Positions 1 through 12,249 are shown, counted from the first letter of the stretch. The stretch is 12,249 nucleotides of DNA from Candidatus Thorarchaeota archaeon (GCA_003345555.1 PRDJ01000058.1:1-12249); one strand, 5' to 3'. Numbers and translations: made by a program. The notes: generated by a model not told the origin, from the letters alone.

Positions 1-2
1 CG

Positions 3-77
3 GAGAACAAGGAGAAGGTAGCAGTAGTAGAGCGGGTTGTGGGCGACGCGCTCGATCTGAGCAAACTAGGATTGTAG
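3..77 (+). CDS. 3' end of an upstream gene (partial, product unknown)
   Basis: Frame 3 reads ENKEKVAVVERVVGDALDLSKLGL then TAG at 75-77. Composition is protein-like and a hairpin follows immediately. Family not recognised. Confidence 0.6.
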   Translation, partial: ENKEKVAVVERVVGDALDLSKLGL

Positions 78-102
78 GAGGAGGCGGGGTGCGCCTACTT
101 CC
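77..102 (+). terminator. Hairpin directly after the upstream stop codon, possible terminator
   Basis: GGAGG-AGGCG (77-86) pairs with CGCCT-A-CTTCC (92-102), with one G-U pair and one bulge. No strong U-tract. Confidence 0.3.
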
Positions 103-250
103 AGTTGGAGCACACCGTCCGCCGGGAGTAGCTCTGCGTGCTCCGCATCTGTTCAATCCCATGACAGATAAGTGACCTTGTATGTCGTGGCAACTATCTA
201 GCTGATACCCTGATGCATTTTGAATATACTACTCGAGTCGTATTGATGCA

Positions 251-267
251 GAGATTCAGCGAATCTC
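251..267. terminator. Perfect 7-bp inverted repeat overlapping the stop codon of the propeller gene
   Basis: GAGATTC (251-257) agc GAATCTC (261-267). The - strand TGA stop is at 266-268. Confidence 0.3.
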
Positions 268-1918
268 AGCGGGGATTCCTTCTCTTCATGAGCATTACCG
301 CCACAATAACAATGGCAGCTATTGCCACTCCTACTCCGCCCATTATGATGGTCAAGGGGGTTGTCGTCGCTGTCGTTGCGCTCGGACTGTTTGAGACTCC
401 TCCGTAGAGGTTCAGGTCGTCGTGGGCTTGCACTGCAAACCAGTACTCGGTTGCTGAAGTCAAGCCTGAGACCATGTGGGTCTCCATGGTACAATTCCTT
501 GCTGGTGTCCAAGACTGTGGGTAAGTTGTCGCTGAGTTCCAGTTGGCATCTGTTATTGGTCCCGACGTGGAGTACTTGACCATGTAGCCTGTGGCATTAC
601 CTCTCATCCAATTGTCTCCCGGTGCAGTCCATGTCAATACGATGGAGTCGCTCGTGGGACTCCCTGCACTCAGATCGCTTATTGTTGAAGGAGGCGTCGC
701 GTCGCCGGTTTTCACTAGCCAGAACTCATTCTGTCCAGCGCCAAAGGAATTAGTGGCTCCTGCTATGACATATCCCCCGTCAGAAGTCTCTTGAACGGAT
801 TCCGCCGACTCATAGCCACTTCCTCCGTATGTCTTGCCCCATTGCTGGTTACCTGACGGGTCAGTCTTCACAAGCCAGAAGTCACCGCTGCCAGCGTCAT
901 AGTGTGCGATTCCAGCTATGATATATCCGCCTTCGGAAGTCTGGCGAACGGAATACGCCCACTCATCGATGGTTCCTCCGTATGTCTTGTTCCATTGCTG
1001 GTTACCTGACGAGTCAGTCTTGACGAGCCAGAAGTCAGCCCCACCAGCGCCAAAGGATTTTGTTGACCCTGCTATCATGTATCCGCCGTCCGAAGTCTGT
1101 TGAGCGGAATACACCCAATCATCAGCGGTTCCACCGCATGTCTTGCTCCATTGCTGTTTTCCCGATGAGTCGGTCTTCACGAGCCAGAAGTCACCTCCGC
1201 CAGCGCCAAAGGAATCTGTGGTTCCTGCCATGATGTATCCGCCGTCAGGAGTCTGCTGAACGGAATGCGCCCGGTCATAATCTGTTCCTCCGTATGTCTT
1301 GTTCCACTGCTGTTTTCCCGACGAGTCGGTCTTCACGAGCCAGAAGTCACCCCCGCCTGCGCCAGAGAAATCTGCGGTTCCTGCTATGACATATCCGGCG
1401 TCGGAAGTCTGCCTAACGGAATATGCCAACTCATAGCCACTTCCTCCGTATGTCTTGTTCCACTGCTGTTCACCTGATGAGTCGGTCTTCACGAGCCAGA
1501 AGTCATCTTGGCCCGCGCCAAAGGAGTATGTGGCTCCCCCTATGATGTATCCGCCATCGGAAGTCTGTTGAACAGAATACGCCCAGTCATAATCCGTTCC
1601 TCCGTATGTCTTGTTCCATTGCTGTTTTCCTGACGAGTCGGTCTTCACAAGCCACATATCCTGTAGGCCAGCGCCAAAGGAGTATGTGGTTCCTGCTATG
1701 ATGTATCCGCCGTCGGAAGTCTGCTGAACAGAATACGCCCAGTCACTGCTGGTTCCTCCATACAGCTTGTTCCACTCAGTTTGTGGCGGAGGTATTGTGG
1801 CGAGTGCTGTTCTTGGCATTGCTTGGGTTTGGCTGTTGTTTGCCGTCGGTACATAAAGTGGTGTCGCAATCGCGACGAGCATGGTCGCCACTACAACCAA
1901 CATGCACACCAATCTCAT
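266..1918 (-). CDS. Secreted/cell-surface protein: signal peptide, 7-bladed beta-propeller, fibronectin type III-like domain, C-terminal TM anchor
   Basis: Hydrophobic N-terminus (MRLVCMLVVVATMLVAIA). Seven 51-52 aa repeats (QQWNKTYGG...SVQQTSDGGYIIAG...DFWLVKTD). FN3-type segment (TPPSTISDL...LTWTAPGD...Y..KYS...L...TEYWFAVQAHD...SN). Thr-rich linker, TM helix LTIIMGGVGVAIAAIVIVAVML and basic tail KRRNPR. Seven N-X-S/T sequons. ATG at 1918 is preferred over the TTG at 1924 used by the ORF track. Confidence 0.9.
   Translation of the reverse strand: MRLVCMLVVVATMLVAIATPLYVPTANNSQTQAMPRTALATIPPPQTEWNKLYGGTSSDWAYSVQQTSDGGYIIAGTTYSFGAGLQDMWLVKTDSSGKQQWNKTYGGTDYDWAYSVQQTSDGGYIIGGATYSFGAGQDDFWLVKTDSSGEQQWNKTYGGSGYELAYSVRQTSDAGYVIAGTADFSGAGGGDFWLVKTDSSGKQQWNKTYGGTDYDRAHSVQQTPDGGYIMAGTTDSFGAGGGDFWLVKTDSSGKQQWSKTCGGTADDWVYSAQQTSDGGYMIAGSTKSFGAGGADFWLVKTDSSGNQQWNKTYGGTIDEWAYSVRQTSEGGYIIAGIAHYDAGSGDFWLVKTDPSGNQQWGKTYGGSGYESAESVQETSDGGYVIAGATNSFGAGQNEFWLVKTGDATPPSTISDLSAGSPTSDSIVLTWTAPGDNWMRGNATGYMVKYSTSGPITDANWNSATTYPQSWTPARNCTMETHMVSGLTSATEYWFAVQAHDDLNLYGGVSNSPSATTATTTPLTIIMGGVGVAIAAIVIVAVMLMKRRNPR
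708..1780 (-). repeat. Intragenic tandem repeat, 7 units of 156 bp (one of 153 bp)
   Basis: The anchor motif AC[G/A/T]AGCCA recurs at 714, 870, 1023, 1179, 1335, 1491 and 1647 (spacings 156, 153, 156, 156, 156, 156). 1587-1654 and 1275-1342 are identical at 64 of 68 nt. Confidence 0.95.
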
Positions 1919-1984
1919 CTGCAAATCTCATCCTACCCTTCCTTTCTATGATTGGAGACCCGTGGGGTCTGCCGTGGCATGAGA

Positions 1985-2013
1985 CGCCAGAGGTTATCTA
2001 GATTCCTCTGGCG
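1985..2013. repeat. 29-bp near-perfect palindrome
   Basis: CGCCAGAGG (1985-1993) / CCTCTGGCG (2005-2013) enclose an internal perfect palindrome ATCTAGAT (1996-2003). Confidence 0.9.
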
Positions 2014-2066
2014 ATTTTCTCGGTATTGTTGTGATAATATGAGAACAAGACCAACAGAGATCTCAT
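1998..2066 (-). pseudogene. Truncated flavodoxin-like gene remnant (22 codons)
   Basis: Translates as MRSLLVLFSYYHNNTEKIARGI*. This resembles, from recalled consensus, the flavodoxin N-terminus: first beta-strand, S-x-(H)H-x-N-T-E-K-I-A FMN phosphate loop, start of helix 1. An SD-like GGTG lies about 9-12 nt upstream. The stop falls in the centre of the palindrome. Confidence 0.65.
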
Positions 2067-2144
2067 TGGCAACACACCGTGTTCTTTTCTGGTTCGGCTG
2101 AAATGGCACGGACTATCGAGTTATGTGCCGAACAAGCACGGAGT

Positions 2145-2699
2145 CTAGTCTTTTCTAAGAAACCCGATTACGTACATCGTCCCGAGAATCCCTACAATCA
2201 GTAAGACCCGTAGAAATGCTGTTAACAATGAGAATACTAGGTCATTGAATGTCCATGCTTGAAAGGCGAGGTTCCACCTACCAGTGGTCCACACGATGAT
2301 TAACCATACCAGTCCGACGAAGAAGGAGAAGCCATTGTCTCTCCGTGCTGATCTACCACGATGGGACCCTCCTTCGTATTCATTCCTCTCTTCTTCTGGC
2401 GACTTCTTGTACCACTGGAGATACACGACGGCCGCTGCCGGACCCGCCCAGCTCACCAGAAAGACAAGCTCCCATAGAATCAAAGTCAAGACAAATGTGA
2501 ATAGGTAGCCGACGGTCCATTCCCCAAACATGACTGGCACAAGTCCTGTCGTCTGTGCATCAGCCACAACTCGGAGGAATACGTAGATTGCCACGATAGC
2601 CGCTACTGCAATCGCTCCAATGAATGATAATGTCGCTTTCCCATGTCTTCTCAGGAACTTCTTCCACGCTTCATTGCTCGGCTCTTTGCTGCTTTCCAT
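2145..2699 (-). CDS. Hypothetical integral membrane protein (about 4 TM helices), 184 aa
   Basis: Four hydrophobic segments, a basic N-terminus (WKKFLRRH) and a charged loop (WYKKSPEEERNEYE...RGRSARR). Resembles an uncharacterised archaeal family, from memory only. Confidence 0.8.
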   Translation of the reverse strand: MESSKEPSNEAWKKFLRRHGKATLSFIGAIAVAAIVAIYVFLRVVADAQTTGLVPVMFGEWTVGYLFTFVLTLILWELVFLVSWAGPAAAVVYLQWYKKSPEEERNEYEGGSHRGRSARRDNGFSFFVGLVWLIIVWTTGRWNLAFQAWTFNDLVFSLLTAFLRVLLIVGILGTMYVIGFLRKD

Positions 2700-2836
2700 G
2701 GTTCATCCCTTCAACAAACCGCGAGGAACCCGTTTTGTAGTTTGCTTCCTACCATCTGAATCCACGTAGGCGCTCTGGACATGGCCTAGTGTCTTGTCTC
2801 TCCAACAGGTACTGCTTGAGCGTTTCTCGCAACACA

Positions 2837-2843
2837 TTTATCA
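2837..2843 (+). promoter_or_regulatory. TATA-like element for the nitroreductase operon
   Basis: TTTATCA about 50 nt upstream of ATG 2892. It is the most AT-rich hexamer in this spacer. Confidence 0.35.
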
Positions 2844-2866
2844 TCCATTTACTTCGATTGCCCTGT

Positions 2867-2886
2867 TCAACAGTCATGTTGAGGTG
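2867..2886 (+). promoter_or_regulatory. Inverted repeat TCAACA-N4-TGTTGA overlapping the RBS GAGGTG
   Basis: TCAACA at 2867-2872, TGTTGA at 2877-2882, GAGGTG at 2881-2886, ATG at 2892. Confidence 0.45.
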
Positions 2887-2891
2887 TATCA

Positions 2892-3707
2892 ATGGCTTCA
2901 CGAGGTTCTAAGGTAAAGCCGGCAGGCCCGGCGCCTACCGCTGAGAAACCAAAGATCGCAGAACAGCCCAAAGCCAAGGCCGAACCAGAGGCAAAAGGCC
3001 AGGTGCTACAGCAGCTGCAGTCTTTGAAACTCATACGGGAACGACGCTCGATTAGGGAGTTCACCGGCGAGAAAATCCCGGACGAACACATTGAGATGAT
3101 TCTTGAAGCAGCGCGTCATGCGCCCAGCCCCGAGAACATGCTCATGGTCCGGTTTGTTGTAATCAGGGACGACCAAGAGACAAAGGTGTTCCTTGCTGAC
3201 ATTGCTCAGGAGATGGCTCGACAGGCCTTCGGCGGAGCACCATTCGAGCTGACCAGCGGCCGGCTTTGGTACATTTCAGACCCGTACAGGGCGAGCCAGT
3301 ATGCCAAGCTGAGAGATGGCGACCTCTTCAGATATCCAGAGAAGAGTGACACAGTCATAATAGTCTGTGCCAGCGAAATGTGGCATGATGCAGCCTATCA
3401 GTATCCGAACGAGCTCTTCGGCTCTGTAGTAGCTGGAATGGCAATCATGAACATGTGGCTAGTGGCTACTGAGCTTGGATATGGCTGCGGATATGAGGCG
3501 CTGGTTTGTTCCGACCCCCGCCATGCCGAGCTCATAAGAGACAGGTTGGGAATACCCCCAATTTGGGCGCCGCTTACAGCTTTTTGCATTGGCAAGAAGA
3601 TCAGGACTCGCGAACTCGGTCCGAGCAGGCCTCCACTTGAGGGTCTGATGTATCAAGAGCGGTGGGGCTTACCATACAAACGCCTAGCGTTCAGGCAGGA
3701 GAAGTGA
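2892..3707 (+). CDS. Nitroreductase-family (FMN-binding) oxidoreductase with atypical motif and low-complexity N-terminal extension, 271 aa
   Basis: IRERRSIREFT, ILEAARHAPSPEN, MAIMNMWLVATELGYG and FCIG...R are hallmark nitroreductase-fold motifs. About 37 aa of K/P/A/E-rich N-terminus precede the domain. Confidence 0.88.
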   Translation: MASRGSKVKPAGPAPTAEKPKIAEQPKAKAEPEAKGQVLQQLQSLKLIRERRSIREFTGEKIPDEHIEMILEAARHAPSPENMLMVRFVVIRDDQETKVFLADIAQEMARQAFGGAPFELTSGRLWYISDPYRASQYAKLRDGDLFRYPEKSDTVIIVCASEMWHDAAYQYPNELFGSVVAGMAIMNMWLVATELGYGCGYEALVCSDPRHAELIRDRLGIPPIWAPLTAFCIGKKIRTRELGPSRPPLEGLMYQERWGLPYKRLAFRQEK

Positions 3708-3713
3708 TTCTGA

Positions 3714-3974
3714 ATGGAAGTAAGCTTTGACGAGAACATAATGAAGAAGCTCAAAGAGCTGTCCGAAGAAAGCGACCTGAGCCCCGAAGGTGTAATCGAA
3801 GTTGTGATGGCCCAATTCTGTGCGGAAAAGGGCGGCCGTGTCTACACCGGCCGTTGGTCCGGGGGTGAAGTGGCAGGAGAGAAGGGTATGCGCTATGTTG
3901 TGCAGTGGCCATTCAGACCCGGATTCTTGGAAGCTACAGGTGACCTTGTCAAGAAATGGAGGATGAAAGCGTAA
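3714..3974 (+). CDS. Small hypothetical protein, N-terminal ribbon-helix-helix-like segment, 86 aa
   Basis: 6 nt after the nitroreductase stop. MEVSFDENIMKKLKELSEESDLSPEGVIEVVMAQF fits the CopG/Arc RHH pattern (alternating strand, helix, turn, helix). The C-terminal region contains YVVQWPFRPGF. Confidence 0.8.
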   Translation: MEVSFDENIMKKLKELSEESDLSPEGVIEVVMAQFCAEKGGRVYTGRWSGGEVAGEKGMRYVVQWPFRPGFLEATGDLVKKWRMKA

Positions 3975-4246
3975 TGGCGAAGTTCAGAAAACACCCAAGT
4001 GGACAGTGGCCTTTCTATCCTAGATTGAAGGAAGGTGACATCCAGCACGAATACTGGACTAGCAAAAAGATGGTTCATCAGGCATTCATCAATGACCGCA
4101 AGGGCCGAATCGTTTTGTTGCTTGACGGGCCGAAGTACGACGCATTTCTAGACGTTGTGCGGAAGAAGAAAGGCAACATCTGGGCCAGTTCCGTCGATGC
4201 GGCAGTGCATGAGGCAGTTGACGAGTGGGTCGAGAAGGGGGCGTAG
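3974..4246 (+). CDS. Small hypothetical protein, C-terminal ribbon-helix-helix-like segment, 90 aa
   Basis: ATG overlaps the previous stop (TAATG, 3972-3976), so 3974 is preferred over 3956. N-terminal GQWPFYP. C-terminal RIVLLLDGPKYDAFLDVVRKKKG...VDAAVHEAVDEWVEK resembles archaeal RHH proteins. Confidence 0.8.
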   Translation: MAKFRKHPSGQWPFYPRLKEGDIQHEYWTSKKMVHQAFINDRKGRIVLLLDGPKYDAFLDVVRKKKGNIWASSVDAAVHEAVDEWVEKGA

Positions 4247-4249
4247 GAT

Positions 4250-4606
4250 GTGACACAGCTACAAGAGTTCTTTCAGTTCCTAGCTTCAAAAGTGAAGGAG
4301 AAAGATGACCTCAAGAAACTGCTGGCCGACTGGGTATTTCCAAACGACGGCAAAATCCTTCAGGTCTATACAGAGGAAGGTGCGCAATACATGGTTGTCA
4401 CAAAGGACAAGATCACTCTTCACGAAGGGACCTATCCCAGCCCTGATGTCATCTACAAAGCGAAGGCAGATACACTGCTCGGCATATTCACAGGACAGAT
4501 ACCCTTCAAGGACACCATGAAGGACGGCAGCCTCGAGGTAATCGGAAACGCGAATGAAAGCGATCCTCTTGCGAACCTGATTTTGGCCGCCATGATGGGT
4601 ATGTAG
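4250..4606 (+). CDS. SCP2 sterol/lipid-binding domain protein, 118 aa
   Basis: GTG start 3 nt after the previous stop. PSPDVIY...DTLLGIFTGQ...MKDGSLEVIGN matches the SCP2-fold C-terminal pattern (PD..i......f..i..G.......f..G.l.v.G). Confidence 0.82.
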   Translation: MTQLQEFFQFLASKVKEKDDLKKLLADWVFPNDGKILQVYTEEGAQYMVVTKDKITLHEGTYPSPDVIYKAKADTLLGIFTGQIPFKDTMKDGSLEVIGNANESDPLANLILAAMMGM

Positions 4607-4618
4607 GAGGAACCCGTT

Positions 4619-5743
4619 TTGGAAATCAAGAACATCGCTATCATCGGTTCAGGCCTCATGGGTTCAGGAATAGCCTATGTCTCCGCGTGGAACGGATACA
4701 ACGTCATTGTGGTGGATGTTGATCAGGCTGCGCTGGAAAGGGGTATGGAGCGACTTCGGTCTGACGTAATGACGGGCATTGAGAAAGGCAAGATGTCGAT
4801 GTCAGAGGCCGAAGGCCTCATGAGTCGACTCAAGAGCACCGTTAAGGTGGAGGACGCTGTCAAGGAAGCAGACTTGGTGGTCGAGGCCGTCTTCGAGAAC
4901 ATGGAAGTAAAGAAGAAGATCTTCGCCCAGATAGACAAGGCTGCTCCACCGCGCACGATTCTCGCAACAAACACCTCTTCCCTGAGCATTGATGAACTTG
5001 CCACGGCCACGAAGAGGCCCGAGAAGGTCATCGGTATGCACTACTTCAGCCCGGTTGCGTCCATGAAGCTTCTCGAGGTCGTTGTCGGCAAGAAGACTGC
5101 CGAAGAGACCGTACAGACAGCATTCGCCGTCGGAAAGAAGCAGGGCAAACTCCCAGTGAAAGCGAAGAACAGTCCTGGTTTCATTGTGAACCGGATACTG
5201 ATGCCCGTTCTCAGAGAGGCCATCTTTCTCTATGAGAAGGGAGTCGCGACCAAGGAAGAGATCGATACTGCTCTGACGACGATTGGCAAGTTCCAGGCAG
5301 GACCATTCACTCTTGGGGACTTTGTAGGTCTCGATATAGCCTATAACGCAATGAGCACTCTGTATAGAGAGCTCGGGGATTGCTTCAAGCCTCCTGAGAC
5401 GCTGAAGAAGCTGGTTGACGCTGGTTCACTGGGGATGAAATCGAAGAAGGGTTTCTACGCCTACGGTGGCGCAAAGTCCGAACCCGAGAAGCCCAAAGGG
5501 GCTGATCCCCAGATGCTGGTTAATCGAATCACGATTCCAGTGATTCGAGAGGCCATGATTCTAGTCGACCAAGGCATAGCCACCAAGGCTGACATAGATC
5601 AAGCTATGAAGCTAGGTGCAAGTTTCCCTGTTGGTCCCTTCGAAATGGCTGACAAGATTGGTCTTCCGAAGGTGAAGGCAGAGATTCAAAAGCTCCAGAA
5701 GGAACTTGGTCCCTGCTACAGCGTGCCCAAGATGCTGGGTTAG
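4619..5743 (+). CDS. 3-hydroxyacyl-CoA dehydrogenase (NAD-binding domain + two tandem C-terminal domains), 374 aa
   Basis: TTG start with SD GGAGG at 4606-4610. IGSGLMGSGIA Rossmann motif, VVEAVFEN, ATNTSSL, catalytic GMHYFSP...LLEVV. C-domain copies begin PGFIVNR (5174) and PQMLVNR (5507), each with ID...GPF...D..GL. Confidence 0.95.
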   Translation: MEIKNIAIIGSGLMGSGIAYVSAWNGYNVIVVDVDQAALERGMERLRSDVMTGIEKGKMSMSEAEGLMSRLKSTVKVEDAVKEADLVVEAVFENMEVKKKIFAQIDKAAPPRTILATNTSSLSIDELATATKRPEKVIGMHYFSPVASMKLLEVVVGKKTAEETVQTAFAVGKKQGKLPVKAKNSPGFIVNRILMPVLREAIFLYEKGVATKEEIDTALTTIGKFQAGPFTLGDFVGLDIAYNAMSTLYRELGDCFKPPETLKKLVDAGSLGMKSKKGFYAYGGAKSEPEKPKGADPQMLVNRITIPVIREAMILVDQGIATKADIDQAMKLGASFPVGPFEMADKIGLPKVKAEIQKLQKELGPCYSVPKMLG

Positions 5744-5755
5744 GATACAATCTAA

Positions 5756-5792
5756 GGTGGCAGAGCCCTGACTCTGCCATCATTCTCTTTCT
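5756..5792 (+). terminator. Hairpin + pyrimidine tract after the dehydrogenase
   Basis: TGGCAGAG (5758-5765) / CTCTGCCA (5772-5779), extendable to 10 bp, followed by TTCTCTTTCT (5783-5792). Confidence 0.6.
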
Positions 5793-5895
5793 GGTCCAGC
5801 GGACATTGTTGAGGACTGCAGTTTCGCCGAGCCAATGCGTCGTCTCATGGTCAGTCCGGGCAGTCATGGAACACTAGCGCTTGACTGGCTTTGTG

Positions 5896-5903
5896 TTTAT
5901 AAG
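5896..5903 (+). promoter_or_regulatory. TATA box for enoyl-CoA hydratase 1
   Basis: TTTATAAG is a good archaeal TATA consensus, about 48 nt upstream of ATG 5951. SD-like GGTGG at 5938-5942. Confidence 0.6.
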
Positions 5904-5950
5904 GTGGCTCTTCTCTCGTCAGCACAATTCCACTATAGGTGGTTGAAAAG

Positions 5951-6763
5951 ATGCCCGAATTCAAGACAATGCTGTACAGCAAAGAGGGCTCGTTCCTTTC
6001 CCCGGTGAAGAACGTAGCCGTTATCAAGTTCAACAGGCTTGACGCCTTGAACGCTATCAATGATCAATTCATTGCAGACCTAATGGCGGCTCTTGACGAG
6101 GCTGAGAAGGACAAGGACGTGAGGTCAGTGGTAATTGGCACTGCTCACGACAAGGTATTCTGCACGGGGGCAGACCTTAAGGTAGCTCAGACATTGCTTG
6201 CCACACCTGAAAAGGTGAGGGTACTGGTGGAGCAGGGCCAGAAGGCGATTGACAAAATTGCGACGCTGAGCAAACCGGTCATCGCTGCCATCCACGGTCT
6301 CTGCTTGGGCGGTGGAACTGAGATTGCACTCGCCTGTGATATCCGAATCGCAGATGAAGAAGCCAAGATTGGCACGCCCGAGGTTGGCCTTGGTCTCTTC
6401 CCAGCTTGGGGTGGCTGTGTAAGATTGCCCCGAGTAATCGGCTTGGGCAAAGCAATGGAACTGATCCTGACCGGAGGCCAAATCACTGCGCAAGAGGCTC
6501 TTGCGGCCGGTCTCGTCAGCAAGGTGACCAAAATTGATGAGCTGATGAGTCAGGCTATGTGGTACGGAGCCAAACTCGGAGGAAATGCTCCAATCGCAAT
6601 GAAGCTTGGCAAGAAGGCTGCCCACATGTCCTTTGAGGGAACCTACGCAGCCAACTTGAAGTATGAAGTCGATGCATGTGTCGAGTGCTTCAAGACAAAG
6701 GACCTCGGTGAAGGTATCGCTGCTCTCTTTGAGAAACGGCGAGGCAAGTTCGTAGGTGCATAG
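5951..6763 (+). CDS. Enoyl-CoA hydratase/isomerase (crotonase) family protein 1
   Basis: NR..ALNA, FCTGADL oxyanion motif, KPVIAAIHGLCLGGGTE, LACDIRIA, TPEVGLG, with both catalytic Glu present. ATG 5951 is preferred (SD spacing); GTG 5939 is the alternative. Confidence 0.95.
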   Translation: MPEFKTMLYSKEGSFLSPVKNVAVIKFNRLDALNAINDQFIADLMAALDEAEKDKDVRSVVIGTAHDKVFCTGADLKVAQTLLATPEKVRVLVEQGQKAIDKIATLSKPVIAAIHGLCLGGGTEIALACDIRIADEEAKIGTPEVGLGLFPAWGGCVRLPRVIGLGKAMELILTGGQITAQEALAAGLVSKVTKIDELMSQAMWYGAKLGGNAPIAMKLGKKAAHMSFEGTYAANLKYEVDACVECFKTKDLGEGIAALFEKRRGKFVGA

Positions 6764-6778
6764 ACGTTAGTGTATCAC

Positions 6779-6815
6779 GACCCCGGATCCATTCCGGGGT
6801 CCCCAACTCTTTTTT
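6779..6815 (+). terminator. GC-rich hairpin + T6 tract after hydratase 1
   Basis: Perfect 9-bp stem GACCCCGGA (6779-6787) / TCCGGGGTC (6793-6801), with TTTTTT at 6810-6815. Confidence 0.7.
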
Positions 6816-6968
6816 GTAGATGTGTGGCTTCTCCCGTTCCAAGTCTGCCGTGCGATTGATTCTCCCTTGTTGTCTGACCATACTCACTCTTCTCCAGAGA
6901 GTGTGCTGCGGCATGTGCAATCGAACTTGCCGGTGTGCGGTCTGTTGAATCGTCAACCTTAAGACTAG

Positions 6969-7016
6969 GTGAACCGGAGTTTCAGACTTAGGACAAGGGT
7001 CTGAAACTAAGTTCAC
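6969..7016. promoter_or_regulatory. Extended inverted repeat upstream of the thiolase
   Basis: AGTTTCAGAC (6978-6987) / GTCTGAAACT (6999-7008) is a perfect 10-bp repeat, flanked by GTGAAC (6969-6974) / GTTCAC (7011-7016). A weak TATA-like CTTAAG is at 6958-6963. Confidence 0.55.
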
Positions 7017-7052
7017 TGTTACAAAGTAGGCTATCCCTACGGAGGACAAGAA

Positions 7053-8222
7053 ATGACTAGAAGAGTTGCAGTAGTGGCCGGTGGCCACGCCAAATTTGGG
7101 AAACGCTATGATGCAACATTGAGAGAGCTCTGCGCCGAGGCCTACAAGCCAATCTATGATGCCGGTATCACTCAGGACCGCATTGATGCGACAGTTCTCT
7201 CTTATGCTGCGTCACAGTTCACGGGTCAAGGTGCTGGATCTGCTCTGATGGCTGACTCCATAGGCCTGCAAGAAAAGCCTCATCTTAGATGCGAGTCTGC
7301 ATGCGCAACGGGTACAGCCTCTATCCGGGCAGCATACGGTATGGTGGCCTCAGGACTGTATGATGTTATGCTTGTACTTGGAGCTGAGCAGATGAACAGA
7401 GTATCATCTGCGACGGCAACTGAGTACATGTCGCGCGCTGGAGACATGCGTTGGGAGTATCCATTTGGCATATCCTTTCCGGCATTCTATGCGTTGCTAG
7501 CTTCACGATACATGGCTGAATACAAGATGCCACATGACGTACTCGCCAAGATTTCCGTGAAGTCTCACCACTATGGTGCACAGAACCCGAAAGCCCATCT
7601 GCCCAAGGAGGTAACCTTTGAGGAGGCAAACAATGCAGTCCCGATAGCCAGACCATTGAATCTGTATGACTGCAGCCTGATCACAGATGGCGCGGCCGCA
7701 GTTGTGCTTGTTGCCGAGCCGCGTGTCAAAGAGTTCACTGATCAACCCATGTGGATCAAGGGACTAGGAGCTGGCGCATCAGAAATGATGATTCAGGATC
7801 GTCCAAGTCTGACATCCATACCTGGGGCAAAGAGGGCTGCTGCCGCCGCGTACAAGATGGCAGGTCTTCAGCCAAAGGACATCAACATGGCCGAGGTACA
7901 TGACTGCTTCTCGATTGCAGAGCTGGTCGCTTACGAGGATCTTGGGTTCGCGCAACCCGGCAAGGGCAGAGAGCTCATCGAGAATAAGGAAGTGTATCAC
8001 ACGGGACGGATACCTGTCAACTGTGACGGTGGTCTCAAGAGCAAGGGCCATCCTCTGGGTGCCACGGGAGTCTCAATGACTTACGAAGTCATGGCTCAGA
8101 TGAGAGGAAAGGCCGACAAGCCTTCGAGGCAGATCAAGAATGTGAAGTACGGCCTCGTACACAATGTAGGTCAGAGCGGACAGTTTGTGAACGTAATCAT
8201 CTACGAGAGAGGTTGGTCGTAA
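7053..8222 (+). CDS. Thiolase (archaeal/SCP2-type acetyl-CoA C-acyltransferase), 389 aa
   Basis: SD GGAGG at 7041-7045. Nucleophile motif CESACATG, plus DCSLITDGAAA, EVHDCF, GGLKSKGHPLGATG and HNVG. HDCF in place of NEAF marks the SCP2/archaeal type. Confidence 0.95.
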   Translation: MTRRVAVVAGGHAKFGKRYDATLRELCAEAYKPIYDAGITQDRIDATVLSYAASQFTGQGAGSALMADSIGLQEKPHLRCESACATGTASIRAAYGMVASGLYDVMLVLGAEQMNRVSSATATEYMSRAGDMRWEYPFGISFPAFYALLASRYMAEYKMPHDVLAKISVKSHHYGAQNPKAHLPKEVTFEEANNAVPIARPLNLYDCSLITDGAAAVVLVAEPRVKEFTDQPMWIKGLGAGASEMMIQDRPSLTSIPGAKRAAAAAYKMAGLQPKDINMAEVHDCFSIAELVAYEDLGFAQPGKGRELIENKEVYHTGRIPVNCDGGLKSKGHPLGATGVSMTYEVMAQMRGKADKPSRQIKNVKYGLVHNVGQSGQFVNVIIYERGWS

Positions 8223-8638
8223 TGGCAACTGAGCATGAAATCTACTTGGGTTATTCAACGGACAAGGCAGTTACCCCGTTCTTCAAGCAATTCCTTGAGT
8301 CTCTCGAGAAGAACAAGCTGATGAAGGGCGTCTGCCCTAAGTGCAAGAAGGAATACCTTCCGCCAAGGCAGTATTGCCAGAAGGACCTGACTGAATGCCA
8401 GCTGGTAGAATTCACTGAGCGCGAAGCAAAGCTCTATTCTTTCGTTATAGTTGACTTTGCTCCGGAGAGCATGGCCTCTCGCGCGCCCTATGTCGTTGCC
8501 ATTGGAGAGTTTCCGTCCGGTCGAAGGCTCACTGCACATATTACCAACTTGACGAGCGAGCCCCAGGTTGGCATGAAACTGAAACTCGGTTTCGAGCGCG
8601 TCTCAGATAAGATGGTCACGTATAAGTGGCAAGTCTAG
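8222..8638 (+). CDS. DUF35-type Zn-ribbon + OB-fold protein (thiolase partner)
   Basis: ATG overlaps the thiolase stop (TAATG, 8220-8224). CPKC...PPRQYCQKD rubredoxin-like ribbon, then LYSF..V..AP...PYVVAIGE OB-fold. Confidence 0.92.
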   Translation: MATEHEIYLGYSTDKAVTPFFKQFLESLEKNKLMKGVCPKCKKEYLPPRQYCQKDLTECQLVEFTEREAKLYSFVIVDFAPESMASRAPYVVAIGEFPSGRRLTAHITNLTSEPQVGMKLKLGFERVSDKMVTYKWQV

Positions 8639-8659
8639 AACGTCAGAGTGTGACACAAT

Positions 8660-8695
8660 GGAGGGTCGTCGACTATCGGCGACCCCTTCCTTTTG
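8660..8695 (+). terminator. GC-rich hairpin + pyrimidine/T tract after DUF35
   Basis: GGGTCGTCGA (8663-8672) / TCGGCGACCC (8676-8685), 10 bp with one G-U pair, followed by CTTCCTTTT. Confidence 0.6.
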
Positions 8696-8768
8696 AATGA
8701 CCTTCTCCATTCTTTTCTGTTCGCATCTATTATCATTCGCAGTAGATCTGTTTCTTCTAGGCCGAACG

Positions 8769-8775
8769 CTTAATA
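8769..8775 (+). promoter_or_regulatory. TATA-like element for enoyl-CoA hydratase 2
   Basis: CTTAATA preceded by CGAACG, about 45 nt upstream of ATG 8819. GAGG at 8807-8810. Confidence 0.35.
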
Positions 8776-8818
8776 CGCAGTTCCCGGCCTGACACAATAC
8801 ACTAGCGAGGCGAGCAAT

Positions 8819-9607
8819 ATGTCATCCGAACAAGACGTTCTATACCAAGCGGCTGAGGGCGTTGCGACAATAACCATCAATCGCCCAAAGAAGCTTAACG
8901 CGCTGAACTTGGCTGTAATCAAAACAATGAGGGGATTCTTCCAGCAGGCAGAAGAGGACCAGTCCGTCAGAGTTGTCATCCTCACAAGTGCCGAGGACAA
9001 GGCCTTTGCTGCTGGTGCGGACATCACGGAGTTCAAAGATAGGAACTCTAACACTGTCAGACCACTCGTGGAGAGCGGTCAGGAACTCTGCAGGTACATT
9101 GAATCAATGAGCAAACCTGTCATTGCTTCAGTGAATGGATTTGCACTGGGCGGGGGTTGTGAGATAGCGATGGCCTGTGATATCAGGTACGCATCAGCGA
9201 ATGCAAGATTCGGGCAACCCGAGATCAACCTCGGAATCATTCCTGGGTACGGAGGATCTGCTCGACTTCCAAGACTCGTGGGGCTCGGCATCGCCAAGGA
9301 GATGATATACACGGGTGACCAAATCAAAGCCGATGAAGCTCTCCGAATAGGACTGGTCAACAAGGTCTTTGATACGGTTGAAACACTCAGGGCTGAGACC
9401 CTGAAACTGGCAAAGACATTGGTGACAAAACCTGGCGTGGCGATTAGGCTCGCGAAGCAGTCATTGAACAAGGCATGGGAACTGCCCTTGGGGCAGAACC
9501 TGAAGTTCGAGACTGATGTATTCAGGCAGACCTTCGACACCAAGGATAAGGTCGAAGGAGTGGATGCATTCTTATCGAAGCGTCCTGCTAAGTTCTCTCA
9601 CAGGTAG
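8819..9607 (+). CDS. Enoyl-CoA hydratase (crotonase-like) 2, 262 aa
   Basis: NRPKKLNAL, AFAAGADI, KPVIASVNGFALGGGCE, ACDIRYA, FGQPEINLGIIPGYGG, with both catalytic Glu present. Confidence 0.95.
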   Translation: MSSEQDVLYQAAEGVATITINRPKKLNALNLAVIKTMRGFFQQAEEDQSVRVVILTSAEDKAFAAGADITEFKDRNSNTVRPLVESGQELCRYIESMSKPVIASVNGFALGGGCEIAMACDIRYASANARFGQPEINLGIIPGYGGSARLPRLVGLGIAKEMIYTGDQIKADEALRIGLVNKVFDTVETLRAETLKLAKTLVTKPGVAIRLAKQSLNKAWELPLGQNLKFETDVFRQTFDTKDKVEGVDAFLSKRPAKFSHR

Positions 9608-9613
9608 AAATCA

Positions 9614-9634
9614 AGGCGAGGTTCTCCCTCGCCT
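9614..9634. terminator. Hairpin filling the gap between convergent genes, possibly bidirectional
   Basis: AGGCGAGG (9614-9621) / CCTCGCCT (9627-9634) is a perfect 8-bp stem between the + stop (9605-9607) and the - stop (9635-9637). Confidence 0.6.
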
Positions 9635-10570
9635 CTATCTACTGAGGATAATCTTGTCATCTTCGATTGTGATGCGTCCCCGTTTCACGAGTCTATCAAG
9701 ATGCTTTTGCACCATGAACTCTTCGAAGATGTAGTAGATAGGGTGAGGGAACTCGGCGTATATCGTTGGGTGCATAGCGAGCTTCTCCAAGCTCTCAAGA
9801 CCGCTGCGCACTAGCCCTAGTATTATCTCATCACGCTTCTCGAAGGCTGCCAGAAATTCCGCCAGCCTTCCCTGAACGTTATCCGTCACCGGGTTCAACA
9901 GGTGACTGCTTATGCACGTTCTTGGTGATAGCTCCATTATCTTCCTGATAGAAGACTCAAACTGTTCGATGTCACTCACGACATTGCCGTACCATGGACC
10001 GAACCTTGTCAAATCAATGTCCACCACTAACAGAGTGTTGTAGTCGTTTATGGCAAAGCAAGTGTGGTCGTGTGTATGTCCGGGCGTGTGTATGGGAATC
10101 AGTTCAGTCTCTCCACAGTCTATTGGTTTGTTGTCCGAGAAGGTACCCGTCACTCTGTAGTTCGAAGTTACGTGTGGTACCCAAGTGGTTATAGCGGAGA
10201 TCCAATCCGAGTACATAGGATTACCTTTGATTCCGTAATCCTGGACCATTCCTTTGAATGTACGAACTCCCCTCTCGGCCAGCGGGTGACACAGTAATTC
10301 GCATCCTGATTCCTCTTGGAGCTCGGCAGCGTGCCCTTTGTGGTCTATGTGAAAATGCGTTAGCACTATTCGGTCCAAGTCCTTTACAGAATGACCGAGG
10401 TCTGTCAGCGTCTTCACAATGTGGCTTTTGCTTGCTCCAGCATCAACTAAGGTGAGAATCTCATCGTCTATCAGGAGGGCGTTTGCCTCTGGGAATTTGG
10501 CTCTGTTTGCTCCTCGAATTAGATGAACGTGAGGCTGCAGCTCCAAGTGAACAGGGTAATCTTCTGACAT
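9635..10570 (-). CDS. MBL-fold metallo-hydrolase with probable C-terminal winged helix, 311 aa
   Basis: LVDAG, THFHIDH (HxHxDH), HTPGHTHDH, D(IDLTRFGPWYG) and SSH metal ligands. C-terminal MVQKHLDRLVKRGRI resembles LACTB2-type wHTH. Confidence 0.92.
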   Translation of the reverse strand: MSEDYPVHLELQPHVHLIRGANRAKFPEANALLIDDEILTLVDAGASKSHIVKTLTDLGHSVKDLDRIVLTHFHIDHKGHAAELQEESGCELLCHPLAERGVRTFKGMVQDYGIKGNPMYSDWISAITTWVPHVTSNYRVTGTFSDNKPIDCGETELIPIHTPGHTHDHTCFAINDYNTLLVVDIDLTRFGPWYGNVVSDIEQFESSIRKIMELSPRTCISSHLLNPVTDNVQGRLAEFLAAFEKRDEIILGLVRSGLESLEKLAMHPTIYAEFPHPIYYIFEEFMVQKHLDRLVKRGRITIEDDKIILSR

Positions 10571-10677
10571 TCCGTGTAGCCTGAGTCGGATGCTTTGACC
10601 AGATAACTCTCTCCGTCGGATACTTCATATTGTCGATTTGTGCTTCCGTACTGCAGTATTGCCGAATGGTGAGAACC

Positions 10678-12135
10678 ATGAGCCAGCGCGTCTTTGCAGT
10701 ATTTGACATAGGCACAACAGGTGCGAGATCGTGTCTTATTGACGAGGAAGGCCGAGAGCTAAGCAAGGCCTATGAAGAGTATCCTCCGACGCCTCGTGAG
10801 CTGAAGACGCATGAGCAATTGGCTGAGACCTATTGGCGGACCGCTGTCAACACGATGCAGAGGGCATTGGCTGGTCATACATCGGGAGCGCAAGCTGTAG
10901 TGGCCGTTGTGTTGTCCACGACCAGAGATTGCGTGACTCCTATTGACAGAAGGGGACAACCTCTCGCACCGACAGTGACATGGCTTGACAACAGGTCTAC
11001 TGCGAAGGGCAAGGCGATGGCAAAGGAAATCGGCCCCCGAAAAAGCGTAAACAAGATGATGTGGTTCTTGGAGAACAAACCGGATCTCTTTAAGAGAGCC
11101 TACAAGTTCGTGACTCTTGATGCCTTTCTTAATTATCGCCTCTGCGGTGCGATGGTCACTGAACCAGCTAATGCCAGATTCGGACCTATTGACCACGAGA
11201 CACTGAAATGGTCCCAAGAGATTTGTCAGGCAACCGGAATTCCTATGGATAAGCTGGCGGATATCGTCTCTCCGAGTTCAACGATTGGCGAGGTGAGCGC
11301 CGAAGCTGCCAAAGCGACCGGTTTGAGAAAAGGTACAATCGTAATCATGGGCAGCGGTGACCAGCAATGTTCGGCACTTGGAACTGGAACTATCAAGTCC
11401 GGCATAGTCAAGGCGACGACAGGTACTGGCACGTTCGTCATCACGCATACGGATTCGCACGTTGAAGATCCGTATGTAATGTTCAGCAATCCATCCGCGA
11501 TACCGGGAAAATGGATACTGGAAGGGGTTCTTCCGGGCACTGGCATGGCATACAAGTGGTACAGGGATCAATACTGTGAGCACGAGACGGCAATCGCCGC
11601 CCAAACAAACAGGGACCCATATGAAGTCATTGAGGACTCTGCTAAGACCGTGCCAGCTGGTAGCGATGGTATTGTTGTCTTTCCGTTCTTTGCATATGGC
11701 AGGGGCATCATCGACGGCCTCAACTTTGGTCATACAAAGGCTCACTTGGCCCGGGCGATAATGGAGGCCAACGGGTATGGCATCAAGTTCTACATTGACG
11801 CAATGCAGGGTTTGCTTGACTTGGAGTTCGAGGAACTACGAATTGATGGAGGTGGAGCGAACTCCCCCTTGTGGCGGCAGATTCAGGCTGATTGTGCCAA
11901 TAAACCAGTTGTGCTCCCACGTTGTCGTGACTCCACAGCCATTGGGGCCGCCGTACTGGCAGCAGTAGGAACTGGCGTATTCAACTCATATGAAGAAGCG
12001 ATTGAGAATATGTTTCACATAGAAGAGCGAAGGGAGCCTATCCCTGAAAATGTGGCAATCTATGAGCAACGGTACGGTACCTTCAACAAGATTCTCATGG
12101 CTGAGATGGCCGGGATACTTGAGGCCATAAGCTAG
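10678..12135 (+). CDS. FGGY-family carbohydrate/polyol kinase, substrate unknown
   Basis: DIGTTG, W.D.R, GDQQCSALG, TTGTG.F, RAIMEA, DGGGANSPLWRQIQAD and TAIGAA motifs. ATG 10678 with SD GGTGAG at 10668-10673 is preferred over TTG 10630. Confidence 0.92.
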   Translation: MSQRVFAVFDIGTTGARSCLIDEEGRELSKAYEEYPPTPRELKTHEQLAETYWRTAVNTMQRALAGHTSGAQAVVAVVLSTTRDCVTPIDRRGQPLAPTVTWLDNRSTAKGKAMAKEIGPRKSVNKMMWFLENKPDLFKRAYKFVTLDAFLNYRLCGAMVTEPANARFGPIDHETLKWSQEICQATGIPMDKLADIVSPSSTIGEVSAEAAKATGLRKGTIVIMGSGDQQCSALGTGTIKSGIVKATTGTGTFVITHTDSHVEDPYVMFSNPSAIPGKWILEGVLPGTGMAYKWYRDQYCEHETAIAAQTNRDPYEVIEDSAKTVPAGSDGIVVFPFFAYGRGIIDGLNFGHTKAHLARAIMEANGYGIKFYIDAMQGLLDLEFEELRIDGGGANSPLWRQIQADCANKPVVLPRCRDSTAIGAAVLAAVGTGVFNSYEEAIENMFHIEERREPIPENVAIYEQRYGTFNKILMAEMAGILEAIS

Positions 12136-12176
12136 CGCGGATGATGGAAATCGCATTGCCAATATGAAAACGATGT

Positions 12177-12249
12177 CTACCCGCTACGGATGAGCGCTCC
12201 GCCTCTCAACGTGACGGGGCTGCTGCTTTCTTCTTTTCTTCCTCTTCGC
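12177..12249 (-). CDS. Probable 3' end of a convergent gene (partial, frame ambiguous)
   Basis: The - strand is purine-rich and coding-like. The three frames give AKRKKRRKQQPRHVERRSAHP* (stop 12184), RRGRKEESSSPVTLRGGALIRSG* (stop 12177) or EEEEKKKAAAPSR* (stop 12206). I cannot choose between them. Confidence 0.35.
   Translation of the reverse strand, partial: RRGRKEESSSPVTLRGGALIRSG

Follow-up and report, generated by a model that had tools for sequence, protein, structure and literature searches.

Some nitroreductase-fold flavoproteins are known to work with small partner proteins. In the cyclodipeptide oxidase (CDO) AlbA/AlbB of Streptomyces noursei, the gene for a nitroreductase-fold FMN protein adjoins that for a protein of ~100 aa, and a dimer of the small subunit supplies residues to the flavin site of an enzyme that dehydrogenates the C-alpha/C-beta bond beside a carbonyl (PMC11055893). 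In AlbA2/AlbB2, an enzyme for which nitroreductase-fold protein and small subunit are both obligate, the reaction is alpha,beta-dehydrogenation, and the FMN site includes residues of AlbB (PMC11055893). FbiB's C-terminal domain, of the same fold, employs FMNH2 for the reduction of a C=C bond conjugated to a carboxylate (PMC6450877), which places enoate-type reduction within the repertoire of the fold. On the side of acyl-CoA metabolism, archaeal beta-oxidation and fatty-acid synthase systems (S. acidocaldarius) combine thiolase/DUF35 with a ketoacyl reductase or 3-hydroxyacyl-CoA dehydrogenase (HAD) and a hydratase acting on CoA esters, and Asgard genomes hold several thiolase/DUF35 pairs, with a separate enzyme for the fourth (C=C) step (bioRxiv 10.1101/2024.07.05.601840). 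In such archaeal systems the C=C enzyme is an MDR-type NADPH enoyl-CoA reductase or ACAD/ETF. SCP2 proteins have a substrate-presenting role in eukaryotic peroxisomal enzymes, and in the ubiquinone metabolon soluble flavoenzymes receive their hydrophobic substrate from UbiJ/UbiK, an SCP2 protein with a small accessory protein. A ribbon-helix-helix (RHH) domain is joined to a flavoenzyme in PutA.

Here we describe a locus of a Candidatus Thorarchaeota archaeon, analysed within a stretch of 12,249 nt (GCA_003345555.1 PRDJ01000058.1:1-12249, hereafter the window), in which genes for a nitroreductase-fold protein (NR), two small proteins (sA and sB), an SCP2-type protein and a HAD follow one another (Table 1). 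The first-pass annotation had reported five tightly coupled genes bounded by one promoter region and one terminator-like hairpin, and the ORF coordinates returned the same intergenic gaps of 6, -1, 3 and 12 nt, with all five ORFs on the + strand. The start of sB is an ATG within a longer listed ORF that begins at 3956, and it overlaps the sA stop as TAATG. Both bounding elements were also found: a TATA-like box ~55 nt upstream of the NR ATG, with the Shine-Dalgarno sequence 7 nt upstream of the same codon, and a 10-bp hairpin that is the only + strand terminator-like match within 2600-6100 and that 10 of 200 shuffles equalled in folding. Together, the five genes form a single coupled expression unit. 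Contigs of a wetland RNA library span NR, the sA/sB junction, SCP2 and HAD and leave the stretch 2000-2935 upstream of NR uncovered, which offers weak evidence that the cassette is expressed. Further downstream, ECH has its own TATA-like element (GTTTATAAGG at 5895-5904), and ECH, thiolase and DUF35 (5939..8638) are syntenic beta-oxidation partners in transcription units apart from the cassette.

Table 1. Features of the locus, in window coordinates.
Feature	Coordinates	Strand	Product or element	Basis or detail
Promoter and 5' leader	2836..2886	+	TATA-like element, inverted repeat, Shine-Dalgarno	TATA-like ACATTTATCA; TCAACA-GTCA-TGTTGA; GAGGTG
NR	2892..3707	+	Nitroreductase-fold FMN protein, 271 aa	PF00881 match
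sA	3714..3974	+	Small protein, 86 aa	RHH-like N-terminal module; no family above threshold
sB	3974..4246	+	Small protein, 90 aa	RHH-like C-terminal module; no family above threshold
SCP2	4250..4606	+	SCP2-type lipid-binding protein, 118 aa, GTG start	PF02036
HAD	4619..5743	+	3-hydroxyacyl-CoA dehydrogenase, 374 aa, TTG start; last in coupled unit	PF02737, PF00725
Terminator-like hairpin	5756..5781	+	Hairpin followed by T-rich tail	10-bp stem, -17.6 kcal/mol, z -1.88
ECH	5939-6763	+	Enoyl-CoA hydratase	Pfam
Thiolase	7053-8222	+	Thiolase	Pfam
DUF35	8213-8638	+	DUF35/ChsH2 OB-fold protein	Pfam

The evolutionary unit is NR, sA, sB and SCP2, four genes rather than five. Order and strand of these genes are constant in all 69 public loci retrieved with the sB profile, which belong to Thorarchaeota, to Hermod-type Asgard archaea and, in a few cases, to Bathyarchaeia, with median gaps of 5, 0 and 5 nt; because the identical order recurs in 69 independent loci, the arrangement is well beyond chance. 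The same order is kept in extra paralogous copies, and in genomes with two to four paralogous cassettes each NR has an adjoining sB (as on contigs C41, C28, C132 and C13 of genome G119). Among 400 Asgard genomes, the NR subfamily was present in 114 and sB in 110, in the same families: in the Thorarchaeota (family f1) NR occurred in 76 and sB in 73 of 85 genomes, counts for the two were identical in f14 (17/19), f16 (6/6) and f17 (3/3), and neither was found in any of the 135 genomes of f22, the largest family of the set. Most mismatches in presence fell at contig ends. Wherever flanks were available, the sA/sB pair was never found apart from NR and SCP2. The five-gene association proposed in the first-pass annotation held for NR, the small genes and SCP2, and only in part for HAD, which is not constant: 13 Hermod-type loci, several paralogous copies and Thorarchaeota CP070658 have no adjoining HAD. 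HAD is a frequent yet dispensable neighbour. That the gene combination had not been recognised was borne out, as the cassette has no description in Pfam, NCBIfam, PADLOC or the searchable literature. Median identity within Thorarchaeota was 67% for sA, 71% for sB, 71% for HAD and 80% for NR; by this measure, the small proteins are about as conserved as the enzymes.

NR matched PF00881 over residues 48-235 with 89.8 bits (cut-off 23.5), behind a low-complexity N-terminal extension (~residues 1-40), and is single-copy in the host genome. The residues R51, R52, S53 and R55 of its RRSxR motif are invariant in 45 relatives; an R-x-x-S-x-R at the start of the nitroreductase fold is what we take to be the FMN-phosphate binding motif. 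An AF2 model of NR (pLDDT 74) matched 194 PDB chains in Foldseek at E <= 1e-3, with 4dn2 as the best match (E 8.6e-11, TM (target) 0.72). This structure and 4g8s, both structural-genomics nitroreductases from Geobacter, are the closest solved relatives of NR (phmmer E 1.5e-14) and have the motifs APSxxNM..RF and GPSR.PL in common with it, but at ~190-210 aa they lack its central insertion and conserved C-terminal ERWGxPYxRLAFR tail. We know of no partner genes for them. NR had been called atypical, a description that does not fit its cofactor site, which is ordinary in view of the invariant RRSxR motif and the resemblance to the Geobacter proteins. NR-NR tandem fusions occur naturally and are compatible with an NR dimer. 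No characterised equivalog in NCBIfam was matched by NR above cut-off, an observation that counts against an enzyme role for the cassette.

In NCBIfam, NR scored best with BluB (TIGR02476, 56.3 bits, cut-off 150) and with FbiB's C-terminal domain (TIGR03553, 46.1 bits, cut-off 249.55), and the latter is also among the closest characterised structures of the same fold (4xoq, Foldseek E 1.4e-10, ~23% identity). NR might accordingly be read as the missing archaeal dehydro-F420-0 reductase, an enzyme stated as unknown in the F420 paper (PMC6450877), or as a BluB-like cofactor enzyme whose lipid-gene neighbourhood is incidental; two CofE-like genes in the host genome and one paralogous cassette that comes after cobalamin-salvage genes would fit. 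We consider this very improbable: both scores are far under their cut-offs, no CofD was found in the host genome (93% complete), the CofE-like genes lie on other contigs rather than near NR, and obligate SCP2 linkage with recurrent acyl-CoA neighbours misfits a soluble cofactor pathway. The FbiB domain differs in its fusion to a CofE ligase, in having a soluble cofactor as its substrate and in coming with neither small partners nor SCP2.

The 118-aa protein encoded after sB belongs to the SCP2 family (PF02036, 23.2 bits, cut-off 21.3), which was matched by 23 of 25 cassette homologues (best E 3.9e-9), and a profile of the cassette SCP2 proteins matched A. fulgidus AF_1534 (3cnu, E 2.2e-8) and 3bn8. 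HAD is a clear family member (PF02737, E 1.1e-64; PF00725, E 2.8e-47; NF004474, 380.8 bits). The order ECH-thiolase-DUF35 lies 3' of the cassette in 32 of the 69 loci, Bathyarchaeia included, and also in a Hodarchaeales contig; the full series HAD-ECH-thiolase-DUF35 comes after it in Thorarchaeota, Hodarchaeales, Bathyarchaeia and G397. In Hermod-type loci, an acyl-CoA ligase and an ACAD flank the cassette; on contig C13 of G119 it is followed by DUF35 and thiolase; and in 8 loci a second NR paralogue lies immediately 5' of a second HAD. A UbiA prenyltransferase is among the neighbours of some cassettes that lack HAD-ECH-thiolase-DUF35. Around several paralogous cassettes the genes are unrelated ones (such as HypF, URO-D, anthranilate synthase and cobalamin salvage), and this too counts against the enzyme reading. 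The described archaeal thiolase/DUF35 systems, in contrast to the cassette, include no nitroreductase-fold protein, RHH pair or SCP2.

The window holds HAD, ECH and thiolase/DUF35 and no ACAD, as do most syntenic loci, and nitroreductase-fold enzymes are capable of alpha,beta-dehydrogenation (PMC11055893). On these grounds the cassette might be an ACAD substitute, the sole enzyme with which these archaea carry out the first step of beta-oxidation. At the genome level, however, a replacement of a missing ACAD by NR is largely refuted, with ACADs in every genome tested: the host has 4 ACAD matches and ETF, each of five other cassette genomes (G397, G117, G115 and both Bathyarchaeia) has 1-12 ACADs, and in Hermod-type loci and L107 an ACAD gene is found no more than 3-4 kb from the cassette. 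We therefore regard the substitute role as improbable. With ACADs and ETF present in every cassette genome tested, a new C=C enzyme is not called for by any gap in the pathway, a point that also counts against the enzyme reading.

Close relatives numbered 32 for sA, all of them Asgard, and 48 for sB; among 1.84 billion representative proteins sB formed only 51 clusters, two of which are fused sA-sB proteins. A single 175-aa ORF encodes sA and sB as a fusion in 18 Thorarchaeota loci. The two proteins are arranged in mirror image: in sA the RHH-like module is followed by a conserved beta-hairpin and the motif QWPFRPGF, while sB begins with QWPFYP and ends in its RHH-like module; each has a conserved W-P-[FG]-x-P segment. 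The small-gene pair, RHH first and with a 1-nt overlap, resembles type II toxin-antitoxin cassettes, and a toxin-antitoxin-like or otherwise selfish pair inserted in a metabolic operon was considered. This seems hardly credible, and a type II pair is disfavoured: there was no match to a PADLOC or Pfam toxin family, the genes are not mobile independently of their neighbours but always found with NR and SCP2 where flanks are available, the fusion seen in 18 loci is not one that toxin and antitoxin could tolerate, and vertical conservation extends across the whole family at enzyme-like identity.

The microproteins had been described as RHH-like, and their halves appear to be so: the N-terminus of sA and the C-terminus of sB have a predicted beta-alpha-alpha topology like that of Arc, CopG, NikR, RelB and the PutA N-terminal domain. 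In a model of the fused form, which consists of helix pairs and a beta-hairpin, residues 1-41 and 1-43 aligned to AmrZ and Arc (Z 4.5 and 4.1) and residues 126-175 to NikR, RelB and the PutA RHH domain (Z 4.0-4.5), all with Z below the tool's certainty level; rmsd was 2.1-3.1 A, with 2-2.6 A over aligned stretches of 41-45 residues, and about half of the top 50 structural matches were RHH proteins. No Pfam family was above threshold for either protein (RHH_3 reached 14 bits on sA against 21.6), and across 50 sequences the RHH segments were net acidic, with a median charge of -5 in sA and -1 in sB. The pair further departs from known RHH proteins in its mirror-image order, extra WPFxP segments, mid-operon position and fusion in some lineages. 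As single chain, the fused-form model reached a pTM of only 0.51 and left its two RHH strands unpaired, which counts against the enzyme reading.

The first-pass annotation had offered two readings of the small proteins, as enzyme subunits or as an embedded heteromeric regulator, and these are still the two leading ones. The main rival of the subunit reading, which we hold to be somewhat unlikely, is that sA/sB is a heterodimeric RHH transcription factor autoregulating the cassette; in a variant coupled to enzyme state as in PutA, the non-RHH segments might respond to reduced NR or to lipid-loaded SCP2 by letting go of the DNA. The RHH fold is used overwhelmingly for DNA binding, and the best structural matches of both halves are RHH DNA-binding domains. 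Of 60 members, 5 gave weak Pfam matches to FitA-like RHH (E 4.9e-4 at best), and strict linkage to NR and SCP2 would fit a regulator as well. A conserved basic RKGR arm precedes the RHH strand of sB and distant relatives carry CopG-like R-V-T-I-T strands, two features that favour DNA binding and count against an enzyme subunit. Promoter conservation points the same way: the TATA element (TCTCGGAATACATTTATG) is kept at equal distance from the ATG in most Thorarchaeota relatives, and an inverted repeat lies near the predicted transcription start in part of this group. However, the repeat, found in one Thorarchaeota subclade, has a constant stem and a loop that varies from 3 to 8 nt, a pattern more in keeping with an RNA hairpin than with an operator; the leader fold is weak (-9.2 kcal/mol, z -1.06). 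The sA segment is strongly acidic, the outward positions of its strand are variable and mostly Asp/Glu although the promoter is conserved, and the most conserved columns of sA and sB fall outside the RHH strands. No RHH family reached a curated threshold. Other regulator genes hold the upstream divergent position in each lineage (a 46-aa PF01402 RHH protein in Thorarchaeota, PadR in Bathyarchaeia, Hodarchaeales and G397, a TrmB-like protein in L016), and the mid-operon position of sA/sB, translationally coupled to enzyme genes, implies enzyme-like stoichiometry.

We therefore tentatively prefer, at a little under an even chance, a multi-subunit FMN enzyme that acts on an SCP2-held acyl or lipid substrate and perhaps performs C=C redox. 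Here sA and sB would pair with each other through their RHH halves and, instead of repressing transcription by binding DNA, would be a subunit of the NR dimer, an adaptor dedicated to it. A hydrophobic substrate, acyl-CoA or lipid, would be bound by SCP2 and offered to the flavin. The 'lipid-redox' chemistry, like the physical complex with NR and SCP2, its substrate and its reaction, is what we infer, the chemistry from the neighbouring genes only. Since HAD, ECH, thiolase/DUF35, acyl-CoA ligase and ACAD recur nearby, the reaction would most likely be a C=C redox step, oxidation or reduction, with an acyl thioester as substrate. Candidate activities are those of a specialised dehydrogenase or of a reductase for enoyl- or dienoyl-CoA, and the reaction may feed or drain a beta-oxidation-type cycle.

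Compared with CDO, whose FMN is covalent and which forms filaments, the archaeal cassette is known here from genes, and its complex is putative. AlbB is a four-helix-bundle homodimer, whereas the model of fused sA-sB matches RHH domains and not helical bundles; CDO acts on cyclic dipeptides in secondary metabolism and has no SCP2, which the cassette has. UbiJ/UbiK differs in being bacterial, with other flavoenzyme families and a polyprenyl quinone as substrate. A more specific proposal, which we consider unlikely as it stands, is that NR2, a pseudo-symmetric RHH-derived sA/sB heterodimer and SCP2 form a new soluble flavoenzyme complex that performs ACAD/ETF-independent C=C redox on long or branched acyl-CoA and completes an Asgard-specific beta-oxidation or reverse cycle. 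If this were true, a DNA-binding fold would have been recruited as an enzyme subunit, and SCP2 would present substrate as it does in eukaryotic peroxisomal enzymes.

Asgard archaea, the nearest archaeal kin of eukaryotes, are central to ideas on the eukaryotic gain of fatty-acid-based lipid metabolism, and to our knowledge their many thiolase/DUF35, HAD and hydratase genes are routinely labelled 'beta-oxidation' with no biochemistry behind the label. The cassette, which heads such a cluster in Thorarchaeota and several other Asgard families and is both strictly co-inherited and highly conserved, is for that reason an obvious missing piece. As an enzyme complex, it would extend the nitroreductase superfamily by a new heteromeric architecture, provide an example of an RHH fold outside DNA binding and give stand-alone SCP2 proteins a prokaryotic job; as a regulator, sA/sB would be an unusual mirror-image heterodimeric RHH protein embedded in its own target operon. 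In both cases the orphan families of sA and sB gain a testable context.

The stretch comprises the whole of contig C58 (12,249 bp) of a 2.28-Mb Thorarchaeota-type metagenome-assembled genome that is 93% complete, and DNA identical to it was present in wetland metagenome runs. Five ORFs are arranged head to tail on its plus strand: a nitroreductase-fold flavoprotein (NR), two small partner proteins (sA and sB), a lipid-binding SCP2-like protein and a 3-hydroxyacyl-CoA dehydrogenase (HAD). The gaps of 6, -1, 3 and 12 nt given in the first-pass annotation were reproduced from the ORF coordinates, and the ATG of sB overlaps the stop codon of sA (TAATG). Pfam and NCBIfam assigned NR to the nitroreductase family, matched SCP2 weakly yet above threshold and identified HAD unambiguously. 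Neither database placed sA or sB in a family above threshold, NCBIfam returned nothing meaningful for sA, sB or SCP2, and a PADLOC run on all cassette proteins produced no match.

Coordinates of the five head-to-tail genes in the window
Gene	Position	Strand	Product
NR	2892-3707	+	271 aa
sA	3714-3974	+	86 aa
sB	3974-4246	+	90 aa
SCP2-like	4250-4606	+	118 aa
HAD	4619-5743	+	374 aa

A TATA-like box lies ~55 nt 5' of the NR ATG, together with a ribosome-binding site (GAGGTG). The box, TCTCGGAATACATTTATG, is kept at equal distance in most Thorarchaeota relatives, and its counterpart in Hermod-type relatives is AGCTACCATTTAATA; a bacterial sigma-70 promoter scan was set aside as uninformative for an archaeon. 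Abutting the GAGGTG is an inverted repeat (TCAACA-GTCA-TGTTGA, window 2868-2886), whose stem is retained or lengthened in relatives, where the loop measures 3-8 nt (locus L039, for instance, has CAACAAT-AGG-ATTGTTG). This repeat may be a 5'-leader hairpin, and its fold statistics are weak (z -1.06). A search for an operator upstream of NR revealed only basal BRE/TATA-like conservation and this lineage-limited repeat with its variable loop length, and the repeat was not counted as an operator. At the other end, a hairpin 3' of HAD (10-bp stem, T-rich tail, -17.6 kcal/mol, z -1.88) is the sole terminator-like site on the plus strand of the region. The start of the following enoyl-CoA hydratase gene (ECH) is preceded at 35-45 nt by a TATA-like box of its own, GTTTATAAGG (window 5895-5904), which suggests separate transcription of ECH and the NR-to-HAD unit. 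In a wetland RNA library, contigs covered NR, the sA/sB junction, SCP2, HAD, ECH and the thiolase/DUF35 junction; no such cover extended over the 900 bp 5' of NR, though a DNA run did cover them. These data, which consist of contigs only, so that uncovered stretches within the unit (e.g., 3416-3880) carry no meaning, weakly indicate in situ expression of the unit.

A profile scan of species-representative genomes with sB identified 69 loci, and a tblastn survey of these loci indicated that the order and strand of NR-sA-sB-SCP2 were constant wherever flanks were present, with median intergenic gaps of 5, 0 and 5 nt. The first-pass annotation had proposed a five-gene lipid-redox operon; across this survey its first four genes form a conserved cassette, while HAD is a frequent yet dispensable neighbor. 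HAD-ECH-thiolase-DUF35 lies downstream in most Thorarchaeota loci, on a Hodarchaeales contig, in Bathyarchaeia and in genome G397. At 13 Hermod-type loci the four genes stand alone, with an acyl-CoA ligase ~3 kb upstream and an acyl-CoA dehydrogenase (ACAD) ~3 kb downstream, and one complete Thorarchaeota chromosome carries the cassette without HAD.

The sB family is small: just 51 clusters emerged when 1.84 billion representative proteins were searched exhaustively with its profile. Among them is a more distant ~80-aa subfamily that starts at a W-[PL]-G-x-P motif and also resides in NR-sA-sB-SCP2 cassettes, as extra paralogous copies in Asgard genomes; locus L098, for one, is 97-100% identical to L088. 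Word-indexed searches found relatives of sA and sB (60-94% identity) only in Asgard metagenome-assembled genomes; the combination of NR with two small genes of ~85 and ~90 aa and an SCP2-like gene of ~120 aa was observed in Thorarchaeota, Hermodarchaeota, a Hodarchaeales contig, other 'Promethearchaeota' and Bathyarchaeia. In a survey of 400 genomes from the phylum, 110 carried sB and 114 a member of the NR subfamily (E <= 1e-40). Both are near-universal in the window's family (sB 73/85, NR 76/85) and in four other families, and both were absent from the largest family (0/135) and from several others in the same survey. The exceptions with only sB or only NR were mostly genes truncated at contig ends, and in genomes with two to four cassettes every NR sits beside its own sB. 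The cassette is sparsely and patchily distributed in Bathyarchaeia, with clear matches in ~7 of 301 sampled genomes (among them G400, G447, G592, G607 and G622); there it is accompanied by the full HAD-ECH-thiolase-DUF35 block, and the small proteins are merely 31-46% identical to sA and sB of the window. The rarity suggests transfer between the two groups, and the presence of the full block is compatible with the cluster having moved as a whole.

The neighbors of independent cassette versions repeatedly include acyl-CoA genes: HAD-ECH-thiolase-DUF35, acyl-CoA ligases, ACAD, or a DUF35-thiolase pair. Other paralogous cassettes lie among unrelated genes. At eight loci (L035, L044, L045, L048, L049, L060, L067 and L070), a second NR paralog (70-75% identical) directly precedes a second HAD (~55% identical), with neither small genes nor SCP2 between them, at ~14.1-16.1 kb in each locus; all eight genomes with this pair have a fused sA-sB in the main cassette. 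A UbiA-family prenyltransferase lies 3' of a paralogous cassette in two genomes from a single Asgard family (L097:8938-9948 and L101:10478-11488), identified by Pfam in L097 and, in L101, inferred from an equal-sized ORF in the matching position. This neighbor hints that the substrates of some cassette copies are isoprenoid lipids, not acyl-CoA.

Two further regions of the contig were noted. Positions 8819-12135, 3' of the thiolase/DUF35 pair, hold a second ECH, a metallo-beta-lactamase-fold gene on the minus strand and an FGGY-type carbohydrate kinase, a trio that is syntenic in many Thorarchaeota loci. Positions 266-1924 of the minus strand encode a 552-aa protein of ~48-aa repeats (..YGG..D.AYSV.QTSDGGY..AG.....GAG..DFWLVKTDSSG.QQWNKT..), whose end, judged by eye, seems to comprise a segment of fibronectin type together with a C-terminal membrane anchor; from these repeats and features, it is probably a surface beta-propeller protein.

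Across 45 relatives, NR has 51 invariant columns and an invariant flavin motif, R-R-S-x-R. It is closest to two uncharacterized Geobacter nitroreductases (4dn2 and 4g8s), followed by the FbiB C-terminal domain, BluB and iodotyrosine deiodinase, and it reached no equivalog threshold in NCBIfam. The C-terminal tail (G-P-S-R-x-P-L-E-G ... E-R-W-G-x-P-Y-x-R-L-A-F-R) is strongly conserved and poorly ordered in the monomer model, which would fit a role as an interface. In a few genomes NR is tandem-duplicated within one frame of 470-490 aa (L102 on G125:C41, L107 on G128:C2, and protein P0166), which would be a covalent version of the usual homodimer, and these cassettes still include sB and SCP2. 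The fourth gene is, by its profile matches, a genuine SCP2: PF02036 matched 23 of 25 homologs, and the profile also matched AF_1534 (3cnu).

The two small genes are joined into a single 175-aa ORF, with a short S-G-G-K linker, in 18 Thorarchaeota loci; open frames of 175-217 aa extend through most of one genus in the phylum survey, and fused forms account for 2 of the 51 sB clusters among representatives. An AF2 model of a natural fusion (pLDDT 80.8, pTM 0.51) has two helices at the sA N-terminus, two at the sB C-terminus and a confident beta-hairpin bearing the invariant G-R-x-Y-x-G-x-W ... Q-W-P-F block; the region around the second W-P-F-Y-P is poorly defined. Because the two ribbon-helix-helix (RHH) strands were not paired in this model, the case for an sA-sB heterodimer is built on their natural fusion and gene coupling. 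Foldseek found no match to the fusion model in the PDB at E <= 1e-3, and an ESM Atlas feature search with sB gave only sub-0.9 matches, all to unrelated hypothetical proteins. Exhaustive structural alignment matched fusion residues 1-43 and 126-175 to the RHH domains of AmrZ, Arc, NikR, RelB, DinJ and PutA (Z 4.0-4.5), and a few sA/sB members have weak Pfam RHH matches; the 'RHH-like' label of the first-pass annotation is thus reasonable, though short of proven. The modules are ordered as mirror images: sA carries its module at the N-terminus, sB at the C-terminus. Neither overall paralogy of the two proteins nor a circular permutation was supported, since hhalign of their profiles aligned only the shared 10-column QWPFxPxxxE motif (probability 11%, E 0.0028).

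RHH domains nearly always bind DNA, and sA/sB might accordingly be a DNA-binding regulator of their own operon: sB retains a basic R-K-G-R arm, distant sB relatives have CopG-like strands, and PutA is a flavoenzyme that bears an RHH regulator. We nonetheless consider this the less likely of the two leading readings. The genes sit mid-operon, translationally coupled to enzyme genes, and are conserved about as well as the enzymes, with their best-conserved columns outside the RHH strands. The sA RHH module carries a strongly negative net charge (median -5 across 50 sequences), and its outward strand residues vary although the promoter is constant. Moreover, the divergent upstream position is held by another regulator gene in each lineage. 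Thorarchaeota have a 46-aa canonical CopG-type RHH gene (PF01402) that shows 85-100% identity across about 42 loci and is encoded in opposite orientation, 0.4-6 kb upstream of NR and off the window's contig (e.g., L003 at 6396-6536, minus strand; also L020, L027, L033, L035, L042, L060, L067 and about 35 more Thorarchaeota loci). Eight loci have it in direct divergence from the cassette promoter (~430 nt), and it is a candidate for the dedicated regulator of the operon; PadR occupies this position in Bathyarchaeia, Hodarchaeales and G397. We tentatively prefer sA and sB as subunits or adaptors of the enzyme. A complex prediction combining two copies of NR (residues 20-253, L039 ortholog) with the natural fusion scored 0.00, was run without controls and was not used as evidence.

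Two other roles were set aside. The cassette fills no genomic gap: a 'missing ACAD' role was rejected because the window's own genome has four ACAD matches and an ETF, and ACADs number 1-12 in each of five other cassette genomes. An F420 or BluB role of NR is unlikely given the low scores, the obligate SCP2 partner and the lack of CofD, which was not found in the 93% complete own genome, where two CofE-like (PF01996) genes are present (G000:C67:28891-29535 and G000:C11:3220-3867). The Thorarchaeota nitroreductase literature that we found concerns F420 and treats the cassette nowhere, and no paper in the searchable literature on Thorarchaeota, Asgard, SCP2 or acyl-CoA contexts linked a nitroreductase to these archaeal clusters. 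In described archaeal fatty-acid systems, the C=C enzyme is an MDR enoyl-CoA reductase or ACAD/ETF (bioRxiv 10.1101/2024.07.05.601840).

The nitroreductase fold can dehydrogenate or reduce a C=C bond beside a carbonyl, as in AlbA/AlbB (PMC11055893) and the FbiB C-terminal domain (PMC6450877), and AlbA/AlbB requires a small subunit at the flavin site (PMC11055893). AlbAB, a heteromeric nitroreductase-fold enzyme, is the nearest known design; the cassette differs in the fold of the putative partner, in having two distinct partners that are able to fuse, and in the addition of SCP2. Based on the flavin motif of NR, the presence of SCP2, the acyl-CoA neighbors and these fold precedents, we propose that NR would carry out a flavin-dependent C=C redox step on an acyl-CoA or lipid carried by SCP2.
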